From Eledone cirrhosa (Eukaryota): a DNA stretch of 64,000 nt. Location: contig OZ024742.1 in assembly GCA_964016885.1 (NCBI GenBank), forward strand, positions 287,928,001 through 287,992,000, read 5' to 3'. The notes beneath the pieces were generated by a model. That model did not search any database. It worked only from the letters and a program-made list of their open reading frames with translations, and had not been told where the DNA came from. The translations under genes were made by a program, and so were the position numbers. Shown here in pieces: positions 1 to 64,000 of the stretch. Numbering within the stretch: position 1 is the stretch's first letter; every line of letters starts with the position of its first letter.

Positions 1-693
1 TTGAACTCCTTTCTTGTTTGAAAATGTTCCCCGACGATCTTAGGTAAATATTTCTTTATCATATTTGCGTTTCCCAAATTTGATTTTTATTATGCTCTGA
101 ATAATTAATTCTTATTAATTACTTCATTGAGCAAAATTGATATCTGTTGGATTCCCTCGTATGTAAGTATATATATATATATCAACAAGATCTCAGACCT
201 CATTCACTTAACGAGTGAGGTGGACCGAGGAAACAATGTTTTCATTGGTCTTTCCAATTAATAATACTATCTGTCGGTCGCAAATCCAGGCAGAAGGAGC
301 AACGTGAAATAAAGTGTTTTGCTCAAGGACATACATAACGCATCGCCTGGTTCGGGAATTGAACTCAACCTCACGATTGTGAATCCAATTCTCTAACCAC
401 TCAGGCATTTTCTCAAAAGATGGAAAACTGGCTGAGGCCAAGCCTATTACGACACGTAAGGATACGGTGTGCTTGTAAAATCCGGGATTCACCTTTGCTC
501 TACTTTCCTATACAGCCAGATATGCCCTTTACCCTTCCTCCCTTTTTTCATTAATTTTGTTTTATCTTTTTAAAAAAATATTTCCATCATTGTATAACTT
601 CTGTGTGTAAAATCTAGTTGATGTATTATGTATAACAGATAACAAAATAAAATTAATTTCTTTAAAACAAAATAATTCAAAATGACTGACTTA

Positions 694-870
<177 letters not shown>

Positions 871-910
871 TTAGTGTTGATTCATAAAGAAAGTCAATAA
901 TTATATATAT

Positions 911-1008
911 ATAGGAAAATGTTTAACCCCGACGACGGCTATTTCTGGACTCAGAAATAACCGTCGAAATGGCTTGAGCTCTGCCGTTGGGGTTAAACAT
1001 TTTCCTAT
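911..1008 (+). other. Three-way-junction hairpin with a partial hammerhead-like arm
   Basis: 20-bp inverted arms ATAGGAAAATGTTTAACCCC/GGGGTTAAACATTTTCCTAT enclose two hairpins and GAAA-TGGC..GCCG-TT. A related half copy at 23730-23780 has GAAA-CGGC..GCCG-TC. Confidence 0.5.
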
Positions 1009-1579
1009 TACCCACTCTACTAAGTATTGAGTACTCTGGTGCGTTATGGCCCATCTGGTTCTTTACCACACTTCCTTCGTTATATATATATATATATAAA
1101 CGGCAAACAAATAAAGCAAACGACACAGTACAATGAAAAAATATAATATTAGTTTTACGCTTGATACAGTAGGAAAAGAGTTTTAACAATCCGCGGACGC
1201 TTGTCATTCCTCAGAAAAGAGAATGGGAAAGAGAAGATTGAGGAGACGGGCAATGGAAGAAAAAAATTATATATGATGACTGTAAACTCTGCTAAGAGTA
1301 TTGCAATCGCTTGTCAGATTATAGAGTTTGGTGCACTTTTAGGCTACGGCCAGCCACACGAACCTGTAACAGATCCTGGACAAGCAATGCTTGTGCTTTG
1401 AAGGTTTTTTAAGTGGGAAAAGGCCTTGCACTCGACCAATCCCACTCTGAGCATCGAGAACACTACCCGAAAAGGAGAACTTGTCAACATCATCGGATGC
1501 TTCCGAAGCCACAAGTTCTTTTCAGTGTCCCTCTCCTTGAAAGGTGTTGTGACAACAGCTGGGGGCCTCTCTCTCTCAC

Positions 1580-1610
<31 letters not shown>

Positions 1611-1888
1611 CACACACCTCTCAAAGTATCTTAGCCTTTTCCGTCAATCAGCCACCTTCCAATGCTATTTTATTTATCAACACTGAATGGATGAAAGGCA
1701 AAGTTGACTTTGGCGAGATTTGAACTCCGATTTTGAATATATATATAGATTTGAATACATATAGCAAGGCATTTAATCCAATCCCATGACGACTCTGCTG
1801 ATTCACCTCCTTTATAGAACTAACACTTCTTCTACAAGAAACCTATATAGCTGCTGCTTTAGCTACAAATTTACTAGGAATTCATCTG

Positions 1889-2130
1889 GAGACGCGTGAC
1901 CTTGTGGTAAGGGTGTTGGACTTACGATCATAATGTCGTGGGTTCGATTCCTGGGCTGTGTTCTTGAGTAAAACACTTCATTTCACGTTGTTGCAGTATA
2001 CTCAGCTGAAAATGAGTACTAGCAATAGCTGGAGGTTTAACCCTGCGATGTACGGGCGTCTTGTCTAGAGTATGGGAGTCATGTACTTTGTCACTTCAAG
2101 CACGAAACCGGGATAAGCACCTGGCATGAG
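1889..2130 (+). mobile_element. tRNA-derived SINE, family 2 (V-domain-like body)
   Basis: A/B-box head (TTGTGGTAAG ... GGTTCGATTCC), then TGTGTTCTTGAGTAAAACAC and CCCTGCGATG..CGTCTTGTC. Homologous copy at 52797-53030 (-); partial copies near 285-405 (-) and 55480-55600 (+). Confidence 0.7.
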
Positions 2131-2375
2131 ACATACTTTATTTTAAAGATATTTTGTGGTTATTTAGCTTAGTGTCAGCCCTGATCAAGAATATATATAA
2201 TCAAATCGTTCCAGGAATGCTTTTCCCACCTTTTGTTTAGTCAATGTATCCGAAACTACATTTTTCTTTTTTTATAAGATTGTAATATGTAATTTGAGGG
2301 ATTTTGGCGCTATTTTTAGCGGATCGAGTGGCCATGTAGTGGTCCTACCGCTGGCAAATATATATTTATTTTATT

Positions 2376-2616
2376 CTAAATTAACAAAAGAGCCCGTCGT
2401 TGCAGGGACACCTTTCGCCACTAGATAAAGACTCCCCCTCTCTCCTTAACATGGCTGTCTTTAAATAGCCACAGAACTCTGCTATTTTAGGGGAGAACAA
2501 GATTTAAACAATATATTAACATGCTCCTATGTATCAAATTTGAACAAAATTGGATGGAAACTATGTAAATGCATCGCCTGCATACAGACAGACAGACATT
2601 TTCGTTTATATATATA
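2376..2616 (-). mobile_element. Short non-autonomous Helitron-like element
   Basis: On the minus strand it starts TATATATAAA..TGTCTGTCTGTC and ends with a degenerate CCC..GGG hairpin. It abuts the next Helitron. Confidence 0.5.
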
Positions 2617-3295
2617 CTAGCATTAAAGCCCGGCGTTGCTCGGGGTCAGTAAGTTACCAAAGTTAGGTTGCACCACCCATTTTATGGCAGCACTTTTTTT
2701 GTCTGCCAGGCACTGGGTGAATGAATTGCAGACCTGGACTGCCGAAGCAGGAGCTGCGCCAGCAGTGACAATTGTAGTTTCGCCTATGGATATTATCTCT
2801 GTGCAAAGAAGTGTTGAAATTTATTGTTTCACAGTACTTGCGCAACACGCGCGTAGACGATGCCAGCCGAACAACAAAGCTGCGATGGAGTTGTTCTGCT
2901 TGGTTGTCTAATGTGTGTTTTCTAAATTTAAGACAGTAGGGAGTGGTGTGATATGGGGGAAAGTTAGCTGCTGTTTCTAGCCGGTTTAGTGACCTCATAG
3001 AGGATATGTTTTCTAAATTTAAGACAGTAGGGAGGGGTGTGATATGAGGGAGAGTTAGCTGCTGTTTCTAGCAGGTTTAGTGACCTCATAGAGGATATTA
3101 TTGTGTATAGTAAATAAACTGATACTTCTTTCTTCCACGTTCGTTGAGAGGTTTTAAAAAAGATCAATCGCTATTTTTGTTGTTGAATAAATTTATCTGT
3201 TGCTTTTGAATAATTGTTGTTTCGTATGAAATGTAATAAGTTCTCTTTGTCATTAAAGTAAATAAATGTTTGATCGTTCCACACTCAAAAACAAA

Positions 3296-3356
<61 letters not shown>

Positions 3357-3613
3357 GCGTTCCTAAAGGAAGTTTGTAAGTTTAATCGTATATAAGAGAA
3401 AGTTGCAGCATGTATGTAGTTTTATCGAATTTTAAGGGGTGTAGAGAGAGAGGTAATCAGATTGTATTAGAGGGGTAAAGCGTCATGTATTTAGTTTTAT
3501 CGATTATTTCCGTAACTGTGGGTGAGTTTGAATGAAATAAATAGTCGTTGACATTCTTACAGACTTTGAGTCGAATAGGTTTGAAATTGTGCAAATGTAT
3601 AAACATGGAACAT

Positions 3614-3697
<84 letters not shown>

Positions 3698-3710
3698 TGC
3701 TTTTTATAGA
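2617..3710 (-). mobile_element. Non-autonomous Helitron inside a tektin intron
   Basis: Minus-strand 5' TCTATA start, 3' hairpin CCCGAGCAACGCCGGG followed by CTAG (2617-2644). Internal ~90-bp duplication (2913-3095) and (CT)n/(CA)n tracts. Confidence 0.7.
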
Positions 3711-3743
3711 TAATGATGATATATAGATAACAGTTAACTTTAC

Positions 3744-3966
3744 CTTTTGAAGATGAGCTTGCATTTTATTACGAGTGTCTGTAGTTTCTCGAATACGAGC
3801 GTTAAAAGCGTTGTTGACGGCATTAAATTGACTCCACATACCATTGGCACACTGTCTAAGACATGCATCTATTTCTCCGCGAAGACGCTCAGAATTGGCT
3901 CGTTCCTTCTGCGAACGTAGCAGGTTATGTTGCGTGTAACGGCTCCACGAGTCTGGGATACTTAAG
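3744..3966 (-). CDS. Tektin-3/5-like gene, internal exon (223 nt)
   Basis: cacag acceptor and gtaaag donor. Translates LSIPDSWSRYTQHNLLRSQKERANSERLRGEIDACLRQCANGMWSQFNAVNNAFNARIRETTDTRNKMQAHLQK, similar to TEKT3 (VPESWAKF..NILRSQSER..EMWNQFNKVN..KIQTHLAK, recalled from memory). Confidence 0.93.
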
Positions 3967-4048
3967 CTGTGAATAGCATATGTTGGGAAATGAATCTTTA
4001 AAACTTTTATTGAAATCTTTTGTCATATTTAGCAATTTCATAATCTCG

Positions 4049-4080
<32 letters not shown>

Positions 4081-4407
4081 AAAAGAAAGCAGTATTGGAA
4101 AGGACTATACATGTCATAAATGAGAGGAAAAGAAGAAGAGCAAGGACTACTAGACAAATGAAGAAAGAAACGGGGAAGGAGAGAGAGTGACAGACATTAC
4201 ACCTAGGTCAGAGCGGTATTTCGGCTGCCCTCCGCGGACAAAATACCAAAGGAATTTCCGCGGACAATAAAAATGTACATAAAATATCATGCAAATACTA
4301 AAAAGACCCCCTCCCCCTCCCCCCCCAAAACAAGCAAAAAACAAACAAACAAAACAAAAACAACAACAGCCATAACAGCCAACGAAAAATGTATGTATAT
4401 TCCTTAC

Positions 4408-4551
4408 GTGTTAGCAGCGTTTTCTATTCCTGGGTAGTAACCGATACCGGCCGATGAGTTTCTTAAGTGATGCATTCGATCATCTATAGTCTGAGCATGC
4501 TCTTTGTCTTTCATGTCGATATCGAGAGAATGTAACGCAGCACGGTTCATT
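4408..4551 (-). CDS. Tektin-3/5-like gene, internal exon (144 nt)
   Basis: tttag acceptor and gtaagg donor. Translates MNRAALHSLDIDMKDKEHAQTIDDRMHHLRNSSAGIGYYPGIENAAN, similar to TEKT3 NRASQHELEKDLSDK..IDDKCHHLRNTS. Splices in frame to the next exon. Confidence 0.92.
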
Positions 4552-4710
4552 CTAAAGAAATCAATGAAATAATAGTTGAAAAGGATATGAAATGCAACAT
4601 TGCAAAATGTTTCTAATTTTACATGGATCACACATATCGTTATATATATATATATACAATGTATGAATATGTGTTGGTTAGTTACCGATACTTCAGTATG
4701 CAGGGTACAG

Positions 4711-4788
<78 letters not shown>

Positions 4789-4794
4789 GATCCG

Positions 4795-5200
4795 CCTTTT
4801 CGTTATTGTAGTGGAGTCTGTGCTGCTGTACGAGTCTGAGACTTGGACACTGACCAAGAAACTCACTCAGATGGTGGATGGGTGCTACATGAGAATGCTG
4901 AGGATGGCTCTGAACATTAATCAGTATACACTGAGGATGAAAAGCTCAGAGCTGTATGGGAGCATCCCAAAAGTCAGCTCAAAAGTGACACAGAGGAGAC
5001 TGGGACATGCTCACCGACATCCAGAGTAGACACTGCACTCAGTGCTCATGTGGGAGCCCCTGCATGTACACACTGGAAGAGGAAGACCAAGGTTAACATA
5101 TGTTGATGCCCCAAGGACAGACACTGGTCTGTTGGAGTCGCAGGACATGGCAGTGATAATGAGGGACAGAGACCGCTGGAGAGAACTCGTCCATGAATCT
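4795..5200 (+). mobile_element. RTE-clade LINE, decayed 3' RT fragment
   Basis: VESVLLYESETWTLTKK..DGCYMRMLRMALNI..LGHAHRHPE..GRPRLTYVD is the typical RTE C-terminus; stops and frameshifts present. Confidence 0.8.
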
Positions 5201-5233
5201 CGGGAATTTTACCCGCCCTAGATAGATAGATAT

Positions 5234-5832
5234 TCGCAACAATGCAGCACGCCATTTTTGCATTCATATATATATTTTTTCCCCTAGCTGTGGTGTGTCT
5301 TCTTTCTATCTCCTTACTGCTATCCCCTTTCTCTCTCCCCCTTCTCCCTCCTTGTAACTCTTGCTTTCCTTCACCCCCTCTGCTGGTCACACACTCTCTC
5401 AGCTGGCCTCTTCCTCACACTTTAGCTCACTCACTCTCTGCTACTCCCCCTCTCTCACTTCCTCCCGTCTGACCTGTGTGAAATCCTTTTCTCTCTCACT
5501 TTTCGCGTGGTTCGGACGTGTCTGCCTCTTCTCGTCGATTGATTTGTTCGGACTTATGTCCACAAGTATCATTGACTTGTCTCTCTTTTCCTCTCTTTAC
5601 GTTGCATTACTACTATGTTGTTTGTTTACTTTCCTCATTCAATTCGCTCTGTCCCAATAACTTATTTTAGTTATTGCTCCCACTGATTTTGAGGTGTCTG
5701 GTCTTTAATGCGAAGAAATACCAATGATAGTCGGCAGACAACTGATGATGGTCAGTCCCGTTTCTCGGTCTATTTTCATTCATATGTATCACACTCGCAA
5801 CAACGCAGCACGCCATTTTTTCATTCATATAT
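5234..5832 (+). mobile_element. Non-coding terminally redundant 561-bp element (retrozyme-like) carrying a permuted hammerhead motif
   Basis: ~40-bp direct repeat at 5234 and 5795, CT-rich body, (TA)n flanks, homology to 40539-41124 and 62741-63669. Confidence 0.7.
5678..5749 (+). ncRNA. Candidate permuted hammerhead ribozyme, copy 3 (GUC site, predicted cut after 5698)
   Basis: GGTGTC|TGGTCT TTAAT GCGA A GAAATACC AATGATA GTCGG C AGACAA CTGATGA T; stems complementary with two mismatches. Confidence 0.6.
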
Positions 5833-5855
5833 ATTATAGATATATATATATATTT

Positions 5856-6088
5856 GGTCCACAGAATCAAAGGCCTTCCCAAAGTCAATGAAAACCATGA
5901 CCGCAGGAAGGCACTTTGCTCTACATCGCTCTAATATCGTCCTCAGCATCAGGATGTGACTGGTGGTTGATCTTCCCTCTCTGAAACCGTTCTGGTTGTC
6001 CCTGAGCTTCTTCGCCATCTCGGGCTGGATCCTGTTAAGAATCATCCTATTGAAGGTCTTTGCCACAAGTGACGTCAGTGAGATCCCC
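5856..6088 (-). mobile_element. RTE-clade LINE RT fragment, opposite orientation to 4795-5200
   Basis: RGISLTSLVAKTFNRMILNRIQPEMAKKLRDNQNGFREGRST..VFIDFGKAFDSVD, the N-terminal RT motifs. Confidence 0.85.
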
Positions 6089-6138
6089 CTAGATAGATAT
6101 ATATATTATATATATTATATATATATATATTATATATA

Positions 6139-6185
<47 letters not shown>

Positions 6186-6761
6186 TATATATATTATATA
6201 TATATATATATTATATATATAATATATATCTATCTATAATAAATATATATCTATAATATATATATATTATATAATATATATATTATATATATTATATATA
6301 TATACTTTATATATATATATAATTGTTTCTACTTTTGGCACAAGGTCAGCAATTACCCAGTGTATTACTGGTACTTTATTTTATCGACCCCGTCAGGATG
6401 AAAGGCAAAGTTATATATATATATTATATATATATATATTATATGTATATTATATATATATTATATATATATATATATATTATATATATATATTATATAT
6501 ATATATATTATACATATATATTATATATATATATTATATATATATATATTATATATATATATATTATATATATATATTATATATATATATATATATTATA
6601 TATATATATTATATATATATATATTATATATATATATTATATATATATTATATATATTATATATATATATATTATATATATATTATATATATATATATTA
6701 TATATATATTATATATATATATATTATATATATATTATATATATATATATTATATATATAT

Positions 6762-6815
<54 letters not shown>

Positions 6816-6818
6816 ATA

Positions 6819-6910
<92 letters not shown>

Positions 6911-7150
6911 ATATATATATATTTAGTTATGTAATAAACAGCATAAGATAATTATTTCATTTACCAGTGGTTTCTTGAAAGCAACCAAAATTGCTTTCAT
7001 TCATCAGAATGAAAAAGTCCTGGTGTCTTTATTGACAGTGGATTTTCAAATCCACTGTCAATATGTTGTTTATTACATAACCAATAAGCTCTGTAACCTA
7101 CATAGAGCACTCTTTTTTCCTGGACTTTTCCGACGGAATTACTTCACACA

Positions 7151-7278
<128 letters not shown>

Positions 7279-7415
7279 ATATTATATATATATATATATA
7301 ATATATATATATATATTATATATATATATTTATTATATATATATATTTATTATATATATGGATGTCTGTCTGCGTGTGTGTGTGTTTGAATCCCTAAAAC
7401 TCGAGAACCACCCAT

Positions 7416-7640
7416 ATGACTCCAGTTGCTCAGTGAATTAACAACCCAACAAGGAACTGGGCATATCAGAGTATTGACAATATTATACACCTAAACAACA
7501 TATGTACTTGTCTATACCATGCTAATTCAAACTGCCTGAAGAGGTCACAGCCAAAGATGGCTGTCACTGAAATATATATAGCAGTAATAAACGAAGCTAA
7601 ATTTTAATCATTTGACTTTTATTTAACTTTATTTTATATA
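7416..7640 (+). mobile_element. Penelope-like pseudo-LTR 3' fragment
   Basis: Near-identical to 18330-18555; contains an HHR followed by AATAAA and ends in (TA)n. Confidence 0.7.
7531..7585 (+). ncRNA. Minimal type-I hammerhead ribozyme (Penelope type)
   Basis: ACTGC CTGAAGA GGTCACAGCCA-AAGA-TGGCTGTCACT GAAA TATATATA GCAGT: 5-bp stem I, intact core, palindromic stem III, AUA site. Confidence 0.8.
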
Positions 7641-7728
7641 TAATATATATATATATTTATATTATATATATATACTAGCTGGCCCGTCCGGCTGGTGCCC
7701 GGCTACCATTAGTCTGTTCTACGGCATC

Positions 7729-7845
<117 letters not shown>

Positions 7846-7896
7846 CTGACGTACCTAGCTTCGCTTGGATAAACTGGCGATAAGCCGTCTGTGTAG

Positions 7897-8152
7897 TATA
7901 GCATTACTGTTGAAAATATATAGTATAGTATAGTATTAATGTTGAAAATATATAGTACAGTATTACTGTTGAAAATATATAGTACAGTATTACTGTTGAA
8001 AATGTAAAGTACAGTATTACTGTTGAAAATATATAGTACAGTATTACTGTTGAAAATGTATAGTACAGTATTACTGTTGAAAATATATAGTACAGTATTA
8101 CTGTTGAAAATGTATAAGTACAGTACCGTATTACTGTTGAAAATATGTACAC
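7897..8152. repeat. 27-bp minisatellite (AGTACAGTATTACTGTTGAAAATATAT)n
   Basis: About 9 tandem units, each containing the palindrome ACAGTA-T-TACTGT. Confidence 0.9.
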
Positions 8153-8202
<50 letters not shown>

Positions 8203-8314
8203 TATATATGTACACGAATATATATATATATATTTATATTATATATATATATATATAATATATATATATATATTATATATATATATGTACACGAATATAT
8301 ATATATATATATTC

Positions 8315-8424
<110 letters not shown>

Positions 8425-8470
8425 TATATATAATATATATATATAATATATATATATATATATAATATAT

Positions 8471-9470
<1,000 letters not shown>

Positions 9471-9882
9471 TCTATATATATAAAACTGAGGTTGTCTGTC
9501 TGTCTATCGATTTTTGGCACACATCTTCTCTTAGAATCTCTCACGGAATTGCACCGAAATTGCTATACTTGTACATTGAGCCCTAGCGAAGACATCGGAA
9601 AAAAAAAATTTCAAATTGACCCGCCCTATCTGACGAAATCGAATATAATGTATCGATTTTTGAGCGTAAGTGATCAGTTATTTCCCTTTGTTCTGTTTAC
9701 ATTGAGCATCTTACGTAAAAAATTACGCTGGCTTTCTCAGCGTTTAAAATGACATTAACACAATACACGAACAGTTGTCGAGCCAGCAAAATATTGACCT
9801 GCAAAATTCATCAGTTCGAACACTAAGCTTCCGTTTTGCTTCATTTCCATTTAAAAGCCTTTTAAAACAATATTTTTACTTG
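9471..9882 (+). mobile_element. Non-autonomous Helitron, copy 2 (runs into the gap)
   Basis: Starts TC immediately after the CTAG of copy 1 and is highly similar to 8595-8971. Confidence 0.8.
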
Positions 9883-10082
9883 NNNNNNNNNNNNNNNNNN
9901 NNNNNNNNNNNNNNNNNNNNNNNNNNNNNNNNNNNNNNNNNNNNNNNNNNNNNNNNNNNNNNNNNNNNNNNNNNNNNNNNNNNNNNNNNNNNNNNNNNNN
10001 NNNNNNNNNNNNNNNNNNNNNNNNNNNNNNNNNNNNNNNNNNNNNNNNNNNNNNNNNNNNNNNNNNNNNNNNNNNNNNNNNN
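9883..10082. other. Assembly gap (200 N)
   Basis: Run of n. Confidence 1.
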
Positions 10083-10308
10083 AAGATATGGAGAAACATT
10101 CCGTCGTCAGGGAAGTCTATTCTCATCTAAGTTTCCAGGCAAAGCGAGGACTCTGGAAACTTATTAAAAAATAATTCAGTGGATAGGAAATAGCAAAGCG
10201 TGGACTGAATTCCTAGCCATTGAGAAAATCACTGCCTCTGCGTCTGTGGCAAATTCAAAAAGAATCAATCACGTGACATCGAGGTCAATCACGTGATTGA
10301 ATTCTTTT

Positions 10309-12055
10309 TGACTTATGTCGGACAGACGGGACGTCGCCTGGCGGACCAAGTCACGGAGCACCTCCGGGATATTCGTCTCGGGGGCAGTTCCCCCATCGCC
10401 CGCCACTTTGGTGGCCCTGGACACTCCGCACGCCATCTCACAGTCTGTGGCCTACTCCAGTGCCACGGAACACCCGCCCATCGCCTTACGGTCGAACAAC
10501 GCACTATCTTCATCTTACAGACCCATAATCCCCCGGCCTGAACTCCCCACCCTTATTCCTTTAGCGTTCGACCGCCCCCCTCTCCCCACACTTATCCCCC
10601 ACTAACACCACTAACACACCCCTCCTTTTCACCGCCCACCCCACACTAACAATATTAACACCTCCACTCCACCCCTCATCTGACCACCCTTCCCAACTAA
10701 CATACTAACATCCCTTCCCTCTCCTCTTCTCCTCCTCCCCCTCCTTATCACACGCACACACGCACCAACTTACACCACCCACCCCACACGCAACTAACAT
10801 CACTAACACCCCCAACCCACGCACACGTACCCACACACCCTCGTACACCACCAACTCTACACACCCTACTACCACTAACCCCCACTCACACCTGCATTCC
10901 ACCCCTCCCCACCTCCCGCATACTAACACCCACTAACACCTCTTCACCAAACTACACACACACCAGTACACCACACTCCCTCCATAGAACCACACACACC
11001 CTTCTCTCCCCGCTCCACCCACACCCCCGCTCCACACTCACTCATCCCACTAACACCCCTACTAATACACACACACACACACACCCTCCTCACTCCAACT
11101 CTCACACCTACCCATCCTCGCCTCCCTACCATTCCACCGACTGCTGCTATGCCCTTCCCACCACCTCCCAGCACCAACTGACCACAGCGCTCCCACTGCT
11201 GACCACTTCCTGTTGCGCGCGCACCCCACATCTCTCCTCTTCCGACCACCGCTTCTTGGATTACCCACACGCGAAATTGACTTATAACCAAATCTCCAAA
11301 CATCCGTGGAACTTACCAACTTTTCAACCATCCTCTTACGCCATCACCTATATAACTCACCCACACACACACCCCCAAAAAATTTTTTCTCCACACGCCA
11401 CCCACACCCACAACACGCTTAAACCCCACACACACGTGCTTCCCACCACATATTTACACCCTCACCCTCCTGATTCCTCTCCCCCCACCCCCCTATCCAC
11501 ACACGCACAGACACTCCGACCCACAAAAACACCCCCCACACACACCTCTTCCTGAACATGCAACCCCGTTCTTCCCCCAACCCTCACTTTCACATACACA
11601 CACACACACACACGCACACCTACACACACACACCACCTTCAGCCCTCCCCGCTCGGACACCCCATCTCCCTCTCCCCACTCCACCCGCCACCACCCCTAC
11701 TCACCCCACACCCTTCCACCACCTGTTTACCCCCCTTTTAACTTCAGTTTATTTTGATCATGCCTTTATTTTTAAATTTTCTCATTCCTTGTATTTTGAT
11801 CATGCTTTATTTTTATTTTTTATATATTTTTTGTCTTTATTTGTTAATTTTTCATTCGCACCGTTTCCTTTCGCTATATGTCTCTCCACCACTCCCCTAC
11901 ACACCTTTTGAACTCTGTTCCCACACACTTCTCACCTGAGGAAGGGCTTATGCCCGAAACGTCGTCCCCCACCTACCCCCCACTCTCCTGAGCGTGAATT
12001 TAATAAACATTTATTGTACTGCCTCTCTGTTCTGTCCCTGTTCAAATTTTTCATT
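10309..12055 (+). mobile_element. 5'-truncated Penelope-like element (Neptune type): GIY-YIG C-terminus, C/A-rich tail and pLTR
   Basis: YVGQTGRRLADQVTEHLRDIR..SPIARHF..H..RLTVEQRTIFILQTHNP matches the PLE GIY-YIG endonuclease. Followed by a long C-rich region, an HHR-like motif at 11934-11965, AATAAA at ~12002 and (TA)n. Confidence 0.85.
11934..11965 (+). ncRNA. Minimal hammerhead-like motif of the Neptune element
   Basis: CTGAGGA A GGGC-TTAT-GCCC GAAAC GTC; stem I is only 2 bp and there is an extra A in the core. Confidence 0.55.
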
Positions 12056-12121
12056 ATATATATATATATATATATACATATATATATACATATATACATA
12101 TATATATATACATATATATAT

Positions 12122-12184
<63 letters not shown>

Positions 12185-12321
12185 TACATATATATACATA
12201 TCTATATATACATATATACATATATATATATACATATATATATATACATATATGCATATATATATATATATACATATATATAAATATATATACATATATA
12301 TACATATATATAAATATATAT

Positions 12322-12449
<128 letters not shown>

Positions 12450-12511
12450 ATATATATACATATATACATATATATATATATATACATATATATATACATA
12501 TATATATATAT

Positions 12512-12552
<41 letters not shown>

Positions 12553-12781
12553 CATATATATATATATATATACATATATATATACATACATATATATATA
12601 TACATACATATATATATATACATACATATATATATATATACATACATATATATATATACATACATATATATATACATACATATATATATACAACATCATT
12701 CATTCTCATCTCGGGAACAATTTTGAATAGCGCCAGTTCGTAATTTGAACTCGGGAATTTTATATTCTCCGAGTGAAAAGA

Positions 12782-12868
12782 ACCTTCTGACGAGAGTTTA
12801 TCTTTTCAATGGAAGCCCGCAAGGACTGTCCATTTATTTTTGAGACTCGAAACCGATTCGGTAAAGGT
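12782..12868 (+). ncRNA. Type-I hammerhead ribozyme with long stem II (predicted cut after 12863)
   Basis: ACCTT CTGACGA GAGTTT..AATGGA..CC-GCAA-GG..TCCATT..AGACTC GAAA CCGA-T-TCGG TA AAGGT. Confidence 0.85.
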
Positions 12869-13269
12869 AACCATAGTAAGTACATTGAATTTTTTGAAAT
12901 TTATTTTGAAACTTTTTTCTTATTTGCTAAACCTTGATTATATATGTTCTGGATCGTTAATTTATTAACCTGCCATTGAACCACATTGGCATATGGTTGG
13001 ATAATACATGTGTCTCTATTCGTTTTTTGCGTGTAGGGATATATACTTTATTATTATTAATCTCCCCCTGGTCGAGATGAAATCTTGTCGTTTTGACTAC
13101 TGCTATTTATAGTGGTAGTAGATTGACTTCCTTGCCTCTGCCTTCTATCTTTACACACGGCACTGGACAGAATTGCTTCCACATCATTCATTCTCATCTC
13201 GGGAACAATTTTGAATAGCGCTAGTTCGTAATTTGAACTCGGGAATTTTATATTCTCCGAGTGAAAAGA

Positions 13270-13356
13270 ACCTTCTGACGAGAGTTTATGTTTTCAATGG
13301 AAGCCCGCAAGGACTATCCATTTATTTTTGAGACTCGAAACCGATTCGGTAAAGGT
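13270..13356 (+). ncRNA. Type-I hammerhead ribozyme, second tandem copy (predicted cut after 13351)
   Basis: Same core and stems as 12782-12868. Confidence 0.85.
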
Positions 13357-13449
13357 AACCATAGTAAGTACAGTGAATTTTTTGAAATTTATTTTGAAAA
13401 TTTTTCTTATTTGCTAAACCTTGATTACATATATATATATATATATATA

Positions 13450-13651
13450 AATTTTAGTACAGCATTGACGAAGCTTTAGAATACGGCCAAGCTAGCGTAT
13501 ATGCATAATCGGTCTGTAGCTTGAGCACTCAGATGAGGAAAGACCCCAGAGTAATAACATTACGTTCAGACAGCTTAGCAAATCAGATATAGCGGTCGGC
13601 AATCCAGCGGCATCACTAGAGCAACGAAAATACAGGACCCAGGAAAAGATA

Positions 13652-13692
<41 letters not shown>

Positions 13693-13696
13693 ACAC

Positions 13697-13731
<35 letters not shown>

Positions 13732-14455
13732 AATGGAAGTTCAGTAGAATCGAAGTTCTGGCTGCGGCCTTGCTAGCGAATGCAATCGGAATGTGCAGCT
13801 AAGCACTCAATAAGGTAGTTTTACCTTAGAGTAATAACATTACGTTTAGATAGCTTGAAAAATTGAAGATTGCGACCGGTGAGCTAGCGGCAAGGACCAA
13901 AGGAACGAGAAAACCAACTCGGGATAATTTGACAAACCTGGACCATCCCGTCGATATTATGCAATATCTCCGGTAGGTTTCTGTGAAACCGAAATCAACA
14001 AATCTACTTGCGGGTATGCAAGTTATTGGTTTTGGATGATCAAACAGAGGGTTCACTTTCTCAACAGGTTTCCGTTCAATGCCGCGTTCGGGTGTGAATT
14101 ATAGCAGTAAGACTGCTGGTGGTCACGTGGTTTTCCCAAAGGAAGGTTTTGGCGATCAAAATTCAAATTTTTAACAAAGGAATAAATTCCGTTCCACAAA
14201 CCTAATAAAGCTCTCGACCAGACGTTATTAAACAAACATAAATAATTAACCAACCAATGGAATTGTCTAATTAAATTAATTAATTAATCATTAAGTCTAG
14301 GAGATAATAATACAAATGGAAGTTCAGTAGAATCGAAGCTCTGGCTGCGGCCTTGCTAACGAATGCAAGTTATTGGTTTTGGATGATCGAACAGAGGGTT
14401 CACTTTCTCAACAGGTTTCCGTTCAATGCCGCGTTCGGGTGTGAATTATAGCAGT
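13450..14455. repeat. Unclassified structured repeat family (diverged copies at 13450-13650 and 13731-14314; internally deleted tandem copy at 14315-14453)
   Basis: Shared core GCACTC..GAGTAATAACATTACGTT.AGA.AGCTT; direct repeats 13731/14315 and 14016/14362. Confidence 0.6.
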
Positions 14456-15127
14456 TATGAGCATGTGCTCAAGAAGTCCAGTTTTCAGCCGTGTGGTTCT
14501 GGGTTCGAGACTGCTGGAATTTGGTGTGCGGAAACTGCAGAAGACCGTCGTGTGTGCGTGTGTGTTAGTCTGTGTCTATGTTTATGTTTGTGTCTGTGTT
14601 TTGACTTATAACTTAGCGGTTCGACAAAAAAGGATTGACAAAATAAATACCAAACTTTAAATAATAAGTACTGGGGTTGATATAACGGTGCCCCTGCGCA
14701 ACTCCAGCCTAACGACTGTGTGTGTGTCGATATTATGAATGTATAAATGCTTATATATTTATATATGTTCATATACTTATGTATGTTTATATATGTGTAT
14801 TGTACAGCTGTGACAAGACGTGTATGATGGGTAATTTTTAAAGTGCTGTAACGGCCCGTACCTTCAACCTGGAAAAAATTGATTGGGCCTGTTACCTTAT
14901 TATAACCATATCAAGGAACTGTTAGAGTAACAGTTACATAGTTCAATTAAAAGAGCCTGAAAAGAAAAACTTCTTGCGTGTATCTCGTATGTGAATATAC
15001 AGATGTGTGTAAATTTTATTTATTTTATTTACCTAACATTGCAGAAATTTGAAAAGGTGTTAGTCACAATGTGTACAACTATAATTATAGTTGTACACTT
15101 TATAACAGCTAATTATTAAATAAAAAT

Positions 15128-15277
15128 GGTTTCTACTATAGGCACAGTGCCAACAATTTTAGGGGAAGGGGAAAATTGATTAAATCGACCCCAGTGCGTG
15201 ACTGGAACTTTAATCTATCGACCCCATAAGGATGAAAGGCAAAGCTAATCTCGTCGACATTTGAACTCAGAACGTTA
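15128..15277 (-). mobile_element. tRNA-derived SINE family 1 (Meta-domain-like), partial
   Basis: Reverse complement of GTTCAAAT..GCCTTTCATCCT..GGGGTCGAT..TTGGCACTGTGCCT. Confidence 0.75.
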
Positions 15278-15326
<49 letters not shown>

Positions 15327-16016
15327 GGCGAAACTCCAGAATAGCAAGACTCATTATTTAGCCTTAAAAAATGAATAAATATTGGGTCGTCAAGTATCAA
15401 ATTTGTAGACATTTGTTTGTTTTTTCTATAAATTTCTACCAATTTCATACTTAACGACCCAATATTCAATATATATGTCAGACCACAACTTCGGAAGATG
15501 GAATTAATCGTCCATATCTACCCTCACAATCTTACTGGTACATTATTTTCTCAACCTCAAAAGTATGAAGGGCAAATTTGAATTGAGAGCATAAAAAGTT
15601 GGAACAAACATGAAATAGCAGGTTGTTCAGCGCTCTAATGACTTTACCAGTTACCAGAGAAATAATAAAAAAAATGTGTCTATTAACTAAATTATACACT
15701 AAAACTACATGATCATCCGTTTACATAATGCTTGGCATTCAACTCCATTCGCACAAATTCAATTAATATACTTCTACTGCGATCCATTTCAATGATATTG
15801 AAAACTAAGTCATTTCTGCATTTTTGATTTATTCTACCAGGCACAAGAATATATATATATATATATATATATATCACACATATATATATATAACTATATA
15901 CATATATATATATATATATCACACACACATATATATATATGCATATACATACTTGTACACACATATTCACGTATACATTCTTGCACACACATATACACGT
16001 ATACATACACATACAT

Positions 16017-16057
<41 letters not shown>

Positions 16058-16068
16058 CATACATATAT

Positions 16069-16105
<37 letters not shown>

Positions 16106-16553
16106 CATATATAGAGAGAGGGGGGAGAGAAAGAAATCTGGGTACATATGTCTTGTACACACACACACTCACACAAACACACTCACATGTACATAAACAC
16201 ATAAGCACATATGTGAATTATGTCTTCATATTTCATTTCTGGCAAAGACGGAAGCAAATGCTTGAATTATGAACGGCTGGGATTCGGGGATATATCGCTA
16301 TTTATGGATTAGATTTTTATATTTAATTAAAAAATTCAGTCAGCAACAAATAATCAAATATATATTGTATATATGTATTATATGTATGTATGTGTGTGTG
16401 TCTGTATATATATATATATATATATATATAGACATATATATATATATATAGACATATATATATAGACATATATATATATACATATATATATATAGACATA
16501 TATATATAGACATATATATATAGCACGTATATTAGTATATATATAGAGAGATA

Positions 16554-16689
<136 letters not shown>

Positions 16690-16714
16690 TATATATATAT
16701 ATAGTATATATATA

Positions 16715-16772
<58 letters not shown>

Positions 16773-16932
16773 TATACATATATATATATTAGTATATATA
16801 TATACTTACATATATATATATACATATATATAGATACTAATATATATATATATTAGTATATATATATATACTTATATATACATATATATACTTATATATA
16901 TATATATACTTATATATATATACATATATATA

Positions 16933-17032
<100 letters not shown>

Positions 17033-17179
17033 GTTTCTGAATTTGTTTAGCAAGATTCTTTATCTGAAAACGTGTGATGAAACCGATATTGTTATACTTT
17101 GGGAGGGTCATGTTTCCAATTAGAAACACACGCACCAGTCCTTTCACTTCAATTTATTATAATAAATTTTTAAATTTAG

Positions 17180-18555
17180 GAATTTATAAATTTCCGGTTG
17201 GTTGGTTGGTTCCACAACCAGATGGTTGTTTATATATTGTCAAAGTTCTTTCGTCACACATTCTGTGACCTCTTCGGTGACTGTGAATTCTTTGTTTTTT
17301 TGTGCCTCTCCTTTGTTCTGTCCTTCGCCATCTTGTTTTTGTGTGTGTGTGTTGTGTGCTTAGTTTGCGCATGTGTTACATCGGGGTGTCTGTGTGTGTT
17401 TATATTCGTTTATTTATTTGTTTATTTACATGTTACTGGTTGGTTGTTTGTTCTATGTGCGTGTGTGTTTTCATTTTGTCCTTAATTGTAAGTTGTGATG
17501 TTGTGATGGACAGTAGCAACACAAGAAGATGTGAACTCCCCTCAAGCTATAGGGACTTCTACAGAACATATATCTTGAGGAAAGTCCCGGCACTAAGGTG
17601 TCTGCATGTCCCGAAGAAGTCGGTTCTGAGGTTTATCAGAATTATTATATGGACAGTAGCAACACAAGAAGATGTGAACTCCCCTCAAGCTATAGGGACT
17701 TCTACAGAACATGTAGACACCTCTCGGCCAGACCTCCCTCAAGCTATATGGGCAGTAACAACACCCTAGGTTGAGAACTCCCCTCAAGCCATAGGGAACA
17801 ACCCAGGCTGAGTAGATACCATGATAGCCTAGAGATTGAATCGGACACAGCCATTATAATTTGGCCAACATCTATATAACACAAACACATTTTAATTTAC
17901 TTGATTTCTGATTTTCAAGTTCCAATTTTAAATCTTGATTTCTCTTTATTAATTTTTTATTTGTTCTCTGTTCTCTTCACTGTATCACCTTATATTTATT
18001 TTTAAGTTGAGATTGATTATAACACAAACACATTTTGTTTGATTATCTTATTCTAACATCTTGTTCCTCATACCAATCTATCCAACATATTTCTGACCTT
18101 GAGATTGGTTATAGCACACACACACTTTATCCTACTTTATTTGAATCTTCATTTTATTTTTCACTTCCCATATTCATTTTCATTACTTTTTCACCAATTT
18201 TTCATTTATTCTTTATTCTTTATTCTTTATTCTTTATTCTTTATTCTCTATTTATTATTTATTTTCTGTTTTCTTCATTTATTGCCTTATATTTCTTCAT
18301 ATACATGGAAATTCGTTTGTTTGAATTCATATGATTCCAGTTCCTCAGTGAAATAACAACCCAACCAGGAACTGGGCATATCAGAGTATTGACAAAATTA
18401 TACACCTCAACAACATATGTACTTGTCGATACCACACTAATTCGGACTGCCTGAAGAGGTCACAGCCAAAGATGGCTGTCACTGAAATATATATAGCAGT
18501 AATAAACGAAGCTAAATTTTAAACATTTGACTTTTTATTTAACTTTATTTTACAT
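17180..18555 (+). mobile_element. Penelope-like element 3' region / pLTR
   Basis: Ends in the same pLTR plus HHR as 7416-7640; internal ~63-bp repeats at 17506 and 17649. The left boundary is approximate. Confidence 0.55.
18446..18500 (+). ncRNA. Minimal type-I hammerhead ribozyme (identical to 7531-7585)
   Basis: ACTGC CTGAAGA..GAAA TATATATA GCAGT AATAAA. Confidence 0.8.
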
Positions 18556-18600
18556 ATATATATATATATACTTATATATATATATATACATATATATACA

Positions 18601-18652
<52 letters not shown>

Positions 18653-18673
18653 CATATATATATACATATATAC

Positions 18674-18738
<65 letters not shown>

Positions 18739-18828
18739 CATATAGTAGCTTGTCTCCTTCAGCGTGGCAATCCTCTTGGTGTAGCTTCGCTGGATTGCCT
18801 CAAGCTCCGTGGTTAGTTTGGTTATATG

Positions 18829-19025
<197 letters not shown>

Positions 19026-19119
19026 CTTTGAATAACTTTGAATAACTTTGAAATGTTTTGGCCAGTATTGGCCCAGGCCATGTCTAACTTAATAGCACCA
19101 CCTGGCGAAGTCTTTCAAT

Positions 19120-22100
19120 TCAGGATTTGGGCACCATGGCCCATTCGAGAAGAGAATTACTGTTTGCGGAGACATATCCGGGTGTGGGTGGTTTGTCCGG
19201 GATTACTTGGAGGAATTTGTCCAAAGACTTCTTGAATTTTGTGTGGTCAGTTTCTGTTTTGACGTGTCCTGGTGTGATGTTGAAGAGAGCAGGGCCGATT
19301 GAGGTGAAATAATTGTGCCGTATTGTTGTTATGAGTTGCGATTTAGATTTTTGAATGGGACGGATAGCACGGGGCCCAAGCCTTGGGTGTATCTTGAAGG
19401 CGATGCCAACATCATTTGGGCAGTGATGATGGAACATTTTCCACATCATGCAGATAATATAACGCTCACGGCGACGTTGGAGTGAGTAAAGTTTCAGGTT
19501 TTCCAATCGACCCCAGTAATCAAGGTCTGACATGCCATCTATCTTTTTCGTGATTGCCCTTTGAGGAGCTTCAAGTTTCATGATACTTTGTTTCGTGTGG
19601 GGAGACCACAGTGGACAACAGTATTCAAGGTGTGGTCGGGCGAAAGTAGAGAAGAGAAGGATAATGGTGCGGGAATCTCTCGACTGGAAGGTTCTGAGGA
19701 TCCAGGAACACATTCTGCGGGCCATGTCAACTTTGCTGCTTATATGCGTGGTCCAGCTTATGTTGCTGTCCACGGTTACTCCCAAGTCTCTGATGTTGTT
19801 AGATGCCACGAGAGTTTCCCCGGAGGGAAGGGAGTACGGGAGTTTCAGAGCATCCTCTTTTCCAAAGTGGATCAGTTCGAATTTGTCTTCGTTCAGTAAC
19901 ATGTTGTTCTTTTCTGCCCATTGGGTAACAGCCAGTAGGTCTGACTGAAGGCTTATCCGGTCATCCACGCCATTGATGACCTTTTGGAGCTTGGAATCAT
20001 CAGCGAAAATTTTAATGTTGCTGTGTTTGATGATGTCAGTGATGTCATTAATATAGATGATGAAGAGAAGTGGGCCCAACACAGTGCCTTGTGGGACTCC
20101 ACTACTGACTTTGGCTGGGCTTGATTTGACTCCCTCAACTACAACATGTTGGGTTCTGTTTGACAGGAAGCTCTTGATCCACTGCAGCAGCTTTCCAGTG
20201 ACACCAATATTGGACAGCTTTCTCAGTAGAATGTTATGATCAACCCTGTCAAAGGCCTTGCTGAAATCAAGGTAGATAACATCAGTGTTGGAACCCTCTC
20301 CCAAGGCTCTCAAAATGTCATCAAAGTGATGCAGTAGTTGCGTCAGGCAATCCCTTCCATTACGGAATCCATGCTGGTTGGAGTTCAGCATATTGTTACT
20401 CTCAAGGAAGTGGGTCATTCGCGATCTCACCACTCGCTCAAATACCTTAATGATATGAGAGGTGAGTGAGATTGGACGGTAATTCACGGCAAGGGATTTG
20501 TTTCCCTTTTTGAAAACTGGGACAACAGACTGGGATAGAAGGTTTTCTGGCACATATCCAGCATCCAGTGAGTTCCGCCACAGATTGGCAAGAGGAGAAG
20601 CAAGTTGGTGTTGACACGCCTTCAAGACACAAGCAGGGAACCTATCGGGACCTACTGCTGAATTATGCTTGATTTCCTTTATTGCCGCCAAGACATCAGG
20701 GGCGCCAAACGTTATGTCCGATAAGGTGTAATGGGGAGTAACATCGCCGATACAGCCCAGATCGGCCATATCAGGATTGCTGAAAACAGAGCAGTATTGT
20801 TTCTGCAGTATCTCACCCATGGTTTTAGCATTGTCTTGAAGAGTGCCATTTTCATCAATTAGAGGGCCAACAGTAGAGCCAGTGATTTTGTGTTTTTTTG
20901 CAAATGAAAAGAACACTTTGGGATTAAGTTTGATCTTCTCAATGGCCCAGGCCTCTTCAGCTCTTCTCTGATTGTTGATGAGGGACATTATGTTGTTTTG
21001 GAGGTTATGTTTTTTAATCTCTAGTGATGAAATGGCAGTCAAGTTGATGTGTTGCTGCTGACAGTATTTCAGATTGTTGATTTTTTTGTTCGTTCTCTTA
21101 ATTTTTCTGATGAGCGTTTTTCTATTTCTAGGGATTCTGCTCTTAGATTTGTTTATAGTTCTTAATGGGGTGTGTTTAGCACATATGTTTGTAACAGTGT
21201 CCACAAATGTCTGCCAGGACTTTTTGATGTTAGTGGGTGTATGAGTGTGCGTGAAGGACCAGTCGACATGTGCAAGATCATGACTGATCGCTTCCCAGTT
21301 TGCATTGTGGAAATCCATAGCGTCAAACGGATGGACAGGAGAAATGACATTGGGTTTGTATATTGGACGGTGGAATCTCAGATCACAGAGAACCATGTCA
21401 TGATCAGAGAGTAGAGTTTTCTCCACTGCAATATTGTGGATATTGTCAGTGTGATTGCTGAAAATTAAGTCTAGGACGTTTTTGTGGCACCTCGTTGGTT
21501 CGAGCACTAGTTGGGATAGGAAGAAATCATCCATGAAGTCAAGAAGCGATTCCACAGCTTCCCTGTCAGAGGTTGAGGCAGAAGAACCTGGTGGCAGGGT
21601 GTTTGTGGACCAGTCAACTCCGGGGAGGTTGAAGTCCCCCATCATTAAGATGTTGTCAGGGTGACACTCTTGGATGAAACACTTTATGCTGTTGAGGCAT
21701 TCCTTGAAGCATGGTACAGGCGTTTGGGGTGGCCTATAGAGCCCAACTACTAATAGGTTGTTGGTTTGACTGAATACAGTGACTGCCTCACAGTATCCAT
21801 TAGTGAATATGTTCATAGCCTCTGTTGAGAAAGAATTATGGACATAAATGGCAGTTCCGCCCTTTCTTCTGCCAGCGCGATCAGCACGGATGGCTTTGAA
21901 ATTTTTCACTTTCACCTCGGCTTCCAAGTGGAGGTTACTGAGATGGGTTTCAGTGAGGACGAAGAAAGGGATGTGGTTTGGATGGACATCAATCCAGTCC
22001 TCCAGGAATTTGATCTTCCATTTTTGAGTATTGGTGGAAGGGCTGATGCCTTGGGCGTTAAGCAAAAATGTAGAGGCGAGAGTGGATGGTTTTAATTGTT

Positions 22101-22140
22101 TTGGTGTGTTGTTAATTTGTTTGTTTGTTAATGGCAGCAA
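19120..22140 (-). CDS. LINE ORF2: apurinic-like endonuclease plus reverse transcriptase
   Basis: APE motifs LTETHL, YRPP, GDFN, LDLIF, SDH; RT motifs [36 protein letters not shown]; CR1-type RPHLEYC..WSP. Uninterrupted for 1006 aa, with no AUG before the APE domain. Confidence 0.95.
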   Translation of the reverse strand: MLPLTNKQINNTPKQLKPSTLASTFLLNAQGISPSTNTQKWKIKFLEDWIDVHPNHIPFFVLTETHLSNLHLEAEVKVKNFKAIRADRAGRRKGGTAIYVHNSFSTEAMNIFTNGYCEAVTVFSQTNNLLVVGLYRPPQTPVPCFKECLNSIKCFIQECHPDNILMMGDFNLPGVDWSTNTLPPGSSASTSDREAVESLLDFMDDFFLSQLVLEPTRCHKNVLDLIFSNHTDNIHNIAVEKTLLSDHDMVLCDLRFHRPIYKPNVISPVHPFDAMDFHNANWEAISHDLAHVDWSFTHTHTPTNIKKSWQTFVDTVTNICAKHTPLRTINKSKSRIPRNRKTLIRKIKRTNKKINNLKYCQQQHINLTAISSLEIKKHNLQNNIMSLINNQRRAEEAWAIEKIKLNPKVFFSFAKKHKITGSTVGPLIDENGTLQDNAKTMGEILQKQYCSVFSNPDMADLGCIGDVTPHYTLSDITFGAPDVLAAIKEIKHNSAVGPDRFPACVLKACQHQLASPLANLWRNSLDAGYVPENLLSQSVVPVFKKGNKSLAVNYRPISLTSHIIKVFERVVRSRMTHFLESNNMLNSNQHGFRNGRDCLTQLLHHFDDILRALGEGSNTDVIYLDFSKAFDRVDHNILLRKLSNIGVTGKLLQWIKSFLSNRTQHVVVEGVKSSPAKVSSGVPQGTVLGPLLFIIYINDITDIIKHSNIKIFADDSKLQKVINGVDDRISLQSDLLAVTQWAEKNNMLLNEDKFELIHFGKEDALKLPYSLPSGETLVASNNIRDLGVTVDSNISWTTHISSKVDMARRMCSWILRTFQSRDSRTIILLFSTFARPHLEYCCPLWSPHTKQSIMKLEAPQRAITKKIDGMSDLDYWGRLENLKLYSLQRRRERYIICMMWKMFHHHCPNDVGIAFKIHPRLGPRAIRPIQKSKSQLITTIRHNYFTSIGPALFNITPGHVKTETDHTKFKKSLDKFLQVIPDKPPTPGYVSANSNSLLEWAMVPKS

Positions 22141-23291
22141 TGGGAGTTTGTGCAGTGGGGTGATAGTGGAGGGTGGTGCTGGGTGATAGCTCGAATGTTT
22201 TTTTCCAGTTCTTTTGCCAGATTCATTATGGCTAAAAAAGAGGAAGAAGTTTCCTGTTTAGAAGACTGTTGGTGACTGTGGTAGTGGTTATTTTTATGTA
22301 GGTTATGGTTTTTGTTTTTGCTTTTATTTTCATTTATCCGACGGGTCCCCGGGAGATGGGTAAAGGGACAATCCCGGTCTAAACACAATCTGTCTCGCAG
22401 GGAAAAACGGCAGATTTGTGGATTCCTTGTTTGAGTTATTGGTGGTTGTGTTGGTGTTAAATTAGAGTATGTATTATGGTGGTGGCTGTTTGTGGGGATA
22501 GATCGTTTTGTCCTAGGTAAATGGGTGAATTTGCAGCCACTATCCGTACATATTCTATAGCGTAGAGAGTAGCGGCAAATGATGGGGTTTCGAGTGGGTG
22601 GGTATATGGGTGTGGGTGTTGTGAGAGGTGTAGATGATGGTTTGGGTAGGATTTGACGACCTTTGTGGACTGTGGGAGGGAGAGTTCTTGTTCTGGTATT
22701 AGAAGGTAAATTCCTTGACATAGCAGTAGACAAAAATGTTGTAGTAGTAGTAGTAGTAGTAGGCAGAGATGTTGGCAGTGGTGATGATTGGACTGCTGGG
22801 CCAGAGAAAGGATGTGGCGTTTCATGCTGTGAGACAGAGGCTACTGGGGGGTCAATAGTTTCATTTAGTAGATCGGCCATTGTTGATGAATCAAGGAGTG
22901 GTTCACACTGTTGTTGTTGCTGTTGTTGATGTTGTTGTTGTAGCTGTTGTTGATGTTGTTGTTGTTGCTGTTGTAGCTGCTGTTGTTGTTGTTGTTGCTG
23001 TTGTAGCTGCTGTTGTTGTTGTTGCTGCTGCTGGACAGCATTCGAAGAGAAAACACACCGTAGTTTATCCAAATGTTTATTGATTAATTTAAAAGCAATT
23101 TCGATTTGCTTTAATTTATTTTGAATCTGTTGTTCAGATCGAGTTTTCAAAAATTGAACTGTACGTTTAGCAATGTCGTTCAGAGATGAAGCATCTATAT
23201 CTTCTGTTTGGGAAAGGCAATGCCATGTGTTTATTAGAATGTCGATTTCATTATCAGACCAGTTCTGTTTGGATTTTTGCTGGTTAGCCAT
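22128..23291 (-). CDS. LINE ORF1: Myb/SANT-like N-terminus, polyQ tract, two CCCH-type zinc fingers
   Basis: AUG start; WSDNEIDILINTW..RSEQQIQNKLKQI; CRYSLRYRICTDSGCKFTH and CRFSLRDRLCLDRDCPFTH. Confidence 0.85.
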   Translation of the reverse strand: MANQQKSKQNWSDNEIDILINTWHCLSQTEDIDASSLNDIAKRTVQFLKTRSEQQIQNKLKQIEIAFKLINKHLDKLRCVFSSNAVQQQQQQQQQLQQQQQQQQQLQQQQQQHQQQLQQQHQQQQQQQCEPLLDSSTMADLLNETIDPPVASVSQHETPHPFSGPAVQSSPLPTSLPTTTTTTTTFLSTAMSRNLPSNTRTRTLPPTVHKGRQILPKPSSTPLTTPTPIYPPTRNPIICRYSLRYRICTDSGCKFTHLPRTKRSIPTNSHHHNTYSNLTPTQPPITQTRNPQICRFSLRDRLCLDRDCPFTHLPGTRRINENKSKNKNHNLHKNNHYHSHQQSSKQETSSSFLAIMNLAKELEKNIRAITQHHPPLSPHCTNSHCCH

Positions 23292-23578
23292 TCTAGTTTT
23301 GAGTGTGTGTGTGTTTTAGTTAAGTATTTCAATATATATATATTTTTTTTTTAAATTTATTTTTGATTTATTTTTGTTTTTTGTTTTTCTTGTGTGTGAG
23401 TGAGAAGCGTATATATATAAATATGAGTATATATATATATGTATATTCTGGTTATTTGAAATTAATTAAGTTAATGAAAAGACGAAAGTATATAATAATA
23501 ATTTGTAGTTAAAGGAAAATGTACTCACAAGTTCGTGTGTGTGTGTTTTAGTTAAGTATTTCAATATGTATGTATATA

Positions 23579-23671
<93 letters not shown>

Positions 23672-23888
23672 GTATATATATATATATATGTATATGTATA
23701 TATGTATATATACATATGTATCTATATATAGTCCAGAATTAGCCGTCGAAACGGCTTGAGCTCAGCCGTCGGGGTCTTACTGGTTCCTATATCTGTATAT
23801 ATATATATGTATATATTTATATATGTATCTACATATGTATATATACATATATATATATAAACATATATATATATATACATATATATAC

Positions 23889-24027
<139 letters not shown>

Positions 24028-24112
24028 CATATATATATATACATATATATATACATATATATATACATATATATATATATATACATATATATATACATAT
24101 ATAGATATATAC

Positions 24113-24143
<31 letters not shown>

Positions 24144-24148
24144 CATAC

Positions 24149-24255
<107 letters not shown>

Positions 24256-24256
24256 C

Positions 24257-24317
<61 letters not shown>

Positions 24318-24380
24318 TATATACATATATATATACATATATATATACATATATATATACATATATATATACATATATAT

Positions 24381-24484
<104 letters not shown>

Positions 24485-24489
24485 GTATG

Positions 24490-24604
<115 letters not shown>

Positions 24605-24612
24605 ATACATAC

Positions 24613-24872
<260 letters not shown>

Positions 24873-24917
24873 ATATACATATATATATATACATATATAT
24901 AGAGATACATATAACCA

Positions 24918-24999
<82 letters not shown>

Positions 25000-25177
25000 A
25001 TATACATATATATATATATACATATATATATAGAGATACATATAACCAAACTATATATATATATATATATATATAACCAAACTAACTACGGAGCTTGAGG
25101 CAATCCAGCGAAGCTACACCAAGAGGATTGCCACGATGAAGGAGACAAGCTACTGGGAGAAGCTAAAGGGAGAAGCT

Positions 25178-26042
25178 AAAGAGTCATACAGAAACATATG
25201 TATATATCGATGCACAGTGGGGTGACATTCATTATAATATTTTAGCATGGCAATTTACATTCAAAAATTAAAATCATATTAAAAGAAAATTAAAACAAAA
25301 TTAAAGTTAAAATACAACATCGGCAGTTTACGAAGATAATGCAAGAGGATAGTTTGAAGTAGTTAGTGTATGCAATAGTTACACGTGGGGCATGCACGTG
25401 TGTCTTATTTATATAAGATTAATGTGCGGCAAGGTGTTATATGCGATACAAGCACTTTAAGCGGGTAAACAAGAGTATTATGGGGGTTGTATTGGTAAAG
25501 TATTTTTTATGTATGATAAAGAAGCTTGTGTGCAGAGAAATATTAAAAATGAGAAGCAAAATAATGTTATGGTTTTTGTATACACCACCATTTTCACAAT
25601 CCAGGAAACGTAATATATAGATTATATGTCCTTCACATAATTAACGATGATTCAGTATTGGATGCTTCATGTATTAGGTTAGATTATTACAGCTTTTTGT
25701 TCTTTAATCCAATTATAGAGCAGGTTGTTTTCGTTGCGAGAATTTACTTGCATTATCCTCGTAAACTGCCGATGTTGTATTTTAACTTTAATTTTGTTTT
25801 AATTTTCTTTTAATATGATTTTAATGTTTGAATGTAAATTGCCATGCTAAAATATTATAATGGATGTAACCCCACTGTGCATCGATATATACATATGTTT
25901 CTGTATGACTCTTGTGTTGGAAAGAAGGTCATGTATGTAAACAATCATTGAAAAATTGCTCCGAAGAACCCAAACCTCGGTTTGGACGAAACAATTGTAA
26001 GCTAATAAATGATTTGAACAGAACTTTGATTCATGTGATTTC
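25178..26042. mobile_element. Naiad-type Penelope pLTRs in inverted arrangement, no ORF
   Basis: 25178-25345 is the reverse complement of 25747-25914; homologous to 47965-48680; HHR variant at 25956-26004. Confidence 0.8.
25956..26004 (+). ncRNA. Hammerhead variant with CCGAAGA core
   Basis: TTGCT CCGAAGA A CCCAAACC-TC-GGTTTGGA C GAAA CAATTG TA AGCTA. Confidence 0.6.
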
Positions 26043-26182
<140 letters not shown>

Positions 26183-26458
26183 CATGTATATATATACATA
26201 TATATATATATACATACATTATATATATACATATATATATATACATACATGTATATATATACATATATTTATATTTATATATACATACATGTATATATAT
26301 ACATATATATATACATATATATATATACATATATATATACATATATATATATACATACATGTGTATATATATATATATATGTATATACATACATATATAT
26401 ATATACATATATATATACATATATATATACATATATATATACATATATATTTATATAC

Positions 26459-26489
<31 letters not shown>

Positions 26490-26550
26490 CGTCTATATAT
26501 ATACATATATATATATATAGATATATATATATACATATATATATGTATAC

Positions 26551-26583
<33 letters not shown>

Positions 26584-26628
26584 CATATATATATATACAT
26601 ATATATATGTATACATATATATATATAC

Positions 26629-26659
<31 letters not shown>

Positions 26660-26718
26660 CATATATATATATACATATATATATATATACATATATATAT
26701 ATACATATATATATATAC

Positions 26719-26783
<65 letters not shown>

Positions 26784-26824
26784 CATATATATATACATAT
26801 ATATATATATACATATATATATAC

Positions 26825-26855
<31 letters not shown>

Positions 26856-26936
26856 CATATATATATGTATATATATATACATATATATATACATATATAT
26901 ATATACATATATATATATACATATATATATATATAC

Positions 26937-26981
<45 letters not shown>

Positions 26982-27074
26982 CATATATATATATACATAT
27001 ATATATATACATATATGTATATATACATATATATATATACATATATATATATACATATATATATACATATATAC

Positions 27075-27177
<103 letters not shown>

Positions 27178-27224
27178 TATATACATATATATATATACAT
27201 ACATATATATACATATATATATAC

Positions 27225-27269
<45 letters not shown>

Positions 27270-27270
27270 C

Positions 27271-27369
<99 letters not shown>

Positions 27370-27452
27370 CATATATATATACATATATATATATATACAT
27401 ACATATATATATACATATATATATACATATATATATACATACATATATATAC

Positions 27453-27483
<31 letters not shown>

Positions 27484-27503
27484 CATATATATAAATATGT
27501 ATA

Positions 27504-27573
<70 letters not shown>

Positions 27574-27583
27574 TATATACATA

Positions 27584-29353
27584 TTTACTCTTTTACCCTT
27601 TTACCTGTTTCAGCCATCCGGCTGAGGCCATGCTGGGGCACCGCCCTTGTTACTACACATTTTATCTCCAGCCTGTATAGGTTGGCCACTGGTGTAAGAG
27701 GGAGTTTGTTGCTGCTGCCCTTAGGTTTCCCTCGTGTCTTGCTGTGGGCTCATCCGGGATCCTGGATAACAAGGTGTCGAGATGTTTCTTAAAGACATCC
27801 ACCTCCACGTCATGCAAGTCTCTCAGTTGCCCCGGCAGCCTGTTGAAGAGTTGAGGGCCCTTGAATCCCAGGCTATTGCAATACCTGCTCCTTATTCTAG
27901 ATGTCGAAGACGGGACCTTTGGCACCACACAGTGACGTCCTGTTCGACGGTTGGTCCAGCTCCCAATGCCAAAGTTTGGTGCTAGTCCCTCCAGGATTTT
28001 CCCCATGTAGATCACTGCGTATCTCTCCCGTCTTCGCTCCAAGGAGTAGAGGTTCAGTTCCTTTAGCCTCTCCCAGTAGCTTGTCTCCCTCATCTTGGCA
28101 ATCCTCTTGGTGTAGCTTCGCTGGATTGCCACAAGCTCCGTGGTTAGTTTGACACTATGGGGTGACCACAACTGGGAGCAGTAGTCCAGGCGGCTTAGGA
28201 CAAAAGTCCTCCACAGTGTCAACATGGTGTCTCGATCTCTTGTCCGGAAAGTCCTCAAGATCCAGCCAGCGAGTCGTATGCACGTTGTCGCCACTTTCAT
28301 GATGTGTGAAGAAAAAGATGCATCATCGCTCATGTCTATGCCCAGGTCTCGTATCGATTTTGACACGAGGATATCGGTCCCTCCTGGTCCTGTGTAGCTG
28401 TGTTCCACTATATTTGTGTTTGCAGGTTTGTATTGTAGGGCTTGGAATTTGCCAGCATTAAACTGCATGTTGTTTTCTTCCGCCCATCTGTATATGGCAT
28501 CCAGATCCTGCTGTAAAAGGGCAGCGTCAGCCGGGTTTTTGATTGCCTGTGCTACCTTAGTGTCATCAGCATAGCTAGTGAGGGATGTTGTTGCATGCAC
28601 CACAGAGGGCATGTCCGAGAGAGCCACCAAAAACAGTAATGGTCCCAGGACTGTCCCCTGGGGCACCCCACTTGTTATCGGTGTTTCCCTCAAGAGGGCC
28701 CCATTTGCTGCGACTGCCTGGCTTCTGTCCCTTAGGAAGCCATGCAGCCACTCACCTACTTTTCCAGTTATGCCGAGTCCGTGTAGTTTGTGACATATCA
28801 TTCCGTAGTCGACCTTGTCAAAGGCCTTCGCAAAGTCAAGATATATCACGTCCACATGTGAGCTGTCTAGTAGTTGTCTCAGTACCCAGTCGTAGTGATG
28901 TAGCAGCTGTGTAAGGCAGCTTCTTCCTGGGCGCAAGCCATGTTGCGTGCTAGTCAGGCGGTCATTTTCTTCGAGGAAAGTGATTAGTTTCTTTCTGACA
29001 ACTCGCTCCATGACCTTACTGATATGCGACGTCAGGGAGACTGGCCTATAGTTCTTGGCCTCCGCTCTACTACCTCCTTTATGGATAGGGCATATTGTGC
29101 CTTCTTTCAGCTCCCTGGGTAGTACACCGCTAGCCAAGGAGCTTCTGAAGAGCATCTTCAGTGGAGTTGCTAGGGCCCGCTTACATATTTTTAAGAGAAT
29201 TGCTGGGAATCCATCAGGTCCAGCATCCGAGTCTGTTCTAATTTCATCAATGGCGTACACCACATCCTCCTCCGTTATGTCTATGTGGTTGATGGTTGCC
29301 ATTTCTTGATGTAGTGTTGTGGCATCAAAGAACTCCTCTGGCTTCGTTATTTG
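27584..29353 (-). mobile_element. 5'-truncated CR1-group LINE (second family) with an open RT frame at 27662-29353
   Basis: [48 protein letters not shown]; 3' end GGTGCCCCAGCATGG..GCTGAAAC plus a (GTAAAAG/A)n tail. The N-terminus given in the ORF track is microsatellite. Confidence 0.92.
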
Positions 29354-29382
29354 CATATATATATATATACATATATATTTAC

Positions 29383-29414
<32 letters not shown>

Positions 29415-29463
29415 GTATATATATTTACATATATATATATATATATACATATATATAAATATG

Positions 29464-29516
<53 letters not shown>

Positions 29517-29528
29517 GTATATATATAC

Positions 29529-29576
<48 letters not shown>

Positions 29577-29610
29577 GTATATATATACATATATATACAT
29601 ATATATATAC

Positions 29611-29649
<39 letters not shown>

Positions 29650-29748
29650 CGTATATATATACATATATATACATATATATATACATATATATACATATAT
29701 ATATACATATATATATATACATATATATACATATATATAGATATACAT

Positions 29749-29779
<31 letters not shown>

Positions 29780-30322
29780 TATACATATATATATATATGT
29801 ACATATATATACATATATATATATATGTACATATATATACATATATATATATATATATACATACGTATATATATGTACTTATATATACATATATATATAT
29901 ACATACGTATATATATATACATATATATACATATATATACATACGTATATATATATACATATATATACATATATATATGTACATATATATACATATATAT
30001 ATGTACATATATATACATATATATATGTACATATATATACATGTATATATATACCTACATATATATATATACATATATATATATATACATATATATATAC
30101 ATATATATATACATATATATACATATATATACATGTATATATATACCTACATATATATATATAAATATATATATACATATATATACATGTATATATATAC
30201 CTACATATATATATATATACATATATATATACATATAAATATATATATACATATATATATACATATAAATATATATATACATATATATACATGTATATAT
30301 ATACCTACATATATATATATAC

Positions 30323-30353
<31 letters not shown>

Positions 30354-30588
30354 CATATATATATACATATATATACACATATATATATACATATATAAAT
30401 ACGTACATATATAAATATACATATATATATATATATACATATATAAATATACATATATATATATATACATATATAAATATACATATATATATATACATAT
30501 ATAAATATACACATATATATATACATATATAAATATACATATATATATATACATATATAAATATATATATATATATAAACATATATAA

Positions 30589-30627
<39 letters not shown>

Positions 30628-31341
30628 TATACATATACATATATATATATATACATATATATATACATATATATATACATATATATATACATATATATAT
30701 ATACATATATGTATACATATATATATATACATATATGTATACATATATATATACATATACATATACATATATACATATATATATACATATACATATATAT
30801 ATACATATACATATATATATACATATACATATATATATATACATATATATATATACATATATATATACATATATGTATACATATATATATACATATACAT
30901 ATATACATATATATATATACATATATATATACATATATATATATACATATATGCATATATATATACATATATGCATATATATATACATATATATATACAT
31001 ATATGCATATATATATACATATATATATACATATATACATATATATATATACATATATATATATATAAACATATACATATATACATATACATATACATAT
31101 ATATACACACATATATATACATCTATATATACATATATATACACACATATATATACATATATATATACATATATATATACACATATATACACATATATAT
31201 ATATATATATACAAACATATATATATGTATGTATGTATGAATATATGTGTGTTGGAGTGTGTATGTCGCCCATTCGTTCATAAGGAGCCAAAGGAACTAA
31301 ATATGTATGTACATATGTGTGTATGTGTGTATGCATAAATA

Positions 31342-31414
<73 letters not shown>

Positions 31415-31599
31415 CAATGTATATGTGAGACAGAGACTTGTTTCTCTTCTCGTTTCTTTATTAACTTTTGTTTCCTTCTAATGTTACTAATTCCTTCCGC
31501 ACACTCACCAGGGATAGGGAAAGTTTCCGCCACATTAACAAATTATATCCTAGGAGAGGTTTACGGTCAGTCAACCTCTACTAGAAATAACAGCTACAT

Positions 31600-32650
31600 T
31601 TCCATTAAACTGCAAATTCAGGAAAGAAAATCACAGAAGAAAAGTCAAGGAAGGAAAAATGTCTCTCGCATCTAAATAAATTCCTTTCAAATAATGAATC
31701 TTGGAGAAAATCAAATGGAAAAAAGTCGCAAGGAAAAGATCACGTGGACAAGGTCACAGGGAAAAGGTCACATGGAAAAGATCACAGGAGAAAAAGTCAC
31801 GGGCAAAAGTTACGGGGAAAATATCACATAAGAAAAAAATCACAAAAGTATCCTAGGAGAAAAAAACATTTTATTTAACTTCTATGAAGAAAATTTTATT
31901 TAAAGCAATAGAAAGAGAAAGGGATAGTCACAGGAGGAACAGATCACAGAGAAAATGTCACCGGAGGAAACAGCTACAGGGAAAGGTCACAATGATAAAA
32001 GTCACAATGATAAAAAGCCACGGTGAATAACGTCACAATGGGTGGGGCACAAAGAGAAGTCACAGGAGAAAAAAACCATAGAAAAATATTGCAGGGGATT
32101 AAAATTACACGGGAAAAGGCACGGGAAAAAGAATTCATATGGAAAACTGTCGCTGGGTGAAAAGTTACATGGAAAGATTCACATGAAAAATATTCAGAGG
32201 GAAAATATCATGAAAAAATTTCACAGGAAAAAAGTCACAGAAGAAAAGGTTGAAAAAAAAAAAAAAAATCACACGAGAAAATGTCACAAAAATTTCAATT
32301 ACCCTGAAGAAAAATGTATTTAAAACAGTAAAAACATCACGTGGAAAAAAGTGTCAGGAGAAAATTACAGGAAAAAACGTTACTGGGGATTATGACACAG
32401 GGATATATGTTACAGGAGAAACCGCCACGGCAGAAAACGCCACATAGCAAAAAGTATCAGGAGAAAAATATCAGAAAAATTGTCAGGGGTAAAAGTCAGA
32501 AATAAAGGCTCAAGAAAGTCAGAAAAACGTCAAAGGAGAAAAACTCGCAAAACAAGTCACATGGGAAAAAGTCACAAAAAACAAAGTCACAAGGGAAAAA
32601 AGATGCAAAATCCCAGTCACGGGATATCAGTCAAAAGAGTAAAAGCCATT
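31600..32650. repeat. Degenerate minisatellite of ~15-bp GGAAAAAAGTCACA-like units
   Basis: Dozens of AAAA-GTCAC(A/G) motifs; an inverted remnant at 33120-33150. Confidence 0.7.
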
Positions 32651-32731
32651 TTATTTAAATACCATGAAAACGTATTTCGAACAATAAAATATATCTGTAA
32701 AGATATGAGAAATGAAACTCACTGAAACACT

Positions 32732-33092
32732 TACTATCGGATCCCAAATAATAGTGGGGTGCAATAAGCAGGCGGGGATGGACATTTGCTTCAATTCTTA
32801 TAAGCGGGCGTGGGGGGATAAAGAGGGAGGGGTCTGTAATTGTATAGTGTACGTTCGTAAATATGGGATTTCTTATAATATTGTTTTTTTGTTATATATA
32901 ATGTTTTTTTAATGTAAAATAAAATTATTATTAGATTCTCCAACTGCTGCATCAATATGAATCACTTACAATATAATTTCGCCGGAGATAGATTAGCAAA
33001 ATTTAATAAGCGAGGGGAAGGGGTAAACATGGGGGGGGGGGGTCTGAAAAATTAATAAGCTGGGGCGGACGATTATTCAAGACCTGAGAGTA
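32732..33092. mobile_element. MITE with TA-starting imperfect TIRs (Tc1/pogo-like)
   Basis: Left TACTATCGGATCCCAAATAAT versus right (reverse complement) TACTCTCAGGTCTTGAATAAT; related pieces at 36490-36710 and 53120-53410. Confidence 0.55.
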
Positions 33093-33418
33093 AATTTCAG
33101 TTTTTTTTTCTAACCAAAGGTGTGACATTTTTCTGACTTTTTTCGTCATTTTATTTCCATTCACCCAGATTAAACTCTTATTTTGAAAGGAGAGACATGA
33201 TTGGCAATGTAGTCATACATAAACACTGACTGAGAAAAAAGTGGGTTGGTCATGGCTGGAATGCTTTTGATTACGAATCTGTTCAGTCACTGCTGACATG
33301 TGACTAAATAATAACGTCATTATCAACATTGTATTCACATTTTCGATATTGGCTCTTTTCATTTGGTAAAAGAAATTCATATTTTAACCCTTTCGTTGCC
33401 ATATTCCTAATAACAAAC

Positions 33419-33660
33419 ATCTTCTTCTTCGTCCACTTATTTCCGAGAGGGTCATGGAGGCAGAGTCTTCAAACACTCCTTCCAGCGGGTCCTGTCAGAA
33501 GCAACTGTGTCCAACTGATCCAGCTGGATTCCCAAGCGAGACCAGCCAAGCTCGTGTATGTTATCCAACCATCTTGTTCAAAATCTGCCTCTGGGTCTCC
33601 TGACGATCGGTTTTACTCATAAATTCTATCCATTCCTGTAACATTCTGAGCACATGCCCA
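33419..33660 (-). mobile_element. RTE-like LINE 3' end fragment
   Basis: Minus strand reads RPRGR..RWLDNIHELGWSRLGI..ASDRTRWKECL with a (GAA)n tail; second copy at 42519-42670. Confidence 0.7.
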
Positions 33661-34199
33661 TAACAACAGACATAGTATTTTAATTAATGAAGAATTTTAA
33701 GAGATTTGTAACATAACTAAAGTTTCTTATATCAAATAATGTCGGTAGGTTTTAAGGTAAATAGAAACTCTAAGATGGGTGGTTGTATTTCATAGAACCA
33801 GACCCGGTCTGGAACGAGTTGATATGAAAAAAAAACTTAAAGAAAAGGGGATAATATAATTTTAACCATTTCCCAGCACATGTTAATCCTTTCTCAACGG
33901 TAACCTCCAAACGCGAATATTGTAGAAGAAGCCTGACTCAGCCGGCTTGCAATTGCAGTCAAATTGCCCTCAAATCTCACTGCATTGCATGAAAGGAAGA
34001 CTGTGTTGGATAATATAGCCCTAGACACACTAACAGTCGTGGCAGGATTACTTTTGCTCGCAGATCTATTCAGTGAAGGCTGACCTGTAAACGACAACGA
34101 CAATAACAATAATACATTCTTTCGGTTATAGAAGAAAAATGGAAAATCTCCGGTACTTGTCACAGAAATGCTGAAATATCGATTTTTCTTTTCTTTTAC

Positions 34200-36385
34200 A
34201 TAAATACAAGGCTAAAATTTTGCGAATACTCGATTATATCGACCTCGGTGCGTAAATTGAATAGTACTTGTTTTGTTGACCTCAGAATGATGAAAAGCAG
34301 AGTTGACTTCGCTAGGTTTTAGCTTAGAACATAAAGGGTTGTAACTAAATACCGCAAAACATTTTTTTATCTAACATTCTAACGATTCTTCAATACCACT
34401 TCCCTCCATGAAATTTGGAATATTAATTAACGATGAGGTGGGAAATAGCAGAGTACCAAAACCGGTGTCGAGTTAGTCTAGACGCCTTACAATATTGAGT
34501 TTCGTCACTCTACGTTCAAAATTCCAATCCCGTCAGGGGATGATTCTCTTTATCATACATCCGGTGTCGATAAAATGAATAACAGAGACATATTAACCCT
34601 TACTAAATCCCCTATACTACAAATATGTGGTGTTGTGCCAATGTAAGAAACCATTGCCAGACAAGTTGGAAAAAAAAAAAGTTTTGAGCTAAATATCTTA
34701 ATCTATTATAAGGATAGTGGTTTCTAATTTACGCACAAGGCCAATAATTTTGGGAGAGAGGAAAGTCGATTAAATCGACCCCACTGCGTTACTGGTTCTT
34801 TATTTTATCGACCCCGTAATGATAATAATGGTTTCTGATTTAGGCATGAGGCTCACAATTTGGGGGAGAGGAAATCGATTAGGTCGACTCGAGTTCATTA
34901 CTGGTACCTTTGGTTGAGAAGAACAGGAGCAGTTTTCCATTGCATAATGGCCACGGCCATAGAGGTTGAGTGGTCGACGCGGTAGAAAGGGTTGAGGGCA
35001 GACACTTTACTCTTCGACCATACCCTGATTAACTTTTACAAGTTTCACTTGACAGAGAGAAAGAAGAAGAAGAATCAACCCCAGTAATTAACAGGTACTT
35101 TATCAACTTTGATAGGATAAAAGGTAAAGTTGACCTCGACGAAATTTGAACTCAGAGCGCAGGAACGAATACTGCGAAGCATACTATCCAGCGTTCCGAA
35201 TACTCTGCCATTTCGTTGCCTTGACACTACATGATTATAATTATAATTGATACTGATCATTATAATTGTTACATTATTTGGATTCATGAGGATTTAGAAT
35301 AGCTAAACAGATTATTTAATAACATTTCAGTGAATTTATCTTCGATGCCCCGCTGGGGATGCAATAAATGTTTAAGGCAGATACCCCACCTCCCCAATAT
35401 AGCCATAGTCTAATGATTGATTCCAGCAAAATAAAAAGAAAGTAAGACATCAATCATCTTCCCAGCTTACCCATCACTAATTATTGTGACCCCCAATCTA
35501 ACAAAAACCTAAAGTGTAGCTGATTTCTAGGACTAATATTGAGAAATAATGGTTTCTAATCTAGGCACAAGACCAGCAACTGGGGGGGGGGGGGAGTAGT
35601 GACTAGTACTTTCAACTATAAGGATGAAAATCAAAGCTAACCTCAACGGGATTTGAACTAAGAACGTAAAAGGTCATAACTAAATACTGCAAAACATTTT
35701 ATCCGATGCTCCGACGATTGTGGCAATCCACAGCCCTCTGAGAAATAATAAAGACATATTGAGAAATAATAAAGAAAAACAATATGAAGTTAAAATATTC
35801 ATCAGGTGTTATATAAATTATTGATTTTTAAGTTGCTCTTGTTGTGTCATGTTGGTTTTTACATTAAAATTACATGCTGTGTTTAAATTAAAATTACACG
35901 CGACACTTGAAATATGAAAATTTCGAATAACTCTGGGGAAGCATGAAACATTAAAGGAAAAATCCTCCCCTTGCTTACTTGTGGATATATCTCTAATATT
36001 TCTCGTATAAAAAAAAGATTACTGCTCTTAATTAATTCTTGGAAGATCTTACCAGTGGTGGCTAAACCATATAATAGTACATGAACCCTTACACATTAAA
36101 TAGCACACCAACTCATTGAAGTTTACATTTATCAGTGTTGGAACCTTGAATGACCTTCATTGTCGTCGATGTTCTTGTTTATATTATTTAGTTCCAAGGA
36201 GTGGATTGGTAGTATCGGTAGAAGGTCGGAGGCCATGCTTTACAGCACAGAGTCACGGCCCTTTACGTTCTGGGTTTAAATCCCACCGAGGTTAGCTTTG
36301 CCGTTCATCCTTACGGTAAAATAAAACACCAGTAATGCACTGGCGTAATTGCTGGCCTTGTGCCAAAAGTAGAAACAATTATTTG
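34200..36385. mobile_element. Cluster of about 7 SINE family 1 copies and fragments on both strands
   Basis: Repeated GCCTTTCATCC..GTCGATAAAATAAAGTACCAGT and CTGGCCTTGTGCC..AGAAAC motifs near 34200, 34435, 34716, 34826, 35076, 35548 and 36199. Confidence 0.75.
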
Positions 36386-39300
36386 GTTCCAGGATGGTTC
36401 TGTTCGGGGAAACCTGTAGCATAGTAAGTACAGTAAGAAATTATTTGAAAGATATCTAGTGGCTATTTCTAGCACGTTGACTCGTGATTTGAAATAAACG
36501 GGGTGGGGCAGAAATCGGTAATTTTTCTAGGTTGTCTCCATTGATTTTTTAAAAACCAGAATTTGTCGTTTAGTTTACATATTGAGACCCCCCAACCCAT
36601 CCTATATATTTTTAACTTATAGGATTTCTAGTAATGTACTTTTTTTGTCGTGTGTAATGTTTTTATAATGTATAAAGAAAATTAATTATTGCAGGAATGC
36701 TACCAACTAAAATATAATTTCATTGGACATAGATTAAAGGGGCGTAACCCTATGCCATAAAGCATATTGTCCGACGCTCTACCGAATCTGCCAATCCACC
36801 ACCCTTAGCATGGAATATATTAAAAGATCTTTTTGTGATGTTTCCTTCGTGGATGCAGTGCATATTTCTATATTATTTTGAAATATGAGAAATGTTTCAG
36901 ATTTTCTTCCTTCTCGTTGCTACATTACATAATTCATTTCGTTCATTTTGCTTCTACAATATCAAAATGTTTGGTATTCGTTATTCAAAGTTTTTTCTTC
37001 AATAATAACTTGAACTCAGCATGTAACTAGTGCTTCGTAACGATATTTTAAGATGTTCTTTTTGGTTGTAAAATGTGAGTATATAACATGATTTTTCTAT
37101 ATATTTTCTAAACATTGTATTAGATGTTACTGTTGATAGTGTTTAAGAGGTCAGCTCTGATAGACCAGACATATTCATCACTGTGCTTATTGTTATGCAG
37201 TTGAAAGGATTCCGATCGCTTATATTATTTGCGTTGGTGCTTAGTTTTCTATAGGATTTACACAAACAACCTCACATATACAATTATATATGCATATACA
37301 CATTCTATGATATGCCCGTGCGTGCATGCGTGTGTATACATATATGTATGGGTGTGTGTGTGTGTGTGAATATATGTGGGGTGTGTACATGTATGTACGT
37401 GGGGAAGGATTAAAAAATTTACCTCTAAATCGAGTAATGCTAGATTTGGCCCCAATTCTTAACACCATTAATATGTATCTCCTATGTTAGCTCTGGGTTG
37501 CGACAGGAATTTTGTGAACGAAAACTGTGTAGAAGCCTTTCGAACACACACACGCAGTAGAATGATGAACCTAGATTGATTAACCTAGGCTATGCAATTT
37601 TTATTAAAATAATTTACCGCTGAGAATGTATAATGACTGAAGAGGTAGTCGGTGCTATGAGCACATGCCTGCGTGAATTATGTAAACGGGTGGAATGGAT
37701 CTCAAACATTTCCACAAATTATACATATATGTACACGCAAACACACACATATATATATAAGGTAGTAACATGCGCTTATGCCGTATTTGACTAAATAGAA
37801 TTAGTATGTTAGTTGGGACTTATGAGCCCTCTTACAAGAATTGGGTGCTCATTCAGTTAATGTTTGAATGTTTAAGGACTATGGTATTTTAAACAAAACC
37901 TCCAAAAAGCGAAACCAAAGCAAACACATACATACATAAATGCATACATTACATACATGCATCCATAAATTACATATATATACATACATTACATACATAC
38001 ATAAATTACATTCATATATATATATACATACATATATACATACATATATATATATATACATATATATATATACATACATATATTACATACATTACATATA
38101 TCCATATATACATACATACATACATTTCATATGTAACATATATGCAAACATTAGTCTATTTCAAGTTGTTATAGATAACAAGTGTTACAGGAAACTAAAC
38201 CATAAGATAAGATCATAACAATAGGTAGAAGAAGATCCTGTTGAGTACAATTATTCTATAATGTACAAATGTACAGGGCGACCTCAAAAACACACCAGCT
38301 ACATTGTTGTGGAGTGGACGCCATCTTGAATTACACTGTCATCTAGCGGATCGTAACAAAATGATTCATTTTAATCGAGTGAGTACGTGTAGTACAAGTA
38401 GTGGAAGTGTTAGGAAGAAAAGCAAAGCTAAAGAATCAGAGAAAAGCTGACAATAGTTAGCAAGCACGAGAAATAGTGCTACTAAAGCTAAAATAGGTAG
38501 AGACTATGTTATCGGCGAATAAAGAATGAGTAATAATATTTAGAATAGAAAAATTTCATGAGAGACAAAATATTGCTTCATCATCAAAATTCCAAATAAG
38601 AAACAGAAGCATAGCCATGATTTTAATAGAACGTCTTTTGTCAATTGGACAGGGAGGCTACAATCAAAAGCAAATTACTTTAAACCAAATTACCATTAAA
38701 ATGAAAGCTGTCAACAGGCCTGCAATAGTCCAAAGAAATTGGAAAGAAGAAAACTAGTCTGAAAAGGAAATTAATGAAACATTTTCTGGGAATTTTGGAT
38801 GTCTCGACAGATTCGAAAATGAGTTGGAATCCATAGCGTTAGAGTAGTAGGAGAAAGTGAAGGTGCAGACGATAGAACAGCAACCAGATAGCCAGCAAAT
38901 ATGAAAAAGGTTATTAAAGATGGTAGTGATGTTGATGGACAAATTATAAATGTTGATGAAAAGAAATCGTTTTGAGTGCAAATATCAAATCAAATTTATA
39001 CTGCAACCTGCGTTCAAAATAACTAATGCAGCATGCAGAAAGATGGAAATTATGTTTATTTTATCGCTTCCTCAACTGTCACTCTTCCACAACTCCAGCT
39101 CCAGTAGAACTTTCATTCTTTCTACATCGCTTCTTATAAAAACTATTTTCCGAATTTAGGATATCGGATTTGAAAATCTTTTTTTCGTGGAAAATTCTGA
39201 GATAGATCTCGATCTCTGCTAAGTTTTAGGATTATTCGCTGAGCAACTGTAACGTATTTCCAACGCAAACAGACAAACCTTGAAACTTTACGTACATACA

Positions 39301-40538
39301 TACATAATTTCTTCCGGCAGAAGTTGCGAACGACAGATATTATCAACAATGGAAAGACTAAAGGAAAGTTTTCTTGGTCCGATCTAAGGATAGGCTTTTT
39401 TCCTTTCCTGTTACACGTATAGAATTTTAAATTTTTATACATTTAAACTAAGATTAAAGACTAAATATGTTTGCATTTAATTTTATTAATGTTTTGTTTA
39501 TGCTCAAATGCACAAAATCAGCGTAGATGACGAATTGTGAAAGTTATAAGAATGTCAGATAGGATATTTTGCTGTATTTGTTTGGGACTTACCGAGGTCA
39601 ACTTTGCCTATCAACATTTCGAAGTCGATAAAGGACTTGTCTTATACCGGCGTCGATCTCACCATCACCTTCTCTCTCTAAAAAGAAAGACGACGAAGAG
39701 GATGAAGGAAAAAGAAAAAAGAATAAGAAAAGAAAAGAAAAAGAATCTGCTGAATTCAGATCTGGAGAGGGATAGGCTCCACCCTACGATTCCATCAAAT
39801 GTTAAGGGCTCAGGGATACATGTAGAAAACCAGTGAGAAATTGAATTAAAAGTGTGAATCTAGCAGGAATCGATTCGATTGTCACCAGCGTCACACACAT
39901 ACGTAAACATACAAACACATATGTGTATGTGTGTGAATAAGTGAGACAGGAAAAAACAAGGGAAGAACTGGAAGAAAAAAAGGAAAAGAAAGAAAGAAAA
40001 AAGAAAAGAAAGAAAGGTAAAAACGAAGGCGGGAAGGAAAGATAAATACAGAACGAAAAAGAAATAAAAGAAAGAATCACCGAAAGAAAGAAAGGAAAAA
40101 GAAGAAAAAAAAGAAAGGAAAAAGCGAAAAAGAATAAAAGAAAGAAAAGAAAGGAAAAAGAGAAAGAGATATAAATAAATATAAAGCAAAATTCACAGAA
40201 ATATATAGAAGTTGGGAGTGGTTGTGAGGGAGCCCGAACTCAATAATTTTTCCAGTCCGGAAAGGCCACAACCAGCAATTCCTTTCTGGGATGACACATG
40301 AATTAATTTCCTCTTATTTATTTTCGTTGGTTTTTTTTTGTTGTTTTGTCGTTTTTTTTTCTTCTTCTTTTATTCATTTCCTTCCTCTTTTCCCCCCTCC
40401 CAATTCAGAATTTCAAAGTTGTGTGACGGCTTTGTAAACACACAGTACGGTATGATTGCATCTTATGTGGTTATAAATACTAGTTTTAGCATACACGGTG
40501 GGAATTTTTTTTAATTAAGCAAATATATATATATATAT

Positions 40539-41117
40539 AAACATGAGAAGAAAGAAGAATACTGCGTGGTTGCACATGGGTTACATATGATAAAATTAGT
40601 CCTTCGTCAGTGATTTGCCAACTATCATTGATATTTCATCGCATTAAAAATCATATACCTCAGGTTGGTGCGAGCAATAACTAAAAAAAGCTATTGGGAC
40701 AAGTAAATCGCGTAAAGCGAGGGGGACAAGTAAACAACATAGAAGGATGAAAGCAACGCAAAGATGGGAATAAACAAGCAACATGGTTATCCGGTCAGCA
40801 TAAACTGGGTGGATTTCATGAACGAGAGAGTTACAGACCGTCCGATGTGAGTGAGATGTGAGCAAGAAGAGAACCCACTACAAGCCAAACGTGTGGAAGT
40901 GAGAAGGGGAGAAACAGAGAGTGAGTGAGTGGAAGTGCGAGGAAGAGGTCAGTCGAGAGAAAGTGTAACTGACAGAGGGGGCGAAAGAAGGTGAGAGCAA
41001 CAGAGAGAACGGGAAGCAGTAAGAGAGAAACAGACAATCGCAGCCAAGGTAAATATGTATAAAAAAACATGAGAAGAAAGAAGAATACTGCGTGGTTGCA
41101 CATGGGTTACATATGAT

Positions 41118-41124
<7 letters not shown>
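40539..41124 (-). mobile_element. Non-coding terminally redundant 526-bp element (retrozyme-like) carrying a permuted hammerhead motif
   Basis: ~60-bp direct repeats 40539-40598 and 41065-41124; (TA)n flanks; homology to 5234-5832 and 62741-63669. Confidence 0.75.
40603..40673 (-). ncRNA. Candidate permuted hammerhead ribozyme, copy 2 (AUA site, predicted cut 40654/40653)
   Basis: TCGC A CCAAC CTGA GGTATA|TGATTT TTAAT GCGA T GAAATATC AATGATA GTTGG C AAATCA CTGACGA A. Confidence 0.7.
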
Positions 41125-41159
<35 letters not shown>

Positions 41160-41342
41160 GTAAAATTCTTAACGTTCTGCTCAACATGAGACTACATCAT
41201 CTAGTGCAAGGAGAGAAACTCAAACCCCTAACATTATCATTCTTTTCGTGAGTTTTTTTCTCTAACTCCCATTGAACCTGGAGTTATAGCTACTTCAAAA
41301 TATCGAAGCACTTAAACACCTTCATATGGTATGATATAGTAC

Positions 41343-41520
41343 CAGACTTGCCAACCTCTAAAATCCCATGAAAAAAAGTGCTCCAAAACGGGGAGAAATG
41401 AGGCGTAATGGGGAGATTTTACATAATGAAAGCTATACCCATTTTCACAAGAGAAGACATCTCTCACCCATCTCAAAATGGGAGATTTTCCCGTCGGACG
41501 GAGAGAGTTGACAGGTGTAT
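41343..41520. mobile_element. ~190-bp MITE with hAT-like TIRs (CAGACYTGCCAAC..GTTGACAGGTCTG)
   Basis: Four copies in the window: 41343, 43292, 55853, 56205. TSD not clear. Confidence 0.65.
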
Positions 41521-43291
41521 GATATTGTCCCGTAACTTCTAATGGAGTCGTAGGGGCGCCATAGTAACATACGGTGTTTTGGGGCATTTTAGGCCTGACG
41601 GAGCCCATTTCTCTCTAGGCCGAGTACAGCAGATTTCTTCCAGAGAAGGATAAAAAGATATACTATTTGTAGAAAAAATGCAACAGTATAGGCACGACTG
41701 GAATGTCTTTCAGTCAAGTGTCTTAGATCATAGTTGCCTTTAGGACATACAAAGCGTTGATGTTTAACCCTAGATCTCGTCCGAGTGGGTTAGGGTGTCC
41801 TCCCAAAATTGACATAATTTCGAAGTCAAATAACAAATTCTTGCTCAAATGATCTCAAAGTTTAACACAATGTGTAAAAAGAAAATGTTAAATGTCATTT
41901 TGGTTTATTTATTTTTTTTTTTCAGATTGAAGAATAACGTTCACTAGAAATATCGTTTGCCTAGGACATGTAGTTATTCATATATTCACACCTCAAATGA
42001 TGTTAATTTTTGGGGGGAAACCTTGTATACATATATATGATGATGATGATGATGATGGCTGCAACTCGATTTCGAGTAATGCCATCGCTCGATACTTTAG
42101 CATGAGCATCACAAAAATGTTTTTTTAGTTCTGCTGGGGACTTGCCCATTGCCAGCAATGCTGTGCATCGCAATAAATGTAACATATCAAGCGATGCCTG
42201 TGCTTGAAGCTTTTTTAAGTGAGGAAGGCTTTGCACGGGGTCAATCCCACTCTCTGAACATCTACCCAAAAAGAAAAACTGGGCTACATCATTGGATGCA
42301 AACGAAGTCGCAGGTTTTTGCGTGCGTGTGTATGTACATATGTGTGAAACCGCGCCGTCTAAAATTACATTAAATATATTTATAATAAAGTATTAAATTA
42401 AATAAACTGCACTAAATATGTTGGTGTGTCACGGAAGTGGTTATATATATTTTAATACAAACGATTCGCTCTGCAGCGTTCTTTTAGAACTGAAACTACG
42501 GGGAATTCCAGAGTCATCGTCTTCTTCACCCACTTATTCCTATGAGGGTTGTGGGGGCAGAGTCCCCAAACACTCCTTCCAGCGGATCCTGTCAGAAGCA
42601 ACCGTCTCCAACTAATCCGGCTGGATCTCCAAGCGTGACTCGCCAAACTCATGGATGGTCACGCTTGGGGATCCAAACTTATGGATTCCAGAGTTGACAA
42701 TAAAAATGTTTTGTTCGAAATTCAGTGTCGGTTTGAATATCATCGGAGGTGGTATGATAAGTTGCTTCAATTATGTCTATGTTTATTACACCAGTCATTA
42801 CTTCGGGAAATGGTTTGTATCCCATCTCTACTTATCCCTTTTGATACCATCTGCCTGAAACAACCCTGGATTTATGATAATAATCTGCTCAATTTTAAGC
42901 TTAAATTATTTTATCAAATGAATTCTTCGAAATTTATTGAAACACAATGGTGGTACCCCAACAGGCCTCAGCCTGTCGGCCGGAACACGTAACACATTAG
43001 AAATATAGCAATGAAAGGGTTAATCATGTAGGCGTCACCAGTTAGTAGATAATAGTTACTCATTTTGACACAAGGCCTGTAATTTAAGTAAGGGAAAGTA
43101 AAGCCAATTATATAAACCCCAGTATTTGACTGGCACTTTATTTTATCGAGCTCGAAAGGTTGTAAGACAATGTTGACCTCGGCAACATTTGTAATTAGAA
43201 CGCAAAAAGCCAAAACAAATACTGCTAACCATTTGTTGACACTAAAGGCTCTACCAAACCAACGCCTTCAGTTCGTAGGTAATAAACATTC

Positions 43292-43485
43292 CAGACCAGC
43301 CGACCTCTAAAAACCCAAACGGGAGTACCATGAAAAAAAGTGCCCCAAAACGAGGAGAAAAGAGGCAAAATGAGGAGATTTTACATAATGAAAGCTATAC
43401 TCATGTTCACAGGAGAAGACATCTCTCACCCATCCCAAAATGGGTGGGAGATCTCCCCGTCGGACGAGGAGAGTTGACAGGTCTG
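43292..43485. mobile_element. ~190-bp MITE, second copy
   Basis: CAGACCAGCCGAC..GTTGACAGGTCTG. Confidence 0.65.
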
Positions 43486-44478
43486 TAATTGTATTAAATA
43501 AGCTTCAAAGTGAAATATTTCGGTACGAGGCAGTCGTCGGCAGGCAGAAAGAGGAAGAGATAGATAAAGAGTAAAAGAGAATTAATGCTTCTAAGTATAC
43601 TGGTGTTGTCACAGATTTTAACCAGAACACATATAGAACAGTCAAAATGCGGGAAAAACCCAAATATTTTCAATCTACGTGTAAAACTTTGCCTTAAAAA
43701 GTGATCGACTTTCAAAATTTGACATTAAAAATTAAAATTCAAGTGGGACTATTATAATAAACAGATATAAATGCTTCGTATGTGTATGTGTGGTATAGTG
43801 TGGTGTGTGTAAAACAAGTTGACTTGTTTTTATCTATACGTTATATCAATATTTCTATCAGTTCAAATATTCCAACTTTTTGTCTTTTGTTGTTGCTTCT
43901 GGAAGTTTTTTCTTTTTTTTTTTCTTCTGTTTGTCAATATCCCCAGTGTATACGAGAATAAAGATGAATTCCATATCAAAGTAAGCATTTATTGACTTAC
44001 TAATACATTGCCTTATTGATATTCTTTAAAATTTCCTTTAATCTTTATTATCACAGGTTTTTTACTCATCAATATCAAATCCCATGTTAGTAAGATATAA
44101 TATCGATAGAAGCATCTGTTTATAGTTGTGCATCACTGACCATAACTTCCTAACTAATTTTTGCTGTTATATATAAACGGAGACATAAGACAAATTGATA
44201 GTATGTCCAACCGTTATACTACTGTATTGGAACTGATACAGGCAGTGAGTCGCGAAAACGTCAGATAGAATCGTTTGCGTTATTCGTTCCAGATTGGTAA
44301 AGCTCTGTCTCTATGTTTTCCTTTCTCACTAACTAATACTTATTACTAATTTATACTTATTCCTAATTAAACTATTTTTCACTGGAAAAAATTTGTCAGC
44401 ATTTTCTTTTCCTTTTTACTAATATATCACAACTCGTGTGTCACACCTCTATTTTTTTTAAATATATATATATATACA

Positions 44479-45374
44479 AAATTAAGATAAATTAAATGAA
44501 TTTAATCTAAATCGAAATTGTGGGTGTCATTAATTGGTGAAATATATTTGTCCAGCATGGATTGCTGGACATTATTCTTCCTTGTTGATAATCCAATAAT
44601 ATCCACTTTCCGTGACTTATCATTTGATTAATTGGTGAAATATATTTCTTTAATGGAATATATACAGGGAAGATTAATCATATTAAAAGGTATCTATTTT
44701 TGAAGTTGTAGTCAACTTTATTTATTTGTTACCCAACTAGCTATGCGTGGTTACACGCTTGTAAAAATTATCTCCTGTGATTATTCATGTATATATATAT
44801 GTTAATCAATTTCTAGTTATTATAAAATGCTCGGACCTATCTTTGAGCTTATTTTCCAGGCGATATGGCGCACGCCGTTATGACATGACACCCACAATTT
44901 CGATTTAGATTAAATTCATTTAATTTATCTTAATTTTGGATATAGATATATAAATACGGCTCCTTAATTGTAGAGCTATTTCTGTTGAAGGGAATCGACT
45001 GCTGTTTCTAGTTGTCGAATACCTATTCACGCCACTGAAACGAGGCTGCTGTGATGTGTAGACGCAACACGTGGTAGCGGCCAGTTGAGGATTTGAACTC
45101 GCTGTGTGAGCATGGATTGCTGGACATTATTCTTCCTTGTTGATAATCCAATAATATCCACTTTCCGTGACTTAGCATCTGATTATTTGGTGAAATATAT
45201 TTCTTTAATGGAATATATACAGGGAAGATTAATCATATTAAAAGGTATCTATTTTTGAAGTTGTAGTCAACTTTATTTATTTGTTACCCAACTAGCTATG
45301 CGTGGTTACACGCTTGTAAAAATTATTTCCTGTGATTATTCATGTATATATATATATGTTAATCAATTTCTAGT

Positions 45375-45381
<7 letters not shown>
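44479..45381. repeat. ~555-bp unit in 1.5 tandem copies with an inverted leader
   Basis: 44554-44824 repeats at 45109-45381; 44479-44530 is the reverse complement of 44886-44937. Confidence 0.75.
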
Positions 45382-45454
<73 letters not shown>

Positions 45455-45484
45455 CATGATCAAAGTTCTGTTTAAATCATTTAT

Positions 45485-45533
45485 TTGCTTACAATTGTTT
45501 CTTCCAAACCTCGGTTTGGAGTCTTCGGAGCAA
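45485..45533 (-). ncRNA. Hammerhead variant with CCGAAGA core, in the inverted pLTR
   Basis: Reverse complement of 48591-48639. Confidence 0.6.
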
Positions 45534-45991
45534 TTTTTCAATGATTTTTTACATCCTTGACCTCCTTTCCAACACAAGAGACATATAGAAACATATGCAT
45601 ACATTGATGCACAGTGGGTTGACATCCATTATAATAATATAGCATGGCAATATACATACAAAGATTAAAGACATATTGAAGGACAAAATTAAAGTTAAAA
45701 TACAACATTGGCAGTTTACGAAGATAAAGCAAGAGGATAGTTTGAAGTAGTTAGTGTATGCAATAGTTACACGTGGGGCATGCACGTGTGTCTTATTTAT
45801 ATAAGATTATAGTGCGGCATGGTGTTACATGTAATACAAGCAGTTTAAGCAGGCAATCAAGAGTATTATGGGGGTTGTATTGGTAAAGTATTTTTTTTAT
45901 ATATATATGTATGATATCAAAAATATTAAAAGTATTAAAAGTGAGAAGCAAAACAACGCCACGGTCCTCGCATACACCACCATTTTCACAA

Positions 45992-47105
45992 GAAACGTAA
46001 ACATATTTAACAATAACTCGCAATATTATAATCAGGCATTAGCTAGATCAGGCCATAATATAGAAATCGAGTTCCTACCTACAAAAACACATAGCTACAA
46101 CATTATTTCGCACAACATGTCCATGAGGAAATTTAGTAATAAGAATAGCAACCACACACACAATAATACGGAGGATGCCAACAAAAGTAACCCACACCAC
46201 AGAAATTACCATAGTACCATAAAAAGAAACAACTCACCAGACATAAAAAACAAAAATAGAAGAAGAAATAATACATTTTTCAACCCTCCTTTCAATCTAA
46301 ACGTCTCTACCAACCTACCTAGGGCTTTCTTCTCACTACTAGATAAAAACTTCCCATCTGGCCACAAGTACCATAACCTTTTAAACAAAAACACTATTAA
46401 AATCTCCTACTCTACTACGCCTAACATAGCATACCACATAGCTAGTAGCAATAAAAGAAAAATTAATTCTTACTTCCAACAAACTAAATCACAACAGACG
46501 ATAAACCTTCAAAATAACATTATATCAACTAACCCTAATAACAATAGAAATAATAACAATAGCACTAGTGTAAGCAATAACGCTGGGAACGACAACCTCC
46601 ATAACCATAATCCTATAGCTACCATCCGGACTTCTACACAACATAATAACCGGCAGACTAACACCCAGAATAATTGTAACTGTAGATCTAATAGAACCTG
46701 CCCTTTAGATAAAAAAAATGCTTAATCAAGGATATCATATACTCATGCACCGTCACAACTAGCAACTCTTCTGAAACGTATATAGGCTCTACTTCAAACT
46801 GCTTCAAAACCAGATACAATTCGCACCTCCACTCTTTCAAAAAACACAGTCTAGCCAACTCCACTTCACTATCTAGCTACATACACTATCTAAAAACTAA
46901 AAATAAATCATATACACTTAAATGGGAAGTGATAGGTAACGCGACATCGTACAAACCACCTAATAAATTTTGTAACCTCTGTCTACTAGAGACCCATACT
47001 ATTATCTTCTCAAACCATAACCTCCTTAATAAAAAATCAGAAGTGTTCGCGTCTTGCCAGCACCGCTTCCGACACTCCTTCCAAAACTTTAAACCCAATA
47101 TATAA
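45992..47105 (+). pseudogene. Naiad-type PLE ORF C-terminus (RT thumb, linker, GIY-YIG), frameshifted at the A8 run 46711-46718
   Basis: FFNPPFNLNVSTN..IKISYSTTPN; CNC..CPL..CLIKDIIYSC..YIGST..FKTRYNSH..CNLCLLE..LLNKKSE..CQH; stop at 47103-47105. Confidence 0.85.
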
Positions 47106-48590
47106 CAATGTCAGACTTGAACCCGTCACCACCTCTAGCAACAAACCTCAAGGGCACACCTTACACTACATCTCCACACTCATTGTTCCACTTTAACGCA
47201 AATAGTGACACCCTCCTAGTACCTTTTACCCTATAGATATCCCCTTGTACATCTACTTTTGGTATATTTGCCTTCAATTACTTAGACTACATTACACCAT
47301 TATATAATTAATGTAAACTTTAAGCACGGAATTGGTTGTGCTAATGTTGTTCTGTGTATGGAGTGCCATCATTTGATAAATGGAAGCTTAATTAATTTAT
47401 TAACATAAAAGAGCTATATAACCTATATGCTGAGTGCAATGAATTATGTACAAGTGATGTATGAGTTATACATACATGTATGACTTGATGGTCAGATTAG
47501 TGTCATTGTAAGTGAGAATTGATCTCTGGTCTACCCTAGTGATATTTAACTTTGCCATGCAATCAGACATGCACTGACCCAGAGCTTACCAGGAGTTATA
47601 TATAGAAGTGATTCTAATAAAACCCTGCCAGGTTCTGCGGGTAGACTACACTTACAAAGATCACTGATTTGGGGATCTGACTCTTCATGTAGAATATTCA
47701 GTTGTGGCACTCTATGATAGAAGGTAATCATCCTAATATGAACACCTTTAGTACTTCTTGATAGACTACACCTGTAATTTATAGATAAGATACTTAAATT
47801 TAGAAACTGTTTATAACCTTATATGATAGGGACTCATTTGAGACACCATTTAATGTATATTAGGATAATAAATTTAGTTATAGAAATCAGCTAGTTACCT
47901 CCCCTTACGCATTAACACCCCTTAATCACACACACACTTCCGGAAAAAATAATACGATGTCAATTTTCGCAACAAAATCAACCTGCTCTATAGAATTGAT
48001 TTAGAGAACAACAAACGGTAGTGTTATAACATGGTTCTTCAAGCATCCATTGTTGAATCATCGTGGATTGTGTAAGGGACATATAATATATAAATTGCGT
48101 TTCCTGGATTGTGAAAATGGTGGTGTATGCGAGGACCGTGGCGTTGTTTTGCTTCTCACTTTTAATACTTTTAATATTTTTGATATCTCTCTACACACTG
48201 GCTTCTATATCATACATATATATATAAAAAAATACTTTACCAATACAACCCCCATAATACTCTTGATTGCCTGCTTAAACTGCTTGTATTACATGTAACA
48301 CCCTGCCGCACTATAATCTTATATAAATAAGACACACGTGCATGCCCCACGTGTAACTATTGCATACACTAACTACTTCAAACTATCCTCTTGCTTTATC
48401 TTCGTAAACTGCCAATGTTGTATTTTAACTTTAATTTTGTCCTTTAATATGTCTTTAATCTTTGTATGTATATTGCCATGCTATATTATTATAATGGATG
48501 TCAACCCACTGTGCATCAATATATGCATATGTTTCTATATGTCTCTTGTGTTGGAAAGGAGGTCAAGGATGTAAAAAAATCATTGAAAAA

Positions 48591-48639
48591 TTGCTCCGAA
48601 GACTCCAAACCGAGGTTTGGAAGAAACAATTGTAAGCAA
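48591..48639 (+). ncRNA. Hammerhead variant with CCGAAGA core
   Basis: TTGCT CCGAAGA C TCCAAACC-GA-GGTTTGGA A GAAA CAATTG TA AGCAA, overlapping AATAAA. Confidence 0.65.
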
Positions 48640-48838
48640 ATAAATGATTTAAACAGAACTTTGATTCATGTATTTTCTATATAACTGCTCTGTAAAACTA
48701 TTGATGTTGTTACATTGAGCTATTTATCTTACTGGTAATAAGGTAGTAATAAATTACCGTCTTTCACTATTTAGGGTTTAAAATATATATAACTATAAAA
48801 GATTTTAGTATATACACAACCATAAATAGTATCCTTAA

Positions 48839-48909
<71 letters not shown>

Positions 48910-49848
48910 GTAGAAAGTAGAAAATGATTTGTTTAAGAAGGCTAAGACAATGTAAAATGGACGGTAAAATAAAAGCAACGTAAAAGTTTGCTACCTGGTA
49001 TTTACTACTATTATCTTCTTTTTTTTTTTATCCTAATATTACGGGACTTAAAAATGCCTTCCTCAGAGTATGGGGAACTCTCAGAGCAAAATGTTCCAGT
49101 TTTATAGCTTTGAAATTTGATGATAGATTTGAAGAAACATTAGCTGCTTTTTCTAGCTGTTTGAGAGACCAGGTAAAAGTTCCTTGTCGGTTTGTATGTT
49201 AATGGTATTAGTGAATGAAAGCCAGCTTACCGATGCTGCTCTCTTTCACAGACACACACGATTATGAGAGAGAGGCGGGTGGTTGCACCATGTTTGATAT
49301 GCAAGTAATACTTTAGGGTATAAGAAATATGGAATATCCTTCCATTGGAACTAATCTACAGTTTAGTTTAACTTAGCAATTAATCCCTCATCTTGTTAAG
49401 ACATGTCAACATTTTCTACCGTGACATTCCAAAATCTGGATATACTCTTATTTGTTTACCTGTTCCAGCCAACAAACTGAAGCCATGCAAGGGTACCACC
49501 ATATATAAAGGATCTAAAACTACAGTATTTAATTCTTTCACAAATAAATAATACTCCAAAGGGAATGGATTTGGCAAACGGTCAAAAATAAAGATGGACG
49601 GAACAATAAAGAAGTGTCTACGTTGTCACTTGATCGGCTATAAATAGCAGTCAAATCTCCTTTAATTAAGTTCCGACCACCTGAAACTGTTGAAGGAAAC
49701 ACTGGGTAATGGCGGTGCTTGGTATGCAAAAACACACATGACAGCGAATGCTAGATTGCTTTCATTGATTGGCAGTATCGGTAGAGGGTCGGACGCCATG
49801 CTTTGACGCATAGAGTTACGGCCCTTGCCATTCTGAATTCAAATCCTG

Positions 49849-50366
49849 CCGCCATCACCACCACCGCGGCCGCTATCACCACTACCATCACCACCACCAC
49901 GGCCGCTATCACCACTACCATCACCACCACCACGGCCGCTATCACCACTACCATCACCACCACCACGGCCGCTATCACCACTACCATCACCACCACCACG
50001 GCCGCTATCACCACTACCATCACCACCACCACGGCCGCTATCACCACTACCATCACCACCACCGCGGCCGCTATCACCACTACCATCACCACCACCACGG
50101 CCGCTATCACCACTACCATCACCACCACCACGGCCGCTATCACCACTACCATCACCACCACCACGGCCGCTATCACCACTACCATCACCACCACCACGGC
50201 CGCTATCACCACTACCATCACCACCACCACGGCCGCTATCACCACTACCATCACCACCACCGCGGCCGCTATCACCACTACCATCACCACCACCGCGGCC
50301 GCTATCACCACTACCATCACCACCACCACGGCAGCTATCACCACTACCATCACCACCACCACCATT
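49849..50366. repeat. 33-bp minisatellite (CCGCTATCACCACTACCATCACCACCACCACGG)n attached to a SINE 5' half (49757-49852)
   Basis: About 15 near-identical units; explains the 11-aa periodic ORFs. Confidence 0.92.
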
Positions 50367-50809
50367 ACCAATAGACAGCAAAAGCGGAGTAATTATTGCT
50401 ATTAGTATAATTAGTTATACGGAAGTTAATATAACAGAATGTTGGACTTTATCTTCTTTCAACGCAAACATTTTGACAATCATTAATATCGTTGAAATAA
50501 TGTTGCCCATTTAGGAATGTTAATTGTTGATATATTACTGGGATTATTATAGTTTATGTGTGTAAAGGGCAGTGGATTCGTAAAATCGGTAGAGCGTCGG
50601 ACTATATGCTTTGCAGCATATGATTACCTCCTGATTACATTCTGAGTTCAAATCCTGCAGAGGTTAATTTTGTTTTCATCCTTACGTGGTCGATAAAATA
50701 AAGTACCAGTAATGCAGCGAGGTCGATTTCGCTGGAAGAACTTCATTTAGGCTCCCTCGGCTCTATATCCAAATGTGCAAAATATAAACTGAAATTTGTA
50801 ACAGTCAAT

Positions 50810-51075
50810 TCGGCCACAAACCCAGGCACTGTCACCCGTAAAGCAGAGGAGAAGGTATCCAAATACTGGAAATTAACCAACTCTTTCCTTTTCGTACCGG
50901 TCTAGTGTCCTATAGTGTCCTCAGTCATTGAACTGCCGTTTTCCTCCGCAAAATCGGGAAGAATGCATCCCACCTGAGGAAGCGGCCCCATGAAATGTAT
51001 TGGCTGACGCAATACGTGTCGCTGGATGTTCTCCGCAGTAATGTTTTCGCCATCTTGTCCGCGGTGTGCAGCTAA
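50810..51075 (+). mobile_element. Decayed CRE-like non-LTR retrotransposon C-terminus (restriction-like endonuclease region)
   Basis: SATNPGTVTRKAEEKVSKYWKLTNSFLFVPV* then FLRKIGK..EMYWLTQYVSLDVLRSNVFAILSA*, resembling AE..K..KY..L...F.P and QR.S.A.QRGNA..IL. Confidence 0.55.
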
Positions 51076-52796
51076 GATATACCGCAGATCAGTATATTTT
51101 AAGGTATAGACTGTCCACCGTTCACTCTTTTTTTATTAACTTTTTTTCTCTCTTGTTTATTATATCTAAAGCCCATGTAGTAGAACAGTGTCTTCGAGTA
51201 AGTCAGTATGAGAAGTACACGTAAGCCTATGCTTCTGTAATACCGTAGTATTATAAAAGCCTTAGAGTACCTTTAGTAAATTAGAAGAGGTACCCCAAGG
51301 AAAGATGAAAGAGGCTAAACCGGCTTAGCATTATATAAATTACAAAGTTATCTCCACTGTTAAAGTGGGAAACAACTAAACTAAAAATGAAACATTGCCA
51401 AAAACTAAAAAAAAAAAAACCAAACGCACTTTTCCCATTGGTAACTTTGCTCCATTTATTGACTAAAGAAGGAAATATAAATCATTTTTCTGTATTTTTC
51501 ATTATCTATATTTAGACTTTATACTTTTGAATACATTTCGGAATTCAGGTAAAAAAGTGCGTCAAAATACTTTTACTTGTTCTGAAGAACACTCAGGATA
51601 AAAACAAATTGAGGAATCACTGCCATAGCCCATCTTTCGACTCATGGAAACGCCGAACATTAATAACTGATAAAAGTTTTTAAAAAGTAAAAAAACTCAA
51701 ATGAATCCCCTATTTCCAATACAAAAAGATAAATAATCTGGAAAACGTAAAACTTCACAGGGGGACTGTAATTTGGGAGTAGTTGTAGTAGTCTGGCACA
51801 AGGTCACAACTCTCTAGGTGAAACGTTTAGTTGATATTGAAATGTATATTATATACATGGTTAGTATTTATTTTATCAACCTCAGGCAGGATTTGAACTT
51901 ATAACGTAGAGAGGCAAAAGTAAATACTATCAGACAATTAGTTCGGTAGTCTACTGTTTCACCAACAAATTATTAACCCTTGGCCTTTTTTTGGGGGGGG
52001 GGGGGAATATAATAAATGAGTGCATAGCCTGACTTCAGTTGTTGGCTCTCATTAACTTTGCTTATGTAATTAATACTCTTGAAGAAAGGCAGTCTAATTT
52101 TATGTTTTCTATGAATTTAGTAACCTTGTACTTATTCAACAGAAATAAATTTTAAATCACAAGATGGCTAGTATTGTAAACTTAACGTAGTCTTCCTGTT
52201 AACTAAATTCGTTATATGTATTTGATTCCTTGTACTAGACAGTTAGCTTCCTTTACATCACTAATTATCTTGAGAAAATTAATGAACATTCAACTCCCAT
52301 TTATTTCGCTGAAATAATTTTTTTTTTTAATGTTGTGACTGTAAGAATGTACCAGCGGAAGATAACAGATACTGGTGTTAATAATAATCAGGGCCGGATT
52401 GAGTCCTTAATGCACTTAATAGATTATAGAACCCCCACTTCCCTATATTTGCATGTAAGGATCCATAACTCCTAATGGATTTGTTGGGGCACCGTACTGA
52501 TATGTCTTTTGAACCTAACGGAGACCATCCCACTCAAAGTCTGAACACAACTGTTTTTTTGTTTTTTTTTCTGAGAAGGAAAGAGTGATAGAGAGGAAGC
52601 GAGAAAGAGATATATAGAAAGAATCAACCCCAATATTGGACTGGTAGTTTTGTTTTGTTTTTTATCGGACTCGAAAGGTTGAAAGGCAAAGTTGACCTTG
52701 ACAGCATTTGAACTCAGAGAGCTGGAAAGAATGCTGCAAAGTATTCTATCCGACGTTCTAACGTCTCGTCTATCTTAAGCCAGGAGGCTCGTCAGG

Positions 52797-53030
52797 CCGG
52801 TGCTTATCCTGGTTTCGTCACGTGAAGCGACTGAGAGTACAAGACTACCCCATGGACAGGACACCAGTTCATTGCAGGGTTAAACCCCCAGCTTTTGCTG
52901 GTACTCCTTTTCAGCTGTGTATACTGGAGCAACGTGAAATGAAGAGTTGTGCTCAAGAACACAACACACAACCCAGGAATCAAACCCACGACATTATGAT
53001 CGTAAGTCCAACACCCTTACCAAATCACCA
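52797..53030 (-). mobile_element. tRNA-derived SINE family 2
   Basis: Reverse-complement homologue of 1889-2130. Confidence 0.7.
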
Positions 53031-53809
53031 CTTCCCTTCATATATAAGAATCTGCAACAAGCAAATGGGGGAGGGAGTGACAAATACATTTAGTGTCCCT
53101 CTTCCTTTGATGCCGTAAGTACTCTTGGGTCTCGAATAATCGTCCCCTCCCCGCTTATTAAATTTTACTAATTTATCTCTGGTGAAATTTTATTTGAAGT
53201 GGTAGCATTCCTGCGACAATTCATTTTCTTTGGACATTAAAAACATATTTGACAAAAAAAAAAGTTCATTACTAGAAATCCCACGCGTTACAAAATAAAT
53301 AGATAGGTTGAGGGTCCCAATATGTAAACTAGATGTTTAATTTTGGCTTTCAAAAAAATCTGGTTTAAAAACAAAATATTTTTAAATCAACGGAGACAAC
53401 CTAGAGAAATATAAATATAATTTTGCATGCGCAAACATTTTTATAAATAAGTATGGATACACTCACATACATTTGCTTCTGTATGTGTGTGTGCGCGCGC
53501 GTGGTCGACACTTGAATTTGCTTGAAAGATTTTATTTAAAATGTGTGAGACAGTAATTAATTATCAAGTGACAAACACAAACTCAAGATATCAAGGTACT
53601 TCAAAGAGTTGACAGCCTCACCTTTGAATCACAATCTAGATATTTTCCGTTATGAGATAAAAGCGATGACTCACAGAGAGAGAGAGTATCAACGAGTTTC
53701 AAATATGTTTATGCAAAGTTGCAATTATTTTCTAAGAAATTGCCCACTGGGTCATTTCTTACCCGGACAACGTCGGGTGCAGCTGCTAGTAGTTACAATA
53801 CAAGGGCAA

Positions 53810-55185
53810 ATGTCGGACAGAGTGCTTTTGCGGTATTTGTTCCAGTTTTCTGCGCTCTGAGTTAAAAAATCTGCCCAAGGTTAACTTTAAATCCTTTCGA
53901 GGTCGATAAATAATGTACCAGCCCAGTACTAGTATCGATGACCTCCCCACCTCTTTATCTCTTGAAGAAATAGATCCTCATGGATTGATAATTGGATGTG
54001 TGCATATTATAGTATGTAAATATCTGTATTTAAAACTAAATGAATTTTTCTGTTTCAACTATAATTCAATATCATTATCCTTTTCAATATATTTAAGTAC
54101 GACAGAGGGCTGTGAATTGGCAGTATCGGTAGAGCGTCGGACAACATGCTTTGCGGCATAGAGTTGCAGCCCTTTACGTTCGGAGTTCAAATCCCGTCGA
54201 GGTTAGCCTTTTTTACGTGGTCGATAAAATAAAGTACCAGTAACACACTGGGGTCAATTTAATCGACTTTCTCCTCCCCCAAAATTGCTGGCCTTGTTCC
54301 TAAATCGGAAACCATTATTTAAGTGCGGTGGATTGGCAGTAGAATCGGTAGAGCTTCGGACAACATGCTTTATGGCGTAGAATTACACCCGTTTACGTTC
54401 TGTGTTCAAATCCCGTCGAGATTAGCTTTGCCTTTCGTCCTTAAGGGGTCGGTAAATAAAGTACCAGTAACGTACTGGGGTCAATTTAATAAACTTTCCC
54501 CACCTCCAAAATTGCTGGCCTTGTGCCTAAATCAGAAACTAATATTAAAATGTTGTAGTTTGCTTGAAGCATTGTATATAATATATAATGTGGAATGTGA
54601 TATAATGCAAATATGACGGTAAGATGAAGGTAACGAAAAAGTTAGTAACCTGGTAATCTTTGTTTTGTTTTTTGTTTTTGCTGTTGTTCCTTTCGTCCTA
54701 ATATTTCGGGACTTAAAATTCCCGTCTTCGGAGTATAAGGGACTCTCAGAGAAAAATGTTCCGGTTTCTTCTCTTTGGAATTAAGTACAATAAACATATT
54801 CACCTTCATTATTGATGGATTGGCAGTATCGGTAGAGGGTCGGATACCATGCTTTGCAGCATAGACTTACGGCCCTTTCCAGTCCGAGTTCAAATCCCGC
54901 TGAGGTTAACTTTGCCTTTCATCCTTACGGGATCGATAAAATAAAGTACCAGTAATGTACTGGAATAATTGCTGGCCTTGTGCCATAAGTAGAAACAATT
55001 ATTGGCACCTTCTTGTGGTGATAGATTGACAGAATCGTTCCAATGTCGGACACAAAATTCTATGCAGCATCTAGTTATGGCCCTTTCTTCCTTCCGAGGT
55101 CGATAAAATAAAGTACCAGTCTCGCACTGTGGTCAATATAATCAATTTCCCCTACCCTCGTGCTTAAATTAGAAATCATTATTGA
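53810..55185 (+). mobile_element. Co-oriented cluster of about 5 SINE family 1 copies
   Basis: Copies near 53810, 54107, 54323, 54815 and 55016 with TGGCAGTATCGG / GTTCAAATCC boxes and the Meta-like core. Confidence 0.8.
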
Positions 55186-55852
55186 TGCTACGGTTACACT
55201 AGCAAATATATGAAGTTAAAAAAAATTGAGATCATTAAAACACCAGGGGATTTTTCTTATTTTTAATATCCTTTTCATTCACTCCACAACTATGGCTTAA
55301 TAAATGTTTGCAGGAACCAGTATAGCTAAGTATGCTATTAACGTCGTCTCAGCGTTGTTGTTTTCTTTTGTTGTTTTTATATAATGCCATGTTAGTTGAT
55401 TCAGGTCTTATTAAATAGAAAAAAAACTGATTAGGTTGAAAAAATATTAATATTTATTGGTATTTCTAATGATTTGTGAGGTCATGTGGTTTAGTAGTTA
55501 AAGAATTGGCTTCGCTGTCGTGAGGTTGTTAGATCGATTCCCGGACCGGTCGATGTGTCATGTCCTTGAACAAGATACTTTAATTCACGTTACTATTTCT
55601 GGAAAGAGTTGCGACCAGTAGATAATATCAGCAATGGAAACATTGTTTCCTTGGTAGGATTTAACGAGTTTTACCCCACTCGATAAGCGAATGGGATCGG
55701 ATCTTATCGATTGATTCGATCGATTAATGATTGGTGGGTTTCTGCTCTGATTGAATAATAATTAATATTTATAATTAGAAAACTTAACTGTCTCGTTTTT
55801 AATATCTCTTACATTGATTTCTCACAAAAGTACACTAATTATTTAACCTTTT

Positions 55853-56369
55853 CAGAACTGCCAACCTCTAAAACCCTAAACGGGGAATACTATGAAAAAA
55901 AGTGCCCCCAAACGAGGAGGAATTAGGCAACATTGGGGGGGGGGGGGGGGGTACATAATGAAAACTATGAGAAGACATCTATCAGCCACCCCAAAGTAGG
56001 TGGGAAATCTCCCCGTCGAACGGGGAGAGGTGACAGGTCTGCTTTTTCGTTGCCGTATTTGTAATGATATACACATTAGTTCAACTAATTAACGAAGAAT
56101 TTTGACTGATTATAAATTATTCCATTACTAAGATATTAACTTAATATGGTTTTGATATAAAATAATGTTGGTAGATTTTAATTTAAATAGAAACGCTTTA
56201 AAAGCGAAACGGGGAGTACCATGAAAAAAAGTGGCCCAAAACAGGTAGAAATGAGGTAAAATGGGGAGATTTTGAAAGCTATACCTATTTTCACAATAGA
56301 AGACATCACTCACCCACTCCAAAGTGGGTGGGAGATCTCCCCGTCGGACAGGGAGAGTTGACAAGTCTG
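55853..56369. mobile_element. Two further copies of the ~190-bp MITE (55853-56041; 56205-56369 truncated)
   Basis: Same body and terminal GTTGACA(G/A)GTCTG. Confidence 0.65.
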
Positions 56370-58429
56370 TGCATAGATGCATAAATGGATGGATCCGTCA
56401 CTCCAGGTAGAGTCGTAGCGAGGCGCCGTAGTGACGCCATTTTACAAAACCTGGCGTAGCTCATCCCTCTCCAAGTCTGAACAGCCCTGAACAGAGAAAG
56501 TGTGTGTGTGTGATGGAGAGAAAGTGTGTGTGTGTGATGGAGAGAAAGTGATATGGAGGAAGAATCGACCTCGGTCCTAGATGGTATTTTTTTAACCATA
56601 TTTCTACTTTATTACAATTGACGTAGCGCTGAAAAAGTCATTATATTGAATATTACTATAGTTGGATTGTGCGTGTGTTCTCGAGTGTCGGTGTGCGAGT
56701 ATTGGTGTGCATACGTGGTTACACCGAACAGGTGAAAATATACTCAATGTACAGTTTAACAATAATATTTATTCAGTTGATACCTTGTATATGTCCGGCA
56801 ATCTACTTTTCCAGGGAAAACCTTAAAAAACTACTTTTAAAAATAAAAGTACAAACGAAAGACACAGAACTCCATGGTCATTGACTTTCGCAGCGTCTGA
56901 CAAAAGCCAAACGCTGTCCAGATAGGACCGTCAGGATGGCGTGTCTGAGGACTCTGCCCTCACGACTACGACCACCTTTCCACCACCAAAAAAGACGAAG
57001 ACTATGTTTTAGAAAAAAAAGATAGAACAGTAATAGAAAGATGGGGTGAAGAGGTAAAAAAAAAAAAAAAAAAAACGAAATCTATTTAGAAAAGGAACTG
57101 GATTTTCACTTGATTATATTGTTTACTTTAAGAGAGTATGGCGTGTTGATAGGACATTTGTAATGCTTCGTATTGAAATCTCAGTAAATAGCGTCATATC
57201 AATTAACTGGAAATTGTATTCATCATTATATTAATACTATCTGTCCTTATCTCTGTCATTGGCTTGTGATCGTAATTGACAGCAAATTATTTGTGTAAAA
57301 CCCTTTTCTAGGAAAACAATCTACTATTTTGTTTTATTTTCAAGTGCTTGTGTTTAGTTAGATAAATTCCGGCTCTAAGTGAACCACACTATTGAGGGGT
57401 TTTTTAGAAGCTTAAAAGGACATATTAATCATAACCTAAATACTTTGTTGTTGACGTTATTGTTACTTTTAAATAGAAGGTGTGTTATTTTTTGTCTAAA
57501 AGAAATTGGGGGTGAGGCACGGGGATGGTTGCACTTCAACTTCTCCGTTGAACGTCTGTAGACTGATGCGGAAAAAAAAACACGTGGACCTATATTGTAG
57601 ACCAGTGATACAGCCTGGGCTCATACGAACCCAAAGGGTTCATTAAAATATTTGTGAAGTTCGTGAAAAAAAGGAGATTCGTATATAGGATTTGTCAGTA
57701 AAGCTTTACTTTATGTTCTTTATAACATTCTTCATGAGATTCTAATGCTTCTATATTAATATGTTATTTTTAAGGAATCGGTATGGATACTTTTATAAAA
57801 GAAAACAAAAAGTAAATGTCTGTGTGCGTTTCTAGTGTCAAAATTTTAAAGGTTCTTTATAGCTCTCTTCCTCTCTCAGTAAGATTTTGGGTCCATATCG
57901 TGAAAAATGGGGCTGCAGGTCACTGGTATAGAGAGATAGGAGTTATGGACAATTTGCCATGTGCTCCAGCGGTAACGGTACGTAAGGAAGGCGACTGCCA
58001 AGAAGAGTTGCGTGCATTTATAATCACCGTGGGTGATGACTTCAGAGAGATGTAAGTTTCCAAAAGGAAAACAATGAATGGTCAACCTACTAATGGTAGT
58101 TGGAGGGGTGATAGAGTAAGCAGATACATTTAGAAGAGTTGAGAAGAGAAATTTTGAGTTCGAATAGCTGGGAGTCTTTATTGCAAACATCTAGATCAAA
58201 GAGAGATAAATGATAAGGATATGCACGTATATCACTTTTCAGAAGAGAAAGGCAATATAGAGTATGGTTTAAACAGCTGAGACGACTTAAAAACAGCAGA
58301 TGAGAGATTTGTATATCAAAAAGGAAAAATAATGTTTCGTTTATATGTTGATAGTAGATAATATATGGTTAAGGATGGACAGAAGTCCACGGGTATATAA
58401 AAGGTCTAGGGGGTATGAGTTTGTAAAAT

Positions 58430-59030
58430 TATTAGTATTAAACAAAGATCTTTGCGGTGTTCGTTACAGCTCTTTATGTTCTTATTTCAAATTCCGCTGA
58501 ACACAACTTTGCTTTTCATTCGTCCGAGATCGATAATATAAAGCACCAGTCAATCCCTGGCTGGGTCTATGTAATCAATTTACTCTTATCCCCAAATTTC
58601 TGGCCTTGTGTCTCAATTAAGAACCATTATTGAGGGCGATAGATTAACAGAATCGTTAGAGCGTCAGACATCCTGCTTTGCAGCATAGAGTTACAATTCT
58701 TTACGTTCGGAGTTCAAATCCCGCTGAGGTCAGCTTTGCCTTTCATCCTTAGGGTATCGACAAAATAAAGTACCAGTAAGCACTAGGGTCGATTTAATCC
58801 ATTCCCCCACCACCACCACCACAAAAACAAATTGCTGGTCTTGTGCCTAAATTAGAAACCATTATTTTAGCGGAGGCATAGTTACGTCCCTTTACGGTTT
58901 GAGTTCAAATCCCGCCGAGGTTAACTTTGCCTTTCATCCTTACGGGGTCGATAAAATAAAATACCAGTAATGTACTGGGTAATTGCTGGCCTTGTGCCAA
59001 AAGTAGAAACAATTATTTTAGCGGAGGCAA
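58430..59030 (+). mobile_element. Three head-to-tail SINE family 1 copies
   Basis: Units near 58430, 58633 and 58877; ATTATTTTAGCGGAGGCA is duplicated around the third. Confidence 0.8.
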
Positions 59031-60974
59031 AATTGTTTCTCTCTTTATTTATTTATTCGAGACTTTCTCGTAGTTATGGGGAAAACACGGGAAATTTGAA
59101 GAAATATATCTAAATTTAGATAATCATTTTAAATTTAGATGCAAGGCCAACTATTTGGAGAGAGGAAATTCCATTATATCAACTCTAGTACTTCACTGAT
59201 ACTATATTTACTCGGCTCCGGAAGGATTAAGCGTAGTCTTCTGAAAGAAGCACAACTTTTGAAAGCAAACCTTCAATATATTATTAGAGTATATTTTTGC
59301 TGATTTCATCTTATTTAATGTCTATCTTTTCAATTAATTATGTCTTTGGAACTATATTTCGTGAAATATCCGAGGTTCATCGAAACAATTTTTTTTTAAA
59401 TGTGGCCTCATTAGATGTCGGTTAATTTCTATTGCAGTCCTTCCAGCATAAAATGATTCCCCATCTCTTAGTTAAACGGTCCTGGCAATCCATCGCTAAA
59501 TTATACTAATAGTTTTGTGTCGCTGCTTTCATAGATCAACAACAACGACTAAAACATGAAATATGTTAACAACAGCTATTAGTATTCATAAAAGGGCAGA
59601 TATGATTGTGTAGTTAAGAAGTTCACTCTGCAGCCATTGGGTTCCAAGTTCGATCTCACTGAACACCATAGTCAAGTGACGTCTACTATATATCTTCAGA
59701 CTGACCAATTCCTTATGAATGCAGAAGCCTGTCGTATATTGAATGATTGTGGCTTATTGTAATTAAGGATAATCTTATAATCTATTATCAAAATTAGAGA
59801 ACCCTAAACTTGCTCGGGATATTGAGATGAAATTTGGTAGACAGAAACTGTGCGGAAACCTGTCATATATGCAACGGAGGTCACTTATTATAATCAGAAA
59901 TAATCTTATAACCTATTATCAATTTTAGAAAACCCTAAATTCGTTCAAGATATTGAGGGGAAGTTTGGTAGTACAAAATCCTGTTGTATATAGAAAGGAA
60001 ATCCTGAGTTCAAATCCCACTGTGGCCTTCTTGGATGGTAAATTTAATCCCTTCACTAATTTAACACCACTAATTGGCCCTTATGCTCCTTTTGTGAAAT
60101 GCATTGTTGAAAACATTTAGACAAGATCTCCAATTTAAAAATATCTTCCTCCTGTCTCAGAGACCCTGAAAAGGGGTCATGGACATTGCCCTTCCTTCTG
60201 TAAACAGAGAAAAAAAAACTACTGCAGGAAATTAAAACCAGCTGAAATATTCAACACTCCAAGAGCCATATATATAAATTTTCTAATTATAAATTTTGTA
60301 AATAAATTAATTACTAGAAGCTAACAGCTGTCAACAGCAATCATAATGGGTACTAAATATATTAATGGTAGCTGTAAACTTTCTTGTAAATTTATTTTTT
60401 CTTCTATATATAACAGCTGCTGGCAGTATGTGTATTGTATATTGAAGTTCTGTGGTAATCTTCAACAAACCAGCCATAAATTATTTAAACCTTTCATTGC
60501 TATATTTTTAACGAAAGACACTGCTTATAATTTTCAAATAATTTTTGAAATAATCAGGTATTTGAAGGGATTTAGTAATTTAACTAACGTATTTGGAACC
60601 TAACAAAGATTCATATATAAAATTATAATGAAAAGGTTTTAGATAAATATGTATGTATGGACCCGTAACTCCTGAGGGAGTTGTGTGTGTGGGGGGGGGG
60701 GCATATTGACATACAATGTTACTGGGGCATTAAAATAAAACCTGGCAGAGCCCATCTCCTCTCCAGGTCTAGATAAATATAAACACTCTGTAAAGTAATA
60801 GTGTTGGGGGTCATAATAAAAAGTACCTATCAGTTGGTAGTGGCAGTGCCATGAGGAAACAGATCTTGTACACAGCAGATAATGCCTATTGATTTATGAC
60901 CAGCTTGTACAGATTCAGGGGAGACTTTTATACGCTTCTCCTCTTCATCATCATCATTATCATCATTATCATTA

Positions 60975-61163
60975 GCGGTGGATTGGCAGTATCAGTAGAG
61001 AGTCGGACGCCATGCTTTGCAGCAAAGAGTTACGGCCCTTTATGGTCTGAGTTCAAATCCCGCCAAGGTTAACTTTGCGTTTCATCCTTACGGGGTCGAT
61101 AAAATAAAGTTCCAGTAATGTACTGGGTAATTGGTGGCCTTGTGCCAAAAAGTAGAATCAATT
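60975..61163 (+). mobile_element. SINE family 1, well-preserved copy inside (ATC)n
   Basis: GCGGTGGATTGGCAGTATC..GAGTTCAAATCCCGCC..TTTCATCCTTACGGGGTCGATAAAATAAAG..GGCCTTGTGCC. Confidence 0.85.
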
Positions 61164-61736
61164 ATCATCATTATCATTATCATCACCACCACCACTACAA
61201 TCATCTGCACGATGGCAATGACCACCAGCACGAACAACAAAACAACAACAGCAGCAGCAGCAGCAGCAGCCAATAATTGAGCTTCTATGTGGTCGTTTGA
61301 TCTGCGGAAAAACAGTAGTCAAACCTCCTTCAAATCACACTCTACCATTTAAAAAAAGGAAAAGACACATATCTATATATAAATTTCTGTGATACTGTCA
61401 CAACACGTAAAGATAGAGGAGTAGGTTGACTACCTCATACTACTACTCTCTCTTTATGTCTACTGCCTGCGTGAATGCATCTGTGTGTGTAAAAGGAAGG
61501 CAGGGGGTGGTGGAAAAACTATAGCAAAATAGCGGCTGGCGTTCCATTTGTTATGCTGTGTATGTGTGAATGTGTTTGTGTGAATGTATGTGTGTGTTTG
61601 TTTAAGTGTATGTCTGAGTGTATATTTTTGTAAGTGTGTCTGTGTTTGCATGTTTATATGTATATACTCATACATATACATGAATGCATATACACATACG
61701 CATCATCGTGTTGAAAAAAATTCTAGTCTATATAAT

Positions 61737-61905
61737 CTATATATCTAAAACAGAGAATGTCTGTCTGTCTGTCCAATCACTAAAACTCGAGAACCACCCA
61801 ACCGATTGTTTTCAAACTTTACACATGTAATACTTATGGTCCTGTGGGTGTTTTGAGCAAAAACAATTTCGAATTTTCAATGCCCTACGGACCGCATTAG
61901 GCGAT
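61737..61905 (+). mobile_element. Helitron-like 5' fragment
   Basis: TCTATATATCTAAAAC..TGTCTGTCTGTC..CTAAAACTCGAGAACCACCCA; a similar piece lies at 7355-7415. Confidence 0.5.
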
Positions 61906-62270
61906 TTAGCGATCTCTCTCTATAACTCTTAGTCTTTCTCTTTTTAGATAGATACATAGATATAACGTTGCGCCTTTATAATATCTATCTGTATGTCTGG
62001 CTGTCTGCATTACGACATTATGACGTAGCTGTGTGTGTGTGTGTGTGTGTATAGTGTGTAACGTTTTTCGAAATATTAATTCTGTGTTCACAGATTGATT
62101 TTTTTATTTTAGTTTCAGAAGATCCCGTTAAGAGTGATAGCAGCGATTCTTTGCTTAAACTTTAATCTGTTATTTCAATATATATATATTTATATATTAG
62201 AAAGTGAGGTTTTTTTACAAAATGAAAAATAACCGAGGTGTCCTACACGTGTGAAAGTATAAAGAAAAAA

Positions 62271-62506
62271 AGATGAAATCGAAAATGCAACTGGAGTCTT
62301 ATTTTTTAAAAAATATATGTATATTTATTTGGTTCCTTTACCGGTTTCGCAGTTCTTCTGCTTTTCAAAAGTAGAGTTGAGATGGAGGGTCTGTGGTTTT
62401 TCTCACTTTTGAAAAGCAGAAGAACTGCGAAACCGGTAAAGGAACCAAATAAATATACATATATTTTTTTTTAAATAAGACTCCAGTTGCATTTTCGATT
62501 TCATCT
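62271..62506. repeat. ~100-bp near-perfect inverted repeat (inverted pLTR ends)
   Basis: Arms 62271-62372 and 62404-62506; each carries an HHR variant and AATAAA. Confidence 0.8.
62406..62441 (+). ncRNA. Minimal hammerhead variant with a U3-A8 core (mirror copy at 62336-62371 on -)
   Basis: CTT TTGAAAA GCAG-AAGAA-CTGC GAAA CCGG TA AAG. Confidence 0.55.
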
Positions 62507-62510
62507 CTTT

Positions 62511-62551
<41 letters not shown>

Positions 62552-62836
62552 TATATTCGTGTACAGATATTTTTGCATACGCAATAACAAAATATAAACA
62601 AAAGTATTTATTCGCGATAAAGTATTGATTTTCTTCGCACGGAAAAAACCCTGGTAATCTATGACGAATTTTTTTTATAAGCACAAAATGTAGACACCAT
62701 CCCGAGGCCGGAGTATTCCGTACTTCTCTGTACATATATATCTATTTCTTCTCACTTTCCGTTGCTTAAACCTTTTTGTTTGTTACCCTGGCGTCCCCTT
62801 TGTTTACGTGTCCCAACGACTTTTTTTAGCCGTTGT

Positions 62837-62907
62837 TCGCACCAACCTGAGGCATATGGCCCTTAAAGCGATGAAATGCCTGGGACGGTTGGAGGGTCAC
62901 TGATGAA
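62837..62907 (+). ncRNA. Candidate permuted hammerhead ribozyme, copy 1a (predicted cut after 62856)
   Basis: TCGC A CCAAC CTGA GGCATA|TGGCCC TTAAA GCGA T GAAATGCC TGGGACG GTTGG A GGGTCA CTGATGA A. Confidence 0.7.
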
Positions 62908-63329
62908 GGACTTACTTTTTCATATGCACCACCATTTGCAACGCGCAGCCATCATTATTATCATATTTACACATAATTTTTCTTCTGCTGCCACTCGTCT
63001 GTTTCGCTCTTTGTACCTTTTAACCTTTCTCGTTCTTTGTACCTTTTACCCTTTCTAGCAGTCTCTCTCTCTGTTAGCCTCCTCCTCAACTTTCACTCAC
63101 TCATTCTCTGTCACTACCTCTCCTCCTCCTCTTTCCTCCTCCTCCTTCAAGTTTGACCTGTGTGTAATTCTTTTCTCGCGCGGTCTTGACCAAGCTGGTA
63201 TGGAATTTTTTTCTCTCTCTCTCTTTCGTCTGCGACTTCACAAAACTTATGTTTACCGAATTCGTTGACCAGACCCCTTTATCTTCTTCTTCTTCTTCTT
63301 CTTCTTCTTCTTCTTCTTCTTCTTCTTCT

Positions 63330-63364
<35 letters not shown>

Positions 63365-63585
63365 TCTTCCCCCCCCCCGTTAGACCTGTGCGAAATTCTT
63401 TCCTTGCTCACATTTCAACCAGGTTTGATGGTCTTTTGTCTCTTGTTCACGATTTCACCGAGTTTATATTCATAGAGATCTGGGACTTGTCTATTTCTTC
63501 TCACTTTCCGTTGCTTAAACCTTTTTGTTTGTTACCCTGGCGTCCCCTTTGTTTACGTGTCCCAACGACTTTTTTTAGCCGTTGT

Positions 63586-63656
63586 TCGCACCAACCTGAG
63601 GCATATGGCCCTTAAAGCGATGAAATGCCTGGGACGGTTGGAGGGTCACTGATGAA
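63586..63656 (+). ncRNA. Candidate permuted hammerhead ribozyme, copy 1b (predicted cut after 63605)
   Basis: Identical to 62837-62907, offset 749. Confidence 0.7.
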
Positions 63657-64000
63657 GGACTTACTTTTTATATATATATATATATATATATATTAAAATA
63701 ACAGATTAAAGTTTAAGCAAAGAATCGCTGCTTTCACCCTTAACGGGATCTTCTGAAACTAAAAAAATCAATCTGTGAACGCAGAAGTAAATATTTCGAA
63801 AAACGTTGCAACAGAAGAAAGAGAGGAAGACGATACTTTGGTTCGTGGAAACGTTCCCTGGCAAAGAACGAAAAAAAACGAAGATATTACGTCGTTATTT
63901 GGAGCGGTGAAAACAATTACACGCAAAGACAAAACCACGTTTATGGTATAACTGAAGTCGTAGACTAAAATACTATTTAGGGAACCGAATGATTCTCGGC

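Follow-up and report, generated by a model that had tools for sequence, protein, structure and literature searches.

Two fixed 3′ end sites, scattered 5′ starts and a predicted scrambled hammerhead in a non-coding repeat of Eledone cirrhosa

Two related repeats with a predicted ribozyme, at 40539 and at 62741 of the 64-kb window (the whole stretch of 64,000 nt that was analysed), carry terminal redundancies at different points of the same circular map. The original prediction read this difference as a trait of two subfamilies, and as the result of variable start points during reverse transcription around a circular RNA. The locus thus raises the question of where such copies start and stop, and of what kind of RNA was copied.

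The insertion and its predicted ribozyme

The element at 40539–41124 is read on the minus strand and has (TA)n runs on both sides. This insertion and its relatives in the window are as follows, where E1 and E2 are the two 3′ end sites analysed below.

40539–41124, minus strand: subfamily A insertion; a single 526-nt unit with a further 60 nt, 5′-truncated, 3′ end at E2
41065–41124, minus strand: upstream member of the 60-nt direct repeat; this insertion is truncated at its 5′ edge, and other copies start elsewhere
40539–40598, minus strand: downstream 60-nt repeat, the 'tail'; contains E1 (about 40588) and terminates at E2 (40539)
41050–41058, minus strand: internal TA-rich tract directly behind the internal E2 position; mostly (TA)4 across copies, with one change here
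40523–40538, no strand assigned: (TA)n run of the target next to the 3′ end, read from the sequence
41123–41157, no strand assigned: (TA)n run of the target next to the 5′ end, read from the sequence
62741–63669, plus strand: subfamily B insertion; 749-nt unit plus 180 nt, ribozymes at 62810–62911 and 63559–63660, 3′ end at E1
5234–5828, plus strand: subfamily C insertion; unit of about 561 nt, 3′ end at E2

We observed that 40539–40598 and 41065–41124 form an exact 60-nt direct repeat with a period of 526 (65 of 67 positions are identical when it is extended), and that it starts immediately after ribozyme block C (40616→40599). In the subfamily B copy, an exact 180-nt repeat (62741–62920 and 63490–63669, period 749) includes the whole ribozyme at 62810–62911. 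The redundancy of about 60 bp next to the ribozyme in a 526-bp unit, as well as the ribozyme-spanning redundancy at 62741, had therefore been described correctly. The A and B units share ∼67% identity and are colinear on the circular map. The subfamily A unit has 3942 candidate places in the genome (3.0 Gb), so it is not a chance arrangement. Stem I, said to be completely rewritten, reads UGAUUU:AAAUCA in the A copy at 40539 and UGGCCCU:AGGGUCA in the B copy at 62741; four of the six pairs have changed, while the two core-adjacent pairs have not. The core, said to be unchanged, is the same except at its variable position (CUGACGA versus CUGAUGA).

The predicted ribozyme consists of the following parts.

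40599–40700, minus strand: predicted type-SGC hammerhead plus leader strand, from block order and covariation
40648–40659, minus strand: block S, with the stem III 3′ strand, the UA cleavage doublet and the stem I 5′ strand; predicted cut between 40654 and 40653
40630–40642, minus strand: block G, with GCGA (leader-paired), U11.1, GAAA and the stem III 5′ strand; from covariation
40599–40616, minus strand: block C, with the stem I 3′ strand, CUGACGA, A10.1 and GGAC (leader-paired); from covariation
40663–40700, minus strand: leader, with GUCC, an 8-bp hairpin (40675–40696), UCGC and CCAACC; bridges both strands of stem II and the helix alongside stem I; from covariation
40618–40629, minus strand: strand resembling a kink-turn (3-nt bulge, GA, U), which also holds the partner of CCAACC; faces UGA at 40660–40662

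The predicted fold is present in each unit, with the order S (cut site), G (GAAA), C (CUGAnGA), and with the core elements CUGAnGA, GAAA and UH as well as stems I and III. We aligned 17 representatives of the families found here. Of 22 pairs in stem I, stem III, the lone pair of stem II, the leader–G helix and the helix beside stem I, 17 have changed in both partners. In these 22 pairs, 89.8% of the cells are paired, a level reached by none of 500 shuffles and to be compared with 31–46% in slid controls. For the leader hairpin and the helix between the leader and the 3′ side of block C, 7 of 12 pairs change on both sides; 26 of 500 shuffles match this number and none of 500 match it on cells. 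As the structure was drawn from the window copy and the rows are related, these shuffle counts are not probabilities. Between blocks C and G, stem II is one covarying pair, 10.1:11.1, which is paired in 136 of 155 copies (A:U 103, U:A 24, G:U 9; unpaired 19) and is extended through the leader helices. A 3-nt bulge followed by GA stands after stem III in 16 of the 17 rows, with GA opposite in 12 of 13 close rows, an arrangement that we take to be a kink-turn.

An Rfam search over the whole window and the element returned no hammerhead, only microRNA and snoRNA noise below the gathering scores; a permuted order would lead one to expect this. When the unit was folded by minimum energy, a method blind to pseudoknots, z was 0.69 and the shape was not rod-like. 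Four more divergent SGC hammerhead families of the same genome (L221, L223, L224 and L225; about 1420–1552, plus strand) share this leader layout. We predict that the ribozyme is a type-SGC hammerhead, that is, one with a non-circularly permuted order of blocks. In the literature, we came across this scrambled order only in environmental sequences and one bacterium; type SGC (HRIMA-1 and a variant) is reported from metatranscriptomes and from no genome of a known organism in the account considered here (PMC10085705). A topology known from anonymous environmental RNA can now be placed in thousands of animal genomic copies.

Other repeats and genes were noted alongside. A partial tandem at 44553–45380 (plus strand) has a period of about 555 nt, 98% identity over 273 nt, a 3′ TA run and an inverted piece upstream; a hammerhead core was looked for in it and none was found. 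Locus L189 (3300–5300, minus strand) holds a fourth subfamily with four near-identical 494-nt units followed by a TA run. Just upstream of the B copy, 62296–62479 is a near-perfect inverted repeat with a stem of >60 bp, a candidate MITE or fold-back insertion. One or more Tektin-3-like exons lie at 3504–4700 (minus strand), with best matches in Argonauta and Octopus (85% protein identity; 76% or less against other molluscs, over the full match), which points to an octopod host. Two LINE-type elements lie at 19120–23315 and 27662–29878 (both minus strand); in the former, endonuclease and RT lie in a frame of 1045 aa without stops, upstream of which is a frame of 395 aa.

Ends of the insertions

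The original prediction held that copies with dispersed start points and more than one unit in length would support a circular template, and that fixed termini shared by all copies, or attachment to a coding element, would speak against it. We mapped the termini of the copies onto the repeated unit, using samples of the best 30–40 matches by similarity, which are not random. The subfamily A sample without selection for ends came from a mid-unit query; two of its 30 loci are the same insertion, leaving 29, including the window copy.

Two 3′ end sites, E1 and E2, about 45–55 nt apart, are common to subfamilies A, B and C; in subfamily A, E2 lies 115 nt 3′ of the predicted cut. With the mid-unit query, all 29 A insertions end at E2, and their 5′ ends fall at 27 positions; 10 of the 29 cross the predicted cut twice. 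When all A samples were taken together (78 arms pooled from three queries, two of which favour E2), E2 was the end in 76 arms, E1 in one, and one was an inverted piece. In subfamily B, 30 loci correspond to 26 insertions, of which 16 end at E2, three at E1 (including the window copy), one is unreadable and six are head-to-head. Wherever both ends of a head-to-head insertion could be read, E1 was paired with E2 (14 of 14: six in B, seven in C and one in A); two further head-to-head pairs of subfamily C have one broken arm. This E1 plus E2 pairing is a signature of Penelope-like elements (PLEs). Arrays of over four units were also seen, with E2 ends. The redundancy ranges from a few bases to several units; in every case its anchor is E1 or E2, and TA runs lie on its flanks.

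A TA run is present at 76 of the 78 3′ ends and at 61 of the 78 5′ ends of the A arms, and target-site duplications are unreadable inside such runs. A (TA)4 also sits internally right at E2 in most A copies, so that a nicked target could pair with the RNA there.

Start points are therefore variable in one sense only: the 5′ starts are dispersed (62 distinct ones in the 78 A arms), while the 3′ ends, from which copying sets out, are fixed at E1 or E2. The mapping gave the dispersed 5′ starts and the copies longer than one unit (19 of the 29) that had been put forward in favour of a circle, together with 3′ ends that are fixed. Conversely, shared fixed termini were found on the 3′ side only, and the copies are not attached to a coding element. 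Since A, B and C all use both E1 and E2, the different redundancies at 40539 and 62741 do not distinguish the subfamilies; the copy at 40539 ends at E2 and was truncated late, and that at 62741 ends at E1 and was truncated earlier.

The features of PLE-type insertion are all present, namely 5′ truncation, partial tandems, inverted copies and a tail at one end. We are highly confident that these copies arose by PLE-type priming at two fixed sites. Taken by itself, the claim about termini describes ordinary PLE behaviour; redundancy with dispersed 5′ ends occurs in any PLE partial tandem, and so is alone no proof of a circle. The insertion ends give in-genome support for PLE chemistry in retrozymes, the two arms of an inverted insertion starting from different sites, and the mechanism of the PLE tail and inversion becomes testable on a 0.5-kb non-coding RNA.

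The RNA template and rival explanations

Passage through the predicted cut was unscarred in 137 of 139 crossings (87 in A and 52 in B). Within 5 nt of the cut, one indel was seen in A (3.1 expected) and one in B (0.6 expected), two against 3.7 in total. We also compared successive units of the same insertion at polymorphic sites. They were discordant at 14 of 243 (87 expected) and 2 of 126 (58 expected), together 16 of 369 against 145, where the expectation was computed for independent templates. Divergence was lower within than between insertions, both in A (2.6%, 203/7689, versus 3.8%) and in B (0.9%, 97/10693, versus 2.0%), and in one array (L186) a private variant is present in all four units. 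Among 78 A and 40 B arms, shared 5′ flanks were limited to two local duplications. No 5′ end fell at the E2 junction among the 29 A insertions, and a linear template beginning at E2 was rejected on this count (0 of 29).

Some sites depart from this uniformity. At one locus, L003, alleles change at six sites between units, and this is a switch between two templates. Unit position 494 (window 40631, a stem III base) was discordant seven times, in both directions, making up half of all such discordances, and the CTT tract of subfamily B varies in length between the units of one array. A signature of RNA editing was rejected, as the variants common to all units are not biased towards A-to-G, which accounts for 2 of 14 in A and none of 3 in B. 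Contigs of two sequencing runs, whose kind is not stated, cover the unit in pieces and are uninformative on expression.

The 5′ ends are not spread evenly around the cut. Those with a clean TA junction numbered 181 of 2286 (7.9%) at or just 3′ of the predicted cut, against 82 of 2715 (3.0%) and 29 of 1402 (2.1%) in the two next upstream windows, a 2.6- to 3.8-fold excess (Fisher p about 1e-14) between anchors that catch partly different subfamilies. Here a 5′ end was counted when the distance from a TA junction to a downstream anchor, placed just 3′ of the cut, was ≤20 nt, using minus-strand matches and one per locus. In one 30-copy sample, 9 of the 30 5′ ends were in the cut zone; among 33 listed loci, 12 5′ ends were at unit positions 479–480 (window 40645–40646), 7–8 nt downstream of the cut, versus eight at the cut. 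An earlier reading that 5′ ends do not pile up at the cut (4 of 37 simple junctions in 39 loci) was overturned by the normalised counts, which give a modest excess. This excess would fit a share of cut linear RNA or a pause at the pseudoknot, and some templates may therefore be linear.

Our best guess, which these sequence comparisons favour by a little, is a circular RNA template; circles are reported to form in vivo for related animal retrozymes (PMC7229834). The origin of the unit would be the 3′ end of a Naiad PLE. A multi-unit copy would be transcribed, cut at two hammerheads and ligated into a unit circle, while a PLE protein would nick (TA)n on one or both strands. Copying would then begin inside the RNA, at E2 for the main arm and at E1 for the second arm, perhaps assisted by the UA-rich tract of the RNA. 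It would go round the circle and halt at a random point, so that the terminal redundancy would be the overshoot beyond one turn. From the two fixed 3′ ends, the scattered 5′ ends, the E1 plus E2 arms, the unscarred passage of the cut, the alleles shared along an insertion and the covarying fold, we consider it slightly more probable than an even chance that the whole account holds: a 5′-truncated non-coding mobile repeat that borrows a Penelope-like enzyme and is primed on a circle produced by the predicted SGC hammerhead. Within this account, the circle is a weaker step than the two-site priming.

The same two-site priming could also act on an uncut linear transcript of several units, with the ribozyme slow or idle during copying and a circle unnecessary. 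We regard this as rather unlikely, but an uncut tandem transcript would leave DNA identical to that of a circle, and the unscarred cuts and shared alleles fit it equally well if the units of the master are near-identical. In vitro, the main substrate of a PLE was unprocessed RNA, and ribozyme mutants were still inserted (PMC11167929); published SGC ribozymes are slow (PMC10085705), and eight of nine Xenopus retrozyme dimers stayed uncleaved (10.64898/2026.07.22.740005). From such a template, however, arrays could not exceed the length of the master, and neither a common 5′ boundary nor a transduced flank was observed in the 78 A and 40 B arms, beyond the local duplications. The covarying fold retained across many families also speaks against an idle ribozyme, and the stops that gather at the cut suggest that cleavage is real. 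If the RNA is cut and stays a linear monomer, the enzyme would have to jump from its 5′ end to a 3′ end, on the same or another molecule. The several-fold excess of 5′ ends at or just behind the cut and the clear template switch at L003 are in favour of such jumps, but most copies run through the cut, and the indels near it (2 of 139 crossings) are not above background. As successive units nearly always carry the same alleles, the jumps would need to be precise and intramolecular, and we hold this explanation to be improbable.

It is less probable still that single units or less were inserted, and that the repeats grew later in the DNA by unequal crossover or slippage. The variable CTT tract within one B array is of the kind expected from such growth, which has been proposed for PLE-derived satellites (10.64898/2026.07.22.740005). 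However, crossover requires a pre-existing tandem, and redundancy of all lengths, with E1 or E2 as its anchor and TA runs around it, is the outcome expected of truncated copying; we therefore consider this very improbable. The model of the original prediction, in which reverse transcription starts arbitrarily round the circle and each subfamily has its own permutation, draws on the A and B copies of the window, which do end at different map positions. Both positions are used alike in A, B and C, and one end accounts for nearly all A arms, including every unselected one. For the 3′ ends this model is refuted, and as a whole we give it almost no credence.

Helper candidates, a proposed Naiad link and known systems

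No open reading frame was linked consistently to the ribozyme units in 150 loci, and RT plus GIY-YIG between the repeats was not encountered. Two PLE fragments in the window were considered as relatives of a possible helper. The first, at 10224–12058 (plus strand), is the 3′ part of a PLE that we take to be Neptune-like; it has a GIY-YIG fragment, a long repeat region, a terminal TA run and a canonical type I hammerhead motif at about 11937–11966. Its family is young (40 matches identical over 121 nt, open frames of up to 987 aa), and has TA targets and a U-rich CAU end word similar to that of the units. Against it as the helper stand its type I motif, a single 3′ end at all of 30 loci and the lack of clear sequence shared with the units; that the ribozymes belong to its loci was rejected, the cases being nested insertions. 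The second, at 45455–48000, is the 3′ fragment of another PLE with a C-terminal GIY-YIG (45835–47105, plus strand); its own end also stands upstream of it in inverted form, and by eye this end has a type I-like hammerhead with CCGAAGA replacing CUGAnGA. Its abundant family (58,329 candidates in the genome) shows no SGC motif and no clear sequence shared with the units, which makes it a poor candidate for the helper. Between the units and the young PLE families of this genome, no clear common sequence was found.

Naiads are reported to lack canonical hammerheads, some having core halves, in the part of that account cited here (PMC8557442). In its supplement, the Naiad ends of Octopus bimaculoides and O. 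vulgaris show by eye the order, leader hairpin loop and linker of subfamily C. Among 45 of the 54 published Naiad consensus ends, which mostly comprise the last 330–400 nt only, we found by eye eight SGC and six nematode CSG hammerheads.

Starting from a decayed Naiad RT of this genome, we reached intact relatives, of which three of five scanned had an N-terminal GIY-YIG, and kept 80 of 499 metagenome loci. In a strict scan of the 65 loci with ≥200 nt of 3′ flank, 12 had a non-circular hammerhead (11 SGC and one CSG) and none a canonical one; the antisense strands (0 of 65) and shuffles (0 of 195) gave no matches. The other 53 of the 65 flanks were without a hammerhead in this strict scan, many of the contigs being short. 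In the metagenomic SGC ends, block G pairs with the leader and not with block C. A relaxed scan of the 80 whole loci matched 17 on the sense strand and 3 on the antisense strand; as several of these matches lie inside ORFs and are likely to be false, we used the strict count. The CSG case (L383, 3′ flank, cut at about 3530) stands behind a Naiad-like ORF, CSG having been reported from only two sequences. The ends of bivalve Naiads and one cubozoan Naiad in Craig 2021 File S5 appear by eye closer to the twister consensus than to a hammerhead.

In this genome no intact Naiad was found, as 64 and 55 matches contained no open frame over 321 aa. The first Naiad RT pattern gave three matches, as did its control, and all three are decayed Naiad-like RTs; a word-index protein search from one Naiad remnant gave no matches. 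In 23 decayed Naiad remnants of this genome, no SGC ribozyme was seen at the ends and no sequence homology to the units was shown. The B copies are young (about 1% divergence within insertions), though the Naiads here are decayed. Outside the subscription journals, we found no literature linking non-circular or SGC hammerheads with Naiads or octopus PLEs, or hammerheads with kink-turns in retrotransposons.

Tentatively, and with somewhat less than even confidence, we propose that non-circular hammerheads may be the normal ribozyme of many Naiads, and that octopods may carry a Naiad-born retrozyme superfamily. It would have an active, kink-turn-bent SGC ribozyme and RNA circles copied round from two internal starts, and would have outlived its Naiad parent through the enzyme of another PLE clade. 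This would offer a possible answer to why Naiads seemed to be without hammerheads, as the scrambled order is invisible to canonical descriptors.

In its workings the element resembles an animal retrozyme that is mobilised by PLE chemistry, yet its hammerhead is not of type I. Animal non-LTR retrozymes are defined by type I hammerheads (PMC7229834; 10.64898/2026.07.22.740005), and a derivation from PLEs has been argued for type I elements (10.64898/2026.07.22.740005). Like them, as far as the cited parts of these accounts go, the units are non-coding, measure a few hundred nt, carry one hammerhead each, are dispersed as monomers to multimers and have a proposed PLE helper and origin. Unlike them, they have type SGC, and their ends are fixed at two sites, whereas those parts contain no mapping of ends. 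With HRIMA-1 and SGC as described (PMC10085705), the ribozyme shares the S–G–C order, the full core, a short linker between stems I and II and an extra helix beside stem I. It differs from that description in its upstream leader, the strand that provides the partner for block G and for the helix alongside stem I, in a one-pair stem II that opens on a four-way junction, and in the kink-turn-like motif that links stem III to the extra helix.

PLEs in general are described with partial tandems, an inverted truncated copy and a 30–40-bp tail at one end, and Naiads are biased to (TA)n (PMC8557442). The units resemble Naiads in their (TA)n targets, partial tandems, inverted 5′-truncated copies and tail, but they have no ORF and their repeats are of unit length. 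For the Poseidon PLE of Anolis, the cited part of the in vitro work (PMC11167929) describes two internal starts downstream of the hammerhead that define the tail, cutting and extension of both DNA strands, AT-rich targets and a canonical ribozyme. Here, too, there are two fixed sites downstream of the predicted hammerhead, and AT-rich targets. Poseidon primes without target homology, whereas the UA-rich tract at E2 could pair with (TA)n; and its ribozyme is canonical, whereas the one predicted here is of type SGC.

Follow-up and report, generated by a model that had tools for sequence, protein, structure and literature searches.

Two identical direct repeats, each carrying a hammerhead-like motif, raise the question of what kind of element lies near the end of the window, the 64,000-nucleotide stretch of DNA analysed here, and how its RNA might fold, cleave and spread. 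The repeats lie at 62741-62920 and 63490-63669 on the forward strand, are 100% identical over 180 nt and are spaced 749 nt apart. Both contain a permuted hammerhead-type motif in which a cleavage block is followed by a GAAA block and then by a CUGAUGA block; a 19-nt piece of this motif occurs twice in the window, a count reached in 0 of 100 shuffles. The original prediction of a non-autonomous retroelement is supported by our analysis, with the predicted cut falling where it had been placed, between 62856 and 62857 (63605/63606 in the second copy), and with a body that is indeed non-coding (the longest frame over the element, 141 aa, is low-complexity) and CT-rich, the 749-nt unit comprising 312 U, 222 C, 114 A and 101 G for a GC content of 43%. 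An Rfam scan of the element returned no ribozyme family (0 of 10 matches at E<=1), its ten matches being sub-threshold and miRNA-like.

The plant-retrozyme style of two terminal repeats is not supported by comparison with other loci. The repeat boundaries are not the termini of the element: the same 180 nt recur at 100% identity in 28 other loci, and in most other loci the element continues about 42-55 nt past the 3' repeat boundary and starts at varying 5' positions. The two repeats represent the part of the unit that is present twice in an insertion 1.24 units long. The inserted repeat is non-coding, tandem and 5'-truncated, targets (TA)n and has Penelope-like element (PLE) ends. The whole insertion (62741-63669, +) is a 5'-truncated tandem copy of a PLE-type retrozyme that ends at the first of two 3' end points used by the family, 63 nt after the predicted cut. 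Repeat copy 1 (62741-62920, +) is therefore the overlap of a partial tandem, resembling an LTR without being one, and repeat copy 2 (63490-63669, +) reproduces it identically, so that all helix coordinates given below recur at +749. Cleavage at both sites would release a 749-nt monomer (62857-63605, +), a hypothetical linear or circular RNA. The body includes a (CTT)n microsatellite (63282-63369, +) whose variable length adds to the spread of unit lengths, here about 630-800 nt, and the window copy lacks the optional 3' 'tail' segment (positions 62921-62975, +, in the first unit) in which most family copies end, about 106 nt after the cut. The end points, the (TA)n tract and the variable 5' starts match the insertion structure described for PLEs. 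On this basis the window copy represents a partial tandem of 1.24 units that lacks the tail, rather than an LTR element. The description of the element as sitting in (TA)n holds for its 3' junction, where an unstranded target tract occupies 63669-63693, but not for its 5' junction, which has only about (AT)4 at 62734-62741; a long (TA)n stretch occupies 62514-62556, some 185 nt upstream of the insertion. Likewise, the recent origin read from the identical repeats stands for the family, which is young, but the identity of the repeats does not date this insertion in the manner of LTR identity, because a single reverse-transcription pass across more than one unit accounts for it.

The youth of the family is evident in the genome of the window (3.0 Gb), where a search with the 180-nt repeat gave 1,415 candidates, 40 of which were scored. 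Thirty of the 40, among them the two in the window, match all 180 nt at 100% identity, and these 30 loci, a few of which overlap so that not all are independent, have insertion lengths of 230-1710 nt and variable 5' starts. Looser motif patterns that demanded GAAA and CUGAnGA, and not the cleavage block, recovered 5,092 copies (12 in the control) and 19,352 copies (0 in the control), spread over many subfamilies. Copies span 0.3 to 9 units and stop at variable 5' points with the cut site intact, one array holds 9 motifs, inverted neighbours occur at many loci, and unit lengths run from about 445 to 800 nt across the family and from 721 to 806 nt within the array at locus L098. The 38 distinct terminal ends of the window's subfamily abut (TA)n or a similar microsatellite and fall into two groups, 9 lying 63-65 nt and 29 lying 100-120 nt after the predicted cut. 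An inverted duplication of the 5' flank serves as no main argument here, because it was flagged in only 4 of 30 loci and was clear in just 2. The features of non-autonomous PLEs are nonetheless present, including 5' truncation, partial tandems, inverted neighbours, an optional 3' tail and a microsatellite target, as is the arrangement by which metazoan retrozymes are recognised, a non-coding tandem repeat with one hammerhead per unit. That the element is a PLE-type non-autonomous repeat is, in our judgement, nearly certain. A fuller reading, which we regard as reasonably probable, is that the insertion represents a young member of a Penelope-like, non-autonomous retrozyme family whose RNA folds as an SGC-order hammerhead with an upstream-domain junction, and which follows the cycle and the Naiad descent proposed below.

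Hammerhead numbering and geometry provide the position names for this fold, which we describe on the first repeat copy. Block S (62850-62863, +) consists of the 5' strand of stem III (62850-62855), H17 (62856), the predicted cut, placed by hammerhead analogy, and a stem I strand (62857-62863). Block G (62868-62881, +) consists of the 3' strand of helix Y, N11.1 (62872), GAAA (62873-62876) and the 3' strand of stem III (62876-62881). The next segment (62887-62911, +) begins with the 3' strand of helix X and continues into block C, with the second stem I strand (62893-62899), CUGAUGA (62900-62906), N10.1 (62907) and the 3' strand of helix Z (62908-62911). Their partners lie upstream on the same strand: the 5' strand of helix Z (62810-62813) pairs with 62908-62911, the stem II strand position after CUGAUGA; hairpin W (62814-62835) joins 62814-62820 to 62829-62835; the 5' strand of helix Y (62837-62840) pairs with 62868-62871, the stem II strand position before GAAA; and the 5' strand of helix X (62842-62847) pairs with 62887-62892. 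Blocks S, G and C are thus present in that order with CUGAnGA, GAAA and UH, and GAAA sits 27 nt ahead of CUGAUGA, so that the motif does not have the topology of a type I hammerhead.

The helices were evaluated on an alignment of 42 hand-picked copies, comprising 37 of 48 cluster representatives and 5 added copies; the 11 representatives left out were truncated (2) or redundant or decayed (9), a choice that favours pairing. Stem I is paired in 86% of cells, with double changes in 5 of 7 pairs and 6 compensatory tree edges, and stem III in 84.5%, with double changes in 3 of 6 pairs and 2 edges. The corresponding values are 82%, 4 of 4 and 2 for helix Z; 92.5%, 3 of 7 and 3 for hairpin W; 89.5%, 3 of 5 alignment pairs and 2 for helix Y; and 94.4%, 5 of 6 and 7 for helix X. 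Over all 37 named pairs, 88.3% of cells are paired compared with 76.7% after shuffling and 30.9-43.7% after sliding, double changes occur in 24 pairs, and compensatory double changes fall on 22 tree branches compared with a mean of 1.3 and at most 7 in 5000 null re-pairings, tests that lean toward the model because the structure was read from the same, hand-picked sequences. An unbiased ranking placed just 16 model pairs among its top 40, and a mutual-information ranking on a gapless alignment was discarded as confounded by clade structure, which dominated it, and by a register shift. The UH rule is kept, U16.1 being present in 41 of the 42 copies and H17 differing from G in all of them, while the invariance of GAAA and CUGAnGA is no evidence, because the search patterns required both. 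Nested folding of the motif gave a z of -0.34 and pair probabilities of <=0.04 for stems I, Y and Z, to which it is blind because the method cannot show pseudoknots; the 749-nt monomer gave a folding z of -2.26 and was 39% paired as a circle. Overall, we consider the hammerhead fold as drawn highly probable.

The unusual part of this fold is the region where stem II would be expected. A direct stem II was considered and rejected, its five pairs forming in 29, 19, 1, 4 and 24 of the 42 copies, or in 24, 17, 4, 2 and 19 with one inserted base. The stem II strands pair instead with the upstream domain, the pre-GAAA strand in Y and the post-CUGAUGA strand in Z, with W between. The N10.1-N11.1 pair forms in just 29 of 42 copies and has 0 compensatory edges. 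No helix bracketing block C, as in the stem I-II interaction of SGC ribozymes, was found, the strand 5' of stem I pairing upstream of block S, in helix X, and not 3' of block C. The model that accommodates these observations would replace stem II with a junction to the upstream domain (Y, W, Z) and extend stem III by helix X. The junction between helix X and stem I appears hard to fit in a monomer, and cleavage may need two copies exchanging C blocks, because helix X abuts stem I without a linker.

The order of the blocks corresponds to a published class of ribozyme. Type SGC was defined as a non-circular permutation with the order S-G-C by Eckert et al. (2023, PMC10085705), whose non-circularly permuted hammerheads comprise 583 SGC and 2 CSG sequences; ribozymes of the SGC class cleave at the corresponding site (PMC10085705). 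In our judgement, the predicted ribozyme described here is probably catalytically active. Our motif shares with HRIMA-1 and the SGC variant of that study the S-G-C order, an intact CUGAnGA, GAAA and UH, stems I and III, and a 3-nt linker from stem I to the next strand. In those ribozymes stem II is a direct 5-bp helix and a further helix brackets block C, features replaced here by Y, W, Z and X; the type-SGC accessions examined are metagenome or metatranscriptome records (PMC10085705), whereas the present motif occurs at about 19,000 copies in an animal genome. Octopus, mollusc and retrozyme had no match in the portion of the PMC10085705 supplement covered. With metazoan non-LTR retrozymes (Cervera and de la Pena 2020, PMC7229834; Li et al. 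2026, 10.64898/2026.07.22.740005) the element has in common non-coding tandems with one hammerhead per unit, a GC content below 50% (here 43%) and a proposed dependence on PLEs. Those retrozymes are defined by, and found with descriptors for, type I hammerheads (PMC7229834; 10.64898/2026.07.22.740005), in contrast to the SGC order here, and their units are usually 150-450 nt with highly self-paired circles (PMC7229834), whereas ours are about 445-800 nt, pyrimidine-rich and weakly paired, with a hypothetical circle. Plant LTR retrozymes (Cervera et al. 2016, via PMC7229834 and 10.64898/2026.07.22.740005) likewise have a ribozyme spacing of about 700 nt and are non-coding, but they possess true LTRs, type III hammerheads, 4-bp TSDs, a GC content above 55% and a dependence on Gypsy, compared with no fixed LTR, SGC order and 43% GC here. 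The element accordingly lacks one defining feature of metazoan retrozymes (type I topology) and two of SGC ribozymes (the direct stem II and the bracketing helix). Our search of the open-licence literature found no report of non-circularly permuted hammerheads in animal genomes or transposons; the supplements of 10.64898/2026.07.22.740005 may list related families.

A likely origin of the fold is suggested by the Naiad group of PLEs, which are reported to prefer (TA)n and to lack a canonical hammerhead, with 8 families marked 'HHR_half_core' (Craig et al. 2021, PMC8557442), and are autonomous, with an ORF that carries an N-terminal GIY-YIG (PMC8557442). From the PMC8557442 supplement, 49 Naiad consensus records were compared over their final 330-400 characters, by eye rather than by computation. 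In 5 of these 49 3' ends, from octopus (Naiad_Obim, Naiad_Ovul) and coral (Naiad_Amil, Aacu, Anas), the full Z-W-Y-X-III-I arrangement could be traced by eye around an SGC core of different letters; six nematode Naiads (Naiad-1, -2 and -3_Nbra, Hcon, Hpol, Asuum) appeared by eye to have a hammerhead that is complete, is in CSG order and has a normal stem II; and the other 38 gave no clear core by eye in the text compared, a few being partial. The same Z-W-Y-X-III-I arrangement was also recognised by eye in other families of the genome studied here. The element resembles Naiads (PMC8557442) in its (TA)n preference, 5' truncation, partial tandems, inverted copies and optional tail, as well as in the ribozyme-like fold seen by eye in the two octopus and three coral consensus 3' ends, and differs from these autonomous elements with their GIY-YIG ORF in having no ORF. 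This structural likeness makes descent of the fold from the 3' end of Naiad PLEs most likely. We lean slightly toward a broader reading in which Naiads carry hammerheads, of SGC order in octopus and coral, where the stem II junction is split, and of CSG order in nematodes, and in which the SGC form here escaped into non-autonomous tandem repeats, now numbering tens of thousands and still amplifying via self-cleaved, possibly circular RNA after the decay of the Naiads; such Naiad hammerheads would have been missed because they are non-circularly permuted.

The Naiad matches examined in this genome (30 matches) are old, decayed remnants, and a convincing motif lay downstream of 0 of 20 remnant tails, weak loose matches being judged chance. 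The resemblance of Naiad remnants to the octopus consensus by eye, together with a tektin exon, suggests that the host is a cephalopod. The motif was joined to a PLE ORF in none of 27 GIY-YIG loci scanned and in none of 17 loci where it accompanied a PLE protein match. Among the loci examined, which sample a small fraction of the roughly 19,000 motif copies and of the two sets of PLE candidates (10,597 and 37,695), none of the Hydra-like, Neptune-like or Naiad loci had the motif attached, no terminal sequence was common to the motif family and an autonomous PLE of the same genome, and no sequence-level link of the family to a Naiad was found. A PLE ORF 1.3 kb upstream of the motif in locus L096 was rejected as a partner, being a separate insertion cut off by (TA)n tracts. 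The decayed state of the Naiad copies examined makes it probable that a different PLE mobilises the family today; candidates are the long open PLE frames of the genome, of 830 aa in 4 loci and of 938-1096 aa, which we provisionally class, partly by eye, as Hydra-like or Neptune-like.

The insertion structure suggests how such a family could be copied. Read-through transcription of a tandem copy would be followed by cleavage after 62856 and 63605, performed either by a single motif or by two copies that exchange their C blocks, yielding a 749-nt unit that may be re-ligated. A PLE RT/GIY-YIG protein, a putative enzyme acting in trans, would then nick DNA at (TA)n, the target seen in the genome, and reverse transcription would start at one of two internal sites, some 64 or 106 nt past the cut, consistent with the observed end points. 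Copying would proceed back through the intact cut site for 0.3 to 9 units to variable stops, as the genomic structure displays. The PLE 'tail' is made by two internal start sites (PMC11167929), and the bimodal 3' ends of our family match that two-start scheme. Insertions are longer than one unit and cross an intact cut site, so the template would be either circular or an uncleaved multimer; sequence cannot separate the two, and the circle junction is identical to the genomic tandem junction. A unit-length circle in vivo is a tentative proposal to which we give somewhat less than even weight. Counting against it are the low pairing of the monomer, the PAc PLE in vitro, where uncleaved RNA was the main substrate and RNA-seq gave no ends at the site (PMC11167929), and predicted Xenopus retrozyme dimers, 8 of 9 of which did not cleave (10.64898/2026.07.22.740005). 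For a Poseidon PLE, HHR cleavage proved dispensable in vitro (PMC11167929).

Some of these facts also bear on an alternative, which we consider unlikely, in which the conserved fold is mainly a recognition or pausing structure for a PLE protein, cleavage is slow or absent, and the template is an uncleaved linear multimer with no circle. A stem II base pair that is weak or absent (29 of 42 copies), a cut site that is always copied intact and a poorly self-paired monomer would all be expected under such a scheme, as would the unprocessed RNA taken by PAc with no RNA-seq ends at the site (PMC11167929) and the 8 of 9 inactive Xenopus dimers (10.64898/2026.07.22.740005). The UH rule, however, is kept though the search did not select for it, and complete hammerhead cores recur in unrelated sequences, in two non-circular orders and at Naiad 3' ends, a recurrence that would point to selection on catalysis.

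Two further alternatives were weighed. A plant-type LTR retrozyme, with two terminal repeats that each self-cleave as monomers and release a 749-nt circle, would account for the identical repeats, the non-coding body and a unit size within the plant retrozyme range, but it is very improbable given that repeat limits vary by copy, arrays reach 9 motifs, 5' starts vary and 3' ends fall into two groups, the order is not type III and the target is (TA)n; its LTR part is already contradicted by the variable repeat limits and the insertion structure. Tandems arising from DNA-level amplification (unequal crossing-over, satellite-like) or from assembly error, with the motif as a passenger, find a precedent in the local tandem expansion after PLE insertion proposed in the 2026 preprint (10.64898/2026.07.22.740005), and the differing units of the L098 array (721-806 nt) indicate that long arrays may include a DNA-level component. 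Dispersed copies on many contigs, non-integer unit numbers and fixed 3' with variable 5' ends are, by contrast, a signature of retrotransposition, and the family is present in contigs of two DNA-like runs, so that we hold this explanation to have little chance of being correct and retain the retrotransposed PLE-type retrozyme.

If active, the ribozyme would represent about 19,000 copies, in one animal genome, of an architecture that PMC10085705 does not describe, would offer a direct answer to the published puzzle of Naiads without canonical hammerheads (PMC8557442), and would imply that retrozyme surveys with type I descriptors undercount. If Naiads do carry hammerheads, rearranged hammerheads would be a common feature of animal genomes and not a rarity confined to environmental RNA.

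Several other features were noted in the course of this work. A second, diverged member of the same ribozyme family lies at 5648-5756 (+) of the window, with a mismatch in helix Y, in an element of about 5300-5830 that ends in (TA)n; a third, at 40596-40703 (-), belongs to an element of about 41123-40540 that lies between two (TA)n tracts, amounts to about 1.1 units of a shorter subfamily and has the tail segment repeated at its 5' end. Further SGC-ordered families with other sequences occur at L088 near 2312 (+), L190-L194 and L227-L238, several with C at 11.1 and G at 10.1 and some resembling the octopus Naiad end by eye. A GSC-like repeat family (G000:C8:13674416-13674457 and similar) has GAAA, a hairpin, a GUC triplet and CUGAnGA closely spaced, with no evident stem I hairpin, and pieces of it flank loci L005 and L096. 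Next to the insertion, a separate low-copy repeat with short inverted ends lies directly 5' (62557-62735), its first 56 nt recurring in loci L111 and L113, and a multi-copy foldback at 62258-62519, a 115-nt inverted repeat (96%) with a 32-nt loop, adjoins (TA)n.

PLE remnants are also found in and around the window. A 5'-truncated fragment at 45835-47100 (+) contains part of the GIY-YIG with one frameshift, in a family that has 830-aa open frames elsewhere, and the sequence past its 3' (TA)n appears by eye to be an inverted copy of its upstream flank. Another repeat has 3' ends at 63694-64000 (-) and 62076-62197 (+) that abut TA runs in opposite orientation; it is probably a PLE, on the basis of a GIY-YIG-like match just beyond the window in L017, and its minus-strand copy at 63694-64000 shows by eye a type I hammerhead fold with CAGAAGA instead of CUGAnGA. 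Locus L096 carries a 603-aa PLE ORF (RVT_1 and GIY-YIG) at 102-1910, with a tail at about 2290-2330 that resembles by eye a degenerate type I hammerhead, and a similar type I motif occurs in L159. The window further contains a LINE-type endonuclease-RT open frame of 1045 aa (19120-22257, -), a second LINE RT fragment (27662-29878, -) and a tektin exon (3504-4022, -).

Follow-up and report, generated by a model that had tools for sequence, protein, structure and literature searches.

In 2023, Eckert et al. (PMC10085705) described the type-SGC ribozyme, a non-circular permutation of the hammerhead that was found in metatranscriptomes only, and five of these RNAs were cut at the expected bond at rates of 0.007–0.13 per minute. 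In the genomes of known organisms, the same study found no permuted RNAs besides one doubtful bacterial GCS candidate, and it left as a puzzle how the far end of stem III joins the stem I-II helix (PMC10085705). Within the literature searched, the term “type-SGC” occurs in that paper alone, which the available part of a 2026 paper (PMC13725137) cites in passing; the word “kink” is absent from the text of the 2023 supplement.

Penelope-like elements are the second point of reference. An optional tail of 30–40 nt, tandems, and inversions are typical of these elements (PMC8557442), and the tail sits between two internal start sites of the reverse transcriptase (RT) (PMC11167929), as described in the available parts of both papers. 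In the accessible portion of Craig et al. (2021; PMC8557442), the Naiads are the only major Penelope-like clade said to lack a hammerhead: no canonical hammerheads are reported for them, and “core” or “half core” motifs are flagged. The third group, the metazoan non-LTR retrozymes (bioRxiv 10.64898/2026.07.22.740005, seen in part), derive from Penelope-like elements, consist of non-coding units of a few hundred nucleotides with one hammerhead per unit, occur as monomers and short tandems, and are defined by a type I hammerhead.

We analyzed a 64-kb stretch of DNA (hereafter, the window) from an animal genome with an assembly of 3.0 Gb. A descriptor composed of stem III-UH-stem I, GAAA-stem III, and stem I-CUGANGA returned exactly four matches in the window, all in the order S-G-C, that is, cleavage site, GAAA, CUGANGA (H17 positions in Table 1), whereas 200 shuffled windows gave a mean of 0.025 and a maximum of one. 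The first-pass annotation had claimed four sites holding all three hammerhead strands in this non-cyclic order; the strands that it quoted agree with the sequence as written, and the descriptor recovered the same sites. The four sites thus stand, but they hold only three distinct sequences, because the copies at 62837 and 63586, spaced 749 nt apart, are identical. The copy at 5678 is partly decayed, with one mismatch in stem I and UCCC in place of UCGC. The cyclic orders of hammerhead types I, II, and III (CGS, GSC, and SCG) do not describe these RNAs, and no Rfam family matched at its gathering score anywhere in the window; the single snoRNA match in 62700–63700 was judged to be due to chance.

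The annotation had held this topology to be undescribed and had named an existing report of the fold as grounds against its own proposal; type SGC is such a report (PMC10085705). It had also put the motif at about 71 nt. The RNA is longer, about 102 nt (62810–62911), as it includes a 5' leader (62810–62835) that forms a helix with the strand following CUGANGA and contributes a hairpin. This leader helix and hairpin, which make up a four-way junction, were overlooked, as were the host element and the link to Naiads.

The predicted architecture is as follows. Three helices, PA, PB, and PC, together with the single 10.1-11.1 pair, would form a four-way junction. PA joins a leader strand to the four bases following position 10.1, PB is a hairpin downstream of that strand, and PC joins the subsequent leader strand to the four bases preceding position 11.1. 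In this genome, stem II would open with the one covarying 10.1-11.1 pair and then exchange strands with the leader. Beyond a 3-nt bulge with tandem G-A pairs, stem III is prolonged by an outer helix, PD, and the far ends of PC, PD, and stem I meet.

Table 1. Coordinates of the S-G-C ribozymes and of the insertions that carry them in the window
Feature	Position	Strand	Remarks
Family A insertion	62741..63668	+	749-nt monomer present 1.24 times; flanked by (TA)n; terminal repeat of 180 nt
Leader strand of helix PA	62810..62813	+	Pairs with 62908-62911; 92.7% of cells paired, one double change
Leader hairpin, helix PB	62814..62835	+	8 pairs, U-rich loop; 4/8 pairs change on both sides
Leader strand of helix PC (functional body of stem II)	62837..62840	+	Pairs with 62868-62871; 99% paired
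PD 5' strand and non-bulged K-turn strand	62842..62850	+	Box D-like CUGA; 4/6 PD pairs double-changed
Block S: stem III 5' strand, U16.1, H17, stem I 5' strand	62851..62862	+	U16.1 62855; H17 62856, predicted to be cut on its 3' side
Linker from stem I to stem II	62863..62867	+	5 nt; UUAAW in 23/24 copies
Block G: PC 3' strand, 11.1, GAAA, stem III 3' strand	62868..62880	+	11.1 62872; GAAA 62873-62876
K-turn bulged strand and PD 3' strand	62881..62892	+	3-nt bulge; GA 62884-62885
Block C: stem I 3' strand, CUGAUGA, 10.1, PA 3' strand	62894..62911	+	CUGAUGA 62900-62906; 10.1 62907
Family A tail region between preferred 3' ends	62920..62965	+	Ends about +66 and about +107 from the cut
Second ribozyme copy of family A	63559..63660	+	Identical; H17 63605; insertion stops at the short 3' end
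Family B insertion	40540..41124	-	Single unit with a terminal repeat of 58 nt; flanked by (TA)n runs
Family B ribozyme	40700-40599	-	H17 40654
Family C insertion	5232..5826	+	One unit plus terminal repeat of about 36-40 nt
Family C ribozyme	5651-5753	+	Partly decayed; H17 5698

To assess these helices, 24 intact copies from about seven families were hand-picked by means of motif patterns; the copies are mutually related. Pairing holds in 96.0% of the 816 cells, and 15 of the 34 pairs show changes on both sides, with at least one in each of the seven helices. These numbers of paired cells and double changes were reached by none of 500 shuffles, and controls with slid strands pair in only 26–47% of cells; the count of further pair types shows no excess over the shuffles (465/500). 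An earlier set of 17 copies gave similar values (95.5% paired, 14/34 pairs double-changed), with PC invariant. The compensatory changes that had been claimed for stem I, stem III, and the outer helix are found in 3/6, 1/5, and 4/6 pairs of the 24 kin copies, and the single 10.1-11.1 pair covaries as proposed (U-A 14, U-G 5, A-U 4, C-G 1). The proposed UCGC/GCGA helix, here PC, is backed by one compensatory pair, C-G to U-A, in family G alone, and the 5-nt linker between stems I and II is present as noted (Table 1). H17 is A in 19 copies and C in five.

CUGANGA, GAAA, and UH are present in all 24 chosen copies. When copies were examined in whichever half the search pattern had left free, CUGANGA was retained in 28/30 and UH in 20/20, the 5' half being gone in six more of 26. 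The PB hairpin is predicted in all three 111-nt folds, and folding energies calculated without pseudoknots are unremarkable (z from -0.39 to -1.12). In an automatic junction test of the window copies, the leader was matched by 1, 26, and 45 of 100 shuffled leaders, so that it was singled out in just one of the three copies, because the script requires unbroken helices. Taken together, the sequences support seven helices around a hammerhead core.

The bulge in stem III had been read as a standard K-turn, and this reading holds in all 24 chosen copies: a 3-nt bulge is followed by G-A and A-G pairs, with G at 2n and A at 1n. Unselected copies keep 2n G and 1n A in 18/20 and the GA of the bulged strand in 28/30. 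In two family F copies (L315 and L320), the 1n adenine is absent and the core is intact. At 3b-3n, the 24 copies have U-U (9), C-U (7), A-A (3), U-G (3), or A-G (2), and U-U is the pair seen at this position in box C/D kink-turns; family A has C at 3b. In sequence pattern, the element resembles that class: the 3-nt bulge, the G-A and A-G pairs, and a CUGA facing a box C-like strand are shared, with U-U in 9/24 copies, whereas the element's K-turn lies inside an extended hammerhead stem III and has other 3b-3n combinations in 15/24. According to the available part of PMC4382518, 3n=G or 3b=C allows ion-driven folding, whereas box C/D K-turns need protein. One further SGC ribozyme (L229:735-875) has CUGA and tandem G-A pairs but lacks the 3-nt bulge and may represent an intermediate on the way to the K-turn. 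In the literature searched, which left most subscription journals outside its coverage, no natural K-turn within a permuted hammerhead was found.

With the published type-SGC RNAs (HRIMA-1 and variants; PMC10085705), the element shares the S-G-C order, the complete set of core nucleotides, the pseudoknots formed by stems I and III, and a short stem I-II linker, although this linker has 5 nt rather than the typical 3. The differences lie around stem II. In the part of PMC10085705 available to us, stem II is continuous between blocks G and C, and the stem I-II helix arises from the sequence that extends stem II on its 3' side. None of the 24 element copies fits that stem II, and the published SGC search would therefore miss them. 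Here, a single pair and a helix formed with the leader make up stem II, within a four-way junction. The leader also pairs with the strand that follows CUGANGA, the partner of the strand preceding stem I lies upstream of block S, and stem III runs on through the K-turn into a helix closing the distal junction. Unlike the published RNAs, moreover, this one is genomic and resides in a retroelement.

The host element consists of non-coding units of about 500–750 nt with terminal redundancy. Units in the window hold neither an ORF with a recognizable domain nor a tRNA, and no ORF is joined to the element in either the sampled copies or the window elements. Genome-wide, a pattern for the 5' half gave 6,793 matches against one in the control, and one for the 3' half gave 16,865 exact matches against none. 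For family A, 40 of the 744 candidates were scored, and each of them is 100% identical over 131 nt. Two 8-kb stretches on C1 (L306 and L307) lie 1 Mb apart and are 98% identical; such segmental duplication or assembly redundancy can slightly inflate the copy counts. A 2.9-kb spacing in the same two stretches was ruled out as a longer unit, being due to an unrelated insertion. The family C copy of the window lies about 1.2 kb from a tektin exon (3504-4022 (-); Pfam PF03148, E 1e-23) and is possibly intronic and antisense to the tektin gene.

The insertion signature is that of Penelope-like elements. A (TA)n run lies within 150 nt of the cut in 76 of 95 copies (a few perhaps double-counted through overlapping loci), against 27.5% of random positions, most of the other copies being internal units of tandem arrays. 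Two 3' ends, 40–49 nt apart, occur in each family (A +66/+107, B +66/+115, D +65/+105; families C and E at about +85/+127), and six inverted pairs (L023, L038, L043, L047, L055, and L095) have the short end on one arm and the long end on the other. 5' truncation, partial tandems, and inverted copies are all present, with arrays of 2–4 units elsewhere in the genome. The (TA)n targeting, 5' truncation, tail, partial tandems, and inverted copies are all shared with the Naiad clade, as described in the available part of PMC8557442. It should be mentioned that the (TA)n preference is not diagnostic of Naiads, as it is common to other Penelope-like families of this genome. The window elements also lack the ORF of an autonomous Naiad (N-terminal GIY-YIG, CxC, DKA, RT). 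With the non-LTR retrozymes, the element shares the non-coding units of a few hundred nucleotides, the single hammerhead per unit, and the monomers and short tandems; it differs in having an SGC ribozyme. No RNA data set was among the listed carriers of the element, whose parts occur as DNA in three contig sets, one of them from a second organism and study.

Copy ends bear on cleavage. Seven head-to-head junctions were found with a pattern that allows up to eight extra bases and is blind to shorter arms, and in all of this small number both arms begin either exactly at the predicted cut or one base earlier, which hints at cleavage in vivo; fold-back at this site may also be favored by a short palindrome. 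Among 102 local copies, 18 appeared truncated within 50 nt of GAAA, two of them being indel artefacts; three of the 18 begin exactly at the cut and nine at +5 to +16, with no sharp peak in this biased sample.

Where does the ribozyme come from? Of the 54 published Naiad consensus sequences, we parsed 48 by eye over roughly their final 420 nt, and 18 of these 3' ends, from five phyla, read as SGC or CSG hammerheads. SGC was seen in cnidarians (3_Chem, Amil, Aacu, Anas, and 2_Movir), an acanthocephalan (Plae), a crustacean (EuTe), and cephalopods (Obim, Ovul, and Esco), and, with another periphery, in the spiders Ptep and Smim; CSG was seen in six nematode Naiads (1-3_Nbra, Hcon, Hpol, and Asuum). 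Fourteen of the inspected families carry the core or half-core flag, and eight of them parse as complete permuted hammerheads. By the same reading, the K-turn is present in Obim and Ovul, whose hairpin loop letters are those of families B, C, and E; the linker is common to Amil, Esco, and the element (coral and squid), and in Amil and Plae a plain bulge takes the position of the K-turn. Three ostracod Naiads show a partial motif alone, and the remaining ends that we viewed, including those of bivalves and a hemichordate, show no hammerhead by eye. Bivalve and hemichordate Naiads have recurrent, conserved, pairing-rich 3' motifs without CUGANGA, and motifs of this kind also occur at the 5' ends of bivalve, hemichordate, and coral Naiads; these are possibly another class of structured RNA or ribozyme. 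Both published CSG ribozymes come from DNA metagenomes and may therefore be pieces of Naiads. In the literature covered, no paper linking Naiads or animal genomes to permuted hammerheads was found.

Metagenome contigs provide further Naiad 3' ends. A broken Naiad RT of this genome, used as the query, found 1,639 relatives, and an alignment of 30 from the best 150 led to 80 loci, of which 62 have at least 300 nt downstream and 25 carry Naiad hallmark motifs; viral contigs contained no Naiad relative. A descriptor of the core in all six orders, stem II not being required, found five SGC cores in the 80 loci in its strict form and none in three controls, with one match in 100,812 nt of upstream ORF sequence; one long SCG match in the strict search is probably due to chance. 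The relaxed form found seven SGC cores, against 3, 2, and 3 mixed matches in the controls. Because no such core is seen in 73 of the 80 loci even with the relaxed descriptor, the SGC ribozyme is not universal among Naiad-like loci. All seven matches have leader helices to the 10.1 and 11.1 strands with a hairpin between them, and their leader junctions were equaled by only 0–3 of 100 shuffled leaders; the 10.1-11.1 pair is missing in four of the five strict loci. Intact Naiad ORFs of 926 and 978 aa with N-terminal GIY-YIG, CxC, and DKA are found at L226 and L273, and L228 has a split ORF. A covariance model built solely from this genome matched the L273 ribozyme (E 0.014) and missed the ribozyme in the remaining six loci.

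The Naiads found in this genome are fragmentary. Of 3,752 candidates, 150 were scored and gave 149 matches; the best Naiad matches are all broken or short, and the search turned up no intact Naiad that could be the parent. One candidate (L118/L133) is too decayed for further analysis. A codon pattern of the Naiad endonuclease gave 10 matches against 20 in the control, two of the 10 being real remnants. One fossil Naiad 3' end (L208 and L141-L210; 19 copies) has the S-G-C order with another periphery, including a hairpin between S and G. Positions 3 and 8 of the hammerhead core form a pair in which changes can be compensatory. In the fossil family, position 3 is U in 14/19 copies and position 8 is A in 17/19, CUGAUGA being kept by one copy, and this U3/A8 combination may be a compensatory pair or plain decay. 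This core is visible by alignment alone: a profile search with the element's model found nothing in the fossil Naiad 3' ends, and the SGC descriptor gave one match in 30 fossil loci, inside the control range.

Two young Penelope-like families, both intact, targeting (TA)n, and encoding a C-terminal GIY-YIG, are candidate helpers. The first, which is very young (L091:1452-5171 (+), L092, and L049:1-860; 34,949 first-look candidates), has an intact 1240-aa ORF, which matched no Pfam family, (TA)n ends, and a minimal type I hammerhead in its terminal repeat. The second (L212-L217, L219-L223, and L225) has ORFs of up to 887 aa, (TA)n ends, two 3' ends about 41 nt apart, and a type I-like hammerhead with an altered core (U at 3 and G at 9, by eye). 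No DNA is shared between the element and either family. A Penelope-like ORF beside L049 was rejected as a parent, being a chance neighbor with its own type I hammerhead and no DNA similarity. In the window itself, another Penelope-like element is represented by its frameshifted 3' part at 45835-47105 (+), which matches GIY-YIG weakly (E 6e-4); no CUGANGA core was seen by eye in its 3' flank. The window also holds an intact 1045-aa endonuclease-RT ORF of a LINE (19120-22257 (-)) and a second RT fragment (27662-29878 (-)).

We consider it probable that the window elements carry a self-cleaving S-G-C hammerhead of Naiad-type build on a high-copy, non-autonomous Penelope-like element, a retrozyme-like parasite. 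In its favor, the core is fixed while the helices covary, and both the core and the K-turn are kept in unselected copies. In this model, stems I, II, and III diverge from the core and come together once more at a second three-way junction, distal to it. Stem II would consist of a single pair and a helix to which the 5' leader contributes the other strand; the strand after CUGANGA would branch off to the leader, and the hairpin would complete the four-way junction. The stem III arm would then have to turn back to the distal junction, as the K-turn presumably makes it do here, a plain bulge taking that place in other Naiads. Such a covalent cage would stand in place of the contact between loops I and II in ordinary hammerheads.

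As for mobility, a tandem transcript would be cut after 62856 and 63605, releasing a 749-nt monomer that may be circularized. A Penelope-like RT/GIY-YIG protein, supplied in trans, would nick (TA)n, and cDNA synthesis would start at either internal site, about 66 or 107 nt beyond the cut. The resulting copies would be truncated at the 5' end and redundant at their termini, with tandem and inverted arrangements. For the ribozyme module, the most likely origin is the 3' end of a Naiad. Because all the Naiads found in this genome are broken, the present helper may come from a different Penelope-like clade.

The main objection is that the fold may be kept mainly to bind or position the helper RT or Snu13/15.5K, cleavage being slow, protein-dependent, or incidental. 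The same strand order cleaves at the analogous site in vitro (PMC10085705), which by analogy suggests that the element may cleave as well; no copy has a continuous stem II, however, and activity is therefore not guaranteed by the analogy. A binding role would suit this non-standard stem II and the box C/D-like U-U at 3b-3n in 9/24 copies, given that box C/D K-turns need protein. By the logic of the sequence, too, each genomic copy with an intact motif was made from uncut or re-ligated RNA. The hammerhead of an anole Penelope-like element, in the available part of PMC11167929, cut only with protein and was dispensable for insertion in vitro. On the contrary, CUGANGA, GAAA, and UH are kept across families with diverged stems and across phyla, and the head-to-head junctions begin at the predicted cut, so that we regard a mere binding role as unlikely.

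Less likely still, the ribozyme is real and arose or was captured independently of Naiads, the strand order itself forcing a convergent build. No DNA similarity was found between the element and the metagenome Naiad loci, the fossil Naiad family combines the S-G-C order with a different periphery, a search with a 20-nt motif of the published octopus Naiad yielded one chance match in this genome against two in the control, and the young Penelope-like families here bear type I hammerheads. Against such convergence, the leader junction, the outer helix, the linker and loop letters, and the K-turn all recur in Naiad 3' ends, such shared features are absent from the available part of the published metatranscriptome alignment (PMC10085705), and the mobility hallmarks are Penelope-like. 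A chance hammerhead likeness in a passively spread satellite or SINE-like repeat could appeal to the kinship of the copies, so that covariation amounts to few independent events, to the weak folding z-scores, and to the blank Rfam search, but it is very improbable in view of the shuffled windows, the covariation in all seven helices, and the recurrence of the same order and junction behind Naiad ORFs in unrelated contigs.

What appears to be new is the location in an animal genome, the leader-built stem II with a K-turn, and the association with Naiads, whose 3' ends were found here to have the same ribozyme build, whereas the window elements are without an ORF. Beyond our preferred reading of a Naiad-type ribozyme on a non-autonomous element, I speculate, with the arguments for and against about evenly balanced, that SGC ribozymes (CSG in nematodes) are the overlooked native ribozymes of much of the Naiad clade in at least five animal phyla, with the leader replacing half of stem II. 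The K-turn version seen here, possibly gated by Snu13/15.5K, would have persisted after the loss of its Naiad parent and reached a copy number above 16,000 through the machinery of another Penelope-like clade.

If this is true, the apparent lack of a hammerhead in Naiads would be settled, and the non-circular permutations would gain their first home in the genomes of known animals. The K-turn or bulge would be a natural answer to the puzzle of the far end of stem III (PMC10085705). The three-block rule for hammerhead permutations would be too strict, because a fourth strand can help to assemble stem II, and current descriptors would consequently miss tens of thousands of genomic ribozymes. Finally, a natural K-turn in a hammerhead would make this RNA a candidate protein-controlled ribozyme.
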